From a virus (Duplodnaviria > Caudoviricetes), in the IMG/VR virus record IMGVR_UViG_2974670102_000001, positions 96,001 to 160,000 of that record: DNA of 64,000 bases; one strand, given 5' to 3'. This document shows, piece after piece, positions 1 through 64,000 of the stretch. Under the pieces are notes generated by a model. The model saw only the letters and a list, made by a program, of their open reading frames with translations. It was not told the origin of the DNA and ran no database searches. Made by a program: the position numbers and the translations under genes. How positions within the stretch are numbered: position 1 is the stretch's first letter; every line of letters begins with the position of its first letter.

Positions 1-431
1 ACGGCCACGAAACCAAGGCCCGTGCTCTTGTCCTGCTTGTTCCAGTCGCGCTTGTCCAGCTTGTCGTTGTACGGGTAGTACAGGCGGTCACCGATACGCA
101 TGTCGCGCGCACGGCAGAACGCGAGGTCCGCGTTGCCCGGGAACGGGAGCAGTTCGCGACCACGGTTGGCTTGCGTCCGGATCACCACGAATTTGTGGTC
201 TTCGCTAACGCGGTACTTCGTGCCGTGTGCCTCGATTGCCACCAGCTTCGTGACGTTGCGAACCAGCGACGCCGTTGCAGGTGCCCAGATTTCGCGGCCG
301 TGATGGAAGACCGGGACCTCGAAGCCGTTCGGGTTGCGCGACAGCGACTCGATGCTCACCTGATGCGGTTCGGCACCAAGATCACCGTCATCCTGACGAC
401 GTACAGTGATCATGGTTTCCCCGACGAACGG
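1..431 (-). mobile_element. Intein (Hint domain), N-terminal part, inserted after TOPRIM DPDPDG; begins with Pro
   Basis: PFVGETMITV (block A-like), KLVAIEAHGTKYRVSEDHKFVV (block B-like), CRARDMRIGDRL. Confidence 0.8.
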
Positions 432-1997
432 GCCGTCCGGGTCCGGGTCGGCCAGACAGATGATCTTGCCGACTTGCAGCTTGGTCATCGGGTCTGCGGC
501 GTTCACGTCGTAGCCAATCGCGGCCAGAATGTTCAGAATTTCTTCTGATTCGAGAGCCTTTTCCGGTTGGCGCAAGGCGTTCAAAACCTTCCCACGCAGG
601 GGCAGAATAGCCTGATACGGGAAACGGGCTTCCCGTACCTTACCGGCCGCCGAATCCCCTTCCAGCAGGAACAGTTCGCGATGCTCGACCTTGGTCTTCA
701 GGTCGTACGACGCGTACTTGGCAGGCAGGCCCTGACGCTTGATCTTGTTCAGGTCCGTAGCCGCCTTTTTAGACATCACGAACTTGGTCTTGAGTTCGGA
801 GACTCGCGACGCACGATCCGCGATGCGTTGTGCCAGCGCCTTGTTCCCGTTGAAGAACTTGGTCGCGGCCTCCACGAGCATGGCCTCGAAGGGCTCACCC
901 GCCCGGTCGTCTGCAAGCTTCGCCTTGTCCTGCGACGTGAACGTTGCCTTCGACAGGTACATGTTGACGAGGCCGACCATGCCATCCTTCAGATCGGGCT
1001 CGCGGAACGCGGGGACTTCTTTGGCCTTGCCGTCGACCTTGATCTTCTTGGTCTTGATCCACGGCTTGAGTGCAGTGTACAGCGCACCCGACACAGCATC
1101 GACGTGCTTACCGCCGCTCGATTGGTGCAGGCCGTTCGTGTAGCCCTTGACCTGATAGCCTTCTGCGTTCGTGAACGCGACGATCACGTCCGCCAGCGCC
1201 GACTTGTATTCGAACATGTCGCGCTCGCCTTCGCACTTCAGTTCGGTCAGCGTCTTTTCGATGTACTCGACAGGGCCGCGCTTGCTGAAGAACTCCTTCA
1301 TGCCCTTCGCGTTGCCGATGGAGACGCGGAAGCCCGGCGTCAGATAGGCTGCGAGTTCAGCCCATTGCGTCGCGACCGATGACGGGAACGACTTGGCGCT
1401 GAACACCTTGTAGTTCGGGAGAACCTTGATCAGCGTGCCCTTCTCAGCCTTAGTGCCGTCCCACTTCTTGGGGGCGGACTTCAGCTTCGTGACTTCGGTA
1501 GCCAGATGGCCGTTCTTGAACGCGATGTAGTACCACGAACCTTCGAAGAAAGTCCACACTTCCATCGAATCGGACAGCGCGTTCGTGGCCTTGACGCCTA
1601 CGCCGTGCGTGCCGCGCGAGGCCGCGTATGCGGCATCCGCCTCGAACTTGCCGGACGTGTGCAGTTCCCCGAAGATGGCCTGCATCGTCGGCGTCTTGAT
1701 GGTGGTCTTCTTGCCGTTGATCACCATGCTGTGCGTCTTGATACCCTGCGGGATACCGTTCGCATCGTCGGACACCCAGAAGGTGCCGTTGTCCGCAAAC
1801 AGCGTGACGCTCGTGCCACGGCCCGCCAAATGCTCGTCGATTGCGTTGTCCAGCATTTCCCGGACGATGACCCAGAGCGCCGAGGCATCGGTGCCCCCGA
1901 TGTACATGCCGGGATTTTTTTGAATGTTTTCAGGAAAGCGCAGGGTGTTGATGTCTGCGCTATCGTATTTCTTGGACTGCTTCTTCACTTCAGCCAT
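1..1997 (-). CDS. gyrB: Type IIA DNA topoisomerase B subunit (GyrB/ParE-like), intein-containing; 3' end runs off the window
   Basis: Manual translation (missing from the ORF track because there is no stop in the window): MAEVKKQSKKYDSADINTLRFPENIQKNPGMYIGG..REMLDNAIDE (GHKL), HTSGKF, GTHGVGVKATNALS, TOPRIM EGDSA and LADPDPDG. Confidence 0.95.
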   Translation of the reverse strand, partial: MAEVKKQSKKYDSADINTLRFPENIQKNPGMYIGGTDASALWVIVREMLDNAIDEHLAGRGTSVTLFADNGTFWVSDDANGIPQGIKTHSMVINGKKTTIKTPTMQAIFGELHTSGKFEADAAYAASRGTHGVGVKATNALSDSMEVWTFFEGSWYYIAFKNGHLATEVTKLKSAPKKWDGTKAEKGTLIKVLPNYKVFSAKSFPSSVATQWAELAAYLTPGFRVSIGNAKGMKEFFSKRGPVEYIEKTLTELKCEGERDMFEYKSALADVIVAFTNAEGYQVKGYTNGLHQSSGGKHVDAVSGALYTALKPWIKTKKIKVDGKAKEVPAFREPDLKDGMVGLVNMYLSKATFTSQDKAKLADDRAGEPFEAMLVEAATKFFNGNKALAQRIADRASRVSELKTKFVMSKKAATDLNKIKRQGLPAKYASYDLKTKVEHRELFLLEGDSAAGKVREARFPYQAILPLRGKVLNALRQPEKALESEEILNILAAIGYDVNAADPMTKLQVGKIICLADPDPDGPFVGETMITVRRQDDGDLGAEPHQVSIESLSRNPNGFEVPVFHHGREIWAPATASLVRNVTKLVAIEAHGTKYRVSEDHKFVVIRTQANRGRELLPFPGNADLAFCRARDMRIGDRLYYPYNDKLDKRDWNKQDKSTGLGFVA

Positions 1998-1998
1998 T

Positions 1999-2790
1999 TC
2001 AGGCGTCTACCTCGAAGTTATTGGGGTTGAACTGCGGTACACGCATCAGTTGGCAAATGGCGGGAAGCACATTCGACACTTCTGCGTATCGAGCACGTGT
2101 CGAGAGCGTGGGAACGAATTCACCGCCCTGCTTGACGGCCACGTTCACATGCACATAGCCGTGCTCGTGCTCGAATTTCGGGTCCTGCCCCGGACGTGCG
2201 GGCAGCGTGCGGGAACGCTCGTTGAAATTGTCCATCTTGAAGGTGATGCGCATACCACCGAGCGTGAGCGCCGCAACTTCTTGATCTGATTCCGGTTTCT
2301 CGTTGAGCCCGATGACCGGAATCTTGGCCGGATCATGCCAGTACGTGACCTTGACCACAGCCTTACTGCGTGCTTCCGCGTACTCGAAAGTCATGCGGTA
2401 GCCCCAGCGATCAAAGAAGTCGAGCAGCGCGTCGTGCATGCGGTCGACCGAGGCACGTGCCTTCGTGAACGCCGGGTCCTTCATCGAGACCTCGAACTCC
2501 ATGTCGCGACTCCGGATCGTGCAGTCGCACGTATCGGCCTTCTTCTTCCACGTCGTTCCAACCTTTTCGAGGAACGGTTCGAGGATTTCAGTTCGGAACG
2601 AGAAGCCCACACCGCGAATGCCGTGAGGGTCCGTCACGAGCTTGATCGTGGGGAGGAAGTCCTCATGAAAGATAGTGAGCGGTATGCCGACCGCAGCCAG
2701 TACCTTGTACGATTCCGAATCTGCCGGAATCAACCACTGTTTGTTCTGGGCCAATCTGATTGTGATCGGCTCACCGTTCTCTACTGTCAC
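1999..2790 (-). CDS. Hypothetical protein
   Basis: 263-aa ORF abutting the gyrB start, overlaps upstream stop (ATGA-type coupling). Confidence 0.75.
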   Translation of the reverse strand: MTVENGEPITIRLAQNKQWLIPADSESYKVLAAVGIPLTIFHEDFLPTIKLVTDPHGIRGVGFSFRTEILEPFLEKVGTTWKKKADTCDCTIRSRDMEFEVSMKDPAFTKARASVDRMHDALLDFFDRWGYRMTFEYAEARSKAVVKVTYWHDPAKIPVIGLNEKPESDQEVAALTLGGMRITFKMDNFNERSRTLPARPGQDPKFEHEHGYVHVNVAVKQGGEFVPTLSTRARYAEVSNVLPAICQLMRVPQFNPNNFEVDA

Positions 2791-3098
2791 GCGGAAACCT
2801 CCTGTCGGGATTCTAGGGCAAAGTAAAAGCGCTCGCGGAACGCTTCGTCCTCTTGAGCAACTAGGGCCAGAATTTTGGCCTCGGCCTGAGCGTCACGCGC
2901 ATCGCGCGCAGCTAGTACCTGTCTCGCCATTCTATTCGCTTTACCAACGATTGTAAAGCGAATTTCACGTGCTGGACAATCTTCGTTGCCTTTGGAGAAG
3001 TGACAAGTCGAGTACGCTTTTGCCTCAGATGGGTCAAGATGCTTGCATGTTTTGCACTTGCGCGAATACAGTTGAAGGTATTCCAGTCTCTGTTCCAT
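2787..3098 (-). CDS. Hypothetical Cys-containing protein
   Basis: 103-aa ORF, CxxC..C..C, AAGGA RBS. Confidence 0.7.
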   Translation of the reverse strand: MEQRLEYLQLYSRKCKTCKHLDPSEAKAYSTCHFSKGNEDCPAREIRFTIVGKANRMARQVLAARDARDAQAEAKILALVAQEDEAFRERFYFALESRQEVSA

Positions 3099-3114
3099 TT
3101 TGGTCCTTAAACGG

Positions 3115-3147
3115 AAAATGGGTGGAGGGAACTAAATCCCACCACCC
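3115..3147 (-). terminator. Rho-independent terminator
   Basis: GGGTGG.GGGA/TCCC.CCACCC stem followed by a T-run on the minus strand. Confidence 0.6.
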
Positions 3148-3186
3148 GATCCTAGATCGGGTTACCCCGATCAGACGAACCGCCGA

Positions 3187-4014
3187 TTAGAACAGTTCTT
3201 CGTCTTCTTCGTCTTCGTCGTCTTCGTCTTCCGACTCGCCGTCGTCTTCGTCGTCTTCTTCGTCTTCGTCGTCACCATCTTCGGTGTCGTCTTCGTCGTC
3301 CTCGTCGTCTTCCGACTCGCCGTCGTCTTCGTCGTCTTCGTCTTCTTCCTCGTCTTCTTCGACGACCTTCTTGCCCTTGGCCGGGGCCTTCTTGCCCTTC
3401 TTCGGAGCCGGTTCGTCGTCTTCGTCGTCTTCGTCGTCTTCGTCTTCTTCCTCGTCCTCTTCTTCGTCTTCTTCTTCGACGACGGCGACCTTCTTGCCCT
3501 TGGCCGGTGCAGTGGCCTTCTTGCCCTTGGCCGGTGCCGGTGCTTCCTCTTCGTCGTCTTCGTCTTCTTCCTCGTCGTCACCTTCCGGTTCGACCGGGGC
3601 CGCTACCGGTGCCGGGGCCGCGAGGCCACCAGCGACCGACGACGATACGAATTCCGGACGCAGTGCGATCAGCGGGCCTGCTGCCGTCTTGTAGATCGTG
3701 ACGCCACGCTCTTCGTTGTAGTCCATGCCTTCGACGTTGCCGACGAATTCCATGGTCTCGTAGAAAATCGTGGTGCCGAGGCATGCGATGACCGACGCAC
3801 GCGGAATCACGAGACCGCCTTCAGCGTAGTACGCTGCGCTGTCCGGCTTCTTCGAGGCCACTGCCTTGTTCGTGACGCGAACGAAGACTTGACCTTGCGG
3901 TGCTGCTGCTTCGACTGCCAGCTTTTGGGCTTTTGCCTTCACTTCTGCGCCCTTTGCCTTCGTTGCTGCTGCCTTCGTGGTCTTTGCCGGTGCTGCCTTT
4001 GCTGCCTTTGCCAT
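3187..4014 (-). CDS. Low-complexity protein: Lys/Ala N-terminus, small core, acidic/basic block tail
   Basis: MAKAAKAAPAK..., tail with D/E runs alternating with PAPKKGKKAPAKGKK; start moved to ATG 4014 after AAGGA RBS. Confidence 0.85.
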   Translation of the reverse strand: MAKAAKAAPAKTTKAAATKAKGAEVKAKAQKLAVEAAAPQGQVFVRVTNKAVASKKPDSAAYYAEGGLVIPRASVIACLGTTIFYETMEFVGNVEGMDYNEERGVTIYKTAAGPLIALRPEFVSSSVAGGLAAPAPVAAPVEPEGDDEEEDEDDEEEAPAPAKGKKATAPAKGKKVAVVEEEDEEEDEEEDEDDEDDEDDEPAPKKGKKAPAKGKKVVEEDEEEDEDDEDDGESEDDEDDEDDTEDGDDEDEEDDEDDGESEDEDDEDEEDEELF

Positions 4015-4078
4015 GCTCTGTTTCCTTTCGGGTTGAATTATCGCGGCTTCACGTGATAGCCGCAATCTTGATACAACG

Positions 4079-4086
4079 TATTTACT
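4079..4086 (-). promoter_or_regulatory. AGTAAATA phage promoter-like motif
   Basis: One of 11 exact copies, oriented toward the downstream gene. Confidence 0.65.
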
Positions 4087-4177
4087 ACAACTTCCGAATC
4101 AGGGCTGGTGATACGACACTGATCAACAGCGCCGCATCGCGAATCCCAATCTATCCTGCGGATTTAGCGGGGAGCGG

Positions 4178-4207
4178 ACTCTACACTAAATCAGTGTTCT
4201 GTGTCAA
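4178..4207 (-). promoter_or_regulatory. Sigma70-like promoter
   Basis: TTGACA-18 nt-TAGAGT. Confidence 0.5.
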
Positions 4208-4214
4208 CGACTTT

Positions 4215-4862
4215 TTATTCGTCGTCGGTGTCGACCGCTCGGCCACGGCGCAGCTTCGGGGGAGCCTGCACGTTCTTGAACGCGGCAGGCAGGAAGCGGG
4301 ACGCACGCTTGAACATGCGGGTCACCGGATCGAGTTTCGTGAGTTCGACCGATTTCACGAGGCCGGACTTCATCGTCACTTCTTGGAAGACCTGCGCAAC
4401 GCGCGCCGTGATCGTGCCGTCTGCCGACTTCTTCGCGGCGCGAATCACGACCTTGAAGGTCTTGTCGGCCGGGAGACGCATGCTGCCCTTGATGCCTTCG
4501 GCACGCTCGCTCGCCTTGCCCGGGAACTTCTTGTCGTTCGTCGGCTTGAACGTGACGGCCGAGAGTCGCGACTGAATGCCGATGACGGTCGGCATGTCGT
4601 ACGACGCCATGTTTCGCTTCTTCTTGGCTTCAGCATCCGGGTTGTAGCGACCGATGTAGCGAGTTGCCACGATCTCGGAACCGAGAAGGCCGTCTGCTTC
4701 GGTCTTTACCACGACCTCCACGTAGTGTGGCGTGAAGTCTGCGGGGACGGGGAATGTGGGGAGCGGAGTGCGGGCCGGTCGAGTGCCGCCCGTGCCTTCA
4801 GCGACTTTCGTCGCACGCGTCGCCTGCGCTTTCGCAAGCGACTTCTTCTTCGTTGTTGCCAT
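4215..4862 (-). CDS. Basic hypothetical protein (possible nucleic-acid binding)
   Basis: MATTKKKSLAKAQ... K/R-rich; AAGGAAGGA RBS before ATG 4862. Confidence 0.75.
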   Translation of the reverse strand: MATTKKKSLAKAQATRATKVAEGTGGTRPARTPLPTFPVPADFTPHYVEVVVKTEADGLLGSEIVATRYIGRYNPDAEAKKKRNMASYDMPTVIGIQSRLSAVTFKPTNDKKFPGKASERAEGIKGSMRLPADKTFKVVIRAAKKSADGTITARVAQVFQEVTMKSGLVKSVELTKLDPVTRMFKRASRFLPAAFKNVQAPPKLRRGRAVDTDDE

Positions 4863-5544
4863 TGATCCTTCCTTTACGGATGTGGTTGAGTTCAGCTTGC
4901 AGCGTGACCACGAGTTCAGCAAGACGCCTAGACGCAAGGCTTTTCGCAACATCGCGTTTGCCTTGTTGAAGGAGTCGAGCGATAGCGAATTCCGGCGTCG
5001 CCTGCAATATCGAGGTCGATACCACGGGACGCTGAATTTCTTGCTCGGCCCATTCGATGCCGGGGCCCTGCATCCACGCCAGATCGTGCCCATGCTCCAG
5101 CATGAGCCGTGTTTCGAGCAGGAATGTGAGATCACGCAGCAGATACGCTGTCTTTACTAGCTGGAACAATTCTGCGTCCCCGCCGTGGTCCGGATGAACT
5201 AGGGTCCGGACTTTTCGATACGCATCTGCAACCAGTTCCGTCTCTGCGTTGTACAGTTGTTCGGTGCCGAAACTGATGTACCCGGCTGCGGTTACGGGTT
5301 CGTGCGCCTCACGCACTGGCATACCGCGAGTCGCAAGCCGTATTTCGCGCCGGAGCCGCACGACAGTATCGTGACGCTCGTCTTCTTCATACAGGCTATT
5401 TACGGCGCGGAGAACAGAGGCGTGGAGGCGGTAGTACCGCTCGCGCGCAACCTTGATCTGTGCGCGCAGCGCGTGAAATCGAGCAATAGCAGCTATGTCG
5501 ATTTTGTTCGGGATCGCGAGCGCGGTCCCCGTGGATTTTTCCAT
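4798..5544 (-). CDS. J-domain (DnaJ-like) protein
   Basis: AYRKVRTLVHPDHGGDAELFQLVKTAY with HPD motif. Confidence 0.8.
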   Translation of the reverse strand: MEKSTGTALAIPNKIDIAAIARFHALRAQIKVARERYYRLHASVLRAVNSLYEEDERHDTVVRLRREIRLATRGMPVREAHEPVTAAGYISFGTEQLYNAETELVADAYRKVRTLVHPDHGGDAELFQLVKTAYLLRDLTFLLETRLMLEHGHDLAWMQGPGIEWAEQEIQRPVVSTSILQATPEFAIARLLQQGKRDVAKSLASRRLAELVVTLQAELNHIRKGRINGNNEEEVACESAGDACDESR

Positions 5545-5562
5545 AGTCGATCCTAAAACTGC

Positions 5563-5570
5563 TATTTACT
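5563..5570 (-). promoter_or_regulatory. AGTAAATA motif
   Basis: Intergenic, upstream of the J-domain gene. Confidence 0.65.
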
Positions 5571-5578
5571 CGAAGCCG

Positions 5579-5857
5579 TTACTGCGGCTCTTGCTTGACC
5601 GAGGCACCCGGCATGTTGCTCGCGATCCAGTTCTGGGCCTCGATTGCGTTGTTGAACGTGCGGATCGCGTGGCGGCTCTTCACGACCTCACCGAATTCGT
5701 TCTGCGATTCGGCTTTCTTGTCGGTGTCGAGCAGAGGAATCCATTCCTTCTGGCCCGGATTGCGGATCATGACGATCCAGTGCGGCGCGCTGTACTGGAC
5801 AGCGGCTTCGATCACTTGAGCCTTACGGCCACCGACGATGCGTGAGAACAGGGACAT
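5579..5857 (-). CDS. Hypothetical protein
   Basis: MSLFSRIVGG..., GGAGG RBS. Confidence 0.7.
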   Translation of the reverse strand: MSLFSRIVGGRKAQVIEAAVQYSAPHWIVMIRNPGQKEWIPLLDTDKKAESQNEFGEVVKSRHAIRTFNNAIEAQNWIASNMPGASVKQEPQ

Positions 5858-5867
5858 GAAACCTCCT

Positions 5868-6122
5868 TCAGATGTAAAGTTCGTTGTCTGCGGACTTGCC
5901 AGCATAAACCTTATCGGTTTTGATGTCAAGCAACTCGATCAGGTCGATGTTCAGGTGGTCGGCAAGCGTAGCCACCACTTCGACGAGACGTTCGTACTTC
6001 TCTTCGATGCCGGGAGCACGGTACTGGTGATCCTTGGCGTTCAAATGCTCGTGGAGCACCTGTGCCGAGGACGAGAAAATCTCCACGCCGTCGTCATACA
6101 CATGCTTGTACGTATAGCTCAT
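5868..6122 (-). CDS. Hypothetical protein
   Basis: 84 aa, GGAGG RBS. Confidence 0.7.
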   Translation of the reverse strand: MSYTYKHVYDDGVEIFSSSAQVLHEHLNAKDHQYRAPGIEEKYERLVEVVATLADHLNIDLIELLDIKTDKVYAGKSADNELYI

Positions 6123-6131
6123 GCTTCCTCC

Positions 6132-6455
6132 TTAACGCTTGACGCGGAAAACAACGTCTTCAGCATCAGAGACCGCGCGCTCGCGTTCCCGACGCCAAAA
6201 TTCCGATTGCAGGGGTTGGTGTTCGTCATCGACCTCGACGTTTTGGGGCTCGGCGCGTGTTCGGACCACGGCACCCACGCCACCGCCAGCAAGAAACGCT
6301 GCCAGATTCGTGAGAAGGATCATGAGAACGAGAACCACCATCGAAAGCTGGCGCTGGGCCAGAGTGCCTTCGAGGGATACCATGTTCCAGACCTGTACGC
6401 CGACCGTCAGGATAGCGCCGATTACGTACGCAACCTTAAAGCGTTTCCAGTTCAT
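6132..6455 (-). CDS. Membrane protein (2 TM)
   Basis: MNWKRFKVAYVIGAILTV... two hydrophobic segments. Confidence 0.7.
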   Translation of the reverse strand: MNWKRFKVAYVIGAILTVGVQVWNMVSLEGTLAQRQLSMVVLVLMILLTNLAAFLAGGGVGAVVRTRAEPQNVEVDDEHQPLQSEFWRRERERAVSDAEDVVFRVKR

Positions 6456-7003
6456 TAGAACTCCTGCTCGCGTTCCAGCGGCAGCACCTTCCAGTCGTCG
6501 CTGTCGTTGGGGTTGACAGTGCCGCACATACTGTAGTCCTCGTGGTTGATCGGGGTACACACTTCACCGAACTCGCGCTTGAACACCGGGCGGTATTCCA
6601 GCGGCCGACGGCCTTCGCTCGGACCTTCCGTGTACACAAGGCTCTCGCCCTTGTACAGGAAGAAAAACTGGCCGTTGATCTCGACACCGAGTTCAGCGTT
6701 GCTGTTGACCACCCACTTTACGTCTTCGGCAGTGAGGCGGACAGGCGACAGGCGCGGGCGCAGTGCATCGACGACAGCGTTCACGACCTCGAAGCAGGCT
6801 TCACGGCCCAACTGGACGCGCGCGTTCAACGAGAGTTCAGGGAACGGGAGTTTCATGCCGTTGACGATGTGTGCCAACTCTTCGATTTCGGCCTCGGACA
6901 GGGTTTGACCGGGCGGTACGTCCAGATCGGTCAGCGCAGCCGCAACGTGCTCCAGTTGATAGCGTGCTTCGTTGATAATGGAGCGTGCTTCGTAGAGGTC
7001 CAT
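6455..7003 (-). CDS. Hypothetical protein
   Basis: 182 aa, AAGGAG RBS; VVNSNAELGVEINGQFFFLYKG. Confidence 0.75.
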   Translation of the reverse strand: MDLYEARSIINEARYQLEHVAAALTDLDVPPGQTLSEAEIEELAHIVNGMKLPFPELSLNARVQLGREACFEVVNAVVDALRPRLSPVRLTAEDVKWVVNSNAELGVEINGQFFFLYKGESLVYTEGPSEGRRPLEYRPVFKREFGEVCTPINHEDYSMCGTVNPNDSDDWKVLPLEREQEF

Positions 7004-7058
7004 ATGTTTCTCCTTGAATTTGTCAGTCCGAGTATTCTGCCGGATGCTTACTGCGTTG

Positions 7059-7286
7059 TCAACCGTTTTGTTCGATTTCCTCGCGGTGTGCTTCGGCCTG
7101 CACCTTCAACTTGGCCTGCACCTGATCTGCGTAGTGTTGCAGGTCTGCGTGCGACTGGAGAAGGCGCGTCAGCGCCGTAGCCAGCTTTTGTTCGCCATAG
7201 GTACACGTGCAGTCCGAAAGTTCGACGGCCACGGCGTTCAGGAACGACAGATCGTCGTTTTTCAGTACGGGGTACGGGTATTGCAT
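7059..7286 (-). CDS. Hypothetical coiled-coil protein
   Basis: MQYPYPVLK..., AAGGAG RBS. Confidence 0.6.
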   Translation of the reverse strand: MQYPYPVLKNDDLSFLNAVAVELSDCTCTYGEQKLATALTRLLQSHADLQHYADQVQAKLKVQAEAHREEIEQNG

Positions 7287-7297
7287 GTTTCTCTCCT

Positions 7298-7846
7298 TTA
7301 CGCGGGAAGGGTCCAGTCGTCGTTCATCATGCTCACGATAAGCGGGAAGCACTTGGTCTCGCGTCGGTGGCACGCGTTCTCCGCACCACAGCCATGATGG
7401 CACTTACCACCATCTTGGCAGTAACCGGCTTCGCGCAACGAGCCCTGCACGTTTGCGATGTACTGCTGCATTCTAGCAGACAGTCCAGTGTAACGCAGGG
7501 ACCGCAGTTGGCGGACCATACGATACGCCGCATCCGTGAGTTCAGTGCGATTCTCCAGAGGTTCCGATAGGTATTGGCATGTCGGGTCCTCGATGATGCG
7601 CGTCGTGATCTCGATCTCGTTTTCAAGTTCGGCAACACGGCGGCTGCTGAACGTGATGCGCCCGAACTTCCACGATTGGTACATGGCCTCGACCACGCGA
7701 TTCGTGAACGTCTCGCACTCGCTCTGTACGAATGCGATGTCGGGATGGGTCACGAGTTCGGGGATCGCGTCGATCAGGGCGTGCAGGACTGCTGGATCGT
7801 CTTCGATTTCTTGACGGAACTCTTCGCGGGTGTTCAGTTTCGTCAT
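7298..7846 (-). CDS. Hypothetical protein with Cys/His-rich C-terminus
   Basis: CQDGGKCHHGC....CHR...C. Confidence 0.7.
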   Translation of the reverse strand: MTKLNTREEFRQEIEDDPAVLHALIDAIPELVTHPDIAFVQSECETFTNRVVEAMYQSWKFGRITFSSRRVAELENEIEITTRIIEDPTCQYLSEPLENRTELTDAAYRMVRQLRSLRYTGLSARMQQYIANVQGSLREAGYCQDGGKCHHGCGAENACHRRETKCFPLIVSMMNDDWTLPA

Positions 7847-8235
7847 TGTGCGGCCCGGAACGATTCGAGAAGGATGCCGAACTCGCGGACGCGGCGGCGC
7901 GCATCTTCCGCGAACTCATCGCCCATGCGAAGACGTGCGACCGGCGTATCGAAAGCGCCAGTGAACGCGGCGAACGTGTCGTGCCACGTGGTGACCAGAT
8001 CGTCGAGCGTGATCGGTGCGACATCGAGGATACCGGCCTCTGCCTTAGCCTTGATCCACTCCGAGTTCAGGTACTCACGGCCCGGCCCGTAGGTGTCGCC
8101 GTCACGGAGTGACAGCATGTAGCCATCGGGACTCTTCTTGTCGAGATACGCTTCCATATGCGCGACGTACCGCGCCTCGAACTGTGCGCGCACCTCGTTG
8201 TAGCGCTCCTGATCCTCAGCCTTCAAATTCAGCAT
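7843..8235 (-). CDS. Hypothetical protein
   Basis: MLNLKAEDQERY..., coupled to neighbouring genes. Confidence 0.7.
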   Translation of the reverse strand: MLNLKAEDQERYNEVRAQFEARYVAHMEAYLDKKSPDGYMLSLRDGDTYGPGREYLNSEWIKAKAEAGILDVAPITLDDLVTTWHDTFAAFTGAFDTPVARLRMGDEFAEDARRRVREFGILLESFRAAQ

Positions 8236-8425
8236 CTTCAACTTCCTCCACTTCGTCAGTTTTGCGGAACCACGGGAGCGCGAACACGAGAAGCACGAAC
8301 GCGGCCCATGCGTATGGGGTGTACCACGGCCAGACCTCCGATTCAGTGTAGGCAAAAACGCCCGAGATCGAAAGCAGTCCGAGAAGCATAACCAAGATTT
8401 GCATTTCAGTCAAGACTTTCGTCAT
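8216..8425 (-). CDS. Small membrane protein (2 TM)
   Basis: Hydrophobic segments ILVMLLGLLSISGVF and WAAFVLLVFALPW. Confidence 0.6.
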   Translation of the reverse strand: MTKVLTEMQILVMLLGLLSISGVFAYTESEVWPWYTPYAWAAFVLLVFALPWFRKTDEVEEVEDAEFEG

Positions 8426-8753
8426 TTCGTGCATAGCGCACAACGACCTTCGTGCGTTTGAGAACCGGGACACGGCGTCGTGCCGCCCGGATCATGTCGC
8501 GCATGGCCGGAATATCGAGGTCATTCACGTCCTCCGGATCAGCCTCGTAATCGAACTCGACGACCTTCACATACCCTTCGGCGCTATCGAAGTGCGAGGT
8601 CTCGCCCCCGAGTTCGGCTTCGAGACGACGCGCGAAGATCGCGGATTGGGCCTCCAGTTCGGCCAGTTCCTGACGCATGTCCCGGATTTTGCGCTGGACC
8701 TTGTGAAGTTGATCCCCGAGTTCCTGAGCCCTCCTGCTGGTTGCGTGATTCAT
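8406..8753 (-). CDS. Hypothetical coiled-coil protein
   Basis: 115 aa, GGAGG RBS. Confidence 0.7.
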   Translation of the reverse strand: MNHATSRRAQELGDQLHKVQRKIRDMRQELAELEAQSAIFARRLEAELGGETSHFDSAEGYVKVVEFDYEADPEDVNDLDIPAMRDMIRAARRRVPVLKRTKVVVRYARNDESLD

Positions 8754-8827
8754 TTACTACCTCCGTTCATAAAGTTCGTGTGCACGCACTATAACACGCG
8801 TGCGCAAAAGAACGCAAGCACAAAATG

Positions 8828-8857
8828 AAAAACCCCGGAAACCTTTCGGGTCCGGGG
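8828..8857 (-). terminator. Rho-independent terminator
   Basis: CCCCGGA..GAAA..TCCGGGG followed by T5 on the minus strand. Confidence 0.75.
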
Positions 8858-8866
8858 GCTTGACCA

Positions 8867-9226
8867 TCAGACAAGGATGTTCATCTGGTGGTAGTTGATG
8901 CGGTCACGCAGGCGCGCGATCTCGTTCATGGCGTTGACGAGAGCGACTTCGACCGGAGACGGGTCGAGGCTGATGCCGTACGGAGCGGGGCTTGGCTCCG
9001 ATCCCACGCAGTTCTGCAACTCGGAGAATTCCGACTGCGGGAGATACGGTTCGAGCGTGTTCCGGAGTGTCGAAAGTGCAGAGTGCGTGCTGCTGATCTC
9101 GACTTCGAGATTGGCGAGCAGGTTGCCGAGTCGCGTGCTCTCCGCACCCGCATTCGACGTTGCTTTTGCGGTCGACATGGCTGTCGACGGCCCGGTTGAG
9201 CATTGCGCGTTCTGTAGTTTGTACAT
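8867..9226 (-). CDS. Hypothetical protein
   Basis: MYKLQNAQ...; start moved to ATG 9226. Confidence 0.65.
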   Translation of the reverse strand: MYKLQNAQCSTGPSTAMSTAKATSNAGAESTRLGNLLANLEVEISSTHSALSTLRNTLEPYLPQSEFSELQNCVGSEPSPAPYGISLDPSPVEVALVNAMNEIARLRDRINYHQMNILV

Positions 9227-9230
9227 TTGC

Positions 9231-9749
9231 TTAGGTTTCCTGTTTGAGTCGTTCGAGAAGCGATATCGCTTCCTCAAGACTGTTGATGTAGTTGCTGATG
9301 GAGCAATCGTCGAATATGGCGCTGTAGAAGTCAGCGACCAGCGGATGCGGCTCCAACGCAATTACTCGGTACGAAAGTGCCCACACCTCTTCCGAGAACG
9401 TGTCATTCGCGTACATGCAGTCGACGACATGCGCAGGATTCTTCAGCACGAACAGCGATAGCCTGTCGAGTTCACGACGGAGATACCAGAGCGCCTTGTC
9501 GATATCCTGACGTGCCTTACCCTTGTCACCACGACGATACACGTACTTGAATGCGTTACCGACGTTGAAAAGCATTAGCTCCGCAATGTCTACGCATTCT
9601 ACTCCACTCGGATGAGTGTTGTAGTGCTTCGGGTGATTGACATGTTCGTAGTCCGGATGATGTACTGTCAACGGCACTGCCGTGTTAGGCGGCAGTACCA
9701 TCGACTCCGGGACCGCGAACGGATGCCTCTTTGGAATTTCAAAATTCAT
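9231..9749 (-). CDS. DUF3310 / T7 gp1.7-like nucleotide kinase domain protein
   Basis: VNHPKHY...VECVDI...FNVGNAFKYVYR...K...DIDKALWYL. Confidence 0.85.
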   Translation of the reverse strand: MNFEIPKRHPFAVPESMVLPPNTAVPLTVHHPDYEHVNHPKHYNTHPSGVECVDIAELMLFNVGNAFKYVYRRGDKGKARQDIDKALWYLRRELDRLSLFVLKNPAHVVDCMYANDTFSEEVWALSYRVIALEPHPLVADFYSAIFDDCSISNYINSLEEAISLLERLKQET

Positions 9750-9765
9750 CCGTCGTCCTCAGCTA

Positions 9766-10491
9766 TTACTTGCCCTTTGCCGCGTCCTTCTCGGCATAGC
9801 GTGCGATGCGCGCCTGAAGCTGCGCGCTCGTCTTCGGCTTGTCCTGAAGAATCTTGGCCAGATAGCGAACTTCGCGACGCGAGAACTTGGCGCGGGCCCG
9901 GATCGCGTTCAGAGCGCCGATATCGGTCTCGTTACGCAGGCGATCTGCCCACATCGAGAAGCTGGCCTTCAGACCGTTCTCGTCGAGTTCCAGACCTGCT
10001 TGTGCTGCCTTCGCCACGTTGACCGTGCTGTAGCCGTCGTCGGCACCGAACACTTCCACGTCGTCGGTAAGGATCGTATTGTCCTCGCCTCGGATTTCGA
10101 GTGCCGATTGGTTGATCGACTTCGGAGCGCCTTGATCCTTCACGTGCTTGTCAGCGTTCAGGAGGCGACGCTCTTCTTCGACTGCGCCTTCTTGGTTCAT
10201 CATGCGCGCGGCCGTAGCCTCGTCGATGAGTGTGATCAGGCCGTTGATGACTGCCGTGCGGAACTGCGTCGATTCGAGCACGCGCTTGCGGCCGAAGCGT
10301 GCAGCCGCGTCCATCGGAAGCCACGTCTGGCGGATGACCAGCGGGTCCGACTTCGCGCCGTTTGCTTGCGGGATGTCGAGCACGACGTTGCCGCTCAGTT
10401 CGTATTTCGAGGACGCGGCGCTGTTCACGCACCAGACGGGACCGATCGGTTGTGCGTCCAGATCGGACAGGGAAAGACGTTTGATACCCAT
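9766..10491 (-). CDS. Hypothetical protein (paralog of 13089..13712)
   Basis: GPVWCVN..NG..SDPLVIRQTWLPMD shared motif. Confidence 0.8.
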   Translation of the reverse strand: MGIKRLSLSDLDAQPIGPVWCVNSAASSKYELSGNVVLDIPQANGAKSDPLVIRQTWLPMDAAARFGRKRVLESTQFRTAVINGLITLIDEATAARMMNQEGAVEEERRLLNADKHVKDQGAPKSINQSALEIRGEDNTILTDDVEVFGADDGYSTVNVAKAAQAGLELDENGLKASFSMWADRLRNETDIGALNAIRARAKFSRREVRYLAKILQDKPKTSAQLQARIARYAEKDAAKGK

Positions 10492-10570
10492 AAGTACTCC
10501 AAAATGTTTTGTTTGCGGGGCGGTCCGCTTGTGTGTTTCAGGTTTTGCTTATTTTGTGAGTAGCATTGAT

Positions 10571-10578
10571 TATTTACT
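10571..10578 (-). promoter_or_regulatory. AGTAAATA motif
   Basis: Intergenic, upstream of 10491. Confidence 0.65.
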
Positions 10579-10587
10579 ACACACGAT

Positions 10588-10857
10588 TTACTCGGTGATT
10601 TCCTTCTTGAGCCGTTCGGTAACCACACGAATCACTATAGGCTGAAGTTCTTCGGACACCGTAGGAAGTCCTACAAGCAGCGCGTAATCGTTCATCGTGA
10701 GTTCCGTGTCATCAGAAAACGACGGATCATATGCGCACCGCCCAGTCTCCCGATGCTTCCACATGCAACCCGTGCCAGCGGGCAGCGGGCACACAGAGGT
10801 CACCAACTGCTTGTCGATCATCGCGCAGTAGGTTCCAATTTCTTGTTTCTCTTCCAT
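10588..10857 (-). CDS. Hypothetical Cys-rich protein
   Basis: 89 aa with 4 Cys. Confidence 0.65.
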   Translation of the reverse strand: MEEKQEIGTYCAMIDKQLVTSVCPLPAGTGCMWKHRETGRCAYDPSFSDDTELTMNDYALLVGLPTVSEELQPIVIRVVTERLKKEITE

Positions 10858-10890
10858 GATTCGTTAGGATTTCTAAGTACCGAGCGTACG

Positions 10891-10911
10891 AAAAAGCCCG
10901 GTTTCCCGGGC
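10891..10911 (-). terminator. Rho-independent terminator
   Basis: GCCCGG-GAAA-CCGGGC followed by T5 on the minus strand. Confidence 0.75.
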
Positions 10912-10915
10912 CCGC

Positions 10916-11275
10916 TTAGAACAGGTAGTAGACGATGTTGGACTCGTCTGCCACGCGAATGAAGTCTTCAAACCGCAGTTGCAGTGTGTCGGTCTTCATG
11001 TAGACCAGATTATTGACTGCAAGCCGCAATTCTCGATCCTCGACCCACGCGTCTGGGTCGATGAGCATCAGCACACTGATCTCGCTCAGGCGGTCGATGA
11101 TAGCGTACCAGTCGGCATCGGCAATACCAATGTGATCTGCACCGAACTCTTTGACAAGCGCTTGTACCGATGTGCAGACAAAGAATCGGCGGTGCACCAG
11201 CGGCACAACGTAGGCCGTGATGCCGGGCTGAGGGACAGGGCGCGGGACCTCGGTGACGCGAATGAAGTCTTCCAT
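10916..11275 (-). CDS. Hypothetical protein
   Basis: 119-aa ORF in an operon-like run. Confidence 0.7.
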   Translation of the reverse strand: MEDFIRVTEVPRPVPQPGITAYVVPLVHRRFFVCTSVQALVKEFGADHIGIADADWYAIIDRLSEISVLMLIDPDAWVEDRELRLAVNNLVYMKTDTLQLRFEDFIRVADESNIVYYLF

Positions 11276-11277
11276 GA

Positions 11278-11667
11278 TCAGTCGTTCTTGGCGTGGCAGG
11301 CAGCGGTATCACCGCCGAAGTGGAGGCTCAGGATGTTGAAGGGGATGGTGCCAAGCGTCGCGCGCGTCTGCTCCATGCGACCGAACACGTAGCCTTCTTC
11401 CATCGGCTTCAGTTGGTACGGCGTGAAGTTTAGGAACATGATGACGTTGCGGTCACGGAACTCGTCATATGGAAGGCCCTGCTCACCGACGCGGATTTCG
11501 AGAAATTCGAGATCGGGATATGCCTCGCGATTGTCACGTAGGAAGTACTGGGCCGTTCCTACCTCGTTGTTGACGACTACTACAGTCAGCTTCTCTTCGA
11601 GGCCAAGGGCGGCGTTAGCGGCAACCGCTTCGAGGATATTCTTTTGTTTGGTCATTTGCGTACCCAT
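11278..11667 (-). CDS. Hypothetical protein
   Basis: Start at ATG 11667 (TAATG coupling) or 11655. Confidence 0.7.
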   Translation of the reverse strand: MGTQMTKQKNILEAVAANAALGLEEKLTVVVVNNEVGTAQYFLRDNREAYPDLEFLEIRVGEQGLPYDEFRDRNVIMFLNFTPYQLKPMEEGYVFGRMEQTRATLGTIPFNILSLHFGGDTAACHAKND

Positions 11668-12059
11668 TATTCGACTCGGAGAATGAGGTATTCTGGCGGC
11701 AGGTGCGATGCATACGACGCGGACAGTAGGCTGTTGTATAGGCCACGCACGATGCCTAGATTGAATTGATCTGGGTCGACACACGCGTCGAATATGACTA
11801 GCACGCGGCTAGTGCCGCGAACACGTGAGTCGGTGAGGGCGTCCGGATGGCACTGCATCAGGCCCAAATCGGACTCTTCCTTGAACTCGGACCCGAGCGC
11901 GTTCCATACGGAACAGTCGCGTTCGGACACGAGCAGGATTTCGAACACCACGCCCTCTGGAATGGCCTCGGACTTACGCACTGCATCGACGACCATGCGA
12001 GCACGTGTAACCGCAGTTTCCATCTGATAGGCGGGTTCGTAGAATTTGCTGATGTTCAT
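11667..12059 (-). CDS. Hypothetical protein
   Basis: 130 aa, overlaps the nuclease stop codon. Confidence 0.7.
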   Translation of the reverse strand: MNISKFYEPAYQMETAVTRARMVVDAVRKSEAIPEGVVFEILLVSERDCSVWNALGSEFKEESDLGLMQCHPDALTDSRVRGTSRVLVIFDACVDPDQFNLGIVRGLYNSLLSASYASHLPPEYLILRVE

Positions 12060-13078
12060 TTCACTACCTTGTTGAGGATGCGTTTTCTGGTCATCGCGAT
12101 TTGCTCGCGCATGCTCTGTTCAACGTCGAGTGCTTCGAGCCACACGTCGAAGAAATCGTCTACCTGAATCACGAGTTCTTCAGCGTTGTTCAGGTCTTCG
12201 GTCAGGACGGCCCGCAGGTCTTCCTTCGACCGGAAATTCTTGACGATTACGATGTTCTGGCGTCCTGCATAATCTGCGGCGCTCACGTCAGCACCGTCCT
12301 GAATCACGAGCTTCACCAGATCACGCTTGCCCCGAGGAATCGTTGCGAGATCGTCTCGACAAGAGATCACCACCGTATGCAACTTGAAACGAGGATCGTG
12401 CTCGATCAACTCAATTTCGTTGTCCGTATCGTTACGGTAGTTGATGTGATGGAAGTACTTGGGCAGCGACTCACCGAAGTTCGTCTGGTACAGGGTGCCG
12501 GAATAGTGCGTGTTGCGGACGCTGTGTGCGGTATGCAGGTGACCGCCAACCGCAATCAGTTTCGACTTCGGTGAGCCTTCCTTCTTGTGTACGCGCCCAC
12601 TGTCAGTCTTCGACCCGTACACCTCGTTGTGGAACACGTTGAGGTGGCCCGGCTGGAATGCGGTGCTCGGGTACGGAAGGAAATTGACGAGTGCCCGGTC
12701 GATCTTGACCTGCGTCGGCTCCGTGTAAAGCCGGAAGTTCGGGAGTCCGAACAGGATGAGCAGTTCGAGTGAGTGGCCGTTCTCCGCAAGTTCTGAGAAC
12801 ATGTCGTGGTTGCCCAAGATCACGTGGAACTCGATGTCCGGATACTCGTTGAGCAGGGCCACAAGTTCGCGCATAGCCTGATACGACATCCGCGTACCGT
12901 TGCACACGTCACCATACAGGAACAGCTTGTCGATCCCGTTCTCCTGCGCGTACTTTATCGGGCCACGTCGGACTTCGTTCAGGATCACGCGATCCGAGTT
13001 CTCCACGTACTTCGAGAGGCCACCGTCACCGGTCTGGTCTGACAGGTGAAGGTCACCAACTCCTACAAATTCAGCCAC
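12056..13078 (-). CDS. SbcD/Mre11-like (T4 gp47-like) metallophosphoesterase nuclease
   Basis: GDLH, GD, GNHD, GHLH, YSG motifs. Confidence 0.9.
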   Translation of the reverse strand: MAEFVGVGDLHLSDQTGDGGLSKYVENSDRVILNEVRRGPIKYAQENGIDKLFLYGDVCNGTRMSYQAMRELVALLNEYPDIEFHVILGNHDMFSELAENGHSLELLILFGLPNFRLYTEPTQVKIDRALVNFLPYPSTAFQPGHLNVFHNEVYGSKTDSGRVHKKEGSPKSKLIAVGGHLHTAHSVRNTHYSGTLYQTNFGESLPKYFHHINYRNDTDNEIELIEHDPRFKLHTVVISCRDDLATIPRGKRDLVKLVIQDGADVSAADYAGRQNIVIVKNFRSKEDLRAVLTEDLNNAEELVIQVDDFFDVWLEALDVEQSMREQIAMTRKRILNKVVK

Positions 13079-13088
13079 TCAATACTCC

Positions 13089-13712
13089 TTAATAATCGTA
13101 ACTCATGATATGGGCAGTCACAGGCCAGCGCGGCTGGACACGACGGCTTGCCGTGATGCTGTCGAACCTCTCCTGCTCGGCTTTGGCCTCCGGCGTTTCG
13201 AGGATTGCGGCAGCGCGCTCAGGGCTCACGACAGTGACGAGTTCCAAGTCTAGGAGACGCTGGAACGATTTGTTGTTGCGAAGGTCCACGATGGGAAGGC
13301 GGATATCGAGCGGGAGCCACGTGGCCGGAATCTTGAACGGGCTGGTTTCGCTGCCGTTCGGGTTGTAGCGCTTGACGAGCAGGTCTGCGAACTGACAAGG
13401 CGAGTGCGCAACATAGCCGCTCGTGTTCGACGTGTTGATCACGAAGAACGGGCCGTGATAATCCGGGTTGAGCAGGTTGTCGATAGCCTGCCCTTTCGTC
13501 CAGTCTTTGATAGGCGCGTGTGTAGGATGATCTTTGAGGCGCAGGAACTTCAGCAGCCGTTCGAGACGACGCGGAATGTATGCGTCACCGATACCCATCT
13601 TCGTGGCATCGAGCGGTACGAATTCGGGGAAGGCCGCGAGCGCCGGGCGCACTTTCTCGCGGCTGTAGAAACCATTCTCACCGAACGTCGTCGGGTTGTT
13701 GCTGTGACTCAT
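13089..13712 (-). CDS. Hypothetical protein (paralog of 9766..10491)
   Basis: GPFFVIN..NG...SPFKIPATWLPLD. Confidence 0.75.
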   Translation of the reverse strand: MSHSNNPTTFGENGFYSREKVRPALAAFPEFVPLDATKMGIGDAYIPRRLERLLKFLRLKDHPTHAPIKDWTKGQAIDNLLNPDYHGPFFVINTSNTSGYVAHSPCQFADLLVKRYNPNGSETSPFKIPATWLPLDIRLPIVDLRNNKSFQRLLDLELVTVVSPERAAAILETPEAKAEQERFDSITASRRVQPRWPVTAHIMSYDY

Positions 13713-13748
13713 GGTCGCCTCCTTGGGCGTGTAATTGATTACTTCACA

Positions 13749-15656
13749 TTATTTACTAGACTCCTTTTCGGCGCGTGCCCGGGCCAGAGCCTGAATTTCT
13801 GCGACCTGCGCGAGCGCCGTGTCCGCAGTCTCTGCATCACCTTTCTGCTTGGCACGTGTCGCCTTCACCCGCAACTTGTTGATCAGCGTCGACTCGTCCT
13901 TAGTGAGTTCAAGTTTCACGCGTTTCTTCGGAGCTTCGGCCTGCACGACCTCCCGCTGAGCCTGCTTGAATTTGTTGTAGTTCCACATCATGTACTCACC
14001 GCGATTGATCATGGCCTGATGCATGAGCGTCGGCGCATGGTTGTAGCGATGGTGCAGCTTTTCTGCCAGACCAAGTGTCGGGACGATGGCCAGCATCGGG
14101 CTCTCGCTGTCGTGATCACGAATGTTTCCACGACCTAGACACTGGATTGCGCGGTCCACCACATAGTCCTCGTCCGGATCGTAGCCCGGCGTACCATCCT
14201 CGTGAGGACGGCCCAACAGGAACTGAAGCAGTCGACCAAGTTGGGGCCACGGGTTGATGGCCGCGTGAAAGACCACGGCATTACAGCCCATGTACTTGTT
14301 GATACCGGGCGCGCGAGCGTGCGACATAAAGCGCATCATCTTGCGGTTGTACTCGTACTTTTCACGATGGCTCTCGTTGATGAAGAGCAGAGCCTTGTTC
14401 TCGCGTCCGTGTTTTGCGCGCCACTGGCGAAGTACGGACTCCGATTGATCAAGCAACCACTCCATGATGTCGATGTGTGCGTGCGCATTCTCCGTGATGT
14501 AACGCACGATGTCACGATCCTCCTGCTTCGTGTCACCGTAGAACTCGGGATCACGATGACGACCGACCGCACGCTGGATGTCAGTCGTGTTGAGGCCAGT
14601 ACGCTGCATCCAGTTCCCGAGTTTCGTGATCTGGTCCTTCGGCAGAATGAACCCGAAGTCGTACTGACGGATGGCGGGGACGCGAGAGTCACGGAGCAGC
14701 GGCACGATCACCAACTTCTCGTAGCGCCGGGCAATCCGCTCCATCGACGCCGTGTACCCAAGCTTCGTGTACTCGTTGAGGAACTGTCGGCTCACGTCGT
14801 TGAGGATCGCGTCTTCCCACTTCAGCAGGTGGTACATCTGCGAGTTCGTGAAGTCGGCGGCCATGATGTATACGTGCCGGAATCCGACGAACGGAAACGA
14901 GGGAAGCGAAATCTGAATCATCTTGCGCGCACTACCCTTACCCTCGAACAATCCATACGCACGCGTACGCGCAACACCGTCCTTCGTCGAGAGCGATGCG
15001 TGCAGATCGTCAAGCACAGCAAACTGCCGGGCCGCCGCCTTGCCGTTCAGCTTCGTGACCTTCTGGTTCTCTGGTATGTCGCGCGGGACCAGCGTACTGA
15101 TACCAGATGCCTCGTCCCCATCGAGTATAAGTGGATTGATGTCGAACAGGCGCTCCATGTAATTCTGGGTGTCGGCGTCCAGCTTGATCTTCTCCACGAT
15201 CTCGGCCCACTTACGGGCTTCATCGAAAATGACAGTGGTGTGCCGGAACATCGGGCTGGACTGTAGAGATAGGAAGCCTGCGTGGGTCATGAACAGAACG
15301 CACCCCGGGGTGAATGCGCGTGATTGCTTACCGTCGTTAGTGAATCCGTTCAGGATGTTAACGATTTGGTGCATGACGGATGTACTTGAATTGGCGCGCG
15401 CGTTATCACGCGAGTATGCGATACGAAGCATGAACCGCTCGCCCGGCGTGAGACCGGCCCGCAGTCGACGGTAAGTTTGACGAAGAAGCTGTCGAGAGGA
15501 CGCGACATAGAAAACGTAACGCGACTTACCACGCTCACCGTTGAGCCAAGTGCGGACGTGACGAGCCATGAACTCGCAAGCGGCCTCGGTCTTGCCGGTG
15601 CCGGGCGGTGCGTCCACGTAATTGATGATCAGCGGTGATTTCGATTCTTCCATCAT
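13749..15656 (-). CDS. SF2 helicase-like protein, possibly origin-binding
   Basis: Walker A DAPPGTGKT, Walker B IFDEA, motif VI-like QCLGRGNIR. Confidence 0.75.
   Translation of the reverse strand: MMEESKSPLIINYVDAPPGTGKTEAACEFMARHVRTWLNGERGKSRYVFYVASSRQLLRQTYRRLRAGLTPGERFMLRIAYSRDNARANSSTSVMHQIVNILNGFTNDGKQSRAFTPGCVLFMTHAGFLSLQSSPMFRHTTVIFDEARKWAEIVEKIKLDADTQNYMERLFDINPLILDGDEASGISTLVPRDIPENQKVTKLNGKAAARQFAVLDDLHASLSTKDGVARTRAYGLFEGKGSARKMIQISLPSFPFVGFRHVYIMAADFTNSQMYHLLKWEDAILNDVSRQFLNEYTKLGYTASMERIARRYEKLVIVPLLRDSRVPAIRQYDFGFILPKDQITKLGNWMQRTGLNTTDIQRAVGRHRDPEFYGDTKQEDRDIVRYITENAHAHIDIMEWLLDQSESVLRQWRAKHGRENKALLFINESHREKYEYNRKMMRFMSHARAPGINKYMGCNAVVFHAAINPWPQLGRLLQFLLGRPHEDGTPGYDPDEDYVVDRAIQCLGRGNIRDHDSESPMLAIVPTLGLAEKLHHRYNHAPTLMHQAMINRGEYMMWNYNKFKQAQREVVQAEAPKKRVKLELTKDESTLINKLRVKATRAKQKGDAETADTALAQVAEIQALARARAEKESSK
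13750..13757 (-). promoter_or_regulatory. AGTAAATA motif
   Basis: Overlaps the helicase stop codon, upstream of 13712. Confidence 0.6.
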
Positions 15657-15722
15657 GGTCGGTCGGTCGTCGGTTCCTGTAATTGATCTTGGGGGTCACC
15701 TGTATGGGACCCATTGGTAATT

Positions 15723-15730
15723 TATTTACT
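15723..15730 (-). promoter_or_regulatory. AGTAAATA motif
   Basis: Upstream of the helicase-like gene. Confidence 0.65.
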
Positions 15731-15939
15731 GCACTCAGTTCATCACACGAGTGTAACAGTTTTTGGTTTCACGATCAAGCCCTCGACCACGAGTGGGCGC
15801 AGCCCCGAGTGGGCAGCGTGGAGCGCGAGCGACACGCATTCCCAAACCGTCAAGCATCCAAGCTGTTGAGCACGCTGAGGGTCAGGGGAGCATGGATCGC
15901 TGCGCTCTCCATGCGAACCGCGTGCTGCGCACGGGTTTT

Positions 15940-16340
15940 TCCTTCCTGAAGAGAAGAAAAGGCTATGTAATTGAAAAGTCATAGCATCCATATAGATAGT
16001 ACGGCCGGGGCAGACTTTCAATTACATGGATCGGGACCAAAACGAGCCAAAAATCGCAGTTTTTCGCTACTTTCCTGACTTTTGTCGATTTTTCACACTT
16101 TTCTTCATTAAAAACACGTGTAATCAGGGCTTGACAGCGGCCGTATGTCCCATATACATTACGCGCACGCTATATCGCGCAATATGACGCGCGCCCAACA
16201 GGAGGATATGATGCACTATGACGAACATTACGCGCGTGCTGGCCGGTCGGCATAAGCTCGCAAGACCGATAAATAAAGGTCGCATCATGTTGACCCAGTT
16301 CGACGTTCCGTGTTAGCATCTGTTCATCACTGACAACCCG
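15940..16340. other. AT-rich divergent intergenic region, candidate replication origin / early control region
   Basis: Strand switch point; A/T tracts spaced about 10 bp apart (16049-16114); short repeats ACATTACGCGC x2. Confidence 0.45.
16131..16160 (+). promoter_or_regulatory. Sigma70-like early promoter
   Basis: TTGACA-18 nt-TACATT with AT-rich upstream sequence. Confidence 0.6.
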
Positions 16341-16351
16341 AGAGGTGCAAC

Positions 16352-16531
16352 ATGAAAAACAAACTGCAACGTCTTCCGTGTATCGTGTCGATCAAGAACG
16401 AGGGCAAGTACGCAACGCTCTCGCTCATCACTGGCAAAGACAAGTTCGAGGTCATGGTCGATCCGAAGGCGCTCGGTCAACTGCTGATGGGCACGAACCT
16501 GCTCACGTACACGCAACACACGAAAATCTAA
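16352..16531 (+). CDS. Small hypothetical protein (59 aa, not in ORF track)
   Basis: MKNKLQRLPCIVSIKNEGKYATL...; GAGAGG RBS; stop abuts the next RBS. Confidence 0.65.
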   Translation: MKNKLQRLPCIVSIKNEGKYATLSLITGKDKFEVMVDPKALGQLLMGTNLLTYTQHTKI

Positions 16532-16543
16532 GGAGGTGGCTCA

Positions 16544-17065
16544 ATGGCTACGAAAACTGGTTCGCGCTCTGCACTCCTGCCGTCCGTGACGCAGACACCG
16601 GCTCCCAAGAAGCCGAAGTTGAGGACCCCGGTCTACGTCGACCGCGAGAACCGCGTGCTCACCGTCGACTCGCGCGTCAAGACCTACCTGCGTCCGCTGT
16701 CCAAAGGCATCAGCGAAAAGGGCACGGTCGTCGCCATCGACGAGCGCGGTCTCTCGGTCAAGATCGACGGCGTGCGTGAGGTTCGCGAGTACACGGTCGA
16801 GGAAGCGGCCGAGAAGCTGATCTTCACGGGCATGAAAAAGAAGAAAGTTCGTTACGCGGAAGATTGCTCGACCGACGAGCGTGCCCGGGCATCCGTCGAG
16901 ATCGGGCGCTCCGGAATTCTGGTCGATCTGTATCTCGACGACCGGTCTGTGACGATTAATATCGAGCCTGAGCACGTTATGCGCGCGCTCGAAGGTCGTC
17001 CCCTAGGCGGGGTGATCCCGCAAGCACGCGCTCGTGTTCGCACCTACTCGGCGGTCTCGGAATGA
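16544..17065 (+). CDS. Hypothetical protein
   Basis: 173 aa, AGGAGG RBS. Confidence 0.75.
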   Translation: MATKTGSRSALLPSVTQTPAPKKPKLRTPVYVDRENRVLTVDSRVKTYLRPLSKGISEKGTVVAIDERGLSVKIDGVREVREYTVEEAAEKLIFTGMKKKKVRYAEDCSTDERARASVEIGRSGILVDLYLDDRSVTINIEPEHVMRALEGRPLGGVIPQARARVRTYSAVSE

Positions 17066-17412
17066 GCACGCGTAGCAACAAGAAGATGAGTCGTGGCCTC
17101 AACGGGGAAGTAATCGATCACAAGCGTTACATCAAGACTTACCGCTATCAGGTGATGCGGGTCATTCGCGACATCGAGAACGGGAGCGTGAACGAAGAGG
17201 ACATGGCAAAGCTTCGCAACTTTTGTCAAATGTCGATCACGTTGATGGAACACGCGCCGATTTCGCAAATTCAGGCAGCGTGGCGCGACACCGAGATCAT
17301 GGCGTTCGCGCACGATGCAGTTGACGACGTGCAGGACACCGGTGTAGTATTGCGCGGTCCCGATCAACCGGCTCGGTCAGGCTGCATCCCCGAGTCCTTT
17401 CGCAAGGAGTGA
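17062..17412 (+). CDS. Hypothetical protein
   Basis: ATGA coupling. Confidence 0.7.
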   Translation: MSTRSNKKMSRGLNGEVIDHKRYIKTYRYQVMRVIRDIENGSVNEEDMAKLRNFCQMSITLMEHAPISQIQAAWRDTEIMAFAHDAVDDVQDTGVVLRGPDQPARSGCIPESFRKE

Positions 17413-17738
17413 ACATGGAGAACGAACAACGCGTTGAGTTTGTCGAAGACTGGGCATCGGTGCTTCCCGAGCGCATTCGCAACCATAACAAGGACACCAT
17501 CGATAAAATCTCGATGGTGCTCGACGACGACAGTGTGTATGCGAAGCTGCACATTCCGATGAAGGAAGGTGAGTACGTGCAGGAGGTGGATGTCACGCAC
17601 CTGCATCCCGAACTTCGTGCGCGTCTCGCGCTCTCCCTGTTTCGTGACGCACTGGAACTCACGCGCAAGGCCCGACGTGAAGGCCGCCGTCAAGTCCGCA
17701 AGCTCATCAACGAAGCACTCAACCCCATGTACGACTAA
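17409..17738 (+). CDS. Hypothetical protein
   Basis: AAGGAG RBS; start at 17409 or 17415. Confidence 0.7.
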   Translation: MNMENEQRVEFVEDWASVLPERIRNHNKDTIDKISMVLDDDSVYAKLHIPMKEGEYVQEVDVTHLHPELRARLALSLFRDALELTRKARREGRRQVRKLINEALNPMYD

Positions 17739-17749
17739 GGCAGGAAACC

Positions 17750-17896
17750 ATGGAAGATCAACCCATCAAACTCACGGAAGCTGAGACCGAACGCTTCCTC
17801 GAAACACTGAAATCGCCGCCCCCGCCGAACGCGGCACTCGTCGAGGCGATGCGCAAATACCGGGAACAGGAGGAAGCAAGTGGCCGAAATCAATAA
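17750..17896 (+). CDS. 48-aa peptide resembling the C-terminal half of DUF1778/TacA antitoxins (not in ORF track)
   Basis: MEDQPIKLTEAETERFLETLKSPPPPNAALVEAMRKYREQEEASGRNQ; AGGA RBS; fills the gap between flanking genes. Confidence 0.7.
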   Translation: MEDQPIKLTEAETERFLETLKSPPPPNAALVEAMRKYREQEEASGRNQ

Positions 17897-18125
17897 CGAC
17901 CGCTACATGATCTATCAGGACAGCGACACGGACTACTGGCTCGCGTACATAAAGCTGGGCCCGGACCCGGGCATCACGGTCAACGTCACGCACGTGCCTG
18001 AGCCCAATCGCGAGACCTTCGTGAAGCTGCTGCGTGATCAGATCATCCGGGCCGCAGAATCCGCGTTCAAGCGCGGGTCCTATGACGCAAAACTTGGAGT
18101 GCGTATGGCGCTCCGACTCGACTAA
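17880..18125 (+). CDS. Hypothetical protein
   Basis: 81 aa, GGAGG RBS. Confidence 0.7.
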   Translation: MAEINNDRYMIYQDSDTDYWLAYIKLGPDPGITVNVTHVPEPNRETFVKLLRDQIIRAAESAFKRGSYDAKLGVRMALRLD

Positions 18126-18134
18126 GGAGGACGC

Positions 18135-18413
18135 ATGAAAAAGTTTATCGCACTGGCGGTCGTCGCCGTCACCCTCGCTGGGTGCGGCCCGGAGCCCGAC
18201 ACCCCGCTCGGCGGTGTCCAATACACAGAAGGTCGCTTCCAAGTCGCACGCGTCGGCGTCTTCCGCGACGAACTCGCGTACGGTGACAAGCGCGGCATCT
18301 ACACGTTCGTCGACACGAAGACAGGCAAGGAGTACGTCGGTGTCTCGGGCATCGGCATCGCGGAGACGGGTTCGCACTCCAGCGGCAAGACCCAGACGCA
18401 GGACGAGCGATGA
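18135..18413 (+). CDS. Lipoprotein
   Basis: MKKFIALAVVAVTLAGC lipobox. Confidence 0.8.
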   Translation: MKKFIALAVVAVTLAGCGPEPDTPLGGVQYTEGRFQVARVGVFRDELAYGDKRGIYTFVDTKTGKEYVGVSGIGIAETGSHSSGKTQTQDER

Positions 18414-18634
18414 GCGCTACTCCACTCTTTCTCGACGACGCTCCGCACCTGACGCCACTCGGTTTCGCAAATCGTCTCTACGTCGATAGCGTCCAGCACT
18501 CGATGCTGCGCCTGAATCGCGAGCGTACTGCCTACCATGATATGCCCGTCTACGGTGTGGATGAGGTTCAGAAACTTCTGCGCTACGCACAGGAAATGCG
18601 TGATCTGGCGGACCGTTTGCAGAGTGGGCGCTGA
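18410..18634 (+). CDS. Hypothetical protein
   Basis: ATGA coupling. Confidence 0.6.
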   Translation: MSATPLFLDDAPHLTPLGFANRLYVDSVQHSMLRLNRERTAYHDMPVYGVDEVQKLLRYAQEMRDLADRLQSGR

Positions 18635-19071
18635 TGCCGATCTACAGAGAAGGTATCGATCTTGACCAGTATGTCTCGACTTGGGACGAACCGGACAGCG
18701 TTGAGGGTTTAGGCTACTGCTACCGATACACGGACGTGAAGTACAGTCCGGGTGTAGACGAGTGGGATGATCCGCTTCCACGCTCGCCCGGGACCCACTT
18801 GGGCATTCACGTGCACGAATACAAGGTGCTGCGTGAAACCAAGTGCGGCTTCTGGTTCTACGACACTTACGAGGGCCGTGAGCGCTTCATCAACAACTCG
18901 TGGACCAAGAAGCATGCGCTCCGTTCGAAGGAAGCGGCACGCGATTCGTATATCGCGCGCAAGGAAAAGCAGATCACGCTGCTCAAGCGTCAGATAATCG
19001 ACGCCGAAGAGTTCTTGCGCATGGCCCGTGACCAACAAGCGCGCGGCGTCGCCCAATCTATCTGGAGGTAA
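18634..19071 (+). CDS. Hypothetical protein
   Basis: 145 aa, TGATG coupling. Confidence 0.7.
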   Translation: MPIYREGIDLDQYVSTWDEPDSVEGLGYCYRYTDVKYSPGVDEWDDPLPRSPGTHLGIHVHEYKVLRETKCGFWFYDTYEGRERFINNSWTKKHALRSKEAARDSYIARKEKQITLLKRQIIDAEEFLRMARDQQARGVAQSIWR

Positions 19072-19072
19072 C

Positions 19073-19483
19073 ATGGGTCTGGAATACTACGCACTGAACC
19101 ACGCACGCGCCGAAGCCGTGTCGTTGGGTCGCCTCGGCTTTCGCTTCGACGCGTTGCTGAACGTGACGGACCAAGCGGAGTTCGAGCGTGCGTGTTTCGA
19201 ATCGCTGGTCGCGTCCGGTTTCGACTATGCACGCGCTGCCGAGTTCGCACACGACTTCTACGATTTCGGGGCCGACGAAATATGGAACGACGGACAGGAC
19301 GTGTACGAATATTTCTCGTGCTACCGCGTGGTCGACGCGCTCGACCACGAAGAGATCGGGAGCAAGCTCGGTGACTACTTCGTGCGGTCCGGTATGCTTC
19401 CGGTCGAGGCCCTGAGTCTGCGTCACCCGCGCGTGCAGATTGTGCTGGGCCGAGCCAAGATCACGCAACCCAATTTGAATTGA
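19073..19483 (+). CDS. Hypothetical protein
   Basis: MGLEYYALNH..., GGAGG RBS. Confidence 0.7.
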   Translation: MGLEYYALNHARAEAVSLGRLGFRFDALLNVTDQAEFERACFESLVASGFDYARAAEFAHDFYDFGADEIWNDGQDVYEYFSCYRVVDALDHEEIGSKLGDYFVRSGMLPVEALSLRHPRVQIVLGRAKITQPNLN

Positions 19484-19487
19484 CCTG

Positions 19488-19516
19488 TTGACGGTGTAGT
19501 AAAGACAGCGTATAGT
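19488..19516 (+). promoter_or_regulatory. Sigma70 promoter driving the tRNA island
   Basis: TTGACG-17 nt-TATAGT, 9 nt before the first tRNA. Confidence 0.75.
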
Positions 19517-19525
19517 TCAGGACTC

Positions 19526-19602
19526 GGGCGGTTAGCTCAGGGGTTAGCAGCGTTCGGCTCATAACCGAGGGGTCGCGGGTTCGAATCCCGCACCGCCCAC
19601 CA
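19526..19602 (+). tRNA. tRNA-Met or Ile2 (CAT)
   Basis: GGGCGGT/ACCGCCC acceptor, loop CTCATAA, TTCGAAT, CCA. Confidence 0.9.
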
Positions 19603-19658
19603 CACAGAATAGGAGGCAATCATGAGTAGATTCTAGTGAACCAACTGGAGGTGTTCTC

Positions 19659-19946
19659 ATGAAAGCAAAAGCGTTTTACCATCGTGTTTGTAACTACGGC
19701 CCGGGCGGCTACCACTGCCCGTGCTGTGGTCCCGCACCGAGCATGCGTCGTAAGGAGCGTCAGCAACAACGACGCAAGTTCCATCGACTGCTTGACGTTC
19801 TGGACAAGTTTGACACCGAAGTCGAAATCGAATACGACAACCTCGTGCTCAACGATTTCGACGACGAGCGTCACGACTACTACAACGGCTGGGGCGGTGA
19901 TCCCAGCCTGCACGATGAGTGGAAGGATTGGAAGAAGGCAGCTTGA
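19659..19946 (+). CDS. Small protein with GPGGxxCPCC motif, basic then acidic
   Basis: 95 aa, GGAGG RBS. Confidence 0.7.
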   Translation: MKAKAFYHRVCNYGPGGYHCPCCGPAPSMRRKERQQQRRKFHRLLDVLDKFDTEVEIEYDNLVLNDFDDERHDYYNGWGGDPSLHDEWKDWKKAA

Positions 19947-20010
19947 CCGTACTGCACCGCAAAGCCTTAGATGCGGTGTGCCGCGAGAACGTGAGCGGTG
20001 CAGTGCACCT

Positions 20011-20096
20011 GCCCGGGTGGCGGAATTGCTAGACGCGACGGACTCAAAATCCGTTGGCCCTAGGCCGTGTGGGTTGGAGTCCCACCCCGGGCACCA
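20011..20096 (+). tRNA. tRNA-Leu (CAA)
   Basis: GCCCGGG acceptor, ACGGA-CTCAAAA-TCCGT, variable arm, CCA; atypical T-loop TTGGAGT. Confidence 0.85.
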
Positions 20097-20098
20097 TC

Positions 20099-20123
20099 GC
20101 GAGGGTGGCGAAATTGGTAGACG
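20099..20123 (+). pseudogene. 5' fragment of an interrupted tRNA-Leu-type gene
   Basis: GCGAGGG-TG-GCGAAATTGGTAGACG; acceptor strand pairs with 21300-21306. Confidence 0.8.
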
Positions 20124-20177
20124 TGGCGAAATTGGTAATCCCCAATTTTATTTCAGTAACCAACGTGGAGAAGATTC

Positions 20178-20888
20178 ATGCTAGAACTGAAAAACGACAT
20201 GCCGATTTTGGCCAAGAAGTTGTCCGGTGTGTATGGTCACGAGATTCGTATCATCGGGCCGTACGTGGACAAGAGAAACGGGCGTAAGCTCGTGGACATA
20301 AAGGGTGCGCCCCGTTCCTCGGGAATTAACAAAACCGTGCAGCTTGCACGTGCGCGCCTAGAAGTAAAGCTTGGTCGACGCCTTGTCGATGACGAGACTG
20401 TCGACCACAAGAACAACGATTGCACGGATGACCGTCCGAGCAATCTTCAGTTGCTGACGCACGCAGAGAACTCGGCAAAGCAGACGAAGGAAACGCGTAG
20501 TCGCTCGGCTGAAGCGTCTCGCACCGCCGAGGCGCGTTCCGCTAACAGCAAACGCAATACAGGTGAGAAGAATCAAGCTGCCGTCCTTACCGATACTGAA
20601 GTGAAAAGGTTTCGCACACTTTTCAGTAAGGGTAAAATGACGGTCAAGCAAATCGAAGATGCGTCGGAGTTGACAAATCGTTCGGTTCGTAATATGCTTG
20701 ACGGCCTGTCGTACAAAACGGCAGGCGGACCGCTCCGCATAGCAGGCTCTGTTGGTCGCGCATCCTCGTTGTCAGAGAAGCACAGGCAGTACATAGCGAA
20801 TCACGCAGAACTGTCAGCCGCGCAGATTGCAGAAGAACTTGACGTGAGTAGGTATGCAGTGATACGATACCGACGCACGCTTAACTAA
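20178..20888 (+). CDS. HNH homing endonuclease with C-terminal HTH-like region
   Basis: LGRRL...ETVDHKNNDCTDDRPSNLQLLTHAEN. Confidence 0.85.
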   Translation: MLELKNDMPILAKKLSGVYGHEIRIIGPYVDKRNGRKLVDIKGAPRSSGINKTVQLARARLEVKLGRRLVDDETVDHKNNDCTDDRPSNLQLLTHAENSAKQTKETRSRSAEASRTAEARSANSKRNTGEKNQAAVLTDTEVKRFRTLFSKGKMTVKQIEDASELTNRSVRNMLDGLSYKTAGGPLRIAGSVGRASSLSEKHRQYIANHAELSAAQIAEELDVSRYAVIRYRRTLN

Positions 20889-20889
20889 C

Positions 20890-20976
20890 GGGAGTGTGCT
20901 GGAATTGGTAGACGGAACGGATTTAGATTCCGTAGGCCGCAAGGTCGTGTGGGTTCGAATCCCATCACTCCCACCA
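20890..20976 (+). tRNA. tRNA-Leu (TAG)
   Basis: GGGAGTG/CACTCCC, ACGGA-TTTAGAT-TCCGT, variable arm, CCA. Confidence 0.9.
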
Positions 20977-21006
20977 CTACACGAAATTTTAGTTAAAGGT
21001 ATTTAA

Positions 21007-21246
21007 GTGCCGCCAAGCATCGAACAGGTAAAACTTATACTCAGATCAGCAGCATTGTCTCCGAGCAGCAGTCAGTTGTCTATTTCTGGCTTTGACGATA
21101 TCATGAAGGCAGCAGAGGAAGCCTATTGTGGAGATAGCCGAGCCATGCTCACAAACGTCCGGGAAATTGCCTTGCAGTTTCCGGACAATACGATGATGAT
21201 GACGATTTTGGCGCTGTATTCTGAATCCATGCTGAGTATGCATTAA
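21007..21246 (+). CDS. Hypothetical protein within the HNH cassette
   Basis: 79 aa, visibly lower GC, AAAGGT RBS. Confidence 0.55.
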   Translation: MPPSIEQVKLILRSAALSPSSSQLSISGFDDIMKAAEEAYCGDSRAMLTNVREIALQFPDNTMMMTILALYSESMLSMH

Positions 21247-21260
21247 GCGCAATCCCCACA

Positions 21261-21310
21261 GTCCTGCCGGTCGAAAGGCCGTGAGGGTTCGAATCCCTTT
21301 CCTCGCACCA
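21261..21310 (+). pseudogene. 3' fragment of the interrupted tRNA-Leu-type gene
   Basis: Variable arm GGTC-GAAA-GGCC, GAGGG-TTCGAAT-CCCTT, TCCTCGC-ACCA. Confidence 0.8.
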
Positions 21311-21404
21311 CTTTGGATTGTAGGCGTAAATCGAGCGGGACTTCCCCACCCACTCGATTAGGTATGGTACACCTTATAGACCGTCGCCTACAATCCAAAG
21401 TGGT
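21307..21404 (+). ncRNA. Putative structured RNA closed by a perfect 20-bp stem
   Basis: ACCACTTTGGATTGTAGGCG / CGCCTACAATCCAAAGTGGT with internal hairpins. Confidence 0.5.
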
Positions 21405-21477
21405 TGTGGTAAAGATGTAGTGTGCTTTGCCTTTGAAGCGCGGGCGCTGTGGTTCTCAGGCCACGACAGCGCCCAAC

Positions 21478-21553
21478 GCCGGTTTAGCTCAGTTGGTAGA
21501 GCAGCGCCCTTGTAAAGCGCAGGTCACGGGTTCGAGCCCTGTAACCGGCACCA
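21478..21553 (+). tRNA. tRNA-Thr (TGT)
   Basis: GCCGGTT/AACCGGC, loop CTTGTAA, CCA. Confidence 0.9.
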
Positions 21554-21577
21554 CTAAACAATAACAACGAGGTTGTG

Positions 21578-21916
21578 ATGAATACGCATGAGGCTTACGA
21601 GATCGTCGATAGACTGACGCCGGTATCGGTCAGGAACCTCGAAGACGCGTACGTACGGTTCATGGAAATGGCGCTTCTGGTCGATCCACACCCGGAGACT
21701 GAAGACCGGGCCACACGGGATCGTGAGACATACACTGAATTCCTGCTACCGCCCGACGAGAACGGCAATCCCGTGATTTCGGTCCCGGGCATGCACCAGT
21801 TTCTGTCCAAGATCACGGGCCATCCACTACAAACCTGCGTAGCCTTCGACTATGTTGACTTCCATCGCGTGCACGGCACGACGGTAGAGGACGCGGAACT
21901 CGCTGGCTACGTTTAA
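21578..21916 (+). CDS. Hypothetical protein
   Basis: GAGG RBS. Confidence 0.7.
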   Translation: MNTHEAYEIVDRLTPVSVRNLEDAYVRFMEMALLVDPHPETEDRATRDRETYTEFLLPPDENGNPVISVPGMHQFLSKITGHPLQTCVAFDYVDFHRVHGTTVEDAELAGYV

Positions 21917-21925
21917 GGACGGACC

Positions 21926-22138
21926 ATGGAAGAAGACGCATACAGGTTCAGTGTGGCAGCGCTCAAAAGCGAGTACGACGCTGAACTGCTCGAACTGCGC
22001 AAGACAGTGCTTGAAGGTCGCGGTGACGTTGCTGGGTTTATCAAACTCAAGGAGTCGCTTGACTCAAGGCTGAAGGACCGCGTTAGCGCGGTTACTGGCG
22101 CACGCAGTCAAACACAGAACAAGTTGCTGTACAACTGA
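21926..22138 (+). CDS. Hypothetical protein
   Basis: 70 aa, AAGGA RBS. Confidence 0.65.
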   Translation: MEEDAYRFSVAALKSEYDAELLELRKTVLEGRGDVAGFIKLKESLDSRLKDRVSAVTGARSQTQNKLLYN

Positions 22139-22144
22139 ACAAGA

Positions 22145-22221
22145 CTCCGCTTAGCTCAGCCCGGTAGAGTACGTGATTTGGGATCACGGGGTCGCAGGTT
22201 CAAATCCTGTAGCGGAGACCA
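22145..22221 (+). tRNA. tRNA-Pro (TGG)
   Basis: CTCCGCT/AGCGGAG, CGTGA-TTTGGGA-TCACG, CCA. Confidence 0.9.
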
Positions 22222-22239
22222 CACAACATAGGAGGTGTC

Positions 22240-22590
22240 TTGGAAACCACTTACGACTACAGCCTTACGTTCGACCTGACTGACATCATCGTGTTCGTTC
22301 TGATCGCGATCATGATCAAGATGGTCATCGACATCGTGCGTGAGCGCATGCGAATACGCAGGCTCCGACGCGACATGGGGGCAAACGGCAATCTTCCGTG
22401 CATCACGATCTCGGGTAACGACGATGTGTCGATCTCGGGTCTTGTGTACGAAGGGCGGCCCATCCCCTCGGTCGATATCAAGAACAAAGCGCTGTTCGTC
22501 GACGGTCAGTTCAAGCGCCGCCTCGCCCGCAACAGCCGTGTCTACAACCGTGGCATCGGAATCTTCGCGGACGGCAAGTACATGGGGTAA
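22240..22590 (+). CDS. Membrane-anchored hypothetical protein
   Basis: One TM segment (IIVFVLIAIMI), AGGAGG RBS. Confidence 0.7.
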   Translation: METTYDYSLTFDLTDIIVFVLIAIMIKMVIDIVRERMRIRRLRRDMGANGNLPCITISGNDDVSISGLVYEGRPIPSVDIKNKALFVDGQFKRRLARNSRVYNRGIGIFADGKYMG

Positions 22591-22594
22591 TACC

Positions 22595-23059
22595 ATGCGC
22601 AGTATCTTTCACATTTCGGTCGGCTCCGATAACTGGAACCCGACCGAGGACGAACTTGCGGGCATCGTCCGCAAGTTCAAAGAACTGGAAGCAAAGCAGG
22701 GTCAGCGTCAACAGCTTCCCGATACCCGCAAGATCATCCACATCAGTGTGGGTGCTGAGGATTGGACGCCTACCGCAGACGAACTGTTGGCCATCGTCAA
22801 TCAGTTCCAGTATGCAGACCTCGATCCGCTCGGTGGGTGGATTGCGACGCGTCACGGTATCAAAGTCACTGACATCGAGACCGCCGCACAGCCCACGCTG
22901 GTGGTGAACGGCACGACCCACGAAAGCGAGGCTCGTGCTTCGCTACGTCAGGACTCCATCGACCGGCTTGAGGCCATCCGCGAAAACCTGCGTACGTTCA
23001 AGCTGAGCACGCTCGATGTCGACACACTGATCAATCGGTTGTCGACGTATCAACTTTAA
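22595..23059 (+). CDS. Portal clip-segment paralog (tandem repeat), 154 aa
   Basis: HISVGAEDWTPTADELLAIVNQFQYADLDPLGGWIATRHGIKVTDI matches portal HLTAGDDKWTPTGEELNALVRTFQQAEYDPLGGWVSTRNAVQAVDI. Confidence 0.8.
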   Translation: MRSIFHISVGSDNWNPTEDELAGIVRKFKELEAKQGQRQQLPDTRKIIHISVGAEDWTPTADELLAIVNQFQYADLDPLGGWIATRHGIKVTDIETAAQPTLVVNGTTHESEARASLRQDSIDRLEAIRENLRTFKLSTLDVDTLINRLSTYQL

Positions 23060-23080
23060 CCGAAAAGCTTAGGACAACAA

Positions 23081-23512
23081 ATGAAACAACTCAACACGCA
23101 ACGCCGCTTCGAATGCCTGACACCGGAAGGTACATGGGTCTCCGTGCACTGGGAGCAACTGGAACCGGGCGACATGATCCGCCTCCTGCCCGCTGTCGGC
23201 ATCACCGAGGACGTTCCGCCGACCGACGTATTCGTCGTCATGGACACGCCTACCGTGAACGTGCGTTCGGTGAACGAAATCCGTGCCGAACAAGCAGCCG
23301 CAGCGCAGCGTGAAGCGCTGGCCAACACGGAAGGTGTCGATGCTATCCAAGCAGCGCAGCGCGATATCGACGCAGCCGTCGAGCAGATGAAGCCGGTAAC
23401 AGAGGCCGTGGCAAAGGTGGCGCACGCAGTAAAGGCCAAGAAGACGCCGAGCCCGAAGGTTCCGGCACCGGCACGCAAGCCGCGCACGCGCAAGGTCGCG
23501 ACGCCGAAGTAA
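23081..23512 (+). CDS. Hypothetical protein with basic C-terminal tail
   Basis: 143 aa, AGGA RBS. Confidence 0.7.
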   Translation: MKQLNTQRRFECLTPEGTWVSVHWEQLEPGDMIRLLPAVGITEDVPPTDVFVVMDTPTVNVRSVNEIRAEQAAAAQREALANTEGVDAIQAAQRDIDAAVEQMKPVTEAVAKVAHAVKAKKTPSPKVPAPARKPRTRKVATPK

Positions 23513-23521
23513 TGGCCGTGT

Positions 23522-23529
23522 AGTAAATA
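23522..23529 (+). promoter_or_regulatory. AGTAAATA motif
   Basis: Intergenic, upstream of tRNA-Tyr. Confidence 0.65.
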
Positions 23530-23624
23530 GGTTGGGTGAGCGCGGAAACGCAATCCCCAATTTGAGTTGTACAGAAAACTAGTGCTGGTTGCCGGATGCA
23601 GTTGTTACCCGGAACAGCACACGC

Positions 23625-23714
23625 GGATGGGTGCCCGAGTGGCTAAAGGGGGCAGACTGTAAATCTGCCGGGCCTCAGTGTCCTACGTTGGTTCGAATCC
23701 AACCTCATCCACCA
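23625..23714 (+). tRNA. tRNA-Tyr (GTA)
   Basis: GCAGA-CTGTAAA-TCTGC, long variable arm, CCA. Confidence 0.9.
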
Positions 23715-23767
23715 GAACATAAGCAGGAGCCCTGAGCATCAGGGCATCAGGGCAACAAGGAAAAGCA

Positions 23768-24049
23768 ATGCCGATTAAGCCGCTGTATGACAAGGTGGTG
23801 GTGCGTACCACCGACACAGACCGTACGACTGTAGGGGGCATCGTGATCCCCGCTGCTTCGCTCAAGGCGAATCAGGCTGTCGTGGTCGCTGTCGGTGACG
23901 GCCACCTTATGCAAGACGGTACGCTTCGACCGCTGTCCGTGAAGGCAGGCGACGTTGTGTACCTCTCGCATGAAGGCTCCGAGATCGAAGTCAACGGTGA
24001 AAAGCTTCGCGTCTTCATCGAAGGCGATCTGATAGGAGTCCTCAACTAA
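23768..24049 (+). CDS. groES: Co-chaperonin GroES
   Basis: IKPLYDKVVV...TVGGIVIP...VVAVGDG...VKAGDVV. Confidence 0.92.
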   Translation: MPIKPLYDKVVVRTTDTDRTTVGGIVIPAASLKANQAVVVAVGDGHLMQDGTLRPLSVKAGDVVYLSHEGSEIEVNGEKLRVFIEGDLIGVLN

Positions 24050-24058
24050 GCAGTACAT

Positions 24059-24135
24059 TCCCCGTGAGCAAGCTAGGCGACTGCACCGGACTGTTAATCC
24101 GGCATTGCGTGGTTCGAATCCACGACGGGGAGCCA
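24059..24135 (+). tRNA. tRNA-Asn (GTT)
   Basis: TCCCCGT/ACGGGGA, CCGGA-CTGTTAA-TCCGG, GCCA. Confidence 0.88.
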
Positions 24136-24139
24136 ATCA

Positions 24140-24242
24140 TGAATAGGTCATGAGTAAGGCAGATCACTCAATCCGGAAACTCAAAAGGTAATCCGGGTAG
24201 CAATGAGCATCCTGTAAGCCGAGACGATGATTGACTTATTCA
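24140..24242 (+). ncRNA. Putative structured spacer RNA
   Basis: 11-bp closing stem TGAATAGGTCA/TGACTTATTCA; fills the Asn-Phe spacer. Confidence 0.4.
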
Positions 24243-24244
24243 GA

Positions 24245-24320
24245 GCGCGGGTAGCTCAGTTGGTAGAGCACCGGACTGAAAATCCGGGTGTCGCTGGTTC
24301 GAGTCCAGCCCTGCGCACCA
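24245..24320 (+). tRNA. tRNA-Phe (GAA)
   Basis: CCGGA-CTGAAAA-TCCGG, canonical D and T arms, CCA. Confidence 0.92.
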
Positions 24321-24326
24321 GCGTTG

Positions 24327-24436
24327 TGATCGAGTGAAAATCGTAGGAAGGGGCCGATTACCCTGACCGCAATCTGTAGGTGGACCGGCTGGCCCTCATC
24401 CTGCTAGTGTAGATTTTTCCCATGTGGTTTCGATCA
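24327..24436 (+). ncRNA. Putative rod-like structured RNA
   Basis: Nested stems TGATCGA/TCGATCA, GAAAATC/GATTTTT, GTAGGA/TCCTGC, GGGCC/GGCCC. Confidence 0.4.
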
Positions 24437-24539
24437 ACTAATCATTGTGTGGTTGTAGCGCACTAAATCAGACGGCCGGGCTCCGGAGCCCGCGTACCAT
24501 ACCACCCCGGATGGAAACCGTTGAATATTCCGGGTCGAT

Positions 24540-24616
24540 AGGGGTGTAGCCAAGTTGGTTAAGGCAACGGATTTTGATTCCGTCATGCGTAGGTTCGAAT
24601 CCTACCGCCCCTTCCA
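24540..24616 (+). tRNA. tRNA-Gln (TTG)
   Basis: AGGGGTG/CGCCCCT, ACGGA-TTTTGAT-TCCGT, CCA. Confidence 0.9.
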
Positions 24617-24694
24617 GAACACGCAGTACTGCTGCCTCCCCCTGCGGTGAAATCCCGAAGGACTTGCGGGCAGCATCGAATAATCAGGACTCCA

Positions 24695-25021
24695 ATGAAC
24701 GCAATCAAGAACGCGACCGCAACAACCTTCGACGCAGATGTCATGAAGGGTGAAGGTCTCATCCTCGTAGACTTCTGGGCACCGTGGTGCGGCCCGTGCA
24801 AGATGCTGGCTCCGACACTGGACAAGATCGCACAAGAGCGCGACGACCTCCAGATCGTGAAGGTCAACGTCGACGAGGAATCCGAGAACGAAGTCGCAAA
24901 GACGTTCGGAGTCCGTGGTATTCCGTCACTCATGCTCGTGCGAAACGGTGCAGTGATCGCGCAACGCGCTGGAGCACTGGCCAAGTCGCAACTGGAAGCA
25001 TGGATCGACGCGAACAAGTAA
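24695..25021 (+). CDS. trxA: Thioredoxin
   Basis: VDFWAPWCGPCK...GVRGIP. Confidence 0.93.
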   Translation: MNAIKNATATTFDADVMKGEGLILVDFWAPWCGPCKMLAPTLDKIAQERDDLQIVKVNVDEESENEVAKTFGVRGIPSLMLVRNGAVIAQRAGALAKSQLEAWIDANK

Positions 25022-25029
25022 CAAGCAGT

Positions 25030-25102
25030 CCTGAGTTAGCTTAGTGGCAAAGCAGCCGGGGTCTGGCGATGGACTACGGTTCGATTCCGTAACTCGGGGC
25101 CA
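25030..25102 (+). ncRNA. tRNA-like RNA lacking a normal anticodon arm
   Basis: Acceptor CCTGAGT/ACTCGGG, D arm GCTT-AGTGGCA-AAGC, T arm TACGG-TTCGATT-CCGTA, GCCA; anticodon region is GCCGG-GGT-CTGGC. Confidence 0.65.
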
Positions 25103-25106
25103 AGAT

Positions 25107-25289
25107 TTCTGCACCGTGGGTTGACCTCCACGGTGATCCGCTAGACGCGGAGGGTCACATCTGGGTATTGCACATGCCCGCTGGCGGTCACCAGCACCTC
25201 CTTGTCGCGCGACGACCGCGATTAATGGGCTACGTCGTATAAGTGGTTGGTTGTCCTGAGCGCACTAGGGCGTTCGGGGTAGTGCAGAA
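25107..25289 (+). ncRNA. Putative multi-hairpin ncRNA
   Basis: Closing stem TTCTGCAC/GTGCAGAA with at least 5 internal hairpins; no credible plus-strand ORF. Confidence 0.45.
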
Positions 25290-25331
25290 GGGTGATAGTC
25301 TGGGTAACCGGTCTATCACCCTTTTGTTTTT
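25288..25331 (+). terminator. Terminator ending the tRNA island transcript
   Basis: AAGGGTGATAG/CTATCACCCTT followed by TTGTTTTT. Confidence 0.8.
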
Positions 25332-25354
25332 GGTTCGTGTTATACTGAGTAGGT

Positions 25355-25362
25355 AGTAAATA
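25355..25362 (+). promoter_or_regulatory. AGTAAATA motif
   Basis: Just after the terminator and before an RBS. Confidence 0.65.
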
Positions 25363-25379
25363 ACCAAAGGAGGTGTCAA

Positions 25380-25568
25380 ATGAAACAAGTGATGATATTG
25401 GCGTCCCTGTTTCTGGCAAGCCTCGTGCTCACAATCGAGTTGCGGCTACACCAGATACCGTACTCGGACCTCGTGATGACGGCGTACACGCTGATCTTCT
25501 TCGCGGTCTGGGCGATGCTCGACTTCAAGGCCATGCGGAGGAAACAGGGTGACAGCAATTCGTATTGA
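25380..25568 (+). CDS. Small membrane protein (2 TM)
   Basis: AAGGAGG RBS, hydrophobic. Confidence 0.7.
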   Translation: MKQVMILASLFLASLVLTIELRLHQIPYSDLVMTAYTLIFFAVWAMLDFKAMRRKQGDSNSY

Positions 25569-25884
25569 ATTCTCGGTGCAGAACATCGGGAACGTGGTGC
25601 GCGAGGCACTGCGCAGCAACCACCGGGTGACCGGAATCTTGGTTCCGCGCAGGCTTGCCGACAAGATTTACGCGTATGTGAGGTCTGAGCAGGTGCCCGG
25701 ACCGGGCCATCCGCTGTACGACCTTTTCAACACTCTCGACGTGAACCACAAGATCGAGGATCGCGTGTACCAGTCCTTCGGTTCGATCATGGGGATTCCC
25801 ATGTACATCGAGCCGTGCATGGTGCCGGAAGAAATCAAGCTGGGAGAGTTCGAGGCGATCCTATACACGACGGCGTTTGCGTAA
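25549..25884 (+). CDS. Hypothetical protein
   Basis: 111 aa. Confidence 0.6.
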   Translation: MTAIRIEFSVQNIGNVVREALRSNHRVTGILVPRRLADKIYAYVRSEQVPGPGHPLYDLFNTLDVNHKIEDRVYQSFGSIMGIPMYIEPCMVPEEIKLGEFEAILYTTAFA

Positions 25885-25916
25885 CGTGTGTTAGTGCTGT
25901 ACAATCCGGGTCCCGC

Positions 25917-25924
25917 AGTAAATA
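25917..25924 (+). promoter_or_regulatory. AGTAAATA motif
   Basis: Intergenic, at the head of the helicase operon. Confidence 0.65.
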
Positions 25925-25980
25925 GTATGGGGTAGCAGAAATCGGTCTGCTGCCCCGTTTCCATTTCCAAGGAGGAATTG

Positions 25981-26388
25981 ATGAACGTAACCCGCCAAGT
26001 ACTCGAACTCGCGCTCGCACAAAACGCGGAGACGCAATCGCGCGTGTCACCCGTTTCGGAAAGCGCAGAGGACCGTGCCCGATTTGCCCGTGACTTCCAG
26101 ACCGTGAGCCTTAGTCTGGGGCAGCGCACTGGCATCACGACCGCAGTCATCGCCACTGCAACCGAAGAGGACGTGATCGTATCTCGCATCCCGAACCAGT
26201 ACCGAGCAGTGGCCCGCGCCCACGTCATGAGCCATCAGGCGTTCCGCTGCACTGAGGGTGTGAAGTTCCGACGTATCTTCATCGACTGCCCGGTGCTGTT
26301 CGACGGCTTCTCCGAATTCGTGAAGTACGTGCACTCTGTCATGGTTCCGGGCCAGCAACTGGTCATCGTCGGCGCAAGCGTACTGTGA
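25981..26388 (+). CDS. Hypothetical protein (degenerate P-loop-like: GQRTGITT, IFID)
   Basis: AAGGAGG RBS. Confidence 0.65.
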   Translation: MNVTRQVLELALAQNAETQSRVSPVSESAEDRARFARDFQTVSLSLGQRTGITTAVIATATEEDVIVSRIPNQYRAVARAHVMSHQAFRCTEGVKFRRIFIDCPVLFDGFSEFVKYVHSVMVPGQQLVIVGASVL

Positions 26389-26582
26389 GCGTCGCCCACA
26401 AGAACGCCGAGATCATCTGCGCGTGGGTGAACTGGGCCCGCATCCAATACCAATCACCGACGACGGACGAGTGGTGCGACGTGCCTGCCGCTGTCGATAT
26501 GGAGGACGAGTACTTGAAGCCAAACCCGATCCATCCGGACTATGCGTGGTTCCCGAACTGGCGCGTGGTCAAACAGGAGTAG
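26385..26582 (+). CDS. Hypothetical protein
   Basis: GTGA coupling. Confidence 0.6.
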   Translation: MSVAHKNAEIICAWVNWARIQYQSPTTDEWCDVPAAVDMEDEYLKPNPIHPDYAWFPNWRVVKQE

Positions 26583-26585
26583 TTG

Positions 26586-28199
26586 ATGCTCAAACCCGTC
26601 AAGATGAAAAATGCGGTGCGTTGGCTTGTAGTCGACGCAGCCGCACGTGTTCGTCTTCCGGCTCGCGAACTCATGGACCTGCATGCGTGGTCCCGTAACT
26701 GGCGTGGTGGCGCACCTCGCGCCCTGTTCTCTGCGGCTTGCAACTGGCTCGAAGAGGAACAGGGCCGCTCGTGGTATCGAGACGATCAGTACCGGCTTCC
26801 ATATCCGGTGCCCGATCAGGTGGAGAAGCGGTGGGGTATGGTCTACGACATGATCGGGGCCTTTCTCGTCGACGAAGCAAAGGACTTCTGGAACAAGCTG
26901 GGCGACACGAATGAGATTGATCGTTCACTGTACAGTGCGGTAGACCTGTTCGGATCGGAAGATCAGAATCAGGAAGTGCGAGAGTTTGAACGGCCTGACA
27001 TACCTTGGAATGACGAGCAAAACTCGGCAATCAGGGACGTGATGCGCTGGTACTCGGACAAGGGTCGGGCACCGATCTTCAGGCTGTTCGGGTATGCTGG
27101 TACTGGTAAGACTCAGTTGATCAAGGAGATAGCGTGGCGCATCGAGAAAGGTGAGGGGGTCAAGAAGGGCTCCGTACTGTTTGCGGCGTACACGGGTAAG
27201 GCAGCGGCCGTCATGCGCAGCAAGGGCTGCGTTGGGGCCACGACATTGCACTCTTTGATCTACCGGCCGAAGATGGATCGTGTCACCGGCAAGATCAAGG
27301 GGTTCTCGCGCAACGAGGAAAGCCCGCTGCGGTACGCCTCGATCCTGATCGTCGACGAAGTGTCGATGGTGAACGAAGACATGGCGCTGGACATCCTGAA
27401 GTACGGGGTGATGGTGCTGGTCGTCGGTGACCCGTTCCAGTTGAAACCGGTTAAGGGCGAAGGCTACTTCGTGCGCGGCCGTGCCGATGTCATGCTCACG
27501 AAGATCGAGCGACAGGCTGAAGAGAATCCGCTGATCTGGTTGTCGATGCGACTGCGTGCGAAAAAGAAGCTGAAGCCCGGGACCTACGGTTCGACGCGGA
27601 TTCATGCTATAGGTACGCAGATTGATGACGAGCACGTGATGACCGCTGACCAGATGCTGTGCGGTATCCACCGTACGCGTCACGCGCTGAACCGGAAGTA
27701 CCGTACGCTTGCTGGCTACTTCGATCAGGAATCTGAATTCCCGGTCAAGGGTGAACGACTCCTGTGCAAGAAGAACAACAAGCAGACAGGCGTGCTGAAC
27801 GGAACGCAGTGGCATTGCTCGCGCCCGCGTATCAAGCCGATCAAACGGTTGAAGAACCCGAAGAACCCGGCTGCTGGTTACGAGGTGACACGTCTCGAAG
27901 GTCTGTACTTCAAGGCCCGGTCGCTCGACCTGTTCAACAGCGACGGTGCACCTATGATCGTGGACACGGTGTGTTCGCTCCACCACTTCGATCACAACCT
28001 GCCAGAGCCTCCGTGGCAAGACATTCAGGGCACCGACACGTGGACGTTCGCATACACGCAGACGGGCCACAGCGCTCAGGGCAGTCAGTGGGACAAGACG
28101 CTGATCGTCGACGAATCCGACGTGTTCCCGGATCAGAAATGGGAGCACTTCTACACGCAGTTGACACGGACCGCCGTGTCGGCAGAGATTTACCTTTAA
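26586..28199 (+). CDS. SF1B helicase (Dda/RecD2-like)
   Basis: GYAGTGKT, AYTGKAA, TLHSLIY, IVDEVSMV, GDPFQL, TGHSAQGSQW, YTQLTR. Confidence 0.92.
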   Translation: MLKPVKMKNAVRWLVVDAAARVRLPARELMDLHAWSRNWRGGAPRALFSAACNWLEEEQGRSWYRDDQYRLPYPVPDQVEKRWGMVYDMIGAFLVDEAKDFWNKLGDTNEIDRSLYSAVDLFGSEDQNQEVREFERPDIPWNDEQNSAIRDVMRWYSDKGRAPIFRLFGYAGTGKTQLIKEIAWRIEKGEGVKKGSVLFAAYTGKAAAVMRSKGCVGATTLHSLIYRPKMDRVTGKIKGFSRNEESPLRYASILIVDEVSMVNEDMALDILKYGVMVLVVGDPFQLKPVKGEGYFVRGRADVMLTKIERQAEENPLIWLSMRLRAKKKLKPGTYGSTRIHAIGTQIDDEHVMTADQMLCGIHRTRHALNRKYRTLAGYFDQESEFPVKGERLLCKKNNKQTGVLNGTQWHCSRPRIKPIKRLKNPKNPAAGYEVTRLEGLYFKARSLDLFNSDGAPMIVDTVCSLHHFDHNLPEPPWQDIQGTDTWTFAYTQTGHSAQGSQWDKTLIVDESDVFPDQKWEHFYTQLTRTAVSAEIYL

Positions 28200-28208
28200 G
28201 GGGGCAGC

Positions 28209-29099
28209 ATGTCCAAACTCGTAACCGTGCAGATCAAGCCACGGTCGTTTCTTCAGAAGAAGTTCTCCGCTGGTCGCATGTGGTTCTTAGCCGAGCCCAT
28301 CACCATTGACGGGGTGCACAACGGCAACTACGAGGTTGCTATCGCGGGCGGTCGGCACGTGATCAGTGGCCGTAGCCTGAACGTTCAGACGTGGACCACT
28401 AACGAGGAACCAGTAGAGTTGCTGACGCGCCTAAACGGCTACATCTACTCGACGACACCGGGTCATGGTGACTTGATACTGCGGCCCGAGGACATCCAGC
28501 CTCCGTCACCGCCCGAGCGTACGTTCGTCATGATCGACATCGAGAGTCTGGGGCTGCGCGTAGGATCGCCTGTCCTTTCTATCGGTGCGTGTGCCATGCA
28601 ACGCGGTCTCGGCATCATCGACGAATTCAGCGTCGTGCTCGATCTTCAAGAGCAACTGGACAAGGGCGCTAAGGTAGAGGCCGACGCCTTCTACTGGTGG
28701 CTGCGCCAGCCCGAAAAGCCGCGTCTGGCCATCGCAGGCCCCGACGTGAAGTACTCGACGCTGGAAGAGGCGCGCGAGCAACTGACCCACTTCTGGGCGC
28801 GCGTAGAGGCCCACCCGTGCGTCGTGGATGGCAACGTGTTCGCGATGGCCCTAGGCAACGACTTCGACCTAGCACAACTCGACCTGTGGTTCAATGGCAA
28901 CGTGCCATGGCACTACCGCGACAAGGTGTGCCTGCGCGCCCTGATCAACACGCACCCGAACTCGGTGGTGTGGGATAGCGAGGACAACTTCGGCAAGGAT
29001 CGCGAGGACCTGCACACTGCGCTCGGGGACGCGAAGGCCCAATCCCGGATGCTCATGCGCATGATCGCCCGACATCCCGAAATCTCGCAGGTGGTGTGA
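28209..29099 (+). CDS. DEDDh 3'-5' exonuclease (exoribonuclease-like)
   Basis: MIDIESLG, GNDFDL, HTALGDA. Confidence 0.85.
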   Translation: MSKLVTVQIKPRSFLQKKFSAGRMWFLAEPITIDGVHNGNYEVAIAGGRHVISGRSLNVQTWTTNEEPVELLTRLNGYIYSTTPGHGDLILRPEDIQPPSPPERTFVMIDIESLGLRVGSPVLSIGACAMQRGLGIIDEFSVVLDLQEQLDKGAKVEADAFYWWLRQPEKPRLAIAGPDVKYSTLEEAREQLTHFWARVEAHPCVVDGNVFAMALGNDFDLAQLDLWFNGNVPWHYRDKVCLRALINTHPNSVVWDSEDNFGKDREDLHTALGDAKAQSRMLMRMIARHPEISQVV

Positions 29100-29326
29100 T
29101 GACGAAGAAACAGAAGGCTCCGGGCCTGCGTCTGCAACTGCTGTCGGACGGCAGCACCGCCCAGTACCTCGAAATCTCGAAGCTGGCGACGCCGCACGTC
29201 GAGAAGGAGTTCATCCACTTCGACAAGCTGCCGGACGGCACGTGGCGTCTGCTCATCAACGTGCGTGACGAGAACGGCAAGCAGATTGCGACGCCGGACA
29301 TCCACATCATGGAGATCATGCGGTGA
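29096..29326 (+). CDS. Hypothetical protein
   Basis: Coupled ORF. Confidence 0.65.
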   Translation: MMTKKQKAPGLRLQLLSDGSTAQYLEISKLATPHVEKEFIHFDKLPDGTWRLLINVRDENGKQIATPDIHIMEIMR

Positions 29327-29688
29327 GCGAGGATAGCAGTGACTGGGTAGGCGTCGATTTTGATTCGACGCTTGCTTATCTGGACGAGTGGCAAGGAAAG
29401 TTTCACCTTGGCAAGCCTATACCGGCCATGGTAGCATTCGTCCGCAGTTTGCTCGAACAGGGCAAGGAAGTGCGTGTGATGACGGCCCGGGTGTGCCCGG
29501 ACCCCGACTACACTGAAGAAGAACTCGAAGAGATTCATCGCCTAATCGAGGATTGGACTGAAGAGCATATCGGCACTCGCTTGAGCGCCACGTGTATGAA
29601 GGACCGGTACATGATCGCGCTCTTCGACGATAAGGCATTTCACGTGACCCCGAACACGGGGATCGTTCACATACCGGAGGATGAATGA
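29323..29688 (+). CDS. HAD-superfamily phosphatase
   Basis: VGVDFDSTL, MTAR, K, LFDDKA. Confidence 0.8.
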   Translation: MSEDSSDWVGVDFDSTLAYLDEWQGKFHLGKPIPAMVAFVRSLLEQGKEVRVMTARVCPDPDYTEEELEEIHRLIEDWTEEHIGTRLSATCMKDRYMIALFDDKAFHVTPNTGIVHIPEDE

Positions 29689-29930
29689 AGTCCATTAAAT
29701 TCCAACGGCGCTGTAGCAGCGGCACGGAGTTTTACGAAATGCCGCTGGAAGAGGGCAACTACGGCATCGTCTACAACGGTGGTCCCACACTCGGTATCAA
29801 GTTCTTCTCCGACGACGGCACCGAATGCCTGTACGTCGAGTTGCCGAAACACGCTGCCGACAAGATGGCCGAGTACATCACTCAGGCCGACCGCAACCAT
29901 CAACTCTACAAAAACCTGAAGGAAATCTGA
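29685..29930 (+). CDS. Hypothetical protein
   Basis: GGAGG RBS, ATGA coupling. Confidence 0.65.
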   Translation: MKSIKFQRRCSSGTEFYEMPLEEGNYGIVYNGGPTLGIKFFSDDGTECLYVELPKHAADKMAEYITQADRNHQLYKNLKEI

Positions 29931-30634
29931 TGTTCAACGTCGACCCGCATTACGAAGCAAAGCACATTATTCGCGACACGTTCGAGCCTGACCACGCCGA
30001 CTATCTGCTGTCGGCCATGTCGCAGGGGCTGCATACGGCAAACCCGTACCACAACGTGGAGCATCAACTGCATGTCGCGTACTGGGCCCACGTGTGCGCG
30101 CTCAACGAGAACTCGTTGCTGGCCAAGCCTAGCAATCGCTATCTCGTCGAAAGCGATATCAAGGCGCTCCTGCTGGCCGCCATGTTCCACGACCACAACC
30201 ATTCGGGCGGTGTCGAGAACGATCTCGTCAACGTCCAACGCGCGATCCAGCGCGTGATGAGCCGCGACATCGCACTCATCATGGAAAACGAAGGCATCGA
30301 CAAGACGAAGGTGCGCAACCTGATCCGCGTCACCTGTTTCCACGAAGGCGAGTTCCGGCACGCGCCGAAGAATTTGCTGGAAAAGGCGATCCGCGACGCC
30401 GACCTCATGATGGTCTACACGCAAAGCGGCGCGGACGTGTCGACCGGCCTCATGTACGAGCAGAAGGGTGCACCCACTGGCTGGGTTCAGCGCTCGTACG
30501 AATTCCTGAGCAGCGCGAAGATGTTCACGCGTTTCGGCCAGATCGCACAGGCCCAGCACCTGAAAGACGCGTGTGCCGCGTGGAAAGAACAGCATGACCA
30601 GATCGTTGCGTACAACGCAGCCGCTGGAAAGTAA
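29930..30634 (+). CDS. HD-domain phosphohydrolase, class I PDE-like signature
   Basis: NPYHNVEH...LLAAMFHDHNHSG...N...DAD. Confidence 0.8.
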   Translation: MFNVDPHYEAKHIIRDTFEPDHADYLLSAMSQGLHTANPYHNVEHQLHVAYWAHVCALNENSLLAKPSNRYLVESDIKALLLAAMFHDHNHSGGVENDLVNVQRAIQRVMSRDIALIMENEGIDKTKVRNLIRVTCFHEGEFRHAPKNLLEKAIRDADLMMVYTQSGADVSTGLMYEQKGAPTGWVQRSYEFLSSAKMFTRFGQIAQAQHLKDACAAWKEQHDQIVAYNAAAGK

Positions 30635-30663
30635 GACAACGCAACAATTACCCTTGAGGTTCT

Positions 30664-31239
30664 ATGCTGGAGAAATCCAAACCCGAGCGCTGGAAGGCTA
30701 TTTCGGGTTTCCCTGACTACATGGTGTCTACACACGGTCGCGTGAAATCTTTGGCTCGTGCAGTTACGTTCGAACGTGCTGGGCGCAGCGTGACCAGAAC
30801 AGCACCGGAGAAAATCCTGAAACAGCAGGATCACACGCAGGTGTACAAATCTGTTAGCCTGTACCGGGGTGGGCACCAGCACCTTATGCTGGTGCATCGT
30901 CTTGTTGCTGATGGGTTTGTTAAAAACCCCCAAAACCTTCCCGTCGCTATGCACGGCGACGACAACAAGCACAACAACCACTATAAGAACCTGACGTGGG
31001 GAACGCACAAGAAGAACGTGCAGGATGCTCACGCCAGTGGCTTGGCCAATACCGCTCGCGGTTCGCAGGCGGCAAAGGCCGTGGTAAATGAGGCGCAAGT
31101 GCTTGAGATTGTACGGCTTCTTAACTCCGGCGTGACTCAGAAGGAGGCAGCGTCTATGTATGGCCTGTCAAGGAGTTCTGTGTCACATATAAAGCTCGGC
31201 CTTAGCTGGTCGCATATAACCGGAATTGGGAGGTCCTAA
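30664..31239 (+). CDS. NUMOD4-HNH homing endonuclease
   Basis: ERWKAISGFPDYMVSTHGRVKS; VHRLVA...MHGDDNKHNNHYKNLTWGTHKKN. Confidence 0.92.
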   Translation: MLEKSKPERWKAISGFPDYMVSTHGRVKSLARAVTFERAGRSVTRTAPEKILKQQDHTQVYKSVSLYRGGHQHLMLVHRLVADGFVKNPQNLPVAMHGDDNKHNNHYKNLTWGTHKKNVQDAHASGLANTARGSQAAKAVVNEAQVLEIVRLLNSGVTQKEAASMYGLSRSSVSHIKLGLSWSHITGIGRS

Positions 31240-34200
31240 ATGTTGGAACGTGAATTCACCTTCGACCCGGCACATGACCTGATCGACAAGCGCGATCCGT
31301 ACAATCTGGTGATCCACCAGTGCAACGGTTGGGCGCAGAACAAGCGTCGCATCATGATCGTGTGCCAGTTCGTAGACTCGCGCGACCTGAAGGCCGGTGA
31401 AATGCTTGGTGACCGGGGGACTCGTCTTCCGTTCATCAACGCCATGAAATACGGCAACAAAATCGCGCGGTCGTACGCAGAAGACAAGAGCATTCCGCAG
31501 GCGTCCTATACGGTCATCAACTGGGCCGCATGCAAACACTTGAACCTCGGCACCGCGCAGAAGCGCGAAATGGAAGTCGCCTTCGGTGAGCGGATCAAAA
31601 AGGCGATCAAGAAGTTCCGGCCCACGCACATCCTGTTCTCGGGCGACGAGGCTATCCATTCGGTGTTCCCGCAGATCAAACACCCGCAGTACAAGCGCGG
31701 GTGGGTGCATCAGATGCAAGTCGGGGAAGAGAAGATCAAGGTCGTGTCGACTCTCGACTTCTTCCGCTTGCTCGATAAACAGGGCGAGCACGCAAACCTG
31801 TTGGGCTTCTGGTGCCGCCACTTCGCGAACCTCGTGATCGGCCGCAACCCGCACAACATCGCGGACCTGACGCCGACACCGAAGTACATCAAGACGCTGG
31901 ACGAGTTCACGCTCTTGATGAAGAAGTTGTACAAGGCAAGCGAAGTCGCGTTCGACACGGAAACGCGAAACTTGAGTGTCCTGTTCAACAAAATCCTGAC
32001 CATCCAGTTTGCGATGGATACGAACCCAGACCGTGGGTACGTGGTGTCGGTAGATCATCCGCTGGCCCACTGGACGAAGGAAGAGCGGCTGCACATCAAG
32101 CGCGAGTTGAAGAAGTTCTTCAGCGCCAAGAAGGGGCCGATGCTTCTCACCTTCAACGGTATGTTCGATTTGCGGGTCGTGCGCCAGCAACTGCGCATCC
32201 CAATCATCTGGCATCCGGTGTGGGAGATCACGTTCGGTGAGCACGCGCTGGACGAGAACATTTCGTCGCTCAACAAGGTGTGTAGCATGCCTGACGAGCA
32301 GTTGAAGGACTCGTCAAAGTTCGGTGGTCTTCGTCCAATCCTGTGTTCGTACGGCAACGACTTCTACTTCAGGGATGACACGGAGTTCGGTAAGGGTGAT
32401 CGCGGAAACATCGCGAACATCGACCCGCAGAATCCGGACTTCTTGATGTATGCGGCGATGGACGTTCAATCGCTGCTGCGCATCAAGCAGGAGCAGTTGC
32501 GCCGTGCGGACCGGATCATGCTCGCGGGCAAGGTCTGGCGTCCGCATTACGAGCGCCATATGATTCACCAGATGGGGTGGACGGCTCACCAGCTTTCGCA
32601 CCTCAAGCAGGACGGGTCGAAGATCAGCAAGTCGTACCTGCGCACCCTGCTCTCGAAAGAAGGGCCCCTGCGTAAGGAGTTGCGTCGAGCCATTGCCGAG
32701 TTCCGGGTCTACAAGGAAGTGCGTCAGGCAAACTCGGAACTGCTCAAGGAGTCGGGCTTCAAGGCCGGGTTCCTGTTCGGTGCGGCAAAGGCAGCAGGCA
32801 ACTGGATGTTTAAGCTGAGTCGAACGCCACACAAGGCGAAACTCTTCTTCGATATCTTGGGGTTGCAGCCGCTGTCGAAGACGAAGAGCGGGAACGATGC
32901 TATCGACAAGGAGTTCGTGGCCCATTACCGGGACAAGAACAAGATTGTCGGGCTGTATGGTGAGTATCAGGCGCTGACGAAGTTGTTGAGCACGTACGCG
33001 CGTGGCTGGTTCAAGCGATTGACCACCAACATGGACGCGGCAAAGGACAACCACCTTCGACCCGACTACTCGGTGTGGGCGGTTGTGACCGGGCGTCTGG
33101 CGTCGATGGGTCCGAACCTCCAGCAGATTCCGAGCCGTGGGAAACTGGCCAAGATCATCAAGAAGATGTTCGTGAGTACTCCGGGCTATCTCATGATCCG
33201 ATACGACTATTCGGCACACGAGGTGCGAATCTGGAGTGTTGCATCAGGCGACGATGCGCTGGCCGAGGCGTTCCGTGCGGGCCAGAAATTGCGGCAGGCG
33301 TACATCGCGGCCACGACCGACGAAGAGCGGGCCGAGATCAAGGCGCAGTTGAAGACGAAGGGCGACATTCACATCCAGAACGTCTTCCGATTCTTCAAGC
33401 AGTGGGTGGACAAGGACCATCCGCTGCGACATGCGATTAAGGCGGTTGTGTTCGGCGTGCTGTACGGTAAGTCGGCCAAGACGCTGGGCATCGACACGAA
33501 GCAGTCTGACCTTGGTGCAATCAAAGGCCAGATCAGTACGCTGTACGAAGAATCGTTGAAGCCTGAGACCGATAAGAAGCGAGTGGCCGAGATCAACCGG
33601 CTGATCGAAGAACTCGATCTGAAGCTGACGGCACTGATCGAAGAAGATCGGACGCCGTACGCACAGGACATCATCGACAAGATGTTCAAGGCGTTCCCGC
33701 AGGGTGCGACGTGGACTGAAGGCATGCAGCGCATGGCAGAAGAAGAGTACTACGTGTACAGCCCGAGTGGTCGTCGCCGGTTCTTGCCCGCTGCTATGAC
33801 ACAGGATCAGCAGATCGTTGCGCAGCAGGTGCGACGCGGTTCGAACGCCCCGATTCAGGGTTTTGCATCCGAGATCGGTGTGCGGGCTGGGCGCGAAATT
33901 CTGGAGGCGTACTACGATGCGCTGCCGCAATTCCGCGAATGGCTTGGGCTCGAAGGCACAGACTGGGACTGGCGTGTCCTGTTCAACCGGACGGTGCACG
34001 ACGCGAACTACTACAGCGTTCCGTACGCTATGGTGATCCCGTTCCTGCATATGATGCAGTATCAGGCGACGTATGGTGTGACGGCCGCGTTCAAGCGCGA
34101 CTTCAACATCAAGTTCACCATCGAGCCTGAGATCGAAGCCGAGATCATGGGTGCGAACGATACGGAAGGCAGTGCTTGGGACTGGAGCCTGAACAACCTG

Positions 34201-34410
34201 ATGGACTCGCTAAAAGCCGCACTCAAGAGTCAGGCTGCGGCCGGTCTCCTGAAAGGAACGGAAAGCGAAGTGTTTGAGCAAATCGTCAAACCTTGGCGCT
34301 CGAAGAAAATGCGTGGCTGGTTGCAAGAGAACTATCCGATGTTGGACGTTCGTGATCTGGACACGCAGATTCGTGGTGCCCTGAAACACGCTGACAAGGA
34401 GGCTGCATGA
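31240..34410 (+). CDS. Family A DNA polymerase with N-terminal UDG-like domain and 3'-5' exonuclease
   Basis: AFDTET, FNGMFD, YAAMD; TGRLAS..PNLQQIP; DYSAHEVR; KAVVFGVLYG; NAPIQG; VHD. Confidence 0.95.
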   Translation: MLEREFTFDPAHDLIDKRDPYNLVIHQCNGWAQNKRRIMIVCQFVDSRDLKAGEMLGDRGTRLPFINAMKYGNKIARSYAEDKSIPQASYTVINWAACKHLNLGTAQKREMEVAFGERIKKAIKKFRPTHILFSGDEAIHSVFPQIKHPQYKRGWVHQMQVGEEKIKVVSTLDFFRLLDKQGEHANLLGFWCRHFANLVIGRNPHNIADLTPTPKYIKTLDEFTLLMKKLYKASEVAFDTETRNLSVLFNKILTIQFAMDTNPDRGYVVSVDHPLAHWTKEERLHIKRELKKFFSAKKGPMLLTFNGMFDLRVVRQQLRIPIIWHPVWEITFGEHALDENISSLNKVCSMPDEQLKDSSKFGGLRPILCSYGNDFYFRDDTEFGKGDRGNIANIDPQNPDFLMYAAMDVQSLLRIKQEQLRRADRIMLAGKVWRPHYERHMIHQMGWTAHQLSHLKQDGSKISKSYLRTLLSKEGPLRKELRRAIAEFRVYKEVRQANSELLKESGFKAGFLFGAAKAAGNWMFKLSRTPHKAKLFFDILGLQPLSKTKSGNDAIDKEFVAHYRDKNKIVGLYGEYQALTKLLSTYARGWFKRLTTNMDAAKDNHLRPDYSVWAVVTGRLASMGPNLQQIPSRGKLAKIIKKMFVSTPGYLMIRYDYSAHEVRIWSVASGDDALAEAFRAGQKLRQAYIAATTDEERAEIKAQLKTKGDIHIQNVFRFFKQWVDKDHPLRHAIKAVVFGVLYGKSAKTLGIDTKQSDLGAIKGQISTLYEESLKPETDKKRVAEINRLIEELDLKLTALIEEDRTPYAQDIIDKMFKAFPQGATWTEGMQRMAEEEYYVYSPSGRRRFLPAAMTQDQQIVAQQVRRGSNAPIQGFASEIGVRAGREILEAYYDALPQFREWLGLEGTDWDWRVLFNRTVHDANYYSVPYAMVIPFLHMMQYQATYGVTAAFKRDFNIKFTIEPEIEAEIMGANDTEGSAWDWSLNNLMDSLKAALKSQAAAGLLKGTESEVFEQIVKPWRSKKMRGWLQENYPMLDVRDLDTQIRGALKHADKEAA

Positions 34411-34823
34411 TCGACAAAACCCTGTCGGCAGAGCGGGTAGGGGAAGAACTGCTATGGCAGATTTACGTGGAGCCGGAAGAAATGACGGCAGAGCAGTTGA
34501 ACGGTGAGGGCGAACAGCCTGACTACTACGCTCTCTACCTCACGGAGGCGGCCCACGGACATTTCAACATGCAGGTGGTGTTGGCGCGCGTGTTGCCCGG
34601 TGAGCCTGACCTAGGTGACATATACGTCTACGATCATGAAGTGTACAGCACGTTCGTATACATCGCGCCCGGCCGTCGTGCCGACGCGGAGGAACTGCTA
34701 TGTGACATGATCCGCATGCTCAGCGCCGGGAACGTAATCAACCCGATTGAATTGACACACGCGTTCGGTGGGATGGTGCGCGGTCGCCCGGTGCAGATGG
34801 GCACCATGCATCCGACCCACTGA
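34407..34823 (+). CDS. Hypothetical protein
   Basis: AAGGAGG RBS. Confidence 0.7.
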   Translation: MIDKTLSAERVGEELLWQIYVEPEEMTAEQLNGEGEQPDYYALYLTEAAHGHFNMQVVLARVLPGEPDLGDIYVYDHEVYSTFVYIAPGRRADAEELLCDMIRMLSAGNVINPIELTHAFGGMVRGRPVQMGTMHPTH

Positions 34824-34847
34824 GTGCACTTAACGCTAGACGTTCAC

Positions 34848-35543
34848 ATGACACACATTTATGGGTCACTAACTATCGACGCGCAGTCGTCGATGCCAGT
34901 GCTGCCCGTGCTAGACGTTGAACACGTCATGCATGGTCAGCACACCAACTCGTGGTACAAGGGCCAGTGGTCTATGGCACATGTGCCGGGGACCGCCCAC
35001 ACAGTGGTGGCGCTTCCGCAGCGCGGTAAATTCATGGACGTGTACACTGCGTCCGCTGATCTGGAGCGTACGGAAGCAATCGGTCAGCACATTGCGGACA
35101 GTCTGCGCGATCTCGATTCGAAGCATGCGGGCTCGCGGTGGCTGTACAAGCTGCACATGCTGATGCAGGAAACTGGTGCCGACGTTCCGTACACGTCGAT
35201 CATCAACAACATGAGCGAGCATGCGTCGTTCTCGCTCCTGAGCCAAGGGATTGACCTAGGGGTCTACGGTGTATATGATACGGTTAATCGTAGCGTACAA
35301 CTCGTGTGGACTACCGATCCCGACTTCGTTCAGAGGACGCGGGCAACGGAGCCCACGCGGTATCTTTTCCACCGCTACCCCGTAGTCCGTGACCGTCCCT
35401 TGTTCATACACACAGAGAACGTGTGTGCCAAGTGGTACGTGTGGAAGCAAGCATTCACGAACGTTGACGGGGTTCTCAAGGCATTCAACGTGCTCGAAAA
35501 CTTTCTCTTCAAGAATCCAGAAGTAGCTGAAATCCGGAGGTGA
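34848..35543 (+). CDS. Hypothetical protein
   Basis: ORF of about 230 aa; start at 34824 or 34848. Confidence 0.7.
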   Translation: MTHIYGSLTIDAQSSMPVLPVLDVEHVMHGQHTNSWYKGQWSMAHVPGTAHTVVALPQRGKFMDVYTASADLERTEAIGQHIADSLRDLDSKHAGSRWLYKLHMLMQETGADVPYTSIINNMSEHASFSLLSQGIDLGVYGVYDTVNRSVQLVWTTDPDFVQRTRATEPTRYLFHRYPVVRDRPLFIHTENVCAKWYVWKQAFTNVDGVLKAFNVLENFLFKNPEVAEIRR

Positions 35544-35547
35544 TCTG

Positions 35548-36615
35548 ATGGGCGTATTGTCTCAAGAACGCCTCGAACACATCCGGCAGCAACTGGCCAT
35601 GCTTCCTAATGCAAAGCGTGGTGGCGCAAACCGGATCATGGTCTGCTGCCCCTATCATGGGGAGTCAAACCCGAGTGCCGGTATCTGGACGGAGGGGCCC
35701 TACGCCGGTCTCTTCCGATGCTTCGCGTGTAAGGCACGTGCCAAATGGGACGAGGTGGCTCCGAAGCTGGGGCTGAAGGCGTTCTATGATGGGCCGCCGC
35801 GCGAAGAGAACACGTCGAATCTGTTGATGAGTCGACTGAAGCAAGTCGAGGCCGCAACGAGCGCCGTGGACGCAATGCATGAGCGGGGTTACCGCGAAGA
35901 GAAGCTGAAGTTCTCGCGACTGGCCCCCAACAAGAAGTGGCGCACGATACCGACCAACCTGCTTCTGGAGTTGGGCGGAAAGATGTGCGTGAAGTATCTC
36001 GACGACTACAACACGTGGTCGACGACGAAGTTCATCTACCTGCCGGTCATGATCCGGGGCGAACAGCGCGGCTATTTCCGGGCCCGGCTCAAGAAAGACG
36101 AGAGCGGTAAGAACCTGCCGTCGTACCTGTTGGCTCCGGGCACACGAGGCTCGAACTGGTCGTCTCAAGACGGCCTGTGGCCCTACGATCATGCGATAGG
36201 CATGATGAAGAAGATGAAATCCAAGACCGTGGTATTGGTCGAAGGGCAGCGCGACGCACTGCGTCTGATCTTGGCTGGAATACCAGCCATGTGCATCTTC
36301 GGAACTCAGTCGTGGTCAACACATAAGGCGCGTCACCTCAGCCTCGGAGGCGTGAAGCGCGTTGTACTTTTCATGGACGGTGATGCCGCTGGCTTCCACG
36401 CAACGGAGCACATCAAGCCGAGCCTGAAGAACGAGGTTGAAGTGCGGGCTCTCTCACTGTGGAAGATGAAGGGCTCCCCGCTGCTTCCGTATCTCGAAGA
36501 CCTCGAAATCGACGATGCTACGAAGGCCGCAAAGAAGGACGGCGTGACGCTATGGGACCCGGGTTGCGTCCCGGATCGTATCATCAACCGTCTCCGTGAG
36601 AAGTATTTCGAGTGA
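35548..36615 (+). CDS. DNA primase (Zn-binding + TOPRIM)
   Basis: CCPYH...FRCFAC; VLVEGQRDA; FMDGDAAG. Confidence 0.9.
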   Translation: MGVLSQERLEHIRQQLAMLPNAKRGGANRIMVCCPYHGESNPSAGIWTEGPYAGLFRCFACKARAKWDEVAPKLGLKAFYDGPPREENTSNLLMSRLKQVEAATSAVDAMHERGYREEKLKFSRLAPNKKWRTIPTNLLLELGGKMCVKYLDDYNTWSTTKFIYLPVMIRGEQRGYFRARLKKDESGKNLPSYLLAPGTRGSNWSSQDGLWPYDHAIGMMKKMKSKTVVLVEGQRDALRLILAGIPAMCIFGTQSWSTHKARHLSLGGVKRVVLFMDGDAAGFHATEHIKPSLKNEVEVRALSLWKMKGSPLLPYLEDLEIDDATKAAKKDGVTLWDPGCVPDRIINRLREKYFE

Positions 36616-36622
36616 GGACAAG

Positions 36623-37009
36623 ATGCTTTTTCTGAAGAAGTATGCGATTGAAATAGTGCTGCTGATCGCGTTTGCAGCGCTTTGCGTTATGGTCGGCTAC
36701 GGCCACGGCTACAAGTCCGGTTGGGCTGCGCAGCAGGTCACCATCGACAAGATGGCGAAGGACGAAAACGCAAAGCGCGACAGCGACAACGGCCGTCTGA
36801 ACGCGGCCGAGCAGCAGGCACCGAAAGTCGCTGCGCAGGTCGCAACCACGGTACAGACGAAGGTCGAATATCGCGACCGCATCGTTCGCGAGTACTACGA
36901 AAAGACTCCCAGTGCTGAAACCTGCAAGTGGGCAGTCCCGACGATCAACCTGATCAACCAAGTCATCGACGGCCCGAGCCCGGCGTCGGACGCAGCAACG
37001 GAGAAGTAA
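36623..37009 (+). CDS. i-spanin (Rz-like)
   Basis: N-terminal TM, coiled coil, C-terminal Cys; followed by a lipoprotein gene. Confidence 0.7.
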   Translation: MLFLKKYAIEIVLLIAFAALCVMVGYGHGYKSGWAAQQVTIDKMAKDENAKRDSDNGRLNAAEQQAPKVAAQVATTVQTKVEYRDRIVREYYEKTPSAETCKWAVPTINLINQVIDGPSPASDAATEK

Positions 37010-37010
37010 C

Positions 37011-37319
37011 ATGCGATTGACAAAGACCGCCGTTTGTGCAATACTCACGGCCGCAGTACTTTCGGGCTGCGGAACCGCGCCGACACCCAGCACACCGGTT
37101 CTCGTGAGCGAGAAGCAGTCGCTCAACATCGATCCGAAGTCGCTGGATTGCGACGGATTGTCAAAGCTTGATCCGTCCAAGCCATACGGTGAGAAAGAAC
37201 AAGTCAAGGCCATCGAGGTATGGGCCAACGAGTTCGACACGTGCCGCCTGAAGTTCCGTGGGTTCGTCACCCTCGTCACCCCGCTCCTGCGCATCAACCA
37301 GCCTGCCGCTAGTAAATAA
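37011..37319 (+). CDS. o-spanin lipoprotein (Rz1-like)
   Basis: LSGC lipobox, Pro-rich, two further Cys. Confidence 0.7.
   Translation: MRLTKTAVCAILTAAVLSGCGTAPTPSTPVLVSEKQSLNIDPKSLDCDGLSKLDPSKPYGEKEQVKAIEVWANEFDTCRLKFRGFVTLVTPLLRINQPAASK
37311..37318 (+). promoter_or_regulatory. AGTAAATA motif
   Basis: Overlaps the spanin stop codon, upstream of 37357. Confidence 0.6.
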
Positions 37320-37356
37320 GAGTGGTAGCTACCCTATAACCCCATAGAGGATCAAC

Positions 37357-38655
37357 ATGTCTGTATCTGAAAACATCGACTTCCTGACGCCCGGCTCGGT
37401 CTGGCTTCGTGAGGCCGATGGCTCCGTAGCGAAGTTCCTGATGCTCACGAACACGAGCCTGAAGAAGAAAACGCAGGAGCAGCACCCGCCGCAAGTCATC
37501 TACGTTGACGCGCAGGGGAACTTCTACAACCGACGCGTCGAGGACTTCTTCAAGGTCTACACGTTCCACAGCGTCGACGGCGACCTCGAACGTCGTCTCG
37601 AATCCCTGATCCAGTTCAACGAAGCCGATCTGGAGCACGTGCACGACCCGGAAGACGAGCCGGTGTCCGAAGTCGCTGACGCGCTGATCAACGAAGTCGT
37701 GGACGAAGTCCCGGGCGAGTTGAGCGCCCCTGCATTCGTGGAGCAGTTCGCAACGGACCCGAGCCGGTCCCTCAACGTGTACTTCGGTCTGATCAAGAAG
37801 GAAGACACGCGAATGCCAGTGCTGTCAGCCGCCGACCTGAACGACGCGCTGGTCCACTACTCGCAGAACCCGAACCAAGAGTACGGGATCACCGAGCACC
37901 GCCTCATGTTCTCGCTCGGCGGCCCGGTCACCATCGAGAGCCTGACGGAAGCGTTCCACCCGAGCCTCGAAGTCAGCACGTACGACTGGTTCGACGTGCA
38001 CGCAAACGAGAAATCGGAAGCCATCGTCTGGGAATCGTGGATCGGTGTCTACCCCGAATACTCGATCCGGGGCCTGTACGCGACTGTCATCGTTGGTGTG
38101 CCTGACGCAAGCGCCACTGCCGCAGAAACTACCACGATGATGGAGACTCTGGAAGCCGCGAGCCGTGAAGGCAACCCGGTCCCGCTCGAAATGTGGACAG
38201 CAGCCGCAGGTGTCGATAGCGCGGCACTTCTGGCTGAAGTCGATCCTGCTGTGCACACAGCGGGGTACGCGCAGGCAGCGCCGCTTACGGTCCCGGCCGA
38301 GACGACGGAAGCCGAACTGAACGTGATGCAGCAAGCATTCATCGATGCGACGGCGCACGCGCAGCCCGAAGAAGTTTCGATTCCGGCAGCTACCATGAGC
38401 CAGACGGAAGAGATCGCGATGCTCGTCCAGAGCCTCGGTCTGACTACCGACGCCGCAAGCGAACTGGCAGCAGATGCTGAAGTCATGGCCGCAATCGCTG
38501 CGGTTCAGGCAAAACGTCGTGAAGGCACGATCACACTGCGCAACGCAGAGCCGGTATCGGACGTGACCGACGTGGAAGCCACTGACATCGTTGTCGAACC
38601 TGCGTTCTCTCCTGAGACCGCAGCCGAGATCGGGCTGAACCAACAACAGCAGTAA
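37357..38655 (+). CDS. Acidic hypothetical protein
   Basis: 432 aa, Ala/Glu-rich C-terminus. Confidence 0.8.
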   Translation: MSVSENIDFLTPGSVWLREADGSVAKFLMLTNTSLKKKTQEQHPPQVIYVDAQGNFYNRRVEDFFKVYTFHSVDGDLERRLESLIQFNEADLEHVHDPEDEPVSEVADALINEVVDEVPGELSAPAFVEQFATDPSRSLNVYFGLIKKEDTRMPVLSAADLNDALVHYSQNPNQEYGITEHRLMFSLGGPVTIESLTEAFHPSLEVSTYDWFDVHANEKSEAIVWESWIGVYPEYSIRGLYATVIVGVPDASATAAETTTMMETLEAASREGNPVPLEMWTAAAGVDSAALLAEVDPAVHTAGYAQAAPLTVPAETTEAELNVMQQAFIDATAHAQPEEVSIPAATMSQTEEIAMLVQSLGLTTDAASELAADAEVMAAIAAVQAKRREGTITLRNAEPVSDVTDVEATDIVVEPAFSPETAAEIGLNQQQQ

Positions 38656-38669
38656 GCGGGTAACCGCAG

Positions 38670-38695
38670 TACCCGGGCCGAGTCCCGGGTATTTT
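38670..38695 (+). terminator. Rho-independent terminator
   Basis: TACCCGGG/CCCGGGTA followed by TTTT. Confidence 0.65.
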
Positions 38696-38711
38696 CGTTT
38701 AAGGAGTTGCA

Positions 38712-39725
38712 ATGAAAGTCGATGTAGGCGATTACGTAATCGCTAAGCCCGAAGGTGCAAAGCGCGCAGTTTTCTTCAAGGTCTCGGGCATTTCCAAGGG
38801 TATCGTGTCCGGGCGTCTGGAGAAGGACGGCCACCTGCCCAATCAAGAGAGCAAGGCAATCGAGGCACCCGTCTCCCAACTGATCGCGAACTTGGGCACC
38901 GACCCGGGCCGTGGCCGTGCGTACGGCTGCGACACGAGCCTCGTGTACAAGGGCCGCAAGACCCATGACAAGTTCGGCCCGCTCTACTGGTTCTACAAGC
39001 CGGAAGGAGACGCAGGTGAACGTGTTGTGCGCGCCTTTGACAAAGCGTACAAAGTCTTGAAGAAGAACGGCTTGGACTTCATCATCCAGCCCGAGACGTG
39101 CGTCTGGGAGATCACGCCCCCGAACGGTGAGCGGTATGCTGGCATGTACAAGCGCTCGTCCAAGCCGGAGAAGAACCCGCACCGCCTGATCATCCGTCCG
39201 GAGGTCATGGAAGAGAAGGACTGGGCGTACGTGATCTACCACGAACTGGCAGGCCACCACCTGCACTACGAGTTCCTGACGGGCTCGAAGCTGGAAGGCG
39301 CGTGGGTGAAGCTGTACAACCGAAGCGTGAAGGTCAGCGTCGTCAAGAAGGAAGACTGTGCGCGTATCCTCGAAGATTTTCTGGGTCAGGAGACCCGGCT
39401 CTCGGACTACAAGGGCCAACTCGGTGAGGATGACGCAGAGGCCCTGAAGTGGATTCTCAAGGCCATCAAGACGAACCACAAGATTTCGCTTTCCGAGATC
39501 GATTTGCTGTTTGCTGCCGACTACGCGGACGACATCCGCGCGATCTGGCCGCAGCGGGTGTCGCGCGTCGATCTGGAGCCGCTGGTCACGGAATACGCGC
39601 TCAAGAACTACAAGGAGTTGATCGCTGAGTCGATTGCGTGGTATCTTTCGGGACTCCAGCTTCCGAAGGACGTGACGAAGCTCGTGGAGAAGACTCTTGC
39701 CTACGTGAAGGCGAACCATGAGTAA
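38712..39725 (+). CDS. Putative zincin-like metalloprotease
   Basis: IYHELAGHH and distal YALKNYKELIAE. Confidence 0.6.
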   Translation: MKVDVGDYVIAKPEGAKRAVFFKVSGISKGIVSGRLEKDGHLPNQESKAIEAPVSQLIANLGTDPGRGRAYGCDTSLVYKGRKTHDKFGPLYWFYKPEGDAGERVVRAFDKAYKVLKKNGLDFIIQPETCVWEITPPNGERYAGMYKRSSKPEKNPHRLIIRPEVMEEKDWAYVIYHELAGHHLHYEFLTGSKLEGAWVKLYNRSVKVSVVKKEDCARILEDFLGQETRLSDYKGQLGEDDAEALKWILKAIKTNHKISLSEIDLLFAADYADDIRAIWPQRVSRVDLEPLVTEYALKNYKELIAESIAWYLSGLQLPKDVTKLVEKTLAYVKANHE

Positions 39726-40059
39726 CATTCGCACCGTCGGCACGGACCTGCGTGTCCTTATCAACTCGTTCTCGTGTCACGTATCGAAGACGCAGCGGGC
39801 CACGATAAATATCAGTGGACAGGTTGAAAGAATTGGGGTATCATGCCACTTCACTTTTCAACTCGGCCCCAAGAAGACGCGTCTGACGTTCAAGGACGCG
39901 TGGATCAGGGACCAGTCTCATCCGCAAGAAGTGGCGTTTGCCGTTAAGTGCGCGCTGGCCGACTTCATTCGCAAGACTGATGTGGTGCCCGACGCTTATC
40001 GGGAACAGCTAGTTCAATTGGTGCTTCGGCATCACCTACAGGACAAGGAGCAACGATGA
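39718..40059 (+). CDS. Hypothetical protein
   Basis: 113 aa. Confidence 0.6.
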   Translation: MSNIRTVGTDLRVLINSFSCHVSKTQRATINISGQVERIGVSCHFTFQLGPKKTRLTFKDAWIRDQSHPQEVAFAVKCALADFIRKTDVVPDAYREQLVQLVLRHHLQDKEQR

Positions 40060-40520
40060 TCGAATACACCAACCGCGAAGACTTCGATGACGGGCTGGAC
40101 AGCGAACTTCTCGTCAAGTTCGACTCGCTGTTGGGCGAGACCATCGTCGGCGTCGAAGACGACCCGCAGCGACGCTACATCATCTTCACGACGATGAGCG
40201 GGCGTATGCTCAAGCTTTACCACATGGACAGTTGTTGCGAGGATGTGTACATCGAATCGATCACTGGTGACCTGTTCGATCTGTTGGGCACCCCGCTTCT
40301 GCTGGCCAACGAGTCGACGAGCGACGAGAACCCGAAGGCGCAGCCGCGACCAGACTACCTCGATGAAGAGGACGACTGGGATGGGACGCCGGAACATTTC
40401 CAGTGGACGTTCTATCGACTGGCTACCGCACGCGGTTTCGTCGACATCCGATTCTACGGTTCGAGCAACGGGCACTACTCGGTGAAGGTACGGCTCGCAG
40501 ACATTACGGACAACCAATGA
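40056..40520 (+). CDS. Conserved-looking phage hypothetical protein
   Basis: YHMDSCCEDVYIE...WTFYRLAT...GSSNGHYS. Confidence 0.75.
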   Translation: MIEYTNREDFDDGLDSELLVKFDSLLGETIVGVEDDPQRRYIIFTTMSGRMLKLYHMDSCCEDVYIESITGDLFDLLGTPLLLANESTSDENPKAQPRPDYLDEEDDWDGTPEHFQWTFYRLATARGFVDIRFYGSSNGHYSVKVRLADITDNQ

Positions 40521-40876
40521 CGATCAAGATCGTGGTGCCGCCTTCGGGCGGTATCGAGTGGGTCAAGAAAAAGAAGAACGTGCTCGTATCCGATTCTTGG
40601 CTACCACTAGCCTTTGCCCGCGAGGCCCACATCGAGGAACGGGAAGAAATGGTGATGGTGCGAAAGCCCACGCTGGTTACTCTCGACTTCGGTGCCGACT
40701 TCGACATGGAGCCGTGGATCGAACTGCTGTATAGGTACGCGCGCAGCAGCATGAGCGGCCGGTCGCCCAAGCGGGATATCGAGGTCGAGGGGTTGCTGTT
40801 GCGCGGCGTGTATCCGATGGACAACGTAGAGGGTAGCACGTGGGTGTGCTCCATCGACATGTGGGAGAAAGCATGA
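40517..40876 (+). CDS. Hypothetical protein
   Basis: ATGA coupling. Confidence 0.65.
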   Translation: MTIKIVVPPSGGIEWVKKKKNVLVSDSWLPLAFAREAHIEEREEMVMVRKPTLVTLDFGADFDMEPWIELLYRYARSSMSGRSPKRDIEVEGLLLRGVYPMDNVEGSTWVCSIDMWEKA

Positions 40877-41334
40877 AGGTAGTGGACAAAGACATCATGA
40901 ACGGGGTGCTGGTCGTCGACTTCGAGGACTACGACGTTCAGGGTTGGTTCGAGGAAGTCACGGCTCCCAGCACGGATGTGGCGTTCGGCGCACCGCGCAT
41001 GTACCGACGTGATCTCGTGATCGACGGTACACTATACATCGGCCTGTTCCCGGTCATCCGCCGTGGCACGAGCACCGTGTGGGAGTGCAGTGTCCGGTAT
41101 ACGGACCCGCGCTACACCAATGTCAAGTTCGTTGTATGCGCTGACGACGTGAAGAGCAAGCACGATGGGCAGTGGCATTTCGTGTCAGCCCAGCAGATCG
41201 CGCGCCTCCACAACCTGCGGCCCAGTCAGTGGGTCACGTTGCAGCAGGCACAGAAAATCGGACTCTCGCTTGAGGGCCTTACGATCCTGCGCCCGCGATT
41301 CGACGGGGACTACAAGGACTACAGCGGGGCATGA
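40873..41334 (+). CDS. Hypothetical protein
   Basis: ATGA coupling. Confidence 0.65.
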   Translation: MKVVDKDIMNGVLVVDFEDYDVQGWFEEVTAPSTDVAFGAPRMYRRDLVIDGTLYIGLFPVIRRGTSTVWECSVRYTDPRYTNVKFVVCADDVKSKHDGQWHFVSAQQIARLHNLRPSQWVTLQQAQKIGLSLEGLTILRPRFDGDYKDYSGA

Positions 41335-41720
41335 TGTTTAGCACCACCGCGTACCATTCGTCGAACTTCCTGTTCGATTTCCCCGTACAGGCAAAGGCTA
41401 ACGCGAATCGTAAATACACAGATCGGCATGCCAATGGCCTTCTAGGTCTGTGGTGCTCCGTTACCGAGCGCGGGCGCTCCGCATTCGGACGTTACCTGTA
41501 TGAATTCGAGATCGACGCTGACTGGCCTTCGGTCCTGAACATCAAGTTGAGCACTCTGTTCGGGATCAGTGATCCGACAGAGTTGCGTGACTTGCGTAAG
41601 ACTTGGCTCGATAATGGGACCAAGGTAGTGCGGCTTAGCGAGTGCGATCAGGTCTTTCAGGCCATTGTGCTCGATTTCCGCGTCATCAAAAACTGGCACC
41701 TAGTTGAAGAGAAGAAATGA
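41331..41720 (+). CDS. Hypothetical protein
   Basis: ATGA coupling. Confidence 0.6.
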   Translation: MMFSTTAYHSSNFLFDFPVQAKANANRKYTDRHANGLLGLWCSVTERGRSAFGRYLYEFEIDADWPSVLNIKLSTLFGISDPTELRDLRKTWLDNGTKVVRLSECDQVFQAIVLDFRVIKNWHLVEEKK

Positions 41721-42637
41721 GCCACACAAATCAACCGTTTCACGGTAAAGTTTCAGAAGTACGCGTGATCGAGCATTCGCGCTCATCGAAGTCGGGCACT
41801 GACCTGATCACGTTCCAACTGAAGTACCCACGCTACATCCACGCTGAGTTCATGACCCATCGTGTATTCAGCCGCAACGCCAGCAGCAGTCGTGCGATCC
41901 CAGCCAAAAAGCTGATCGCACAAGTCCGCGAAGAGCCGGTGTTCTTTGCTCACGTTGGCAAGAACATCCCGGGCATGCAGGCAGTCGACGAAGTGCACGC
42001 CGACACGCTGTCCCAGTTCCAATCCGAATGGAAGGAACTGGCCAACATCACTGCCGACTACGTAGAGCGTTGGTCCAACGACTACGGCATCCACAAGCAG
42101 GTTGCGAACCGCGTGCTCGAAGCATTCACGAGCATCAGCGTCGTGGTAACGTCGAGCCAGTGGGACAACTTCTTCGAACTGCGCGACCACGCGGATGCGC
42201 AGCCTGAGATCAAGGACTTGGCCGGAACCATGCGTGCAGCGCTCGCTGCGTCGGTGCCGCGTATCCTCGATCCGAAGGTGCTGACGGACCCGCGTGCATG
42301 GCACTTGCCGTACGTGACAATGCAAGAGCGTCAAGCTCATCCGATCACCGAGTTGCTGGCAATGAGTGCAGCGCGTTGCGCCCGGGTCTCGTACTTGACG
42401 CACGACGGCATGAATCCGCTGCTGGCCAAGGACATCGAGTTGTACCGTCGACTGGTCGAGAGCAAGCCGCTGCACGCGTCACCGCTCGAACATCAGGCGA
42501 TTGCTACATCCTTTGACTATCCGTCGAAAAACTTGACGGGTGGCTGGATGCAGCACCGGACGCTGCTTGAAACTGCTGGCTCCATCGATCAGATGCACGA
42601 ACGCATGGGCTTTGCCCCGGCACCCGTTACGCAATAA
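41717..42637 (+). CDS. thyX: Flavin-dependent thymidylate synthase
   Basis: HAEFMTHRVFSRNASSSRAIP, HKQVANRVLE, AQPEI, ARCARVSY, HASPLEH. Confidence 0.92.
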   Translation: MSHTNQPFHGKVSEVRVIEHSRSSKSGTDLITFQLKYPRYIHAEFMTHRVFSRNASSSRAIPAKKLIAQVREEPVFFAHVGKNIPGMQAVDEVHADTLSQFQSEWKELANITADYVERWSNDYGIHKQVANRVLEAFTSISVVVTSSQWDNFFELRDHADAQPEIKDLAGTMRAALAASVPRILDPKVLTDPRAWHLPYVTMQERQAHPITELLAMSAARCARVSYLTHDGMNPLLAKDIELYRRLVESKPLHASPLEHQAIATSFDYPSKNLTGGWMQHRTLLETAGSIDQMHERMGFAPAPVTQ

Positions 42638-42681
42638 GGGCCCGGCGCTACGTAATTTGATTGGGTGAATAAGGAGGGCTT

Positions 42682-43353
42682 ATGCTCACACTACCCCAGA
42701 TTGCGCAGCGCACGAGTGCACGACGTAAAGAGAGCGCTAAGTACGTGAAGATCACGTACCAGAAGCGTGGGTGGGATAGCCTCGGACGTGGCTATGTCGC
42801 CTGCGCCTCTTACTCGACCAAAATCTGGGACCCGTATAAGCGGAAATATGTTCGCAACACGCGGGGCCCCGGTGGTAAGCCGAGACGGTACGTGACTGTT
42901 ATTGTTTTTCTTGACCCGAGGCTGCATGTTGCTGTATCATGTAGCTGCCCAGACTTCCGCTACCGCTGGGAAGTCGCGTTGAACCGGAAACAAGCCGCCG
43001 AGATCGAATACTCGAACGGGGAATTGCCGGTAATACGAAATCCGCGCATGACCACCTCGTCTTGTAAGCATTTGTTCAAGCTTTACGAGACGATCAAACC
43101 TCAGCTTCCGGCCCGTCGCGCAGGCGACGATACGCCGCCGATTGCACCGCCCCAGATCGGGGTCGCACCGTCTCAGCTACGGAAGGTCGAGGAAGCGCGT
43201 CGCGCGGCCCTGAAGAACGCGGTTAAACCCGTGGTGATCAAGGCTCCGACAAACGTGCAAAGGTCGGTCAAACCGGGCAAGAAGCAATCCACGCTGCCGC
43301 GCTCTGCCGTCGCGCCTATTGCGCAACGCATGAAGCAGAGAAGGAATAAGTGA
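42682..43353 (+). CDS. SWIM-type Zn-finger basic protein
   Basis: VSCSCPDF...CKH. Confidence 0.75.
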   Translation: MLTLPQIAQRTSARRKESAKYVKITYQKRGWDSLGRGYVACASYSTKIWDPYKRKYVRNTRGPGGKPRRYVTVIVFLDPRLHVAVSCSCPDFRYRWEVALNRKQAAEIEYSNGELPVIRNPRMTTSSCKHLFKLYETIKPQLPARRAGDDTPPIAPPQIGVAPSQLRKVEEARRAALKNAVKPVVIKAPTNVQRSVKPGKKQSTLPRSAVAPIAQRMKQRRNK

Positions 43354-44321
43354 TGAAAAGTTATGAACACTCAGCCTCGTTCTCGAAGCTGAAAAACATC
43401 ACGGAGAGGATTAGCAAGAACCTGACGACGCTGGAATATCTCCACACGCTCGACATGTTCTTGTGGAAGGCGCTCGCGCCGATCCACGCGGAGTGTCCGT
43501 CGCTTTTCCAGAACTACGTGGCAAAGATTGTGGCACGGCAGACCCGCAAGGCGAGCCGACGCTTCACCTCGGACGACCGGACAAAGCTTCCGATTCACCT
43601 GTTCAACATGGTGACTACGAAGGACCCGAAGAAGGCACACGAGCACGCACGTGCCATGCACCTGAATCGCGGTCTCATGTTCGGTTTCATCGCCCTGTTC
43701 TTCAGGCGCGTTGAACAGTACGAGCACCTGCACACTGCTCTCGATCTCGATCCGATTGTTCGGAATTCGAAGATTTACGAGATCGAGCGCAGTATCGGCC
43801 TCCGTCCCGGGGCCGCGCTGTTCACGGCGGTGCAGGAGGCGCGCTTCTGGTACACGAAAGCCCGCAACTTCAAGAACATGATTCTTGAAAAATACACGCG
43901 ACTCGCGCTAATGCATGCGAAGACCACGTATAAGGACTTCAACCACCACGTACGTCTGGATGACGTTATCCAGATTTACATGATCGTTGTGTCCCGGGCA
44001 ATCGACCGCTGCGACGCGCGTCAGGGCGTGCTCACCACGTTCATCACGAACTGGTTCAAGAGCGCGCGGTCCGAGGTCGCTGAAATGGCCAAGGATCAGG
44101 GTGATCAGTCGTACGAAGCACTGGTCGAGGAAATGGGGGACGCGAGTTCGGAGATTCTGGGCTCGACGGACGGAGGTCTGGGTGACGACATGCACGACCA
44201 CATCGCGTATGTTGCCAAGCAGATCGACAAGCAAGGCTATGTCCGGGCCGCACTCCATATCCCCGAGCGGCTATCGAAAAAACAGCTTCAGATTCTTGAG
44301 GCATTCGTTCTGGAGGAATGA
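43350..44321 (+). CDS. Phage sigma70-family sigma factor
   Basis: Region 2-like YTRLALMHAK..Y...LDDVIQ....VSRAIDRCD...G.LTTFITNWFK. Confidence 0.7.
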   Translation: MMKSYEHSASFSKLKNITERISKNLTTLEYLHTLDMFLWKALAPIHAECPSLFQNYVAKIVARQTRKASRRFTSDDRTKLPIHLFNMVTTKDPKKAHEHARAMHLNRGLMFGFIALFFRRVEQYEHLHTALDLDPIVRNSKIYEIERSIGLRPGAALFTAVQEARFWYTKARNFKNMILEKYTRLALMHAKTTYKDFNHHVRLDDVIQIYMIVVSRAIDRCDARQGVLTTFITNWFKSARSEVAEMAKDQGDQSYEALVEEMGDASSEILGSTDGGLGDDMHDHIAYVAKQIDKQGYVRAALHIPERLSKKQLQILEAFVLEE

Positions 44322-44322
44322 T

Positions 44323-44673
44323 TTGAGCAATCCGCTCGAACTGTCGGTGACGGCAATGAAATCGTTGCTTGCCGACTACGCGCTCCGTGCGAAGCAAGCT
44401 GAGGAAACCGCAGGACTGCTAATGGCCAAGACGCTGGATGAGGTCGGCCGCCTGCACCTGTTCCAGTTGCTTCAGCAGCACATCGAGGCACGGGCCCACG
44501 ACAGAGCAGTTCACCAGCAGGCCGTGATTCAAACCACGTGCTTAGCACTCGCAACTGCGCTGTCGCAGGACGACGAATCCCTGCGTGACGCAGTGATACG
44601 CATCCACAAGAACCTGTCGCTCGCGGCTGATGCTGCGATGCAAGTACCCATATCGGCCGACGCTAGTAAATAA
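44323..44673 (+). CDS. Hypothetical helical protein
   Basis: TTG start after GGAGG. Confidence 0.6.
   Translation: MSNPLELSVTAMKSLLADYALRAKQAEETAGLLMAKTLDEVGRLHLFQLLQQHIEARAHDRAVHQQAVIQTTCLALATALSQDDESLRDAVIRIHKNLSLAADAAMQVPISADASK
44665..44672 (+). promoter_or_regulatory. AGTAAATA motif
   Basis: Upstream of the SSB-like gene. Confidence 0.65.
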
Positions 44674-44720
44674 GGTCAGCAGTAGCAACAGCAACCAACC
44701 AATCGCAAGAAGGAAGAAGT

Positions 44721-46256
44721 ATGGCACGCCAAAAGGGCACCGATTTCGACAACATCAACACCAACGGCAACAAACGTGACAAAGTGAAGGTCACGGACGT
44801 GGTGACCCTGTTCAAGTTCCCGGAAAAGAAGTGGGTGACTCTGCGCCTGTACGGTGACATCCACTCGTACGCAACCGCGTGGGTGAAGACGAAGACGAAG
44901 GACGGCAAGTCCACGAAGTTCCCGATCGATCTTCCGTCGTACGACCCGACGACCCAGACGTTCGACAGCACGAAGTACGACCCGTGGTACGAGTTCTCGC
45001 AACAAGAGCGCGACAACAACGTCGAGCGTGACGACCAGATGATTCAGGTCGGCCGCAAGTTCTACATGAACGCGCTGCTGCGTCACCTCCAGAAGCAACA
45101 ACCGAGCACGAAGATTCGTCCGACGAGCACCGAGAAGGAAACGGGCTTCAAGGACAAGGACAGCGACACGTGGACGCCGTGGCAAGTTCTGGCGCTGAGC
45201 CCGGGCCTGATCGGCAAGATTCGCGAACTGAAGGGTCTCAACACCGTGACCTCGAAGAAGACGGGTGCCACGAAGACGTACAACGTGTCGGACGAGAAGT
45301 TCGGTCGCGACATCCGTATCCTGTACGATTCGACGAAATCGCCGGGTGACCAGTACCAAGTGGTGCCGGGTGATTCGCGCACTCCGATGACGGAAGAAGA
45401 ACTCTCGTTCCTGCGCTGGGACACGTCGGCTCTCGCATCGGAACCGCCGAGCGACGAGGAAACGAAGAAGGAATTCGAGTCGTGGGCCAAGCGCAACGGC
45501 ATCAAGCTGAAGTCGGGCAAGCGCCGTGACGAAGAGGACATCGACGAGGACGAAGACGAGTCCCCGAAGAAGGGCAAGTCGAAGAAGACGACGACCTCGA
45601 AGAAGAAGCAAGTCGAAGAAGACGACGAGGACGATGAAGACCTCGACGGTGACGACGATGGCCTCGACGAGGACGAAGACGACGAACCGGCTCCGAAGAA
45701 GGGCAAGAAGGCCCCGGCCAAGGGCAAGAAGGTCGTCGAAGAAGACGACGATGACGACCTCGACGAAGACGAAGACGAAGACGAAGACGAGGATGACGAA
45801 CCGGCCCCGAAGAAGGGCAAGAAGGCGGCTCCTGCCAAGGGCAAGAAGAAGCAGGTCGACGAAGACGACGAGGACGAAGACGACGAAGACCTCGATGACG
45901 ACGAAGACGACGAACCTGCACCCAAGAAAGGCAAGGCAGTGAAGGGCAAGAAGAAGCCGGTCGAAGAAGACGACGAAGACGAGGACGATGACGACCTCGA
46001 CGAAGACGAGGACGAAGACGACGAGCCCGCGCCGAAGAAGAGCAAGAAGGCTGCACCGAAGGGCAAGAAGAAGCCTGTCGAGGACGACGAAGACGAGGAT
46101 GAAGACGAAGACCTCGACGACGATGAAGACGACGAGGACGAAGAACCGGCCCCGAAGAAGAGCAAGAAGCCTGCTGCGAAGAAGGTGGCAAAGAAGACCA
46201 GCAAGAAGAAGCCGGTCGAAGAAGACGAGGACGACGAAGACGACCTCGACGACTAA
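44721..46256 (+). CDS. gp32-like ssDNA-binding protein with a long acidic/basic repeat tail
   Basis: KFYMNAL...FGRDIRI core; acidic C-terminus; adjacent to recA. Confidence 0.7.
   Translation: MARQKGTDFDNINTNGNKRDKVKVTDVVTLFKFPEKKWVTLRLYGDIHSYATAWVKTKTKDGKSTKFPIDLPSYDPTTQTFDSTKYDPWYEFSQQERDNNVERDDQMIQVGRKFYMNALLRHLQKQQPSTKIRPTSTEKETGFKDKDSDTWTPWQVLALSPGLIGKIRELKGLNTVTSKKTGATKTYNVSDEKFGRDIRILYDSTKSPGDQYQVVPGDSRTPMTEEELSFLRWDTSALASEPPSDEETKKEFESWAKRNGIKLKSGKRRDEEDIDEDEDESPKKGKSKKTTTSKKKQVEEDDEDDEDLDGDDDGLDEDEDDEPAPKKGKKAPAKGKKVVEEDDDDDLDEDEDEDEDEDDEPAPKKGKKAAPAKGKKKQVDEDDEDEDDEDLDDDEDDEPAPKKGKAVKGKKKPVEEDDEDEDDDDLDEDEDEDDEPAPKKSKKAAPKGKKKPVEDDEDEDEDEDLDDDEDDEDEEPAPKKSKKPAAKKVAKKTSKKKPVEEDEDDEDDLDD
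45530..46253 (+). repeat. Coding tandem repeats (D/E run + PAPKKGKK unit, about 6 copies)
   Basis: GACGAA/GAAGAC-rich blocks alternating with AAGAAGGGCAAG. Confidence 0.85.
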
Positions 46257-46270
46257 GCCAGCGTCGACGT

Positions 46271-46278
46271 AGTAAATA
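46271..46278 (+). promoter_or_regulatory. AGTAAATA motif
   Basis: Between SSB and recA. Confidence 0.6.
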
Positions 46279-46287
46279 AAGTAGGAC

Positions 46288-46327
46288 AGAGCCCGGTAGG
46301 CAGAAGTCTATCGGGCTCTTTTTGTTT
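46288..46327 (+). terminator. Rho-independent terminator
   Basis: AGAGCCCGGTAG/CTATCGGGCTCT followed by a T-run. Confidence 0.75.
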
Positions 46328-46350
46328 CCTAATAACCGGAACATAGCTAC

Positions 46351-47847
46351 ATGGCAACGAAAAAGGCAGCAGCACCGGCAGCAAAGAAGGCGGCACCCAA
46401 GAAGGCACCGGCCGCTAAAAAGACGGCCGTGAAAGACGAAGTACTCGCGGAAATCGAAGCCGCGACCAAGACACCGAAGTTCGACGTGCGTTCGTTCTAT
46501 CGTGGAACCATTGACGACGTGAGCCGTCGTCAGGGCGTTGAGGCCGATCCCATGGAGGACATCAAGCCGCTGAGCACTGGCCTGCTGATGCTGGACCTGC
46601 TGTACGGCGGTGGTATCCGACCAGCGATGTACACGCACGCTGGCGACGAACAGACGGCAAAGACGACGCTGGCACTGATGGTCATGGTCAACGCAGTCAA
46701 CAAGAACGTGCCGCTGATCGCGTTCTGGGACTACGAGGGCTCGACGAAGAACTCGAAACCGTATCTCGCATCGATCCTGCGTTCGATGGGTGCCAAGGTC
46801 GGCATTCGAGACGTGTTCGGCAAGAAAGACAAGGAAACGGGCCAGTGGCTCGTGCATCCGGTCGTTCAGTACTACCCAGAAACCATTGGCGAGAAGTTCT
46901 TCTCGTGGATGGCCGCAATCCAAAAGCAGTACCCGGACAAGCGTCTGGTGGCCGGTAAGTGGTGGCTGATTTACGACGACAACAAAGCCAACAAAGCCAT
47001 GATCGGTGACGCACACGATCCGAAGATGGCCAAGAAATACGGAAAGGGCCTGTGGGTCGAAGCCCCGGACGGCAACCTTCAGGGTGTGGTCATCGTCGAC
47101 TCGTACCCGGCAATGAACCCGGAGTCGAACGACGACGAGGACGCAGACAACTCGTTGGGCGTCCACGCGCGATTCTTCGCCAAGCACCTTCCGCGCGTGA
47201 AGGGCCGCATGGGCAAGAAGATGATTGCACTGCTCGGCATGAACCAGCTTTCGGATATTCCGATGGCCATGTACGGGCCGAAGCAACAAGAGTCGTGCGG
47301 CAAGAAGCTGCGCTACTACTCGGATGTCCGAATCTGGAACACGAAGCGTGGCTCCGGCATGCCGTTCAACGCAGTCTTCGACAAGGAAGAAGGCACCGAA
47401 CTCGAAAAGAGCGTGACGGGCAAGGGCAACGACTCGTATCGGTATATCCAGACGAAGACGGTCAAGAACAAGCTGTGGACGCCGGGCCGGAAAGCGTGGT
47501 TCCGCATCTGGGTTGCAGACGCCGAAGGCAACGGCTGCGGTCTCGACCCGTTCTTCGACACGATCATGTATCTGAAGGAGACGGGACAGCTTGTCGGTAA
47601 CGACCGCAAGCGCCTGACCCTGAAGCTTGACGGCCTCGATCCGATCCACAAGCCCACGTGGATGGAACTCAAGACGTGGGTGCTCGGGACCAAGGAACAG
47701 AAGGTCGAAATCTGCAAGAAGTTCAAGATCGCGAAGCCGTTCTGTCTGCGTGCATGGTGCTTCAAGCAGAGCGAATCGGGTAAGGGCGAAACGCTCTACG
47801 TCGAGCAGAAGGGTGAGAAGAAGGTCAGCGAGGAATCGGAGGACTAA
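46351..47847 (+). CDS. recA: RecA/UvsX-like recombinase
   Basis: STGLLMLDLLYGGG, GDEQTAKTT, IVDS, NQL, GKKLRYYSDVR, KTVKNK. Confidence 0.88.
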   Translation: MATKKAAAPAAKKAAPKKAPAAKKTAVKDEVLAEIEAATKTPKFDVRSFYRGTIDDVSRRQGVEADPMEDIKPLSTGLLMLDLLYGGGIRPAMYTHAGDEQTAKTTLALMVMVNAVNKNVPLIAFWDYEGSTKNSKPYLASILRSMGAKVGIRDVFGKKDKETGQWLVHPVVQYYPETIGEKFFSWMAAIQKQYPDKRLVAGKWWLIYDDNKANKAMIGDAHDPKMAKKYGKGLWVEAPDGNLQGVVIVDSYPAMNPESNDDEDADNSLGVHARFFAKHLPRVKGRMGKKMIALLGMNQLSDIPMAMYGPKQQESCGKKLRYYSDVRIWNTKRGSGMPFNAVFDKEEGTELEKSVTGKGNDSYRYIQTKTVKNKLWTPGRKAWFRIWVADAEGNGCGLDPFFDTIMYLKETGQLVGNDRKRLTLKLDGLDPIHKPTWMELKTWVLGTKEQKVEICKKFKIAKPFCLRAWCFKQSESGKGETLYVEQKGEKKVSEESED

Positions 47848-48545
47848 TGGGATACAATCCGCTCGTGCTCTCCACACGTGAAGAGCAAGAACAGGCGGAT
47901 GACTTCCTGATGTCCCTGACGCAATTGGCACGGACTACTACCAATCCGCAAGGTAGTTCTCCTATGCAAGAGATTGAGCGGAGACTAGCCGAGGCGCAGG
48001 CCCCGGAACAAAACGCGAGCGCTCCGGCCCCCCAGCGGGTACGACGTTCGCGTTTTTTCTATTCTCCGACCAAGAGCTTCAAGGAGGCCGTAGACGATGC
48101 TAAGGGGATTTCTGAACCGAAGTCATTGCCTGTTGAAAATGGTGAGATAAACGACCGGGCCGAGGCGTACGCGCGTGAACTCCCTGTCGCGCTCTCGGAC
48201 AAGATCGCGGTTATACGCGAGTACCTGTTGAACGAGTGGGCACCGTCTGCGTTTGCGACGAGCGCGGCCACCGCACAGTTCATGGATGTTGCGCAACGTA
48301 CACTTGGGACTGCCATCGACACGCAGCCCATGATGAAGCTGCAACTCATGGTCGACAAGGCACTCACCGTCAAGATGGCTGAGTTCGTAGCCCAGTTCAT
48401 GAATCTGGACCCTTCGCAGGCACCGGCACTAGCAGATCACGTGGCCCCCAAGAAGGAGGCCATCATCATCCATCCACATGACGACGAGCGCCGTCAGCGG
48501 CAGCGTCCAGCACCACGCAGAGAACGAGAAGATGAAGAAGATTGA
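47847..48545 (+). CDS. Hypothetical protein upstream of terminase
   Basis: 232 aa, TAATG coupling. Confidence 0.7.
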   Translation: MGYNPLVLSTREEQEQADDFLMSLTQLARTTTNPQGSSPMQEIERRLAEAQAPEQNASAPAPQRVRRSRFFYSPTKSFKEAVDDAKGISEPKSLPVENGEINDRAEAYARELPVALSDKIAVIREYLLNEWAPSAFATSAATAQFMDVAQRTLGTAIDTQPMMKLQLMVDKALTVKMAEFVAQFMNLDPSQAPALADHVAPKKEAIIIHPHDDERRQRQRPAPRREREDEED

Positions 48546-50736
48546 CTATTCGAAGGTGACCGGCGTAGCTGATCATCTTGCGGAACTTGCCGAGTCGGGT
48601 GATTACAATCTGTTTCCCGGCCTCCTTTCGGACTCCGAAATGGAAGAGATTCAGCGTCGACGCGTGAAGGCAAAGCCGAAGGGCAAAGTCGCCACCGTGC
48701 GCGAAGACGAGTACATCATCAAGGGTGGCGGTGTCAGCGACGATGGTGAGGTCGTCGACGACTTTGACATCGCACGCTACATGGCAGAGGCCGAGGACAA
48801 GGAAACGGGCGTCCTGCACGATCTGAAGATCGATACGCGCGACATGCGCGCTGCCAAGAACTTCTACGACTACGCATTCAACATGCAGTCGGCAAAGGCA
48901 AACCCTCCGTGGTCGCGCCAGATGTGGGTTGGCCTGATGCTATTCGGTGAGGTGTGTCCACGCTGTTCGGATCACGACTGGCTAGACATTCACAACGTTC
49001 CGGTCGACTTCAAGGCCAAGGACATGCCGGATCGCCTACAGTTGCTGGAGTTCGGAAAGTGCCCGCGTTGCGGCTCCGACAAGTGGGACCTGATTCAAAA
49101 CCACGGACTCCGAAACTACATGCAGTACGTGGGCGTGATCGGGCAGCGGGGCTCGAAGTCGTCGCTCACCGCACTCCTGTCCTCGTACTCGCTGCATCGG
49201 TTTGTCAAGTTCCCGAACTACGCATCGCTGTCGAAGTCGATGCAGGCGTCGACCGAGTTGACCGGCACGTTCGTATCGCTGACGTTTGCCAAGGCCGTTG
49301 GTGTTCTGTGGACTCCGTTCAAGAAGATCATCGAAGAGAGCGACTGGTGGAAGGGATTGTTCGATATCCTGAAGCATCACGGTAACCAGATGGGCACCGA
49401 GTTGTACACGATGTCGAGCCTGTACCTGACGCTAGGCTACAAGAACATACGATTCTACCCAAGCGGCCCGAAGTCGAGCACGCTGCGGGGGGACACGCGG
49501 ATTCTTGCGGCACTGGACGAATTGGGTCTGTTCCCGCTTCCGACAGGAGATAGTGAGGAAGACGAAACAAGTGAACGTGCAAACTCGGACGAGGCGCACA
49601 AGTCGCTGTACAACAGTCTCGGTACTGTTTCGGTCACCTACGAAAACCTGCTGAAGGAAGGCGTATCCAGCGCACCGCCACCTCTGCTCTTCAACGTGTC
49701 GTCGCCGTACTCGCAGCGCGACAAGATGATGCGGCTGCTTCGGGAGGCGCGGACGCCGGACGGTGAGAAGGTGATGCTTGGCGTCAACCTCGCGACGTGG
49801 GAAATGAACCCGTTCTACACGCGAAACTCCCAGATCATCGCACAGGCGTACGCAGCCAACCCCGAAAAGGCGGCTCGTGACTGGGGTGCAAGTCCTCCGG
49901 CCGTACACTCGCGATTCATCCATCCGGATACTGTGGGCGAAGGTGTGTTTGTTGGCGGTCCTAACGCTCACAACTTCATCTACCAATTCGACAAGCCGGG
50001 TGAGGTGTATGGGCGCATCGAGCGGGTACGCGGTAACCAGTGGCCGAGCATCATCGCTATCGACGCAGGTTCCTCGAACAACTCGTTCTGTATCGCGGCC
50101 GTGCACTACAACTTCGAGACCGGGAAGACGGTGGTCGGAACCGCACTCGAATGTATTCCGATGAACGGGAAGAAGGTAAACTTCAACCTGCTGTACCTGA
50201 ACGTGATCCTGAAACTGGCGCGCGAAACGAATGCGGTTGGCATGGTGGCCGACCAATGGCAGTCGATTGATCTGTTGCAGCGTATCCGCGAGGACATGGG
50301 CCTGAATCCGCTCGGGAAACCCCGGTGCTTGCCTCGTCAGTACTCGCCACGTCGTAAGGACTTCGATGCATGTCGCGCGATGCTCACGTCGAAGAACCTG
50401 ATTCTTCCGACAATCACCGAGTCTGATCGGGATCGGATTGTGGCGGGCGGTATCGACGATTACCGCTCTGAATTCATGAACCGTCCGGTTCCCCACATTC
50501 TGCACCAGATGATCACGGTGCGCGATGTGGGCCCCGAAAAGTGCCCGGAAAAGGGCGAAGGCTACACCGACGACATGTTCCGGGCCATCGTTTTGGGCTC
50601 TACCATCGTCCACCATCCGAGAGTGATGGAGCGTCTGGCAGAAGCGCGGAACTTCAACTACGGCGGCGACAACGGAAACCGTATGCCGGAACCCGGATTT
50701 GCTGGTCGCTCGGGTGGCTTCGGGGCACGTCGATAA
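48532..50736 (+). CDS. Terminase large subunit
   Basis: GQRGSKS, LRG, AALDE, VSSP, IAIDAG, ADQWQS, DDMFRA; CPRC..CPRC insert. Confidence 0.85.
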   Translation: MKKIDYSKVTGVADHLAELAESGDYNLFPGLLSDSEMEEIQRRRVKAKPKGKVATVREDEYIIKGGGVSDDGEVVDDFDIARYMAEAEDKETGVLHDLKIDTRDMRAAKNFYDYAFNMQSAKANPPWSRQMWVGLMLFGEVCPRCSDHDWLDIHNVPVDFKAKDMPDRLQLLEFGKCPRCGSDKWDLIQNHGLRNYMQYVGVIGQRGSKSSLTALLSSYSLHRFVKFPNYASLSKSMQASTELTGTFVSLTFAKAVGVLWTPFKKIIEESDWWKGLFDILKHHGNQMGTELYTMSSLYLTLGYKNIRFYPSGPKSSTLRGDTRILAALDELGLFPLPTGDSEEDETSERANSDEAHKSLYNSLGTVSVTYENLLKEGVSSAPPPLLFNVSSPYSQRDKMMRLLREARTPDGEKVMLGVNLATWEMNPFYTRNSQIIAQAYAANPEKAARDWGASPPAVHSRFIHPDTVGEGVFVGGPNAHNFIYQFDKPGEVYGRIERVRGNQWPSIIAIDAGSSNNSFCIAAVHYNFETGKTVVGTALECIPMNGKKVNFNLLYLNVILKLARETNAVGMVADQWQSIDLLQRIREDMGLNPLGKPRCLPRQYSPRRKDFDACRAMLTSKNLILPTITESDRDRIVAGGIDDYRSEFMNRPVPHILHQMITVRDVGPEKCPEKGEGYTDDMFRAIVLGSTIVHHPRVMERLAEARNFNYGGDNGNRMPEPGFAGRSGGFGARR

Positions 50737-50782
50737 GCGGTTAAATCCTCAATTTTAGTGTACCAATTATTGAGGATTGCGT

Positions 50783-51409
50783 ATGGCTAAAAAGAAAGTG
50801 AAAAAGCCGCGCGAAGCCTACGTTTTGCCCGAGACCTCGGGTCTGGCACCTGACACCAAGCGTGTTTTGGCGCTGGACCCGGGGTCTAGCAACACGGGTA
50901 TCGCGCTAGTTGCCGTAAATTCGGCAGGGCGGGTGAAAGTCATGGCCAACGCGGTACTGGAAAAGCCAGTAGCAGACCTAACCAAGTTCGGAGAATCGCG
51001 GACCGCGTTTTTGGCAGAGATTAAACGGTGGGTCGACTTGTACCAACCGCAGGGTTTCATTGCCGAGCGGTTCATGACGCGCGGACAGCAATCGATGGGT
51101 ACTACTATCGAATGCGTGTCCGTCATGATCGGGCTGATGGCCGGAACCTATCCGGAAATTCCGATGCTCACGATCCCGGCAGCGCAGTGGAAGAACGCAT
51201 GGCACCACAGGCACAAGGGTGCCACGCTCGAAGAGACGTACAAGATTTCGCGCACAACCCCTCACCAAGTAGATGCCGCGTTCATTGGCATCTACGCACT
51301 GGAGCGTGGGTTGGGCAAGACGTTCGAATACGACCCGATGCGTATCGTTCACCAAGCAGAGATCACAAGCTGTACCAGACTTGTAAATCGTAGACCAAAG
51401 AAGAGGTGA
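50783..51409 (+). CDS. ruvC: RuvC-like Holliday junction resolvase
   Basis: VLALDPGSSNTG, IAE, WK, HQVDA. Confidence 0.85.
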   Translation: MAKKKVKKPREAYVLPETSGLAPDTKRVLALDPGSSNTGIALVAVNSAGRVKVMANAVLEKPVADLTKFGESRTAFLAEIKRWVDLYQPQGFIAERFMTRGQQSMGTTIECVSVMIGLMAGTYPEIPMLTIPAAQWKNAWHHRHKGATLEETYKISRTTPHQVDAAFIGIYALERGLGKTFEYDPMRIVHQAEITSCTRLVNRRPKKR

Positions 51410-51413
51410 GGAC

Positions 51414-51653
51414 ATGAAAGCACAACTTCCTCAAGCATTCACGAGTGCGGGCGTTACCCGCACCCAGATCGCAGCCGCAATCGCGCCCGCAAACAAGATC
51501 GAAGCGCGCATCAACATGAGCGCTGAAGTGGCGGGTGCCGGGCTCTGCCCCGAGTGTAAGAAGCCAATGGAACGCAGCAACGCCAACGGCTTCCCAGTCC
51601 TGATCTGTGAGGCGCACCGTATCGCTATACCGATGCCCAACGGAACCGTGTGA
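51414..51653 (+). CDS. Small Zn-ribbon protein
   Basis: CPEC...CEAH. Confidence 0.7.
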   Translation: MKAQLPQAFTSAGVTRTQIAAAIAPANKIEARINMSAEVAGAGLCPECKKPMERSNANGFPVLICEAHRIAIPMPNGTV

Positions 51654-51660
51654 GGCTCCT

Positions 51661-52527
51661 ATGGCTGAGAAAAAGAAACCCGCGCTGACCATCGAAGAAA
51701 TGATGGGCTTTGATCTGCGGGACAAAACCGATGCGGTGCCCAAGAAGGTGAAGAAGGACAAGACGAAGGTAAAACGGGCTCCGGCTCTGGATATCGAAGA
51801 CGTGGAAGCGGTCGAGATTCCGGTGCCGAAGAAAAAGAAGCGAGGGCGTCCACCGGAACCGCGCAACGACGAAATGACCCGTCGCGAGCGTGACCGGGAC
51901 GCACCAGCCCCGTCTACGGCTCTCGAAGTCATTGGGCGCGATCCGCTCGAAGACGACGAAGACGACATGGCGCTTACTGCGGTCAAGAAAAAGAAACATA
52001 AGGAGTCCGACGAAGATTCCGGAAACCGAATCTCTCGACTGAAGTCTAGCGGCCTGAACTCCATTCTTGGTGACGATGCCGAAAAGCTGCAACAGCTTCT
52101 CGAAGACGGTGACGCCGATTCAGCGGCCAACGCTCTTCAGAAGCGGATGCTTCAGACCTGTATTGACCTGATTGCAGAGGTTGAAAACGGGGTTCGTGAA
52201 TCGAAGGGGCGCTACGGTGTCCACTCGTTCAACAACCTCATCATGTCGATTCGTGAACTCATGACCGACATGCAACAAACGAAGGATCGGGGCGCTATAG
52301 GGCTGACTATCAGTGAGACGGTGTTGCGACCGCTCTTGCTCGACATTGCGATGATGATCATGAACGAAACAGCGGCTATTACGGCTGCTGTGAAGCCTTT
52401 AGTATCCCTTGACGACTTCAAAGAGTTTCGTAAAGAGATAGATGAGGTTCGCGCGCGTACCGGCGCGTTCATGCAGTCGTCGTATGCGGGGGCACGAGAT
52501 CGCATCATCGAGTTCATGCAACGTTAA
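51661..52527 (+). CDS. Hypothetical protein with AT-hook-like motif and helical C-terminus
   Basis: KKKKRGRPP. Confidence 0.75.
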   Translation: MAEKKKPALTIEEMMGFDLRDKTDAVPKKVKKDKTKVKRAPALDIEDVEAVEIPVPKKKKRGRPPEPRNDEMTRRERDRDAPAPSTALEVIGRDPLEDDEDDMALTAVKKKKHKESDEDSGNRISRLKSSGLNSILGDDAEKLQQLLEDGDADSAANALQKRMLQTCIDLIAEVENGVRESKGRYGVHSFNNLIMSIRELMTDMQQTKDRGAIGLTISETVLRPLLLDIAMMIMNETAAITAAVKPLVSLDDFKEFRKEIDEVRARTGAFMQSSYAGARDRIIEFMQR

Positions 52528-52657
52528 CGAAGGTGGTGATCATGGTCTTGTCGGCTTATGCTTCAGCGGTGCACCTCGGTGCCTTCATTCTTTCGGTGTA
52601 CGGAGTAGCGGAGTTCGCGCACGAGGTAACGCTGCACATAGCAGCAAAGGATATGTG

Positions 52658-53152
52658 GTGGCAAAGAAATCGACAATGACGCGTGCCGAGGTGGCAAGTA
52701 CCATCAAGGCCAAGGTAGCGGATTATTGGCGAGAGAAAATGTATGCCGTTAGCGCAGAGGTCGGCCTGAATAAGGGCGGTTCTCTGCGCGCTGACGTTTT
52801 AGCGGTCCACATGAAGAACGAAATCGTGATGGTGGAAGTCAAGTCGTGTTTGGCCGACTTCCGAAACGACCGCAAGTGGCCGCAGTACCTGAAGTACTGC
52901 AATCGACTGTTCTTCGCAGTCGGTGCCGCGACATACGAGAAAATCAAAGCTGATATTCCGCCTGAAGTTGGGGTGTTCGTCATTCGCTCCTATCTAAACA
53001 AGAAGTATTCGTACAAGCGTACAGCCATACGAATGGTCAGGTCTGCGAAGCATCGTGAGATCGACCCGAGCATTATGGCCAACGTGGCTATTCGCATGGC
53101 ATACCGTGGTGCCGACATGACGCGGTTCCGGGTAAACAACAGAATCAAATAA
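52658..53152 (+). CDS. MmcB-like PD-(D/E)XK nuclease
   Basis: RADVLAV...VEVKSCLADFRNDRKWPQYLKYCNRLFFAV. Confidence 0.85.
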   Translation: MAKKSTMTRAEVASTIKAKVADYWREKMYAVSAEVGLNKGGSLRADVLAVHMKNEIVMVEVKSCLADFRNDRKWPQYLKYCNRLFFAVGAATYEKIKADIPPEVGVFVIRSYLNKKYSYKRTAIRMVRSAKHREIDPSIMANVAIRMAYRGADMTRFRVNNRIK

Positions 53153-53162
53153 GGAGTAGTCA

Positions 53163-55118
53163 ATGTACACGCGCAATCGCATTCTCGGGGTCCATGGTGG
53201 CTCCATCAACGTAGACCCGGTTGGTGACAGTAACGTGGTTGCTGCCCGGGCAGTGCGCGCGAACATGATGCCTGTGACCGCGAACATGGGTTACGGCGGT
53301 CTGGGCCTCGGCGGCGGTTCCGGTGCCTCCACAAACGTCAACAGTTTCTGGGCATCGAACTATCAGTACATGATGACGGGCATCCTGCCCGCAGACCCCG
53401 GTCTTACCGATACTGCCAACCTGAAGCTGTTCTATCGGGACATCTACCTGTTCGACAGCACGGCCGGTTCCGCAATCGACATTCAGTCGCACTTCCCATT
53501 CTCGGACTGGGAATTGCGTGGCCTCACGGAGAAGGAACTTGCTCCGTTCAACGAGACGCTGATGCGCCTCAACATCCGCCAGATGCTGCCGTTGATCAGC
53601 ACTGCTTATCTGGTAGACGGATTCTTCTGCGGGTCCATGGTGTTCGATCCGCGTTCGCGCCAGTTCATGGATACGCTAATCCACGACGCGCTTTCCTGCA
53701 ACGTGCTTCCGTCGTCGTTCTTCTGCATCGATCCCGAGATCAGTGTGACTACGAGTCAGGCAACGCAGCAGATGTTGCATTCTGCCTCAGAGTACACGCG
53801 TCGCTATCTCGATTCGATGCCGCAGTCGTTTGTGAACCAGCTTCGCGACGGCGCGTTCACGTTGGACCCAGTGACCATGCTGTATGTGGCGCGTCGCTCC
53901 ACCACGGACCGTGCGTCGACCTCGTACCTGCACCGTATTCTCCCGATGTACCTGATCGAGAAGACGCTGTTCCGGGGCACGCTCACCGAGGCGCAACGAC
54001 GCCAGCGTGCAATGACCCACCTGACGGCCGGCGACGACAAGTGGACGCCGACTGGCGAAGAACTGAACGCGCTGGTCCGCACGTTCCAGCAGGCCGAATA
54101 CGATCCGCTCGGCGGCTGGGTGTCGACTCGTAACGCGGTTCAGGCGGTCGACATTCGACCCGGTGGTGACTTCTGGCGCTGGTACGATACGGCCGACGTT
54201 CTGGTGCCGTACAAGCTGCGTGCCATGGGCATCAGCGAGGCGTTCATGGAAGGCGACACTTCGTACGCGGCAGCAGAGTCTGCGTACTCGTCGTTCCTTG
54301 AGACCCAGAACTCGTACCGACAGTACCTGACGGACTCGATCTTCTACTCGAAGATTTTCCCGCTCGTCGCCGTCATCAACGACCTGTACAAGGACCCGAA
54401 GAAGCGTGCGCAGACCGGTCACGTCGTCGACTTCCTGTTCAACAAGGGCAACCGCCAGAACCTCAAGATGCCGCAGCTTCACTGGCACAAGAAGCTTGAG
54501 GTGAAGGGCGAAGAGAACATGATGGAAATGCTCGAACTCGCATCCGAGAAGGGCGTTCCAGTTCCGCTCAAGATGTGGATGGCAGCAGCCCAGATCGATC
54601 CGGAAGCGCTCGACCGCGACCTCAAGGAAGATCGTGCGTATCGCGCGATGCTCCAGAAGTACACGGGCAAGGACACCAGCTTCCAAGCCGAGACCGAGAA
54701 CATCAACAGCCCTTGGGTGGGCAAAGAGGGTGGATGGGGTCATGGTGGCCCGCGCAGTGATCGTGATGAAATGGAAGACCGTGGTATCGAGCGAGCCGAG
54801 GAACCCGAGTTGCGCGCCCTGTTCGAACGCACGGCCGCTGGTAACCGCACCAGCGAATCCTTCAACCTCAATAGCCGGGGCTACCGTCAGCCGCTGCTGG
54901 CACGTGAATTCGAAGGCGACTCGTGGACGTTGACGAAGACTGGCAAAATCAAGCACAACCCGAATCCGGTGAACGCTCGACGCCAGATGAACGACAACAT
55001 CTACAAGATCGCGAAGCGCGCGACACGCGATCCGAACTACCGTGCGGAGTTGAAGAAACGCAATATCGAAAAACGGGGAAGCGCGGTCCTGCGCCACAAC
55101 CCCGCACTCAAGGACTGA
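53163..55118 (+). CDS. Portal protein
   Basis: 651 aa, downstream of terminase; YRDIY..D, SYLHRIL, clip-like segment, MGISEAFMEGDTSYA typical of portals. Confidence 0.75.
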   Translation: MYTRNRILGVHGGSINVDPVGDSNVVAARAVRANMMPVTANMGYGGLGLGGGSGASTNVNSFWASNYQYMMTGILPADPGLTDTANLKLFYRDIYLFDSTAGSAIDIQSHFPFSDWELRGLTEKELAPFNETLMRLNIRQMLPLISTAYLVDGFFCGSMVFDPRSRQFMDTLIHDALSCNVLPSSFFCIDPEISVTTSQATQQMLHSASEYTRRYLDSMPQSFVNQLRDGAFTLDPVTMLYVARRSTTDRASTSYLHRILPMYLIEKTLFRGTLTEAQRRQRAMTHLTAGDDKWTPTGEELNALVRTFQQAEYDPLGGWVSTRNAVQAVDIRPGGDFWRWYDTADVLVPYKLRAMGISEAFMEGDTSYAAAESAYSSFLETQNSYRQYLTDSIFYSKIFPLVAVINDLYKDPKKRAQTGHVVDFLFNKGNRQNLKMPQLHWHKKLEVKGEENMMEMLELASEKGVPVPLKMWMAAAQIDPEALDRDLKEDRAYRAMLQKYTGKDTSFQAETENINSPWVGKEGGWGHGGPRSDRDEMEDRGIERAEEPELRALFERTAAGNRTSESFNLNSRGYRQPLLAREFEGDSWTLTKTGKIKHNPNPVNARRQMNDNIYKIAKRATRDPNYRAELKKRNIEKRGSAVLRHNPALKD

Positions 55119-55124
55119 CAAATT

Positions 55125-55367
55125 ATGTACTCCTTTCTTGTGAACTCTAGCCGACCGGACCCCAACGATTTCAGTTGGCACGTTTACTCGAAAGCTACAC
55201 CCACGGCAGTCAGCGCGAACCTCACGCTCGAAAAAGGCGTCAAGTTTGGGGTTCGCGCGCACCCGGTGTCGCAACACTCTGTTCAGGTGGTAGTCGCTGG
55301 TGCGTCGCGCGTCTATAGCGTGAGTGCCCACCGACTTCCCCGCCTCTCCAAAGGAGCACGAAAATGA
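55125..55367 (+). CDS. Hypothetical protein
   Basis: 80 aa. Confidence 0.6.
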   Translation: MYSFLVNSSRPDPNDFSWHVYSKATPTAVSANLTLEKGVKFGVRAHPVSQHSVQVVVAGASRVYSVSAHRLPRLSKGARK

Positions 55368-55810
55368 AGCCGAACATTCTGCACTGGGGAATCGTGTACG
55401 ACAGGTACACCCCGGCCGTCGAAGGGCAGATCGTTCGCGATCTGATCCTCGTCATCAATAAGGCACGTAGTGAGTACTCCGACGTAATCGTCGTGTGCGA
55501 ATCCGATGAGCCGCGTCGCGCGGTCGAAGCTCTTGGCATAGACCTCGATAACACGGTTGAACTCGCGAAATACTGGGTGCAGTACAAGACAGGAGAGCGC
55601 TGGCCCCCGGTCCCCGGCAACGCCCGAGCCATCGTTCAGCGTGACCTGTATCAGAAGCCCGCAAAGGTACGTATGGACCCGAGCGGTCGTGACAAGGGCT
55701 TCTTCCTGCCAGAACAGGGGAAGCCAAACAACAACTACCTGACGCTAAACCGGCCAGCGCCTAACGGCTATGCGCCGGTTGACCCGATTCTGGTGTCGTT
55801 GTGGACCTAA
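55364..55810 (+). CDS. Hypothetical protein
   Basis: AAGGAG RBS. Confidence 0.7.
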   Translation: MKPNILHWGIVYDRYTPAVEGQIVRDLILVINKARSEYSDVIVVCESDEPRRAVEALGIDLDNTVELAKYWVQYKTGERWPPVPGNARAIVQRDLYQKPAKVRMDPSGRDKGFFLPEQGKPNNNYLTLNRPAPNGYAPVDPILVSLWT

Positions 55811-55819
55811 AGGACGATC

Positions 55820-56089
55820 ATGGAGATCAATGCAGCAACTCGTTTGGTGGCAACCGAGAAATGGAGCCACGATGTGCACACGAAAAAGCATCCGCCTGAG
55901 CACAAGTTCAGCGACGGCTCTGCCGAGTCGATTGCGGAATGGGCGCGCAAGTCGCACGGTGGCGACACCAAGAAGGCGATGGATTCGCTCAACTTCTACA
56001 TCAACCGGGCCGGTCACAACCTGAGCGAAGAGCAGCGGTCGAAGGTCGAGCACGCCAAGAAGCTGTTGGGCGGCGGGGACAAAAAGTAA
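55820..56089 (+). CDS. DUF3175-like protein
   Basis: KWS...AMDSLNFYINRAGHNL...VEHAKKLL. Confidence 0.7.
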   Translation: MEINAATRLVATEKWSHDVHTKKHPPEHKFSDGSAESIAEWARKSHGGDTKKAMDSLNFYINRAGHNLSEEQRSKVEHAKKLLGGGDKK

Positions 56090-56312
56090 GTTCCCAATTT
56101 TATAGCGGTAATCCCGTGAGCGTATGGGACGTTTTTCTTCAGGCGAGTGTTGGTTTTGGGCCTGTACGCTGTTGTAGGAGAGGTCGTGCTTCGGCAGGCT
56201 GGTTCGCGGGAACCAGTTTAGACCTCTCCTTTCTTTTTGCCCCGGTGCTGGCAATCACCGTGAGGATCGCATATCTGCCAGCACAAAGGGCCTCAGTATA
56301 AGCGAGCGCCAA

Positions 56313-57062
56313 ATGAAGTCCCCCATGAATTTTTATGTGTACCAACTGAGGCGCGCGGATCAGTCCCTGCCATTCTATGTAGGCAAAGGGAAGGATGATC
56401 GCGCTTGGGACCATACGCGTCCCTACAACCTCCGAAAAGACAAGTCGTTCAAGGCGAACGTCATACGCGCTGCGCACAGGGAAGGCGTAGAGATTGTAGT
56501 TGAGATAGTGCACACGAACCTCACGAGTGTGGCCGCTATCGATCTTGAAGAATACTGGATTGATTTCTACGGACGCCGCGATACCGGCACAGGATGCTTA
56601 GCCAATCTCACAGATGGCCGTGAAGGCACGTCGGGATTCAAGTGGTCCGAAGAGGCTAAGGCCAAGCTCATGGAGGCGCTGGCAGTAGCTAACAACACCA
56701 GAGAGGCTAGGGCGGCTAAATCGAAAGCACTCCTTGGCAAGAAGCGTGTTGCTGAATTGAAGCCGCGCAAGAAGAAGCCGCTTTCCGGAAAACCTGATCG
56801 CATGACTCCGCAGGGACGGGCACGACAGCTTGAATCGATCGTTGGAAAGCCACTATCTGAAGAAACCAAGACTAAGCTGCGCGTGGTATGTGCTGGAGAA
56901 AAGGCGTACAACGCAAGCTTCACTGCACAGCAGGTAATGGAGATACGGGCAGAGCACGCCAAGGGTGAGAAGTCAGCCACTCAACTTGCCAAGGACTACG
57001 GAGTATCCCTATCGGCCATGGGCAAATTGATTAACAGGCAGACGTATAAGGAGGTCCCATGA
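56313..57062 (+). CDS. GIY-YIG homing endonuclease with NUMOD3-like/HTH tail
   Basis: FYVYQL...FYVGKG...R; LANLTDG; LSEETKTKL. Confidence 0.85.
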   Translation: MKSPMNFYVYQLRRADQSLPFYVGKGKDDRAWDHTRPYNLRKDKSFKANVIRAAHREGVEIVVEIVHTNLTSVAAIDLEEYWIDFYGRRDTGTGCLANLTDGREGTSGFKWSEEAKAKLMEALAVANNTREARAAKSKALLGKKRVAELKPRKKKPLSGKPDRMTPQGRARQLESIVGKPLSEETKTKLRVVCAGEKAYNASFTAQQVMEIRAEHAKGEKSATQLAKDYGVSLSAMGKLINRQTYKEVP

Positions 57063-58207
57063 GTTTTTTGAGCGACGCAGTATCAAGAGCTACCCAGCAG
57101 ATTAAGACTGGCGTGAACTCACAAATTAGCAGACAGGTTCAAGGTATCAAGGGCGCAGTGTCCAGTGCCGAGAACGCTGTAGTAAACGCAGCGGCAGGTG
57201 TCGTAAATAATACGGTACGCACTGCTGTTGGCACCGCCATTGGCGCAGCCGCAGACCTATTGTCCGGTAACCCGGGAGGTGCGCTGACGACTCTGGCCAA
57301 TGCGCCAGAAAAGATTTTGGGCTCTGCACTAGGCGGCCTAGGCGGCTTTGCCGGGCCTTCGTCACTGGACCTAACGGGCCCGGGGACGCTATCGGAAATG
57401 TCGAGTTCGGGTGGTATCAACCCGGGCGACAACTTGTTCGGTGCCCTAAACCGCACGGACCCGATGATGAACTACAGTTGGTACTGCCAACTTCCGGTGA
57501 TCAGTCCGGGCTCCACGCAATCGGAATCTCCCACATCTGGTTCGATTCTCGGGAACTTGGCAGGTAGCCTAGGCAACATCCTGAAGTCGAGTATCGCAGG
57601 TTCCGTCAGCACGAGCGGAAGCGCGCAGCTTCCATGGTACTTCGTGGAGGGCGCTACGTGCCCGTTCCGTCAGTACGACACGGTGACGATCTTCCGTGAG
57701 GGCCGAGACCGCAAGTACCCGTCGAAGTATTCGGTGGACAACCTGCAACTTACGATGTACGCGGACTCCGCAAACCAAACCTTCCAGTACCTGCAAGCGT
57801 GGAACAACGCGATCCTGACGCCCTTCGGCGCGACGGCCGCTGCAACCATGGGCGGGGGCTGGGGACGCCCGAGCGACTACAAGAAGCCGATCTTCATCTA
57901 CCTGCTGGACGTTACGAATCAGGTAGTAGCCCTAATCGAATACGTGGAATGCTGGCCCGTGTCCGTCGAGCAGTACACATTGGAGTCCGGCTCTAGCCAG
58001 CGTGTTGTCAACCGCGTGAACTTCTCGGTCGGTGACGTGTTCATCAACCTGATGGAAGTGTCGAGCGATCTGATCGGTGAGGTGCTGTACAACGCAGGTG
58101 CAAGTGCAGTGAACGCAGGTGTGAGCGCCGTGGGCGGTTTGGCCCAGCAAGGCTTGAACACCGCAATCAATTCCATGAGCGGCGCGCTCGATGGAATTTT
58201 CTCATAA
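57059..58207 (+). CDS. Tail tube-fold / baseplate protein (tube initiator-like)
   Basis: YLQAW...DYKKPIFIYLLD....ECWPVSV....L pattern; Gly/Ser-rich termini. Confidence 0.6.
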   Translation: MSFLSDAVSRATQQIKTGVNSQISRQVQGIKGAVSSAENAVVNAAAGVVNNTVRTAVGTAIGAAADLLSGNPGGALTTLANAPEKILGSALGGLGGFAGPSSLDLTGPGTLSEMSSSGGINPGDNLFGALNRTDPMMNYSWYCQLPVISPGSTQSESPTSGSILGNLAGSLGNILKSSIAGSVSTSGSAQLPWYFVEGATCPFRQYDTVTIFREGRDRKYPSKYSVDNLQLTMYADSANQTFQYLQAWNNAILTPFGATAAATMGGGWGRPSDYKKPIFIYLLDVTNQVVALIEYVECWPVSVEQYTLESGSSQRVVNRVNFSVGDVFINLMEVSSDLIGEVLYNAGASAVNAGVSAVGGLAQQGLNTAINSMSGALDGIFS

Positions 58208-58221
58208 GTAGGTAGACCTAA

Positions 58222-59652
58222 ATGTCCGAACAAAACTACGTACCGCAATCCCAGACGACTAGCTTCTCTGCGTTTCCAGCAGACAGGCAAGCCGAACTGG
58301 CTCGCATTCAGGCCAACAAGATGCAGAGCCTAGCGCATCTGCCTATGCCCGTGAAGATGCCGGACGGCACGGAACATCCGGGTCACCCGGGCGGCCCACG
58401 CGGCCCGCAGCACGTAGGCGCAGCAGCCCGACAGGCCGCGCGTCCCACGCACATGCCACAGGGGCCAGTGCTTGCGACCATCGACCCTAACCTCCAGATG
58501 CCTGCCTCTGCGCCTCCTGCCGTTCGACCGGGTGTAGCAGTCCATCGACAAGCAGAGCAGCAAGCGGATGCCATGTTCGCAGCCGCAGCCGGGGGCTTTA
58601 CGTCGCCCGTACCGCAGCCTCTTCCGGTGCCGGTCCCTAACACGCCTCCGGTGGCACACGCGATGGTTCCGCAGCATCAGTTCCATGCAGCGCCGATCCC
58701 GACTCCGCAGCCTATGGCACCTGCACCCGTAGCCCCGAACTTGGTTCAGGCGTACGTGAATCAGGTGGCGACGCAGCATCCCGGCGTCATTAACCCGGTG
58801 GCGGATTCCGAGTACATGTCGGTCGAGCTTCCCTCGCGTTTCTCCTATTACGGATTTACCGACCTGTACGTGTGTCCGTTCCGGGCGAAGCATCTGAGCA
58901 AGCTTCAGAAGGCGCATCGTGAGCAGTCGTTGCTTGCCATGGTCGAAGCCGTATCGGCAGTGTGCTATACGACAAGCCCTGAATACGCGGGTCGTCCGAT
59001 GGCGTTCGAACTCACGCTCCCTGACTTCTTCTTCGTCCTGTACTGGCTGCGCCTGAACTCGTTCACGAAGAGCAACTACGTGCACAACACGGTGTGCGAA
59101 GACAAGGGCCACGTAAAGCGCGTGTCATACACGCTGAACGCGCGCGAGTTCGATGAGCAGGTGGCTCGTGGTGATATGACGGCAGAGGAACGGGCACAGA
59201 TCGCGGCACTTGCGCTGCCCCCGGAATCGCTGAAGCTGTCGCAGATCATCACGCAGACCAACATGAAGGTTCGCGAACTGGAGACAAAGCCGGACCCGGC
59301 AGTCTACTGTCTGGCCGACGCGCCGGAACTGATCATGCGGCCCCCGACCATGCGCGATGTTCTGGAGTTTGCAGAGTCCCCAGAAATGAAGGACCCCGAA
59401 CAACGTTCGGAATTCTCGTTCTTGGCGCAACTCGCGACTCATATCCAGCACACTGCTGGCTACCTGACGCTGCGTCAACGCCTCGACATCGTTGGCGAGT
59501 GCTCGGCTGATCAGGTATCGCTGATCAAGGACTTCGAGAACCAGTTGAAAGACTACGGTGTCGAAGAGCGTGTACGTATCCAGTGCAAGGAGTGTGGTGC
59601 GGTCTCGGAGACGAAGTTGTCTCTGGCCGCCCACAGCTTCTTTCCCTCTTAA
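58222..59652 (+). CDS. Baseplate hub / tail assembly chaperone-like protein
   Basis: Pro-rich N-terminus; ELPS, DFFFVLYWLR.NS, RPPTMRD, CKECG, C-terminal FFP. Confidence 0.65.
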   Translation: MSEQNYVPQSQTTSFSAFPADRQAELARIQANKMQSLAHLPMPVKMPDGTEHPGHPGGPRGPQHVGAAARQAARPTHMPQGPVLATIDPNLQMPASAPPAVRPGVAVHRQAEQQADAMFAAAAGGFTSPVPQPLPVPVPNTPPVAHAMVPQHQFHAAPIPTPQPMAPAPVAPNLVQAYVNQVATQHPGVINPVADSEYMSVELPSRFSYYGFTDLYVCPFRAKHLSKLQKAHREQSLLAMVEAVSAVCYTTSPEYAGRPMAFELTLPDFFFVLYWLRLNSFTKSNYVHNTVCEDKGHVKRVSYTLNAREFDEQVARGDMTAEERAQIAALALPPESLKLSQIITQTNMKVRELETKPDPAVYCLADAPELIMRPPTMRDVLEFAESPEMKDPEQRSEFSFLAQLATHIQHTAGYLTLRQRLDIVGECSADQVSLIKDFENQLKDYGVEERVRIQCKECGAVSETKLSLAAHSFFPS

Positions 59653-59668
59653 TAGCAGCAAGGACACG

Positions 59669-59821
59669 ATGGAACGGTACAACCTGATCGTTTCGGAGTA
59701 CGGTGTATATCCTCCGGACGACATGCCGATCTATCGCTTCCAGCAACTCAGTGAGTCGGCGCAGGCGCGTCGCGACAAGCGGATCGAGGCTGCTGAGAAG
59801 GGACACACTTTCGTAGGCTAA
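59669..59821 (+). CDS. Small tail-assembly protein (possibly also a frameshift extension of the upstream gene)
   Basis: AAGGA RBS + ATG; frame is open from 59558. Confidence 0.55.
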   Translation: MERYNLIVSEYGVYPPDDMPIYRFQQLSESAQARRDKRIEAAEKGHTFVG

Positions 59822-59833
59822 CAGAGGTGAGCC

Positions 59834-61717
59834 ATGCCACAATTCAGTAGTGATTACGAAAGGCGCAAGTGGCAGTCGTTGCAGAATTCAGCGGGCGCGT
59901 CGCTCACGCATATCGTTCAGGGCCGTGCGTCCATGGCCGACGTGCAAAAGGTGACGACCGCGCTGAATGGTCTCAACAAGCTGGCGGCCGACGTGTTCTC
60001 ACGTGCCGTTAGCGCTGCCGAAGTTCAGGCCAAGAAGTTCGAGGCTCAGTACGAGCAGGTCCGAATGGATCAAGCTATCGACACGCTGACCTCGTTCGAA
60101 ATGGCGCTGAACGAAGCGCTTAAACCGCTGGTGCCTGAGTTGATGTCGAATATTCAAGAGGCTCTTGCTCTTGAGTTGTACGAAGCAACCGACGCACTGC
60201 AAAACAATCTGGGTCGAAAGTTCGATCATCTGCGCGAACTGATGCCCCCGAAGGACTTGCCAACCGTCAACGACGTGCTGGCGGCCAATGAACTGCTGGT
60301 CGAAGAGATCGGCCGTGTTGACGATGATAAGTGGGGACGACGCGAGCCCGTTCTTATAGACAAGATTGCCGACGTATTCCGTGGAACACTGCGTGATCTG
60401 GCTGACCAGATCAATCGTGAGCGCGCGGCCCAGCGTCAGGCTCAGGGTGGTTCGCGTCACCTCAGTCTGGAAGGGCCGAAGGGCCATGCCACGGTCGAAG
60501 TGCCGATGGTCGAGGAATCACCTATCATGTCGCGGGTCTCGGGGCTTCTGGGCGCACCTTCTGGTGCCACAGCAGCTTCGGGGCCTGTTGGCGCATCTGG
60601 TTCCCACCAAACTGCGTCGACTTCCATAGCGAGCGGTGCACTCGCCGCAGCCAATGGCCAGCGCACCAGCATCACGCTAAGCCACTCTGCCGAGAACGCA
60701 ATCGAGAACGCTGCCAATCACCAGACGGAGTTGTACAAGCGATTGTTCGACTTCCTAAGTGGTCGCAAGGGCTCGCAGGGTTCTGGTGATCACGATGGTG
60801 TGCAAGGTGCACTGGACGAGGAAGAAAAGGCTGACATCTGGTGGCGCTCATTCCGGAACTGGATGGGTCGTGACCTAGGTAAATCGCGCAAGAAGAGTGA
60901 GAAAGACGACGGTCCGTTCAAATGGCTCAAATGGCTGAAGGGACTGGGCCCCGTACTGCTATCTATGGTCACGAACCCAGAACTCTATCGGGCTATGGGA
61001 GAGTTGATCGAGAAGTACGTGACGTGGGATAACGTCAAGACCGCATTCAGCGCTGCGTGGGACTTTGTGGCCAAGGAAGCATCAGACACCATCGACTGGG
61101 TTATGGACAAGCTGCACCTGAAGGAAGTGGGTGAGTGGCTTGCCAAGCAAGGCAAGGGGATGGCTGAGAAGGTCGGGAAGTTCTTCGGCATCAATGAGAA
61201 CACCGGCAAGATCGGTAACGACATGAGCGGGGGCGGCGGTGAGAACCCCGACTTCGACAAGTCGCGAACGGGCGATCCGTACAAGAACGGCGGCCCTCCG
61301 GGTGCCGCAGCCGGTGTCTCTATGCCGGTGCCAGTTGGTAAGGACGGCCAACCGCTTCCGAATGCGCGCTCCGAGAAGGGCGACACGTACGTAAGCAAGT
61401 TGATGCAGAGCATAGGCTTGAACGCGGGTGATTCGTCGACCTATCAACAGGCGCTGATCAACAATCGCTCGACGCTGGTCACGCCTGCGGGCCTAACGGG
61501 CATGCGTGGAACGTACTCGGTCCCACAAAACCCTGCGATGATGAAGCCCGGCGTCTCGATTGATCCCAATGCAGTGGGCGTCATAGCCGAGTCCTCGGAG
61601 TTCACGCTCCCGGGTGCTGCAAAGGGCACAACGCAGGTTGGCATTGACACGTTCGGCTTCCAAGCAGCCTCGTCCGATTCGCTGCTGATGATGAACACGC
61701 ACTTCTTCACATCATGA
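59834..61717 (+). CDS. Tape-measure-like / tail protein
   Basis: Helical N-terminus, W-spaced amphipathic segments, position after the chaperone. Confidence 0.55.
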   Translation: MPQFSSDYERRKWQSLQNSAGASLTHIVQGRASMADVQKVTTALNGLNKLAADVFSRAVSAAEVQAKKFEAQYEQVRMDQAIDTLTSFEMALNEALKPLVPELMSNIQEALALELYEATDALQNNLGRKFDHLRELMPPKDLPTVNDVLAANELLVEEIGRVDDDKWGRREPVLIDKIADVFRGTLRDLADQINRERAAQRQAQGGSRHLSLEGPKGHATVEVPMVEESPIMSRVSGLLGAPSGATAASGPVGASGSHQTASTSIASGALAAANGQRTSITLSHSAENAIENAANHQTELYKRLFDFLSGRKGSQGSGDHDGVQGALDEEEKADIWWRSFRNWMGRDLGKSRKKSEKDDGPFKWLKWLKGLGPVLLSMVTNPELYRAMGELIEKYVTWDNVKTAFSAAWDFVAKEASDTIDWVMDKLHLKEVGEWLAKQGKGMAEKVGKFFGINENTGKIGNDMSGGGGENPDFDKSRTGDPYKNGGPPGAAAGVSMPVPVGKDGQPLPNARSEKGDTYVSKLMQSIGLNAGDSSTYQQALINNRSTLVTPAGLTGMRGTYSVPQNPAMMKPGVSIDPNAVGVIAESSEFTLPGAAKGTTQVGIDTFGFQAASSDSLLMMNTHFFTS

Positions 61718-63192
61718 ACCTGACCGACGCCCTAGCGTGGACGGGGCCTAGCCCCTCCACCGTTAATTCGCATGACGCGGAACCGCTTAGCACTCGTCTG
61801 GACTACCTATCCGAGTCGATGGACCTTGAAACGTTCATAGACCACACGATGTATCCCAATGAGCAGCGCGTATCCGAAATGGAGTGGACGCTTTCTGGTC
61901 TAGCGAACTGGGGGGCGTCCGGACACAACAGCAGTGGTGATGGGGTTGAGCATCTGATCTCGTGGCCGCTGTTCAATTACCTGAAGCAGTCAGGACACCT
62001 TGATAATGGCGAGAGTCGTGATGGCTTCATGGCCAACGTCAGGTTGCGTCTCGACAAGATTCTCAAGCGCTTTGTGAAGAAGAGGCTCAAGAAGTGGTTC
62101 TGGCGATTCCTGCGCAAGGTCTTGAAGAAGGCCGTGCGTATTCTGTGGAACGCAGCACGCTGGATCATCGAGAACACATTCCGCGCGATTATCCGGCTAC
62201 TCGTACGCCCACTCATCGTTGGCGTGCTTGAGTTGATCGGCCTGAACCCGGAACTATGGCCATTCATTGCAGTGGCTGGCGGTATAGCGGTAGGCGGCTG
62301 GTGGGCTTGGAACAAGTTCTTCGGAGACAAGGCCCATGACACCACAGGCACTATCGTTGACACCGCAATGACCGTCGTCGGGCCGTCAGGCGCAGAGGCC
62401 CCTATAGGCGCAGGTGCTCCGATGGCGGCAAACGCGCCCGGAACCCGCTATGCTCCGGCCACCGAATTGAGCGGCCTGATCGCACGTGGTGAAGGTGACT
62501 ACAACGTGGTCAACTACGGCACGCGCGTCAAGGACAAGAAAAAGCGCAAGAGGGCAGGCACCGAAGACCTTGAGAACATGACCGTCAACGAGGTCATGCA
62601 GCATCAGCAGGCCGGTGACTTCAACGCTGCTGGTCGCTACCAGATCATCACGGACACAATGCCTGAGATTGTCCGTGGAATGGGCCTTACTGGTAATGAG
62701 AAGTTCGACAGGACTACTCAGGACCGCATGTTCAACTACCTGATCACGGTGAAGCGCCGACCCATTGGTGACTACATCAGTGGTCGCTCAAATGATTTGA
62801 ACGCCGCTATCTACGCAGCGTCCATGGAGTGGGCTTCGGTGGCAGCACCCGCTGGTATGCCGCTGTTCAAGAAGAAAAAGACCGACGTTACGCGTTATGG
62901 CGACGGAGAAACTTCGTACTACTCAGGAGTTCAGGGTAATCGGGCTTCGATACCTGCGATTGAAATGGGTGAAATGCTGGAGCGCGAGCGTATACGCGCG
63001 GCTGGCGGCCAGACCCAGACGCAGCAGTCGACGGTTCAAACACGTGACGGTACGACCATGGCGCAGGCGGATGCAGTGAAGGCCCGGCAGCGACAGGCAC
63101 AGCCACGTGGTGCACCACCGCCACAGCAGCAACAAAAAGACAAGGAAATCATACTCGGAAAGAACGGTGAACTAATCAACGTAACTTCGTAG
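61714..63192 (+). CDS. Tail-associated lysozyme-fold muramidase/transglycosylase
   Basis: IARGEGDYN...TVNEV...AAGRYQII...FD..TQD...EWAS. Confidence 0.75.
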   Translation: MNLTDALAWTGPSPSTVNSHDAEPLSTRLDYLSESMDLETFIDHTMYPNEQRVSEMEWTLSGLANWGASGHNSSGDGVEHLISWPLFNYLKQSGHLDNGESRDGFMANVRLRLDKILKRFVKKRLKKWFWRFLRKVLKKAVRILWNAARWIIENTFRAIIRLLVRPLIVGVLELIGLNPELWPFIAVAGGIAVGGWWAWNKFFGDKAHDTTGTIVDTAMTVVGPSGAEAPIGAGAPMAANAPGTRYAPATELSGLIARGEGDYNVVNYGTRVKDKKKRKRAGTEDLENMTVNEVMQHQQAGDFNAAGRYQIITDTMPEIVRGMGLTGNEKFDRTTQDRMFNYLITVKRRPIGDYISGRSNDLNAAIYAASMEWASVAAPAGMPLFKKKKTDVTRYGDGETSYYSGVQGNRASIPAIEMGEMLERERIRAAGGQTQTQQSTVQTRDGTTMAQADAVKARQRQAQPRGAPPPQQQQKDKEIILGKNGELINVTS

Positions 63193-63200
63193 GATTCATT

Positions 63201-64000
63201 ATGGCATCCTCTCCATACACAGTACTCATTCAGCGCTCCATGTCAGCGGACCCGATTTCGGTTCAGGCTCCGATGCCAGAAACGTTCTCGATGGACGCGG
63301 GTGCCTCATACGAGCAGCCGTTGCCGCAGGGCTTCACGAGCAGCGGCACAATTAACGCAGCGTTTGCCGCATTCGGTGTTCGTCTGGCGGTTCAGGCCAT
63401 GAGCGCCCAGCTATGGTCTGGCAACACAGAAACGAACCTGAGTCTCGAACTCCAGTTCCATACGGAGACCGATCCAGTTCAGGACGTGCGCACACCAATC
63501 GTGAACCTGCTGAAGCTGACAATGCCTAGCACCAGCAGCACCACCGGCCTGCTGGAAAGTCCGGGGCCCTCTATCGACTTCTCGAATCAGGCTGCTGCAA
63601 TAGGTAGCGACGCATTCTCGGCATTTGGAACTTCCATAGGCTCGGTTCTGGGGTCTGTCGGCACTACGGTACGCAACGCGTTCAACCGTGGGGGCCCGAC
63701 GCCGCAACCCGGATCGATAACAGAAACCAGCAAACAGTCCAACGACAGTTCGAACGGAACGGTTCCACAGGCAGTGATCCAAAACCCAAGCCTCGGGACC
63801 GCAGCCTACTGGAACACGAAGCTCAAGAACAAGATTTCGATCAAGCTCGGGAACTACATGTTCTTCGAGTCCGTGGTGATCACACGAGTGTCTATCACGG
63901 CGGCTTCGAATTTCGATGCGCAAACTGGACTACCTCATCACTGTCGCGTGCTCGTTGAGTTCAAGCCTCTGTTCATGCTCACACAGCAAGACCTCGACAC
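63201..64000 (+). CDS. Baseplate/tail protein, 3' truncated by the window edge
   Basis: MASSPYTVLIQRS...QLWSG...LELQF; open to the window end. Confidence 0.65.
   Translation, partial: MASSPYTVLIQRSMSADPISVQAPMPETFSMDAGASYEQPLPQGFTSSGTINAAFAAFGVRLAVQAMSAQLWSGNTETNLSLELQFHTETDPVQDVRTPIVNLLKLTMPSTSSTTGLLESPGPSIDFSNQAAAIGSDAFSAFGTSIGSVLGSVGTTVRNAFNRGGPTPQPGSITETSKQSNDSSNGTVPQAVIQNPSLGTAAYWNTKLKNKISIKLGNYMFFESVVITRVSITAASNFDAQTGLPHHCRVLVEFKPLFMLTQQDLD

Follow-up and report, generated by a model that had tools for sequence, protein, structure and literature searches.

An orphan TacA/DUF1778-type antitoxin tail encoded by a probable Burkholderia jumbo phage is a candidate mimic directed at GNAT toxins

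GNAT/DUF1778 toxin-antitoxin systems have so far been linked to persistence. Their antitoxins, which include TacA, AtaR and KacA, belong to type II modules in which a ribbon-helix-helix (RHH) domain, responsible for dimerisation and DNA binding, is joined to a C-terminal region that holds the toxin. In KacA, this region consists of helix alphaC, a linker (71-PPAP-74) and helix alphaD, and it wraps the toxin; a short beta-strand, betaB, pairs with a toxin strand, and residue R77 is required for neutralisation (PMC6698736). Two sets of solved complexes contain the C-terminal region without the remainder of the antitoxin: 7ak9, in which TacT3 is bound by the TacA3 C-terminal peptide (36 aa) alone, and 6gtq/6gtr, in which AtaT is bound by the AtaR C-terminus in a 46-aa construct. 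In light of these structures, an isolated tail makes sense as a toxin binder. Pairing between GNAT toxins and their antitoxins is mostly cognate-specific, with one case of cross-neutralisation in Klebsiella at 34% identity (PMC9431474). One Burkholderia cenocepacia TacT acetylates Gly-tRNAGly almost exclusively (PMC9177977).

Orphan antitoxins of phages are a recognised class of counter-defence. For instance, Dmd of phage T4 acts against RnlA and LsoA (cited in PMC10100988). Orphan phage antitoxins resembling DarG counteract DarTG1, a counter-defence role that has been shown by experiment (PMC11825919). TacA genes have been reported from phages as well. ORF106 of cyanophage S-CREM1 is an orphan TacA gene that its authors propose to counteract host toxin-antitoxin systems, although the host lacks TacAT (PMC9964418); orphan phage TacA genes therefore need not match a toxin of the known host. 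TacA genes of the Klebsiella phages vB_KpnM_VAC13 and VAC66 are listed among the phage 'TA system' genes (PMC10100988). The idea of an orphan phage TacA as a device against toxin-antitoxin systems is thus published for other phages, where the function is a proposal. Here we describe a phage gene that encodes the tail of such an antitoxin and nothing else.

The window, a stretch of 64,000 nucleotides, covers bases 96001-160000 of a 262,653-bp IMG/VR virus record rated 100% complete by CheckV. The source is almost certainly a Burkholderia jumbo phage, reported to be lytic, whose sister phage is BcepSaruman (263,735 bp). The gene of interest, referred to below as the tail gene, is an ATG-start ORF for 48 aa (Table 1), established from the ORF list and by direct reading of the sequence. 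The original prediction had quoted a peptide with a ribosome-binding site at this place, and both are real: the ORF contains the quoted sequence and is preceded by a Shine-Dalgarno-like AGGA. It had also presented the peptide as missed by the ORF track, whereas the exact protein is already on record in NCBI, UniRef and nr. The family assignment, too, is already automatic for the homologue in BcepSaruman, gp199, a 48-aa protein that is 85% identical to the peptide and bears the UniRef label 'DUF1778 domain-containing'.

Table 1. Coordinates of the tail gene, its protein segments and its neighbours, numbered from the first base of the window
Feature	Position	Strand	Basis
TacA/DUF1778 toxin-binding tail, stand-alone	17750..17896 (incl. 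stop)	+	48-aa ORF; Pfam TacA1 26.3 bits; NCBI/UniRef entry
AGGA, Shine-Dalgarno-like, 4 nt upstream of ATG	17742..17745	+	Direct sequence reading
Residues 3-38, TacA1-matching stretch	17756..17863	+	Pfam match to profile positions 44-79 of 80
Residues 6-8 (I-K-L), aligned with KacA betaB strand	17765..17773	+	Alignment A3; strand inferred, not a strand in the monomer model
Residues 10-21, first helix, KacA alphaC equivalent	17777..17812	+	AF2 model
Residues 23-26, PPPP linker, equivalent to KacA 71-PPAP-74	17816..17827	+	Alignment A3; P23 and P26 invariant
Residues 28-46, second helix, KacA alphaD equivalent; unconserved past residue 38	17831..17887	+	AF2 model; L014 comparison
109-aa ORF upstream of tail gene, same-strand cluster	17409..17738	+	Family search: none
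81-aa ORF downstream, 17-nt overlap with tail gene; fast-evolving, not GNAT	17880..18125	+	ORF list, family searches, L014 comparison
Four sigma-70-like promoter matches, clustered, ahead of small-ORF run	15971..16319	+	Consensus matches only

The tail gene lies inside a run of small same-strand ORFs, tightly packed or overlapping, that spans roughly 16350 to 19483. By the ORF list, the small genes of this cluster all follow a pattern of overlapping starts. The 109-aa ORF upstream ends with a stop codon at 17736-17738, 11 nt ahead of the ATG of the tail gene; searches of it returned no RHH match and no family. The run is closed by an island of nine tRNA genes (19526-24616), specific for Met, Leu (two), Thr, Pro, Tyr, Asn, Phe and Gln. 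A further sigma-70-like promoter match (10 of 12 positions; TTGACG, 17-nt spacer, TATAGT) occupies window positions 19488-19516 on the plus strand and ends 10 nt before the tRNA-Met gene at 19526. The island begins 1.63 kb downstream of the tail gene, in agreement with the distance of about 1.6 kb given in the original prediction. The functional complementarity that had been suggested for the two is not supported: tRNA-Gly is absent from the nine-tRNA island, whereas Gly-tRNAGly is the almost exclusive target of the B. cenocepacia TacT tested in PMC9177977, and it is not obvious that extra tRNA genes would counter the acetylation of charged tRNA.

Pfam family TacA1 (PF08681, also DUF1778) matches the peptide with an E of 7.3e-6 and 26.3 bits, where the curated cut-off is 21. 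The match is confined to the C-terminal half of the profile, positions 44-79 of 80, and the RHH domain, which takes up profile positions of about 1-43, is absent from the peptide. In an alignment with full-length antitoxins (A3), the phage ORF begins exactly at the boundary between RHH domain and tail. Both the likeness to the C-terminal half of DUF1778/TacA and the loss of the RHH domain had been anticipated, and the HMM search agrees with each. Every relative tested likewise exceeds the TacA1 cut-off, with a match to the profile stretch that the peptide covers, and a full-length relative, P0010 (90 aa), spans positions 1-79. No model in NCBIfam or PHROGs matches the peptide. A profile built from six tail-only proteins (alignment A4) was run against the PDB, and its top six matches are all DUF1778 antitoxins (E 8e-6 to 0.017): TacA3 (7zg5_C, 7ak9_C) and AtaR (6gtq_C, 6ajm_C, 6ajn_C) with E 8e-6 to 6e-5, and KacA (5zgn_A) with E 0.017. 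By sequence comparison, these results support genuine homology between the peptide and the toxin-binding half of the TacA/AtaR/KacA antitoxins.

The structural prediction is consistent with this assignment. An AF2 model computed on alignment A3 reaches a mean pLDDT of 90.9 and contains two helices split by the PPPP linker, a predicted layout that resembles the alphaC-PPAP-alphaD arrangement of KacA. A Foldseek search with the 48-aa model returned no match at E <= 0.001; the matches to TacA, AtaR and KacA tails have E values of 6.6-9.2, the model being too small for significance. Four of the eight matches listed are TacA2, the AtaR C-terminus, KacA and the TacA3 C-terminal peptide, with rmsd values of 1.4-2.5 A over 28-39 columns.

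The phage appears to encode no toxin that would fit this tail. Searches with three GNAT models of Pfam (PF00583, PF13508 and PF13673) found none in the window, nor anywhere else in the 262,653-bp genome, while each of the same models matches in all 14 control genomes. With filters off, a profile made from 18 TacT-like toxins of Burkholderia gave a best E of 0.46 against all six-frame ORFs of at least 40 aa. The original prediction had noted the lack of a recognisable GNAT toxin in the window, and this now extends to the rest of the genome, where a cognate toxin might have been located. The tail itself is present in a single copy, as judged by a tail profile run over the phage genome and by a six-frame whole-genome TacA1 search, whose one match is the tail gene (24.4 bits). 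The tail gene is thus supported as an orphan in a complete phage genome.

The part of the gene that encodes the motif is strictly conserved. A metagenomic contig of 1,127 bp (L014) is collinear with window positions 17673-18807 at 90% nucleotide identity, and the first 108 nt, or 36 codons, of the tail gene (17750-17857) are nucleotide-identical in it; past residue 38, the sequence of the tail gene is fully divergent. This conserved segment coincides with the Pfam match. The dN/dS ratio of the tail core is not computable because there are zero substitutions relative to L014. In the neighbouring 81-aa gene, 40 of 82 codons differ (28 non-synonymous, 12 synonymous), and the two genes that follow show 5/13 and 1/5 non-synonymous/synonymous differences. 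Recent recombination could be an alternative source of this pattern of identity, but BcepSaruman gp199 has kept its reading frame, with three substitutions within the motif. A remnant in decay would hardly be conserved so strictly in just the stretch that codes for the motif.

Orphan tails are also found in two unrelated families of phage-like metagenomic contigs (L002-L006), which encode the proteins P0011 (48 aa) and P0012 (68 aa). These tails are surrounded by small same-strand genes with PHROG matches (MazG-like, HNH, phosphohydrolase and several of unknown function), and no GNAT occurs within 6 kb of them. A megablast of the tail-gene region against a phage collection, which may lack near relatives, gave no match, and tblastn of the peptide against phages gave weak matches only. 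The Alishewanella match among these corresponds to an H-NS-like protein and a match to an RSF1 protein has no TacA1 match; both were rejected. A search for longer homologues of the peptide found none, a broader alignment (A5) matched 349 stretches in viral contigs of which 0 were confirmed by tblastn, and tblastn of a full-length TacA (P0017) retrieved six E. coli phage records only.

In bacteria, tail-only proteins are found in company with toxins. They match TacA1 at positions of about 49-79 only and have no RHH domain. Two of them, P0090 and P0068 (61-63 aa; contigs L113, L114 and L115), are encoded directly upstream of GNAT genes with a 4-nt overlap, and the GNAT partners in the three contigs are 167-171 aa long. 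For the third cellular protein, P0054 (L112), the nearest GNAT gene follows after about 1.4 kb, with a further small ORF in between. Since tail-only proteins adjoin GNAT genes in bacteria, a tail without a DNA-binding domain would be a natural toxin partner. Tail-only genes were observed between carA-like and carB-like carbamoyl-phosphate synthase genes (L112:4001-4189, L113:4001-4692, L115:1222-1919), with GNAT partners in L113 and L115, and this interval looks like a recurrent insertion spot.

The tail is found in further architectures. It is fused to several N-terminal domains other than RHH, namely PF01954, NikA-like PF21983, HicB (PF05534) and PhdYeFM (PF02604), which suggests that it may act as a portable toxin-binding module. 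Other proteins consist of two or three tails in tandem without a DNA-binding domain: P0003 (L007:279-683), P0007 (L008:6001-6426), P0004 and P0008 (L009:289-684). They score 48-57 bits against TacA1, in 2-3 stretches. A 391-aa membrane protein encoded in IMG/VR contigs (L012:3080-4255; L010, L011 and L013) has a tail-like motif near its C-terminus, with a TacA1 score of 16.1 bits that is below the cut-off.

Candidate targets are present in Burkholderia. TacA1 is encoded in 25 of 95 Burkholderia species genomes, and a GNAT gene adjoins nearly all of the full-length TacA1 loci examined. One example is B. cenocepacia NCTC13227, where the gene for a 91-aa TacA overlaps that for a 162-aa GNAT. Gene content of this kind supports the presence, in the host genus, of toxins of the matching family. 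The closest Burkholderia tail, of the L110/L111 type, is 44% identical to the peptide (16/36; pairwise E 2e-8) and occurs in only 2 of the 95 species genomes. Against the TacA of B. cenocepacia NCTC13227, which represents the commoner Burkholderia type, the peptide has no BLASTP-level match.

Taken together, the tail-only homology, the orphan status, the conservation and the occurrence of the toxin family in Burkholderia make one reading the best: the peptide may be an antitoxin mimic that disarms a tRNA-acetylating GNAT toxin of the host. We give this explanation about an even chance of being correct. The peptide would presumably be made in the infected Burkholderia cell and would bind a GNAT toxin of the TacT/AtaT/KacT type, encoded by the host or by a mobile element. 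It would do so in the manner of a cognate tail, on the surface of the toxin, so that acetyl-CoA binding and/or dimerisation of the toxin may be blocked. After phage takeover or host shut-off, the labile host antitoxin would be lost and the toxin otherwise freed. Bound by the peptide, the toxin would probably be unable to acetylate aminoacyl-tRNA, and a stop in translation would be averted. As the peptide lacks an RHH domain, we propose that it neither represses nor regulates the operon or operator of the host toxin-antitoxin system. We infer that GNAT toxins are a threat to the present phage. The PADLOC defence models include no GNAT/DUF1778 system, and literature searches found no paper showing phage protection by GNAT/DUF1778 systems.

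Other explanations were weighed against this proposal. It is possible, though unlikely, that the tail has been repurposed and binds a protein other than a TacT-type toxin, for instance a GNAT enzyme with a housekeeping role or some different protein of the host or the phage, or that it persists as a conserved remnant of low function. The occurrence of the motif in other architectures, such as the 391-aa phage membrane protein with its sub-cut-off TacA1 score, would fit such a change of partner, as would the lack of TacAT in the host of the published orphan-TacA phage S-CREM1 (PMC9964418). The position of KacA R77 also points this way: counted by hand from the PPxP linker, the residue of the peptide at this position is apparently alanine and hence not conserved. 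However, two of the three cellular tail-only proteins (P0090 and P0068) immediately precede a GNAT gene and nearly all full-length Burkholderia TacA1 loci examined adjoin one, which argues for a toxin as the usual partner of the tail, and a remnant would not be expected to confine its strict conservation to the motif-coding part.

The peptide might instead bind GNAT toxins in competition between genetic elements, its targets being toxins by which resident prophages, plasmids or co-infecting phages enforce addiction or exclusion, and not a dedicated anti-phage defence of the host; we regard this as quite unlikely. Some tails do reside on mobile elements. P0007, a two-tail protein, is encoded on an element with a TrwC relaxase (L008), where it adjoins a RelE/HTH pair. 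In a Burkholderia chromosome (G048, L087:4197-5153), a 63-aa tail-only TacA1 protein, named 'TacA 1-like antitoxin' by NCBI, follows a 240-aa DUF6166 protein and adjoins inovirus-like genes for coat and ssDNA-binding proteins; no GNAT was seen near this tail. Orphan antitoxins are enriched in the leading regions of plasmids (PMC11541004), and the patchy distribution of TacA1 (25 of 95 Burkholderia species genomes) is as expected of accessory or mobile loci. Competition between elements differs from disarming a host toxin solely in who owns the toxin, however, and the present evidence does not separate the two.

It is very improbable that the tail is the antitoxin half of a two-gene module of the phage itself, with the overlapping 81-aa ORF or another non-GNAT phage protein as the toxin. 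The 17-nt overlap and the order of the two genes would be usual for an antitoxin followed by its toxin, and the 81-aa gene is fast-evolving, with its 28 non-synonymous against 12 synonymous codon differences. However, a GNAT would be twice as long as the 81-aa product, searches of Pfam, PHROGs and PADLOC assign that product to no family, its leads in the Atlas stay below the 0.9 threshold, overlapping starts are general among the small genes of the cluster, and the orphan tails of L002-L006 have other downstream neighbours. A chance match of a short helix-proline-helix peptide is scarcely credible: although a search of the PDB with the single sequence put protein A repeats first, a chance result of scores of 5-11 bits each summed over repeats, and although the weak tblastn matches in Alishewanella and Ralstonia phages turned out to be unrelated, the Pfam score exceeds the curated cut-off for the peptide and for each relative tested, DUF1778 antitoxins are the top six PDB matches of the profile search in which protein A is lost, the pairwise E to a Burkholderia TacA tail is 2e-8, and the start of the alignment falls exactly on the boundary between RHH domain and tail.

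If the peptide is indeed an antitoxin mimic, the consequences go beyond this phage. A wider and more tentative view, which we consider doubtful, holds that tail-only TacA peptides form a modular type of counter-defence protein that is widespread among phages and plasmids, that GNAT/DUF1778 systems are abortive-infection defences which phages have to disarm, and that tandem-tail proteins such as P0003 and P0007 serve as multi-specific toxin 'sponges'. What is added here to the published idea of orphan phage TacA genes is that the phage keeps the toxin-binding tail only, that its genome is toxin-less and that tail-only GNAT partners exist in bacteria. Should the peptide neutralise a GNAT toxin from Burkholderia, it would become the first example put to the test of a phage turning a trimmed homologous antitoxin on toxins that acetylate tRNA. 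Such a result would also speak indirectly for phage restriction by TacAT-type systems, a function that is not yet established in this large family. The tail gene could influence the host range of Burkholderia cepacia complex phages considered for therapy, and a natural inhibitor of 38 residues would be a handy tool for the study of GNAT toxins.

Among known systems, the closest in sequence are the GNAT-RHH type II modules of TacA, AtaR and KacA. The peptide corresponds to the same C-terminal region, in which a short strand is followed by two helices with a PPxP linker between them. Unlike these antitoxins, it has no RHH domain, so that dimerisation, DNA binding and autoregulation are not expected of it, and unlike their genes, the phage gene has no GNAT toxin adjacent or anywhere in the genome, its carrier being a jumbo phage reported to be lytic. 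The bacterial tail-only TacA1 proteins (P0090 and P0068; L113-L115) share the minimal architecture without RHH, however they are cognate partners whose genes overlap GNAT genes by 4 nt, whereas the phage gene is an orphan. The peptide can also be grouped with S-CREM1 ORF106, the genes of VAC13 and VAC66, and BcepSaruman gp199, all of them toxin-less TacA-like genes of lytic phages, with the likeness to the S-CREM1 and Klebsiella genes drawn by description only. Dmd and the DarG-like antitoxins are more distant in kind. Dmd shares no homology with the antitoxin of the host, the DarG-like proteins act as enzymes, and the functions of both were shown by experiment, whereas the present peptide is a homologous, non-enzymatic fragment whose function we infer. 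What would unite all three is that a lytic phage has the antidote of a host toxin-antitoxin system but not the toxin.

Follow-up and report, generated by a model that had tools for sequence, protein, structure and literature searches.

A tRNA-Leu gene of Burkholderia phage BcepSauron split around an HNH endonuclease gene and a whole tRNA-Leu: a candidate homing cassette

In the giant Burkholderia phage BcepSauron, a tRNA-Leu gene lies in two pieces around an insert that holds an HNH endonuclease gene, a whole tRNA-Leu(TAG) gene and an open reading frame of 79 codons (ORF79). The locus is part of a stretch of 64,000 nucleotides (IMG/VR record IMGVR_UViG_2974670102_000001, positions 96,001 to 160,000), which was analysed as a whole and is called the window here; positions refer to it, and the parts of the locus given with coordinates below, from the promoter to the 3' tRNA fragment, lie on the plus strand. 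Judged from sequence comparisons, the arrangement is probably a homing-endonuclease cassette residing in the anticodon arm of its target, a tRNA-Leu(NAG) gene, and accompanied by a substitute tRNA. A reading of the sequence alone had proposed a selfish cassette that breaks its target tRNA while bringing its own, and the parts of this proposal that can be tested in sequence, namely the foreign look of the insert, the matching of the two halves, the tie to leucine tRNAs and the recurrence in other phages, support it.

The broken tRNA-Leu gene and its insert

All nine tRNA genes of BcepSauron are found within positions 19526-24616 of the window, with the HNH gene among them. A putative sigma-70-like promoter (TTGACG-17-TATAGT, 19488..19516, 10/12 consensus matches) stands in front of tRNA-Met, and the tRNA operon in which the cassette lies likely begins there; six promoter-like sites were found, as compared to 1.7 expected in shuffled sequences. 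The resident tRNA-Leu(CAA) gene (20011..20096, called by ARAGORN and by Rfam at 54.4 bits) is intact, has the anticodon stem ACGGA/TCCGT and is separated from the broken gene downstream by only 2 nt.

The orphan 5' fragment (20099..20123) was present where the sequence-only reading had placed it and reads GCGAGGG TG GCG AAATTGGTAGA CG, which comprises the acceptor strand GCGAGGG, U8 and G9, and the D arm as far as the 3' strand of its stem. It matches positions 3-26 of the nhmmer tRNA-Leu profile and is identical over 25 nt to the intact tRNA-Leu(TAG) genes of six IMG/VR contigs (L001-L006), which served as sequence reference only. The orphan 3' fragment (21259..21310) matches profile positions 42-86 (E = 2.3e-6) and aligns to the same intact relatives. 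Its order is AG-T from the end of the anticodon loop, CCTG as the anticodon stem 3' strand, the long variable arm (GGTC GAAA GGCC), the T arm (AGGG TTCGAAT CCCT), the acceptor strand TCCTCGC, the discriminator A and CCA, ending at 21310. This half and its end were as first described; its start is probably at about 21259, at least two bases ahead of the 21261 originally given.

The acceptor strands of the halves form six Watson-Crick pairs and one G-U pair in the sole possible register, in agreement with the complementarity claimed earlier; by our estimate such pairing would arise by chance with a probability of ~3e-4. The anticodon stem of the broken gene and its relatives is of the type CCAGR/YCTGG. 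That both fragments match the same tRNA-Leu family and that their acceptor strands pair supports the view that they are parts of one tRNA-Leu of the NAG type. Neither ARAGORN nor Rfam calls the halves as tRNA, and joining them in silico gives no tRNA because ca. 10 nt are missing. The lost segment is the 5' strand of the anticodon stem with the first half of the loop, so the anticodon region is gone as the initial reading had it, and the split gene contains no complete cloverleaf with an anticodon arm.

Between the halves, the HNH gene (20178..20888) encodes a protein of 236 amino acids in an intact reading frame, with a GGAG ribosome-binding site 9 nt upstream and a stop codon 1 nt ahead of the inner tRNA. 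The protein matches PF13392 (HNH_3) at 29.6 bits (cut-off 24.8) and carries a C-terminal double HTH, of which one unit matches PF08279 (HTH_11) at 25.7 bits (cut-off 25) and the second is weaker; the nuclease gene expected at this place is thus confirmed by its domains. An alignment of seven family members showed that D76, H77, N89 and N98 are invariant. The catalytic domain is HNH_3, and a GIY-YIG domain is absent from the protein. A fold model (pLDDT 70.6) contains two helical HTH units and gave weak Foldseek matches only, to bipartite HTH domains of the paired/Tc3 type, and a sequence search of the PDB returned no match to any solved structure. The gene occurs once in the BcepSauron genome.

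The inner tRNA-Leu(TAG) (20890..20976) is intact, with a complete cloverleaf, a long variable arm, A73 and CCA, and is called by ARAGORN as Leu(tag) and by Rfam (53.8 bits versus 29); a promoter-like site (20839-20868) lies directly upstream. It is also divergent in sequence, as had been noted: it differs from the orphan 5' fragment at 5/25 positions and is 82% identical to the 3' fragment, and its anticodon stem ACGGA/TCCGT is unlike the stem of the CCAGR/YCTGG type seen in the broken gene and its relatives. Exact-pattern scans of IMG/VR with the inner tRNA and with the 3' half gave no match. The anticodon stem is shared with the resident tRNA-Leu(CAA), so the inner tRNA could be native to the phage lineage and not imported. 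ORF79 (21007..21246; GTG start, 47% G+C) was confirmed as an open frame; it has no Pfam family and no homolog among 5.8 billion proteins, and it may be donor DNA that was carried along.

At the left junction, a 15-nt duplication had been described; the repeat is exact, but its real extent is an 18-nt tandem unit (GTGGCGAAATTGGTAGAC / GTGGCGAAATTGGTAATC, 20105..20140) with copies at 20105-20122 and 20123-20140, the second being a piece of the D arm that ends after GGTA. The 15-mer has no other occurrence in the genome, and we infer that the duplication is a repair scar or a donor homology arm. The direct repeat of 8 nt at the two cassette ends (AATCCCCA, 20137..20144 and 21251..21258) is likewise present, and these are two of only three forward copies in 262 kb. 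About ten other 8-mers are repeated within the same 1.6 kb, so that only the position of the pair is notable, with a chance probability of roughly 1% by our estimate. The end repeat is not accounted for by standard homing. We did not adopt an interpretation as target-site duplication, since repeats of 8 nt are frequent over such distances and there is no transposase. A hairpin at 21307-21404 was considered as a repeated mobile element and rejected, as it is unique in the genome.

The insert has a G+C content of 50.5%, as compared to 58.1% for the genome, and the cassette looks acquired when BcepSauron is compared with its sister phage BcepSaruman (MK552140, 263,735 bp, 93% identical). All five flanking proteins compared, the neighbours of 95, 145, 70 and 112 amino acids and the DNA polymerase, each have a BcepSaruman twin of at least 90% identity. 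The protein clusters of HNH and ORF79 consist of the BcepSauron copy alone and have no counterpart in the BcepSaruman protein set, a comparison at the level of protein clusters that a pseudogenised or uncalled copy would escape. Outside this pair, no relative of a flanking protein was found in the viral contig collection and no near matches among GenBank phages. The phages phiRSL1 and BCSR5 are distant relatives (~50% DNA polymerase identity), and the region beside the BCSR5 polymerase and helicase has no comparable tRNA cluster.

Related arrangements in other phages

The HNH family was examined in 46 non-redundant relatives (clusters) of the window protein, from many unrelated phage contigs; in 185,579 prokaryote genomes it hardly occurs. 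The tRNA genes that abut these relatives are leucine tRNAs in 26/40 cases versus 12/87 in the background (Fisher p = 1.3e-8), and orphan tRNA-Leu-like fragments lie near the HNH gene in 15 of the 46 clusters. In at least six independent loci, which involve two nuclease families, an endonuclease gene is flanked on both sides by matched broken halves. What lies between the halves varies: HNH alone, HNH with a replacement 5' half, or HNH with a whole inner tRNA.

The closest full-length metagenomic relative is the HNH protein of contig L014 (47% identity). Its gene interrupts a tRNA-Leu(GAG) that is perfect in every other respect, the junction lying exactly at positions 31/32, and taking out the 623 nt restores a tRNA that is called by ARAGORN. 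A second cassette on L014 has the same layout with a GIY-YIG nuclease (PF22945, 4.8e-8) instead of HNH, for which no close relatives were found in IMG/VR. Matched halves occur in both L014 cassettes and in L015, L025 and L035. The order of the window (5' fragment, HNH, whole inner tRNA, 3' fragment) recurs in L015 and L025, with acceptor pairing of 7/7 and 6+1, respectively. In L017, an orphan 5' half is followed by HNH and then by a tRNA that matches the orphan with perfect pairing of its 3' acceptor strand and has a compensatory change in the D stem of its own 5' half. A whole inner tRNA or a replacement 5' half is thus found in the window, L015, L025, the second cassette of L014 and L017. 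The broken gene of L027 is apparently TAG and its inner tRNA is TAA, which means that replacement is not universal.

Searches for ribozymes (Intron_gpI or other, E ≤ 1) found none at 19400-24800 of the window and none within the inserts of L014, L015, L017, L025, L035 and L039. A group I intron was rejected on this ground, and the joined exons of the window form no tRNA.

Proposed mechanism and alternative explanations

According to the preferred explanation, the HNH gene would be transcribed together with the tRNA operon, and when a relative with an uninterrupted copy of the gene infects the same cell, the nuclease would nick or cut that copy near positions 31/32. Repair would then copy the cassette from the BcepSauron allele, with the 5' and 3' tRNA fragments and their flanks as homology arms. 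The cassette tRNA-Leu(TAG) is proposed to escape cutting because its anticodon stem differs beside the insertion point, and it would keep CUN decoding available to the phage; the substitute would in this way cancel the cost of destroying the target. The loss of ~10 nt, the 18-nt duplication and the 8-nt end repeat may be scars of imprecise (microhomology) acquisition from a non-identical donor. As the insertion in the window is imprecise, the BcepSauron copy may no longer home cleanly.

It is unlikely that the HNH protein is a domesticated recombination driver and not purely selfish, its breaks in the tRNA region promoting duplication, exchange and amplification of tRNA genes. The phage would then gain replacement or multiplied tRNAs against host nucleases that attack anticodons or variable loops, and this activity would leave the broken tRNA and the 18-nt duplication as side products. 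SegB, which amplifies tRNA-Tyr segmentally in escaping Septu and is widely linked to tRNAs (PMC13096335), offers a model for this, and the small tandem duplication at the junction and the three BcepSauron RNA ligases for RNA repair (PMC7824862) are in line with it. Amplified repeat units are absent, however, and SegB has no isotype preference, whereas the window HNH family is Leu-biased and its gene lies inside a tRNA gene; the precise 31/32 insertion of L014, which keeps both halves, is a homing signature. The two roles are not mutually exclusive and can coexist. Quite unlikely is a remnant of illegitimate recombination, in which recombination between tandem tRNA-Leu paralogues, or their partial duplication and deletion, left the fragments and the HNH gene is a bystander that by chance resides in tRNA clusters. 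Phage tRNA clusters are prone to recombination, the junctions in the window are imprecise (~10 nt lost, 18 nt duplicated), and the common anticodon stem of the inner tRNA and the neighbouring tRNA-Leu(CAA) would fit. Such an origin is difficult to reconcile with matched halves that bracket nuclease genes of two families in at least six independent loci, with the nucleotide-exact insertion in L014, with the leucine bias (p = 1.3e-8) and with cassette proteins that are missing from the BcepSaruman protein set.

The halves could also act at the RNA level, as a split or intron-containing tRNA: they would be transcribed, freed when RNase P/Z processes the inner tRNA, and then either paired in trans or joined again (e.g. 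by the phage RtcB, Rnl1 or Rnl2) to a working or decoy tRNA. All three ligases are encoded by BcepSauron (PMC7824862), the acceptor strands of the halves still pair, and L014 combines perfect exons with an exact insert. We nevertheless consider this very unlikely, as the window lacks the anticodon stem 5' strand and half of the loop, so that its halves cannot form a decoding tRNA; the search of the inserts revealed neither a group I nor any other ribozyme, the L014 ORF occupies the entire insert and leaves no room for a ribozyme core, and exact retention of exons is what homing alone predicts. It is by the same measure highly improbable that precise, ribozyme-free HNH insertions of the L014 type are a new kind of tRNA intron or split tRNA, of which the BcepSauron halves are derivatives; if they were, the nuclease gene would be phenotypically silent with no ribozyme involved, or the halves would be anticodon-less decoys for host tRNA nucleases. 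Finally, the direct link between the halves is the 7-bp acceptor complementarity only, and a resemblance by chance would make them unrelated debris from different tRNA genes. This is extremely unlikely, given that both match the same tRNA-Leu family, that they pair in the one register possible, beside the T arm and ACCA, and that the arrangement is repeated in L014 (twice), L015, L025 and L035.

A homing cassette with a substitute tRNA would account for the tRNA fragments and 'pseudo-tRNAs' beside HNH genes in phage tRNA clusters, and the layout is found in many uncultured phages, in one locus with the unrelated GIY-YIG family. Since tRNA fragments can act as portable homology arms, it would also provide a route for tRNA genes to move between unrelated phages. 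BcepSauron and BcepSaruman are a cultured pair and open to direct tests, and nucleases that read conserved tRNA sequence are potential tools.

Comparison with known systems

The precedent for tRNA-directed homing is the free-standing homing endonuclease SegB, a GIY-YIG enzyme from the tRNA gene cluster of phages T4 and T6 (PMC2330249; PMC13096335). Like the BcepSauron HNH gene, segB is embedded in a phage tRNA cluster; further likenesses, on the proposed reading of the cassette, would be that its recognition site is in a conserved part of tRNA genes, that it spreads with neighbouring tRNA genes and that it is missing from the close relatives T2L, RB1 and RB3. SegB is a GIY-YIG enzyme encoded between genes, whereas the BcepSauron nuclease is an HNH protein encoded inside one. 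SegB reads a T-loop motif without isotype preference, unlike the Leu-biased HNH family, and neither a broken target nor a replacement copy is on record for SegB.

As a protein, the BcepSauron nuclease resembles the HNH_3 or I-HmuI-type and Mob-type enzymes (T4 MobE, PMC2790892), small phage proteins in which an HNH motif is followed by DNA-binding modules and which show presence/absence polymorphism between relatives, as the protein clusters suggest for the BcepSauron gene. I-HmuI is encoded within a group I intron that splices itself and MobE between genes, whereas the BcepSauron gene lies in a tRNA gene that has no intron. Bacterial tRNA-Leu(UAA) and further tRNA genes can contain group I introns in their anticodon loop (PMC3984707), likewise insertions in the anticodon arm, and L014 is similar to such tRNA genes in that the exons are kept exactly. 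These introns lie within the anticodon; here the insertion is at 31/32, no ribozyme was detected in the inserts searched, an ORF fills the insert and the exons in the window are incomplete.

The nrdA gene of Aeromonas phage Aeh1 is reportedly split by mobE into working pieces. This case and the 'fractured genes' with split inteins (PMC2677866) have in common with the present locus that an endonuclease gene sits directly in its target and that the cost is worked around. The products of split protein genes reassemble as protein; here the split gene encodes an RNA, and a second copy or a replacement half would make up for the loss. Integrating elements whose attP copies the 3' end of the target tRNA gene also disrupt a tRNA gene, restore its function with sequence of their own and leave an orphan tRNA fragment. 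They do so with an integrase, by site-specific recombination, and restore the 3' end, whereas here, with no integrase present, what is regained is the 5' half in L017 and the whole gene in the window.

A literature search of incomplete coverage returned no earlier description of this layout, which is apparently an undescribed way for selfish genes to occupy a target while the phage keeps the function. Homing endonuclease genes are known to spare their target by residing in self-splicing introns or inteins, by lying beside it, or by dividing it so that the protein pieces still work. For an RNA gene, the evidence suggests one more such solution, in which the nuclease gene sits directly in a conserved tRNA-Leu gene and brings along a spare, either a whole tRNA or a recoded 5' half.

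The broken tRNA-Leu gene and its insert

The Burkholderia phage BcepSauron record (262,653 bp, 58.1% G+C; the window comprises bases 96001-160000) carries all nine of its tRNA genes in one co-oriented cluster (window 19526-24616), ahead of which a sigma-70-like promoter is predicted. Sequence reading places, two bases past tRNA-Leu(CAA), the 5' piece of a broken tRNA-Leu gene, GCGAGGG TG GCG AAATTGGTAGA CG (20099-20123), directly after which GTGGCGAAATTGGTA occurs again, joined to ATCCCCA. Downstream come a GGAG ribosome-binding site, the 236-codon HNH ORF (20178-20888), a complete tRNA-Leu(TAG) that starts one base past its stop codon (20890-20976), a 79-codon ORF (21007-21246) and then GCGC AATCCCCA C AG-T CCTG C, a long variable arm, a T arm, TCCTCGC and ACCA, ending at 21310. 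All 25 nucleotides of the 5' piece match intact tRNA-Leu(TAG) genes on six IMG/VR contigs, the 3' part of which aligns with the window 3' piece. Both pieces are partial matches to the tRNA-Leu profile, and their acceptor strands form six Watson-Crick pairs and one G-U pair in the sole possible register. Neither piece is called as a tRNA by ARAGORN or Rfam, nor is a tRNA called when the pieces are joined in silico, because roughly positions 25-35 (about 10 nt) are absent. The six contig genes are identical (GCGAGGG...CCCTCGC) and in some cases lie at or near the contig end; as a guess, they may be host tRNAs at prophage boundaries.

The sequence-only reading had described two tRNA-Leu halves with complementary acceptor strands flanking an HNH gene, an intact tRNA-Leu(TAG) and a 79-codon ORF. 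The 25-nt identity, profile matches and pairing bear out the halves, the three intervening features were all read in the sequence, and the description of the locus is confirmed with small adjustments. The anticodon region, reported as missing, lacks positions ~25-35, but the 3' piece retains the anticodon-stem 3' strand and, before it, the end of the loop. The reported 15-nt duplication is present, but its true unit is an 18-nt tandem. The AATCCCCA pair does occur at both cassette ends, but only its location is notable, since about ten further 8-mers recur in the same 1.6 kb. A very stable, single-copy hairpin (21303-21410; dG -54.8 kcal/mol, z = -7.4, perfect closing stem of 20 bp) begins at the ACCA with which the orphan 3' fragment ends and is a candidate terminator, processing site or small RNA.

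The insert looks acquired. Its G+C content is 50.5% (HNH 52.7%, ORF79 47.1%), as compared to 57-58% in the two flanks and 58.1% genome-wide. In a collection of 15 billion proteins, HNH and ORF79 each form a one-member cluster holding the BcepSauron copy only. For the neighbouring proteins of 145, 95, 70 and 112 amino acids and for the DNA polymerase, the sister phage BcepSaruman (263,735 bp, 93% nucleotide identity to BcepSauron) has a counterpart of at least 90% identity in each case. No BcepSaruman homologue was found among the HNH family search matches, and the protein clusters indicate, indirectly, that the cassette proteins are absent from that phage. The BcepSauron DNA polymerase shares about 50% identity with its counterparts in Ralstonia phage phiRSL1 and Burkholderia phage BCSR5.

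The 236-codon ORF scores above threshold for HNH_3 (PF13392) and has two HTH units at the C-terminus; D76, H77, N89 and N98 are invariant in the family alignment. A PDB sequence search with the protein gave no match, and its AlphaFold model (pLDDT 70.6) showed weak matches to bipartite paired/Tc3-type DNA-binding domains. At E <= 1e-10 the profile search for relatives yielded 499 clusters, rising to 4,363 at E <= 1e-3. Among 185,579 prokaryote genomes the family has a single match, located in a 20-tRNA array directly after a UAG-anticodon tRNA.

Recurrence of the architecture among HNH relatives

The recurrence of this architecture is the main result. Loci encoding HNH relatives (55 metagenomic and 9 viral) were grouped in 46 clusters at 80% identity. 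In 24 of these, HNH has a same-strand tRNA with a Leu anticodon no more than 60 nt away, and 7 more have another tRNA at such a distance instead. Leu accounts for 26/40 of the tRNAs adjoining HNH versus 12/87 of the remaining tRNAs in the same loci (Fisher p = 1.3e-8), and orphan tRNA-Leu-like fragments occur within 150 nt of HNH in 15/46 clusters. Short UAA-anticodon tRNAs of 74-78 nt without a long variable arm, labelled Leu by anticodon only, are found beside HNH relatives in four loci (L025:1140-1216, L036, L038 and L044).

Four layouts (A-D) were distinguished among loci with HNH relatives. In layout A (L014), an HNH gene whose product is 47% identical to the window protein over its full length, with its own ribosome-binding site and a stop codon overlapping the loop, is inserted exactly between positions 31 and 32 of tRNA-Leu(GAG); removal of the 623 nt gives a tRNA called by ARAGORN. 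Layout B (L017) consists of an orphan 5' half (positions 1-31), HNH and a whole tRNA-Leu(TAG). The 3' acceptor strand of this whole tRNA forms 7/7 pairs with the orphan versus 6+1 (six Watson-Crick, one G-U) with its own 5' half, where D-stem pair 10-25 shows a compensatory change as well; the cassette therefore seems to have delivered a substitute, recoded 5' half. Layout C, in the window, L015 and L025, is composed of 5' fragment, HNH, whole inner tRNA and 3' fragment with matched acceptor strands (7/7 and 6+1), and the 5' break in L015 follows GGTAGACG, the same point as in the window. Just downstream of the L015 cassette (L015:4142-4327) are two sub-threshold matches, a 74-nt one to bacterial 23S rRNA positions 2134-2207 (49.1 bits; gathering score 50) and a RAGATH-1 hammerhead-like one (35.9 bits vs 56.3).

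In layout D (L027, L034, L035, L039/L042, L043) a 5' fragment is followed by a whole tRNA-Leu(TAA) and HNH; in L035 the final 11 nt of the broken gene remain downstream of HNH. A sigma-70-like promoter is predicted ahead of the inner tRNA in all three layout-D loci read. These near-consensus sites, e.g. TTGACA-17-TATAAT, lie immediately 5' of the inner tRNA (L027:3860-3900, L035:240-275, L039:583-612); the window has a weaker promoter-like site ahead of its inner tRNA, within the HNH 3' end (20839-20868). The L014 contig also harbors a second broken tRNA-Leu (L014:3760-4613) with 7/7 acceptor pairing, in which a 5' fragment that breaks off within the D loop is followed by a GIY-YIG ORF (PF22945), a whole tRNA-Leu(TAA) and the 3' fragment. 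Here the window layout is taken by an unrelated nuclease family.

In many loci the 3' end of the HNH ORF runs into the 5' end of the next tRNA. The ORF ends inside the 5' part of the downstream tRNA in L038, L044, L056, L058, L071, L017 and L016, and in L038 the TAA anticodon doubles as the HNH stop codon. On maturing such a tRNA, RNase P would thus also sever the nuclease transcript, which may act as an inherent check on nuclease production. Among cultured phages, remote relatives in Klebsiella KP13-16, Pseudomonas HPP-Temi and Acinetobacter KissB adjoin tRNA genes as well. The HPP-Temi jumbo phage (PP968062.1; L078:1095-1135) has an orphan 5' tRNA fragment, GCCGTTA TA GCTCAGCAGGTAGAGC A ACTAA, which stops at ~position 31, directly 5' of the start codon (ATG) of a gene annotated as HNH endonuclease. 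In the record, a small 'hypothetical protein' is assigned to the span of this fragment, and the HNH ORF 3' end overlaps tRNA-Thr.

A putative homing cassette in its own target

An intron was considered and rejected. At thresholds as loose as E <= 1, Rfam matched neither a group I intron nor any other ribozyme, be it in the window region or inside the inserts of six of the relative loci; in addition, the ORF takes up the whole L014 insert and the window exons are incomplete. BcepSauron and BcepSaruman are reported to possess RNA ligases of all three types (RtcB, Rnl1, Rnl2; PMC7824862), which bears on tRNA repair and on an RNA-level rival reading.

The split gene, the intact nuclease gene and inner tRNA, the G+C contrast, and the recurrent association with matched halves elsewhere are established. 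The reading best supported by these comparisons is that a homing-endonuclease cassette has settled in the anticodon arm of the very tRNA-Leu it targets; the selfish cassette proposed from the sequence has the support of the comparative evidence. HNH would cut or nick uninterrupted tRNA-Leu alleles near positions 31/32, and repair would copy the cassette; the tRNA fragments would supply homology arms usable even between otherwise unrelated phages. The inner tRNA would be immune to HNH: the anticodon stem is ACGGA/TCCGT in both intact BcepSauron Leu tRNAs and of the CCAGR/YCTGG type at the insertion point of the broken gene and its relatives. It would also keep decoding for the phage, in which CTA makes up 3.9% and TTG 13% of Leu codons; both are rare in the 66-67% G+C host. 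The window junctions are imprecise, with about 10 nt lost, 18 nt duplicated and an 8-nt end repeat. More speculatively, this cassette may have been captured from a non-identical donor, whose downstream tRNA and ORF79 would have been carried along.

Relation to known systems

Protein genes split by an endonuclease insertion are known, and so are integrating elements bearing a replacement tRNA end. In the part of the literature that was searchable, we found no report of an endonuclease gene that lies inside a tRNA gene with no intron around it and brings a replacement tRNA or half-tRNA. The BcepSauron locus offers a clean case in a pair of phages that are in culture, and leads to a phenomenon that is both widespread and testable. 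The closest functional precedent is SegB, a nuclease encoded in the T4 tRNA cluster whose recognition motif is conserved in tRNAs and which takes tRNA genes along with it (PMC2330249); it is widely tRNA-associated (PMC13096335). Similar to the window HNH, SegB is encoded inside a phage tRNA cluster; unlike it, SegB is an intergenic GIY-YIG nuclease without isotype preference, whereas the window HNH lies inside tRNA-Leu and belongs to a Leu-biased family.

Follow-up and report, generated by a model that had tools for sequence, protein, structure and literature searches.

A stand-alone portal-clip protein encoded in the tRNA island of Burkholderia phage BcepSauron, a possible decoy for portal-sensing defence

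The DNA analyzed here (the window, 64,000 nucleotides) corresponds to positions 96001-160000 of the complete 262,653-bp genome of Burkholderia phage BcepSauron. The features that concern us are listed in Table 1. The gene under study starts with an ATG located 4 bp past the stop codon of the gene upstream, and it is flanked by tRNA-Pro (22145-22221) and tRNA-Tyr (23625-23714). A sequence-only reading of the window had placed this gene inside a tRNA island, 31 kb away from the portal gene, and both points were borne out by the tRNA calls and the coordinates. A longer frame beginning at GTG 22340 was rejected, because part of it lies over the upstream gene in a different frame and because the protein of phage BcepSaruman shares the Met start of the shorter frame. 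The frame uses codons as the portal and terminase genes do and is normal in this respect (coding-frame codon score 0.216; portal, 0.243).

Table 1. Positions of the clip gene, its parts and the related head genes in the window
Feature	Position	Strand	Remarks
Stand-alone portal-clip protein	22595..23059	+	154 aa; 100% identical to A0A482MNB3 (BcepSauron)
Partial clip copy 1, residues 3-35	22601..22699	+	first strand, GxxxWxPT tip loop, helix; without the last two strands
Full clip copy 2, residues 45-97	22727..22885	+	strand, tip loop, helix, DPLGG turn, two strands
C-terminal short beta-hairpin and two helices, genus-specific	22886..23056	+	E102-109, H112-134, H140-151
tRNA island	19526..24616	+	9 tRNA genes; contains the clip gene
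Large terminase subunit, natural clip partner	48532..50736	+	phrog_17415, E 1.4e-216
Portal protein, phiRSL1/PaBG/Y3-type	53163..55118	+	651 aa; phrog_16240, E 8.6e-186
Portal clip domain, residues 285-331	54015..54155	+	between stem helices 255-280 and 340-354

The gene had also been described as lying behind a sigma70 promoter, which is only loosely true. Same-strand sigma70-like sites do exist upstream, the closest on the + strand being those at 21076 (9/12), 20839 (9/12), 20670 (10/12) and 19488 (10/12), but they are 1.5-3.1 kb and several genes away, and none was found on the + strand between 21200 and 22595, that is, within 1.4 kb of the gene. The site at 20670 falls inside an HNH-like endonuclease gene (20178-20888; recognized by eye from the motif DHKNNDCTDDRPSNL), which is located between two tRNA-Leu genes. 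Strong sites of this kind are densely clustered in two regions of the genome, 3-29 kb and 217-259 kb. On the minus strand at 3,600-29,400 of genome G000, in the terminal region outside the window, there are about 30 sigma70-like promoters that are nearly identical and have a common GG(T/G)TATTGTTGAC head.

At 21246-21402 the window also contains a tRNA-like 3' half with the T-loop GGTTCGAATC and an ACCA end near 21310, which was called by neither ARAGORN nor Rfam; directly 3' of it is a 91-nt hairpin of -39 kcal/mol (21312-21402). This stretch may be a tRNA in decay or else encode a small RNA. Just upstream of a RecA-like gene, 44721-46256 encodes a protein of 511 aa whose long tail is acidic, of low complexity and spaced with lysines.

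The assignment of 53163-55118 as the portal gene held on examination. In addition to the profile match given in Table 1, the top Foldseek and VIA-align matches of its model were all portals (G20c, P23-45, JBD30 and lambda), the best VIA-align match having a Z of 18.4 and an rmsd of 6.5 over about 345-347 aligned residues, and the large terminase gene is located 2.4 kb upstream. The model has the wing-stem-clip-crown fold with the clip between two long stem helices. The portal segment that the stand-alone protein resembles is indeed this clip, a strand-helix-strand unit (E285-289, H298-312 and E326-330). The gp20 of phage T4 has the same stem-clip-stem layout, its clip comprising residues 279-358 (PMC4493910). 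Pfam has no family for the portal or for the stand-alone protein, and PDB sequence searches with the portal and with the fusion partners described below gave no matches. Portals of the phiRSL1/BcepSauron type are split or much longer in several cases (L082/L102, L090 and L107; open frames of 500-1150 aa), and the portals P0081 and P0122 have Pfam intein matches; thus, the portal gene appears to be a hot spot for inteins or introns.

Residues 49-94 of the stand-alone protein (from 22739) align without gaps to residues 286-331 of the portal (from 54018), and realignment gave the same 23 identities in 46 positions that had been counted before. BLASTP aligned the two proteins with 27/60 identical residues (E 4e-17), and the profile-profile probability was 98.9. 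The second, partial copy reported to start at 22610 (residue 6) was also recovered, with 14 of its 23 residues identical to the full copy and 11 to the portal. A degenerate pattern of the motif matched only the sites 22610, 22739 and 54018 in the window, and 0.00 sites in shuffles. In the AlphaFold2 model of the protein (mean pLDDT 87), copy 1 forms a strand and a helix (E4-8 and H18-35; pLDDT 91-96), and copy 2 a strand-helix-strand-strand unit (E46-52, H61-75, E81-85 and E89-95; module pLDDT 87-96). Residues 45-97 show the three strands and one helix of a clip, and they are homologous to the portal segment that joins the two stem helices. Copy 2 matches the profiles phrog_16240 (E 1.5e-14) and phrog_11049 (E 1.1e-7).

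Stem, wing and crown are absent from 22595-23059: only profile positions 291-344 of 643 match, and the stem and wing sub-profiles gave no score. The free copy therefore has no DNA channel and no capsid anchor. The 'portal protein' label given by NCBI to the BcepSaruman counterpart, which is 93% identical to the BcepSauron protein, is wrong, and the free clip gene of phage HRDY3 is mislabelled in databases in the same way. A BFVD search with the protein returned the portal of PaBG as the second match (E 8.5e-3), and ESM Atlas gave no usable match. The wide structural search used the whole model, so that its C-terminal helices filled the matches; for the C-terminal hairpin and helices only generic helical hairpins were obtained (best Z 6.8). 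The match to AcrIF23 (Z 6.8) is of this kind and was rejected as uninformative.

The sequence-only reading had proposed looking for stand-alone clip genes in other jumbo phages, and such genes recur across related ones; a second, non-portal gene with a clip module is present in BCSR5, Motura (two copies), HRDY3 and Lu11. These proteins form a real, large and previously undescribed family, which is detectable by profiles only and was missed by single-protein searches. When 1.84 billion representatives were searched with a profile, 745 clusters matched at E<=0.001. Among 159 proteins examined, 90 possess a clip module without any other portal part, a ratio that is not representative because the profile was weighted to free copies. 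The module is single in 57 of the 90 and tandem in 33; their median length is 121 aa, the smallest has 49 aa, and many hardly exceed the clip itself. When 24 complete genomes of the phiRSL1/BcepSauron portal type were compared, free copies were clear in 9, doubtful in 2 and absent from 13. They are always at least 18 kb from the portal, seven adjoin tRNA genes, and several others sit among replication or nucleotide genes. The genes checked are whole genes within phage contigs, the gene order around them is conserved between relatives, and large carriers found independently of the portal also encode a portal of this type. A strict pattern scan of bacterial genomes found no true clip copy, which does not by itself prove absence from bacteria, and two genome-contig and two viral pattern matches were rejected as chance matches. 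Literature searches on portal decoys and truncated portal paralogs turned up no account of free clip proteins in nature, and Iyer et al. 2021 do not mention them.

By the measure of dN/dS, free clip genes are under purifying selection, the values being 0.13-0.24 in four usable comparisons, with the clip part alone included. The Lu11 pair gave 0.14 and the HRDY3 pair 0.23 (0.19 for the clip only); in the G006 pair dS was saturated and dN was 0.28. The BcepSauron frame compared with a sludge relative gave about 0.24 (p 0.012, on at least 15 differences, those listed), and this value, the intact frame and the normal codon usage together dispel the earlier concern that the gene might be pseudogene-like.

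The residues G10, W14, P16 and F28 of the module are kept in 98-100% of 103 free modules, T17, E20, L21, A31, T42 and R43 in 81-89%, and the N-terminal tip half (first strand, tip loop and helix) is retained in 21 of 23 partial copies, all of these figures being inflated because the members were picked by the same profile. In contrast, the portal-invariant residues Q29, E32, L36, W39 and N44 are lost from the free modules, as are the residues entering the second stem helix. On these alignments, the strand-loop-helix tip is the best-kept part of the free clips. By its topology, it would correspond to the part of the T4 clip that contacts the terminase, i.e., peptide 288-311.

The protein had been regarded as built from copies of the phage's own portal clip. 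The homology to a clip was confirmed, but the BcepSauron copy does not resemble its own portal more than it does others: its identity with the clip of that portal is 44-50%, which places this portal 117th among 214. Most other cognate pairs are equally unremarkable, the exceptions being HRDY3 (rank 1) and the second copy of Motura (rank 6). We therefore suspect that the copies are old or fast-evolving. In a 179-row tree, 98 of 100 free copies were set apart from the portals (SH-aLRT 93) with 3 label changes, and an AU test on a 39-row subset rejected neither sisterhood with the own portal (p 0.68) nor a single clade of free copies (p 0.55); these trees rest on 50 columns, too few to fix the number of origins or their direction. 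Because the clip is present at its place in every portal, we infer that the portal is the source. The clip gene is accessory and dispensable yet under selection, and it belongs to a family that presumably goes back to the clip of phiRSL1/BcepSauron-type portals.

The clip is fused to PF13876 in G019/G029 and to PF21825 in a single member. PF13876 is the sponge Acb4 and PF21825 the sponge Sequestin, which was itself discovered through fusion to sponges (bioRxiv 2025.07.12.664507). Further partners are GroES, DUF1653-like, HTH and WYL-like domains; the fusions differ in partner and position, with at least eight kinds in all. Known anti-defence domains occur in just 2 of about 90 members and the other partners are diverse, so the fusion is perhaps a mere neighbourhood effect. 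PHROG 11049, the type of Pseudomonas phage Lu11 gp133, has the same free clip module as its C-terminal half, the clip origin of which is unannotated, joined to an unrelated, phrog_872-like N-terminal domain. This N-terminal domain of gp133 matches one half of phrog_9467, and the Acb4-like domain matches the other half. The phrog_872-like domain, which is clip-fused in Lu11 and HRDY3, stands alone in PaBG and many small phages (L031:2501-3091 for Lu11 gp133; L032 for the PaBG gp252 region), and it is, from such sequence matches, itself a candidate anti-defence domain.

Portals are among the commonest triggers of bacterial immunity (Avs4, Avs11, SpbK and Swarozyc). The known binders of the clip are the terminase, the neck adaptor, neighbouring portal subunits and host sensors, and some bacterial sensors that dock on the clip are switched on by clustering on the 12-fold portal ring. 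SpbK docks on the clip of YonE and is activated by clustering (PMC12847820, PMC11984713), and Swarozyc binds stem and clip. Avs4 requires stem and wing as well (PMC12847820).

We give nearly even chances to the explanation that the clip protein is a soluble, stem-less clip mimic that keeps a portal sensor occupied but unclustered and so serves in counter-defence. The free clip would bind the sensing domain of a clip-docking host sensor; without stem, wing and crown it would be unable to form a ring, so that the sensor would not be clustered, and the sensor would be titrated before or during the synthesis of the real portals. The tandem copy might supply the neighbouring strand that normally comes from the adjacent portal subunit, or it might add avidity. 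What leads us to this explanation is a patchy, diverging, selected gene that keeps the tip without the ring-building domains, together with the sponge fusions. Furthermore, a partner that recognizes the general shape of a clip, and not one terminase, would be in keeping with the divergence from the cognate portal. The sequence-only reading had named a portal-sensing defence of the Avs type; by analogy with the known sensors, a clip-only protein would fit clip-docking sensors of the SpbK/Swarozyc type better, and we replace Avs with these. A somewhat bolder proposal, which we hold a little more tentatively, is that free clips in general are non-activating decoys of the portal surface read by sensors, forming a trigger-derived class of counter-defence, and that the domain is mobile across the jumbo-phage lineage and fused into multi-domain anti-defence proteins. 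The decoy explanation is weakened by the rarity of known anti-defence domains among the members, by those members located among replication or nucleotide genes, by the lack of an early promoter nearby and by the additional needs of Avs4, and a free clip might activate a sensor instead of blocking it. A role in binding RelA/SpoT was rejected, because the T7 portal binds RelA/SpoT without need for the clip.

The large terminase of the phage is another candidate partner. The free clip may bind the large terminase or the head-tail adaptor, either its own or those of co-infecting relatives, and delay or block packaging. The T4 proteins gp17 and gp13 both dock at the clip, and packaging is inhibited by peptide 288-311, which binds gp17 (PMC4493910). 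This peptide likewise is an isolated clip tip acting in trans, but it is a synthetic reagent, whereas the free clips are a natural, selected gene family. Every checked carrier of sufficient size also encodes the phiRSL1/BcepSauron portal type, and bacterial genomes yielded no true copy in the pattern scan, as would suit such a partner. However, a regulator of the phage's own motor would be expected to occur almost universally and to follow the cognate portal, and the gene is missing from over half of the complete genomes and is no closer to its own portal; the loss of the five portal-invariant residues also speaks against it. We consider this explanation unlikely.

Rather less probable still is that the strand-swapping clip sheet has been exapted as a generic tag for oligomerisation or docking, unrelated to the partners of the portal. 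The diversity of the fusions and the hydrophobic core among the conserved residues are in its favour, as is the T4 clip sheet, which is made of strands from two adjacent subunits (PMC4493910), but 38 of the 90 members have 110 aa or less, many being barely more than a clip with nothing to assemble, and the family is confined to phages of the phiRSL1/BcepSauron portal type. Just as improbable, in our estimate, is a helper of assembly that caps the clip strands of portal monomers or fresh rings, and thereby controls ring size, prevents premature neck binding or shields the real clip from sensors. GroES is the fusion partner of one member, the groES gene is located 1-2 kb away in BcepSauron and Motura, and the homology makes an exchange of strands with the portal plausible. 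T4-type portals assemble at the membrane, and the twin-arginine-like leaders of several members could target it. Yet the gene is never in the head operon, most relatives are without it, and co-variation with the cognate portal was not detected. Finally, that the genes are non-functional debris of partial portal duplications, as their short, variable and patchy occurrence and the repeated origins compatible with the trees might suggest, is very improbable and largely refuted by the dN/dS values, the intact frames and normal codon usage, the boundaries that end exactly at the clip in 90 proteins and the synteny between relatives.

Returning to the decoy explanation, the free clip can be compared with known systems. 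It shares with the clip of tailed-phage portals (phrog_16240 type; T4 gp20) a homologous strand-loop-helix-strand-strand unit with the same predicted secondary structure, but it is a separate accessory gene with 1.6 copies, and its tip is acidic (mean net charge -3 to -4) where that of T4 is basic. Ocr mimics DNA, and Gp145 of ICP1 mimics a host antitoxin; competitive mimicry of this sort is the likely logic of the free clip too. To our knowledge, no known anti-defence protein of the mimic type arose by duplication of part of a structural protein of the phage itself. With Nip of phage Phi3T, which acts against SpbK, the free clip would have a common end, namely that portals are made without triggering abortive infection; Nip binds the NADase domain of SpbK and is unrelated to the portal (PMC11984713), whereas the free clip is proposed to be a copy of the trigger itself.

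The clip has little freedom to mutate, because the terminase and the neck dock there. If the decoy explanation is true, the free clip bypasses this constraint on mutating the sensed surface, and similar decoy fragments of other sensed phage parts are to be expected. BcepSauron, Motura, BCSR5 and Lu11 are cultured, so that the idea is directly testable, and the free clip protein is a ready bait for new portal sensors or for mapping the portal-terminase interface.

Several further members deserve mention. Twin-arginine-like leaders start seven free clip proteins (P0135, P0136, P0170, P0216, P0217, P0230 and P0271); judged from their sequences, these leaders would be odd for a cytoplasmic decoy and could serve membrane tethering or export. 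A 104-kb fragment of genome G038 carries two different free clip genes (L234:1280-1846 and L235:805-1731). In a 455-aa frame of phiRSL1 (L233:307-1674, - strand), a stretch with weak resemblance to a clip (local match of 14 bits, E 1.4e-4) may be a highly diverged clip copy. In genome G030, a protein encoded at L119:2387-3013 (- strand) consists of a phrog_1485 domain, the helix/turn half of a clip and then a portal-crown-like motif (VPL.MW..AAG), and it is possibly a different portal-fragment fusion.
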